A DNA stretch of 16,854 nucleotides from Hormiphora californensis. Its lineage: Eukaryota > Animalia > Ctenophora. Positions 1 to 16,854 of the stretch are shown in pieces; within the stretch, counting starts at the first letter, position 1, and every line of letters begins with the position of its first letter. The stretch covers positions 1 to 16,854 of the forward strand of contig WFME01000028.1 of NCBI GenBank assembly GCA_020137815.1, in the 5' to 3' direction. Made by a program: the position numbers and the translations under genes. The notes under the pieces were generated by a model. The model was not told where the DNA came from. It saw nothing but the letters and a program-made list of their open reading frames with translations, and ran no database searches.

Positions 1-119
1 TTCCCAGGGGGGTGTTAAAAAAATTCGGGGGGGGAATTTAACCCAAAATTACAATACAAAAAAAAGTTTAGTTTAATTGAGACGGATTTTCATCAAATTC
101 AATAAAAAAAAAAAAAATT

Positions 120-909
120 CTTCGACCATTTTCTGTTTTACGGGCCAAGGAACTCAAGAATTGTTTAAAGTTATAAAACCCAAATGATGATAACTGATAA
201 ACCAAAAATAGTCCTATGAGCTTGAGACCTTACCCTCTTTTCATTATAAAGCCCTTTTGCTGGTTTTTAAACATTATTTATAATGTATGTTATCAATGAT
301 TTATTAAGTGATATAATTCTTTTTGAAACAAAAATTAAGAAAAGTCTTCACATACGAAATATCAGATAAAAGGCAAAATTTGGCTGTACGGATTAATTAA
401 CACTTTTTTAATAGTGATCGTATGGTTTCTACCCACTTTACTAAATTGTGCCAGAAAAACTTTTTCTTTACCTTTCAGCAAAAGTTATTCTAGCATTATT
501 GCCTAAACAGTAAACCGTGATCACTATTTACAACACGGTGGGGAAAGCATAACGTTTTCCCCTAGTTGACAGTCTTTCATATACACGTTTTTTTGTGCGT
601 AACCCGTAATAAAATCGCTTTCTCAAATTTAATGTGGTGAATTGCCCCCAGCTCAACCAAAACTGGCCTCAACGTCGAGCTCGTAAAAATTTATTGTCCC
701 CCCAAAACCGATTTAAAATATGCTTATAAAACCCGTTTCATGGTTTAGCCGGGGAACAAATTGCAGTGTAAACCCGCCCCTCGGTTTCTTTCGATTTTTG
801 AATAAGAGGGATTTTAAAATTACTGTATGTTTGGCGAATAAAAATTTAATGCAAGGTAAATTTTATGAAACAAATTTTATGAACTTGGAATGCGTTTTTC
901 TACCCTCAA
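120..909 (-). pseudogene. Frameshifted 3' part of the env-like gene (likely sequencing errors, possibly decay)
   Basis: Minus-strand fragments FKIPLIQKSKETE (~780-820), FTLQFVPRLNHETGFISI (~720-775), VYMKDCQLGENVML (~545-587) and hydrophobic LIGLFL / IFGLSVIIIWVL (~172-225) followed by ARKQK. Breaks fall in homopolymer-rich sequence. Confidence 0.5.
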
Positions 910-1422
910 TCAATTTTTATACAGAAGATCCATATTACGAGAGTAGCTGGTGTTAGTGAAAACCGACTCATCTTGGTTTTCCAAATTCCATAGCTGCAGC
1001 TCGTTAACCATGTCTCTTGTTAACCGCCCGTTACCGTCAATAGAGCTCATCGCCCGATACGCCTTACAGTACCACTGTACGTACCTTTCCTAAAAAAATC
1101 CGTTTTAATTTTATTACAATTAAATGTCTCATGGATACCTCATGAAATCAACTAATATAAGGGAATCAATATACTTCGACGTGTCTGGTTAAAGTTTACC
1201 AGTTGCAGGAGGTACACTTCCGCTGCTGACCGGCAGTCGTTACTTTCTACAATCGCAGGGAGCTCGCTATTCAAAATGGTGAAAGACAGGACTGATTTCT
1301 CACTGTTCCGTCTTAACCCGTTGACTTCTTTTTGAATAATATCCGTCAGTCCAGTAGACCTTTTGTTTCCTGGGACATTATAACAGCTTATTAACTTATT
1401 CAGTATTACAGCGTACCTAACT

Positions 1423-1476
<54 letters not shown>

Positions 1477-1501
1477 CTCTCTCTCTCTCTCTCTCTCTCT
1501 C

Positions 1502-1598
<97 letters not shown>

Positions 1599-2431
1599 TT
1601 CTTTCATTCTCTCTTTCTCTCTTTATCCTCTTTCTCTCTCGAGATGTATCTATCTCTCTCTTTCTCTCTCTTTCTCTCTCTTCTCACTTTTGCTATTTGG
1701 TTTTGGTATATCGTCTTCACACATCTGCATTAATACTCCAATGTTCAACGCTTTCAGTAGATCGTCATAAAATAGTACACAACTGAAAGGGACACAGTTG
1801 ATAAGTTACGATTAAGATATATCATATAATTTAAATTATCGGCTCAAATTTGTAGTGGTAGTAAGCCTACTATAGTACATAATTGATAATTCTACAGCCG
1901 GTCCACGTTTTACCGGGAATCGGGATGGTCGAGGAAGGGTTTACCCAGTAAATCGGGGTGTCTGCAGGTATATTATATTGGGGCCAAATACTGTAAGTTT
2001 CATACATCGTGGGAAATGTATCCTCCCGGTAAATCGCGGGTCGGTAAATAAGGACCCGACTGTGTATATAATGTAGTTTATTATAAAGGTAAGTAAGTAC
2101 TGACCTGTCCTTTCGATTCCCTGCTCTGTTTACACGGACAATTTTGGGTTCCTTGATTATTGGTCTTTTTAGTTTGGTGTCCAACACTATTGATACAATA
2201 TCTTGCACAACTGTGGATATAAGTCGTTAGGTAATACGGTATTCTTCACCTCCTTCATTCATCTAATAAGGTATTCTTCAAGTCCTTCTATCATAACAGT
2301 AAATTCCACTCATACTTACTCTCGATATGACCCGTGGATTCGATAAGAGTCCCTGCCTTTTCATTAATATGAATTTTTCTTGATCCATTCACAACAATCA
2401 GTAAACACACAACACCCACCAGCGATAACAT
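910..2431 (-). CDS. Multi-exon envelope/F-like glycoprotein gene; exons 2431-2320, 2210-2105, 1782-1688, 1369-1200, 1089-910; probably continues, frameshifted, to about position 100
   Basis: Four GT-AG introns with matching phases (donors GTAAGT, GTCAGT, GTGAGA, GTAAAC; acceptors CCACAG with branch CCTAAC, TTTCAG, CCCAG, TTTTTAG). Joined 220 aa: MLSLVGVVCLLIVVNG-SRKIHINEKAGTLIESTGHIEIVQDIVSIVLDTKL...KDSCVLFYDDLLKALNIGVLMQMCEDDIPKPNSKRNKR-STGLTDIIQKEVNGLRRNSEKSVLSFTILNSELPAIVESNDCRSAAEVYLLQLERYVQWYCKAYRAMSSIDGNGRLTRDMVNELQLWNLENQDESVFTNTSYSRNMDLLYK. The F/Env family call is by motif resemblance only. Confidence 0.72.
1425..1686. repeat. (CT)n microsatellite inside predicted intron 3 (1370-1687) of the env-like gene
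   Basis: Near-pure (CT)n 1425-1594, then degenerate CT-rich sequence up to the GTGAGA donor. Confidence 0.97.
2232..2294. repeat. 31-bp imperfect tandem duplication within env-like intron 1
   Basis: TAATACGGTATTCTTCACCTCCTTCATTCAT versus TAATAAGGTATTCTTCAAGTCCTTCTATCAT. Confidence 0.8.
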
Positions 2432-2482
2432 ACCTACTATAATAATCAATTAAAGTAAGATCATTGCTTTAGTTATATTATA

Positions 2483-2488
2483 CTTATA
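2483..2488 (-). promoter_or_regulatory. TATA-like element for the env-like gene
   Basis: TATAAG (then TATAATATAA) on the minus strand about 50 nt upstream of the ATG at 2431. Confidence 0.4.
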
Positions 2489-2549
2489 ATTGGTAACTTG
2501 GGTGGTATAGTTTTGTTAGAGTAATCTGCATTAGATTATTTGTGAGTGG

Positions 2550-2795
2550 AACGCGACATGTGAGAAGATTACCCAAAATTGAGAAACGTGAAACGGTGAT
2601 CTTCTCAATTTTCTGTAATCTTCTCACATGTCGCGTTTGATTGAACGATTAGCGACATGTGAGTCGTGAGACGATTATCACCGATAAATGAGAAGATCCT
2701 GTAACATGATCCTTCTCACATGTCGCGTTTGATTGAACGATTAGCGACATAGTGAGAAGATTACCACCGATAAATGAGAAGAACCGTAACATGAG
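2550..2795. repeat. Palindromic repeat cluster between divergent genes
   Basis: 36-bp inverted repeat 2550-2585 / 2602-2637 (2 mismatches, 16-nt loop); ~92-bp imperfect direct repeat starting at 2621 and 2713; five GCGACATGTGAG cores in alternating orientation (the last with a 1-nt insertion). Confidence 0.92.
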
Positions 2796-2817
2796 AATCA
2801 AGTGTCACTACTCCAAC

Positions 2818-2825
2818 TATATAAG
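2818..2825 (+). promoter_or_regulatory. TATA box for the 2860-3282 gene
   Basis: TATATAAG immediately upstream of the ATG at 2860. Confidence 0.6.
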
Positions 2826-2859
2826 CACGCGTCATATCAAGATTAAACCAGACCCAACA

Positions 2860-3282
2860 ATGTTTTATTTTGCCACCTTCTTCCTGTTCTTCTTCCACTC
2901 CACTGCTACTGATAACATCCTTTGTCCGACTGTACACAACCTGAATTCTTCTCAAGAAATGCTGAAGCTGTTTGAGGATCGTTACCAGATCTGCGAGGAA
3001 GTTCTATCCTGCCAGCCATCTCCACCTGCTAAGACCCTGAACTCCTATGGAGAAGCAGTAATCATCACCTACAACAACTGTACTTCGACAACTCTTCCCC
3101 CGACCCAGCCACCTCCAGTTGATCACCCTGATTTACTCGACGGCCTAAAACCTATCCTTGCAATGATGGCTTCAGGAATTATCCTCATACCCATAGTTTT
3201 CTGCCTCAAATTCTTCATCTGCAACATGTTCGCGAGGACCGCTGTAAATCCTGCTCCCAGAACTCAAGAGGTTCCCGTTTGA
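2860..3282 (+). CDS. 140-aa intronless type I membrane glycoprotein of unknown family
   Basis: ATG at 2860 in good context (A at -3), about 35 nt after TATATAA. Signal peptide MFYFATFFLFFFHSTA; 4 ectodomain Cys; sequons NSS and NCT; Pro/Thr stalk; TM ILAMMASGIILIPIVFCLKFFIC; short tail; ATTAAA at 3373-3378. Confidence 0.75.
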   Translation: MFYFATFFLFFFHSTATDNILCPTVHNLNSSQEMLKLFEDRYQICEEVLSCQPSPPAKTLNSYGEAVIITYNNCTSTTLPPTQPPPVDHPDLLDGLKPILAMMASGIILIPIVFCLKFFICNMFARTAVNPAPRTQEVPV

Positions 3283-3409
3283 TGGTTGTACCATCCAAAG
3301 TTGTTTAAATTGTAATTATTTTATTGTTGTAATTCATTGATTTAAATCCAGTGTCTTTCATTATAAACGAGAATTAAACAAATCAAAACACTTGTACTGT
3401 GTTGCTAGA

Positions 3410-3410
<1 letters not shown>

Positions 3411-3495
<85 letters not shown>

Positions 3496-3525
3496 CCGTG
3501 TCAAACCGTGTCACACACACACACA
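3411..3525. repeat. (CA)n microsatellite interrupted by a duplicated AAACCGTGTC
   Basis: Direct reading. Confidence 0.97.
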
Positions 3526-3879
3526 TCCAAATATCCCGATCATCACCCCATACCCATTTCACAATACCCAACAGTGTCCAGCGCCGGCTCCAGTAGTATA
3601 TTAGAACCAACAGAAATCATTGTAGCACAGTTCCTCTTGAGAATCTCCTGTAGCGTTGGGCGCTAAAGGATAGTTTATGTTAATAATTTGCAGTGACATG
3701 ACAGCCACCTATTACTGAGACTCCAGGAGCAGTATTCCTGCTTTACCAAGATTTGTTACCTTGACTTAAACTGCGGCTTCAAGCTTGGTAGAATTCTTCT
3801 GATACTCTGTTTGATATTCGTGGCAACCTGTCGTATCTGCCAATACACCCGCACCACTGCTGCTACTTGATTTTGTTGC

Positions 3880-14292
<10,413 letters not shown>

Positions 14293-14422
14293 TGTGACCG
14301 TGAATTGTTTGATGAAACGATCAAAGTATAAAGGAGAAAGAAAGGTGTACAGAAAGAAAGTTGTACAGAACTACTACTGAATTGTGAGGCCAAGCATCAC
14401 AAGCATAGGATGTCCACGTCAC

Positions 14423-14522
14423 CTTGCAGCACTTTACAATATAAGCCTATCTGTTGATATTGTAGCAAGTGAGAGCCATAACAACAAATTGAGCCTACAC
14501 TTGCAGTACTTGGCACCTCCAT
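14423..14522 (-). CDS. Probable first coding exon of RepHel (MEVPSTASVGSICCYGSHLLQYQQIGLYCKVLQ)
   Basis: Acceptor TTATTCCAG (G at 14525), ATG at 14522, donor AAG|GTGACG (14422). The phase-1 join to the pyrimidine-tract/CAG acceptor at 14292 is in frame with the large ORF. An upstream 5'UTR intron 14525-14607 has donor CG|GTGAGT. Confidence 0.6.
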
Positions 14523-14687
14523 TTCTGGAATAAACTGCTTGAGAAGTTGGCAAGTGCTATTTTATTGGTTTTTATAATAGTTAAATGCTATAGTTAAATC
14601 TACTCACCGATTATATGCTTATAACTTGGTATATCAGTAGATCGAGGTGAATGTTGAAAGTCTTAAAGGGTATGACTCCTACCGTAT

Positions 14688-15680
14688 GAGATACGACGTT
14701 TTGTCTGGGCAATTACCCCCATAAATCTACTTTTCTTGACGGAATATGTCCATGAAAACTTTCTAGGACCAGCTGAAGTGGAAATATTCAGAATATGTAT
14801 AAAATTATGAATAGGTACATATTGACTATTCTGCATCGAAATATGTCTATGTAAACGTTATAGGACCAACCAAAGTGGAAAAATTCAGAATATGCATTAA
14901 ATCATGAATCGGCGCATAAATATGCAAATAACGGCTTAACAATGCGAGATACGACTTTTTGTCCGGGGGACGACCCCCCATAAATCGACTATTCTGCGTC
15001 GAAATATGTCCATGAAATTGTTCTAGGACCAGCTGAAGTGGAAATATTCAGAATATGCATTAAATCGTAAATCGGTGCATAAATATGCAAATAACGGCGA
15101 AACGGTACGAGATACGACTTTTTGTCCGGGGGACAACCCCCCATAAATCGACTATTCTGCGTCGAAATATGTCCATGAAATTGTTCTAGGACCAGCTGAA
15201 GTGGAAATATTCAGAATATGCATTAAATCGTAAATCGGTGCATAAATATGCAAATAACGGCGAAACGGTACGAGATACGACTTTTTGTCCGGGGGACAAC
15301 CCCCCATAAATCGACTATTCTGCGTCGAAATATGTCCATGAAAACATTCTAGGACCAGCTGAAGTGGAAATATTCAGAATATGCATTAAATCGTAAATCG
15401 GTGCATAAATATGCAAATAACGGCGAAACGGTACGAGATACGACTTTTTGTCCGGGGGACAACCCCCCATAAATCGACTATTCTGCTGAAATTTTTTCCA
15501 TGAAAACACCCAGGACCACTGAATGGAAATATTCAAAATATGCTTAAAATGTAAATCGGTGCATAAATTGCAAAAACGGCAAAAGGGTGCAAGATCCTTT
15601 TTTTGCCCGGGGGGGAACCCCCCTTAAAAAAATCGACTATTCTCGTCAAAATGTCCTTTAAAATTCCTTAAAAACCCCAA
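14688..15680. repeat. 163-bp tandem array, about 6 copies, diverged at both edges
   Basis: GAGATACGACTTTTTGTCCGGGGG recurs at 14946, 15109, 15272 and 15435 (163-bp spacing); partial copies at 14688 and 14824; degraded copy at ~15592; inverted partial copy at 15770-15810. Confidence 0.95.
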
Positions 15681-16619
15681 ATCCGAGATAATCAAAAAAT
15701 TATACAAAAATTATGCAAAAATTATGTTTCATTGCCAAAAAAAAATTTTATATAGCCTACGACATGAAAAGTCGATTTATGGGGGGTCTTTCCCCCGGGG
15801 AAAAAAAAGCTCTAAACCCAGCCTTTTTTGCTCTTTTTGGTTTGTAAAAGGGGGTGCGTATATGTATTATTATTATGTTAAAACAAGCTTTTGGGCCCCC
15901 CCCCGTACTTTTAAAGGGAACCTCGATCCCTAAAATTTTAAAACACCAAATAATATCATTGAGGTGCTTTACAAAAAAAATTTCAGCTTTTCGTAGTTTG
16001 TCGGGAACTGGTTAAACCCCTTTTGAAAGGGCAAAAGTCGCATCCTAGGTATCTGCCTGCCCCCAAATCGGCAAAATTAAAAATTTTCTGCGCCTGAGTT
16101 TACCTTTCAGATTTGTCTTATAAGTTCTAGGATGACCTTTAAAAAGGGGAGGATGGTTTTTTTTCAATGCGGGGGCTGTGCCCCAACCCCCCCCCAGGGG
16201 GCCACGGGCCTTCCTGCATGATCATAAATCCCACTTTTTTCTTGGTTCTACCCAAATTCTCATGCCCCCGGGCGAAACGCTCGACTACACTTTTTACTAC
16301 TTTATAAATCTTAAATTTAAAAAAAACTGAGCTGGGGCCATTTAAATATTAATCTGAGTCATTCATTTTTTCTTTCTGAGAGTTTTCTTCCTCTCTACCG
16401 TCTGAAAATCCCCGCTCTCGACAAACTTCTTTCTTTTTTTTTTTCTGCCCCCCGCAAGTTCCCCTCTCCCCGCACAATTGAATTTTGCGCTCCTCTACGC
16501 TTGTGTTACCGTTAAAATTAAAAATGACTGACAACAAGAGAAGGGGGAAACGTGTACATGTTCCTCCCGGGGTTTTTATTGGATTTTTTTTGCGAGTGGC
16601 TGTATAAAAACTGTTTGAC

Positions 16620-16854
16620 AAATTTCCCCCCCGTCCCCCTTTTCCCCCTCACTCTCTTTCTCTCTTTTTTCCCCTTCTCTCTGTCTCTTCCTCTCCTCTT
16701 CCCTTTCCCCTCCCTCCCCCTCTCTCTCTCTTCTCTCTCTCTTCCTCTTTTCCTCTTCTCTCTCCTCCCCCTCCCTTTTTCCTCGTTTTGCTCTTCATTT
16801 GAACTTTATTTTTCCTTTTAGGGTTTTTTCCCCCACCCCTGCCCTTTTTCTACA
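16620..16854. repeat. Low-complexity C/T tract (degenerate or mis-called microsatellite)
   Basis: Almost purely pyrimidine on the + strand. Confidence 0.85.

Follow-up and report, generated by a model that had tools for sequence, protein, structure and literature searches.

A predicted five-exon gene with features of a viral class I F protein beside a Helitron2 transposase in the ctenophore Hormiphora californensis

When a gene resembling a viral envelope gene lies beside an intact rolling-circle transposase, it raises the question of what the gene encodes, whether its product could still fuse membranes, and whether it belongs to the transposon. We addressed this for positions 910-2431 of a 16,854-nt stretch of H. 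californensis DNA (the window), for which a preliminary description had proposed an unannotated five-exon F/Env-like glycoprotein gene with a furin site assembled across a splice junction. The reading that we favour, at a probability of somewhat more than one in three, is that the gene encodes an F derivative that has no fusion peptide but keeps a furin site, is carried as 3′ cargo by the neighbouring Helitron2, and acts as a non-fusing decoy. The parts of the proposed gene are as follows.

2320-2431, minus strand: exon 1, encoding a hydrophobic N-terminus whose residues 1-16 are a likely signal peptide, then the start of an F-like N-terminal strand
2211-2319, minus strand: intron 1, 109 nt, phase 1, GTAAGT...CTAAC...CAG
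2105-2210, minus strand: exon 2, from sequence inspection and codon score
1783-2104, minus strand: intron 2, 322 nt, phase 2, with a MITE-like insert at about 1895-2062
1688-1782, minus strand: exon 3, with Cys74 (candidate F2 cysteine), Cys94 and the first base of Arg105
1370-1687, minus strand: intron 3, 318 nt, phase 1, the larger part of it (1425-1685) made up of (AG)n
1200-1369, minus strand: exon 4, with the remainder of the RNKR site (1369-1359), a polar helix at the fusion-peptide position and Cys150
1090-1199, minus strand: intron 4, 110 nt, phase 0, 28% GC
910-1089, minus strand: readable part of exon 5, with a Fic-like IDGNGR lacking the catalytic His and a stop (910-912) adjoining a degraded zone

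The proposed splice model agrees with the sequence. Each of the four introns reads GT...AG on inspection, and with phases 1, 2, 1 and 0 they join the exons into 220 codons followed by TGA at 910-912. The motif RNKR falls at residues 105-108, its first arginine codon split A|GA by intron 3, and the N-terminal part holds two cysteines, at residues 74 and 94, as had been claimed. A signal peptide is also likely, to judge by hydropathy (1.9 over residues 1-18). Freedom from stops was rejected as evidence for the model, since 2,472,458 stop-free five-exon chains lead from the model's ATG to its stop when any GT and AG may serve as splice sites.

Rather, codon use, splice scores and profile continuity, all read from the DNA itself, single out the four junctions of the model. 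The model frame has the top codon score among six frames in 5/5 exons, although this score is noisy, with frames in intron 1 scoring equally high while containing stops. By a generic splice matrix, the model donors rank 7, 1, 13 and 8 among 97 GT dinucleotides and the acceptors 3, 1, 12 and 23 among 196 AG, so that intron 2 takes first place at both ends. For intron 3, the model's join has the highest splice score among 30 stop-free joins and, among the top 10, is the only one that creates the furin motif. By F-profile score, a partly circular measure here, the model's join is the best of 48 for intron 1 and the best of 65 for intron 4. Furthermore, the inserts in introns 2 and 3 (the former MITE-like, with inverted arms at 1898-1918 and 2024-2044 and imperfect inverted ends, the latter the (AG)n run) would not be tolerable in exons. 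We consider the five-exon gene very probably real. Within exon 5, a stronger unused donor at 1084 and an acceptor with a branch motif at 947 make alternative splicing possible. RNA data from one run of the same species were uninformative, with nothing aligned to 1-1410 or 4300-11000, and Rfam gave no match.

The 3′ end of the gene runs into poor sequence.

1-900, no strand: degraded, homopolymer-rich zone, same-neighbour ratio 1.25-1.60 versus 0.89-1.17 in the transposase

Adjacent identical bases occur in this zone at 1.25-1.60 times expectation, and beyond 15,300, in the right-hand flank, at up to 1.82 times, compared with 0.89-1.17 in the transposase. Both contig ends (1-900 and 15500-16854) are homopolymer-garbled, and features there are unreliable. 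A 163-nt repeat in five copies lies at 14824-15628, upstream of the transposase; its last copies decay along with sequence quality, the matches falling from 158 to 133 to 95 of 163 toward the right end.

The preliminary description had extended the protein to 'KIPL' and 'TLQFVP', the one part of its sequence-level account that did not survive: these motifs lie beyond the stop at 910, in two other frames and within the degraded zone (1 to about 900), and were rejected as evidence because they sit downstream of a stop in garbled sequence. As the stop borders the degraded zone and the motifs lie past it, neither they nor the length of 220 residues counts; the loss of quality at this contig end has probably set that length artificially. 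Frameshift-tolerant scans of 1-950 for F signal gave shuffle-level scores (22.0 versus 20.7 +/- 2.7; 15.9 versus 16.8 +/- 2.1). Scores for Cys-rich C-terminal domains, a second heptad repeat and a transmembrane anchor were likewise at shuffle level, and their expected site lies in or past the degraded zone.

One alternative is a decaying relic, an F gene left behind by a former DNA element and now without its fusion peptide, its 3′ half and any function. The stop at 910, the lack of F signal beyond it and the insertions in two introns fit this reading, but the frame is unbroken over 220 codons, all eight splice sites are intact, and sequence quality collapses just where the break lies, as it does again in the 163-nt repeats at the other contig end. 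We regard it as very unlikely.

To compare the joined protein with F proteins, we used sets of 45 baculovirus-type F proteins, granulovirus F loci and 40 paramyxovirus F proteins, the last being what was left of 46 loci after 3 had been dropped as short and another 3, on metagenome contigs, as chance matches. Pfam confirmation covers one member of each set, in the paramyxovirus set only L342. Two blocks stand out.

2170-2377, minus strand: block 1, residues 19-51, spanning intron 1, matching the N-terminal strand of baculovirus-type F
1078-1277, minus strand: block 2, residues 136-165, spanning intron 4, matching the F1 cysteine helix of paramyxovirus F

Block 1 has a z of 3.8, a fit reached by 7/1,646 real control pieces anywhere and by 0/1,646 within their first 50 residues. 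Its halves on either side of intron 1 each fit on their own, with 9/3,327 and 4/3,333 background windows as good. Block 2 has a z of 5.8 among 69 tiles, equalled by 4/600 shuffles and 9/1,646 real pieces, and its exon-4 side is matched by none of 3,320 background windows. On the same tiles this best paramyxovirus score exceeds that of all 24 true baculovirus-type F proteins (maximum 3.9). An ungapped match to paramyxovirus F over 96 columns also spans intron 4 and was reached by 0/500 shuffles and 0/800 real pieces. The two blocks are collinear with the furin site between them. Their pair score of 9.6, a statistic devised only after the blocks had been seen, was reached by none of 600 shuffles, 1,646 phage or bacterial pieces, 506 non-F viral pieces (maximum 9.4) and 672 Helitron-protein pieces, that is, by 0/3,424 control sequences.

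The remaining landmarks vary in strength. Cys150 lies in the strong block, in the context of the F1 cysteine; residues 67-90, around Cys74, fit the F2 cysteine block of paramyxovirus F weakly (46/3,322 background windows as good). RNKR, where cleavage is predicted, follows an F2-sized segment. Past residue 165, exon 5 fits F poorly: the strings 'GRLTRDMV' and 'DLLYK', which had been cited in support of an F origin, are present, but 337/3,309 background windows equal residues 166-202, so that they contribute little to the case. The likeness that had been drawn to baculovirus F and errantivirus Env thus holds as an F-type likeness at the level of blocks, with the stronger block pointing to paramyxovirus F and not to baculovirus F.

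Whole-protein comparisons gave no support. Against home-built F HMMs, a check proposed along with the original description, the joined protein came out negative: the baculovirus HMM gave no score, and the paramyxovirus HMM gave -0.2 bits, with 180/2,000 shuffles as good. Gapped profile alignments under six settings (37 to 943 of 1,000 shuffles as good) and hhalign (8/60 shuffles as good) were not significant. These HMM negatives are weak, because such profiles also miss true cross-family relatives: run against the PDB at E 10, the baculovirus profile misses paramyxovirus F, and no baculovirus F protein scores above 8 bits with the paramyxovirus HMM. At the exon level, Pfam, applied to single exons only, and NCBIfam returned nothing relevant. 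Exon 4 had no match in a search of 5.8 billion proteins, in the Atlas or in the PDB; exon 5 had 5 matches in the protein search, all repeat proteins, and only noise in the PDB.

Could the blocks be chance? A secreted proprotein that has a furin site but no kinship to F, and whose F-like blocks are a fortuitous amphipathic strand and helix, would account for every negative whole-protein test, and one non-F viral piece came close to the pair score (9.4 versus 9.6). Set against this are two ordered blocks at fitting places, together with the furin site and both cysteines, a pair score reached by 0/3,424 controls, and the weakness of the HMM tests noted above. In a variant of this reading, exon 5 would be a degenerate Fic-like domain: its best Atlas match is a Fic cluster (0.90, 173 shared features) and it contains IDGNGR. 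The Fic motif is HPFxxGNGR, with a catalytic His. An active Fic domain was rejected, as only IDGNGR is present and this His is absent, and neither Pfam nor NCBIfam gave a Fic match at E 10. We judge the unrelated proprotein, with its variant, to be improbable, and think it likely, from the two blocks and their order, that a viral F fusion protein of class I is the ancestor of this protein.

If so, the part that defines a fusogen appears to be missing. No hydrophobic fusion peptide was found directly after RNKR, where a polar helix stands instead. The 18 residues that follow the site have a hydropathy of -0.7 and no aromatic residue, compared with post-cleavage hydropathies of 0.17-1.05 and 2-7 aromatics in 20/24 of the F proteins parsed. 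From the cleavage site to the F1 cysteine there are 42 residues here, against 83 in 40/40 paramyxovirus F proteins and 67-72 in 23/24 of the baculovirus type, a shortfall of 25-41 residues. By comparison, the distance from Cys74 to the cleavage site is 35 residues versus 37-47 in the 40 paramyxovirus F proteins. Of the earlier interpretation, 'F/Env-like' can be kept and 'fusogen' cannot for the protein as assembled, which fails the defining test for a fusion peptide in hydropathy, aromatics and spacing. The fusion peptide is required for fusion (according to the parts of PMC1262188 consulted) and is conserved in errantivirus F Env (likewise for PMC13524379). With no hydrophobic peptide to insert, the protein could not fuse membranes, which makes a decoy more plausible than a fusogen.

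The peptide could instead have been lost from the assembly, through collapse at the AG run of intron 3, or be of an unusual kind, in which case a DNA element would here carry a functional F fusogen. The shortfall of 25-41 residues is the size of an exon, intron 3 is mostly microsatellite in a contig with quality faults, and a small membrane-protein ORF lies head-to-head with the gene. However, RNKR forms exactly at the junction, NKR continues into the polar helix inside exon 4 with no intron between, and the join at intron 3 tops 30 joins by splice score. We consider a working fusogen quite unlikely, and the fusion peptide, on the present assembly, is probably truly absent.

Whether the gene travels with the transposon turns on its neighbours.

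About 3880-14277/14370, minus strand: Helitron2 (HLE2) transposase ORF with DUF6570, Helitron_like_N, PIF1 and Peptidase_C48; intact, 10-kb
2860-3282, plus strand: divergent intronless ORF of 140 aa with a hydrophobic N-terminus, four Cys, a Pro/Thr stalk and a transmembrane-like helix
2550-2794, no strand: hairpin and repeat cluster between the F-like gene and the divergent ORF, a candidate for the 3′ stem-loop of the Helitron2 or else a small independent insertion

The transposase has all of its motifs (HUH, YxxKY, Walker A/B and the protease), and its closest relative, a Pleurobrachia bachei protein, is 77% identical over residues 1750-3346. According to the parts of PMC11417382 consulted, DUF6570 is a marker of the HLE2 group. 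The F-like gene and the transposase lie on the same strand, 1.5-2 kb apart, and share a GC3 of 0.45. The preliminary description had guessed at a DNA-replicated element, which fits a gene adjoined by an intact Helitron2 transposase; the four introns likewise imply long passage through DNA and not reverse transcription.

The transposase frame runs through (AG)n to a stop at 3880, similarity to the relative stops at 4411, and the 3′ end may be spliced. Within it are in-frame tandem repeats at 11108-11659 (78 nt x 7) and 13819-14097 (51 nt x 5.5); the Pleurobrachia relative shares the 17-residue repeat and has, in its middle region, a different repeat. The divergent ORF resembles a type I membrane protein and is head-to-head with the F-like gene; it has no Pfam or NCBIfam match, and its structure model is of low confidence (pLDDT 56). 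No exact terminal inverted repeat of at least 12 nt links the two flanks, which are degraded. No close Helitron loci were found in viral or metagenome contigs; among the 80 + 80 loci that profile scans gave, the 7 contigs inspected as Helitron-like are distant and short, and none showed a relative.

In the region 2550-2794 a single 16-nt motif, with 3 exact copies, recurs as a mosaic that forms a 36-bp hairpin and a 92-nt tandem. At 2550-2637 the hairpin has 36-nt arms at 94% and a fold z of -10.2. HLE2 elements have short inverted repeats at their ends, with a stem-loop on the 3′ side, as described in the parts of PMC11417382 consulted, so the hairpin at 2550 may be the Helitron end, in which case the gene would lie outside.

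On that account, the gene would be an ancient host domestication of an F-type env, non-fusing like Drosophila Iris, and a Helitron ending near the 2550 hairpin would have been inserted beside it. The F evidence and the absent fusion peptide are the same under this reading, and the four introns, with their microsatellite and MITE inserts, fit long residence in the genome. A strong hairpin does separate the two genes, as the stem-loop ends of HLE2 (PMC11417382, in part) would predict, and Iris too has no fusion peptide (PMC1262188, in part). Against it, no relative of exon 4 or 5 appears in protein collections that include Pleurobrachia gene models, a weak objection given such short queries, and Iris orthologues are intronless, with one intron in Iris-B only, as far as the parts of PMC1262188 consulted describe. 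It also seems unlikely that an intact Helitron would come to lie by chance next to a domesticated env, a rare kind of gene, which favours cargo. With the ends of the element not found, the domesticated host gene is the main rival, though an improbable one, and we lean, slightly, towards the F-like gene lying inside the Helitron.

As Helitron cargo, the F gene may have been acquired from the F-type env elements of ctenophores, where errantiviruses carry an F-type env in 6/9 entries (PMC13524379, in part). The protein would enter the secretory route and be cleaved at RNKR, leaving F2/F1-like halves that Cys74 and Cys150 might keep linked, as in F2 and F1. It would not insert into membranes, and could act as a decoy by occupying receptors. 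Alternatively, it might join and spoil the trimers of F-type envelopes made by host Ty3/gypsy elements. Either mode would be analogous to what has been proposed for Drosophila Iris. A bolder version, in which the intron-bearing class I F gene and the small membrane protein form an envelope module that lets the Helitron move between cells or hosts, seems a long shot; if true, Helitrons would have their own equivalent of env-bearing retrotransposons and fusogen-bearing Mavericks, overlooked so far because cargo scans use single ORFs.

DNA transposons with a fusogen are already known (Maverick MFUS-1, class III), as are fusion-dead env derivatives (Iris), from the parts of those reports consulted. 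We found no report of an F or env gene within a Helitron in full-text searches, as far as abstracts and passages of PMC6431247 and PMC13524379 go, and neither that literature nor the HELIANO cargo list yielded a four-intron relative of class I F next to a Helitron. That list would likely miss an intron-split gene, as the method, in the portions of PMC11417382 consulted, works on single ORFs. If the gene is cargo, it would link the pool of viral envelope genes with rolling-circle transposons and show that intron-split cargo escapes ORF-based surveys. If it is a host gene, it would represent an Iris-like domestication, with four introns gained, in one of the earliest-branching animal groups.

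Among known systems, HLE2/Helentron elements share with this locus a DUF6570-marked HLE2 transposase and a C48 protease, both known HLE domains; they differ in their cargo, for which no fusion or envelope family is named in the portions of the text and supplement of PMC11417382 consulted. Errantivirus F-type Env, compared by description, has the same signal peptide, F2-sized N-terminal part, furin site and F-like blocks, and is found in ctenophores (6/9 entries). Those genes are single ORFs beside gag-pol with a conserved fusion peptide (PMC13524379, in part), whereas the gene here has four introns and lacks a fusion peptide, and the window contains neither gag nor pol nor an LTR. Errantivirus membership was rejected, as the window has no gag-pol ORFs or long direct repeats.

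Paramyxovirus F (PF00523 Fusion_gly) shares the F1 cysteine-helix block, the F2 cysteine spacing and the ungapped register over 96 columns, but the protein here is 41 residues shorter from cleavage site to F1 cysteine and has no whole-protein HMM score. With baculovirus F (PF12259 Baculo_F) it shares the N-terminal strand at an equal position and an RxKR site; the fusion-peptide, HR1 and later blocks are unmatched, and there is no HMM score. Nematode Mavericks with MFUS-1 (bioRxiv 10.1101/2022.07.12.499685, in part) are likewise DNA transposons bearing a viral fusion-protein gene. Theirs, however, is a class III (gB-like) protein that has fusion loops, and their element also has capsid genes, for which the methods name queries, while the gene here is class I-like, beside a rolling-circle element in which no capsid gene was seen. 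Drosophila Iris, as the consulted parts of PMC1262188 describe it, has lost the furin site too, is intronless (one intron in Iris-B) and is associated with no DNA transposon, but it is env-derived and without a fusion peptide, as the protein described here would be, and it is the system for which a decoy or dominant-negative role has been proposed.
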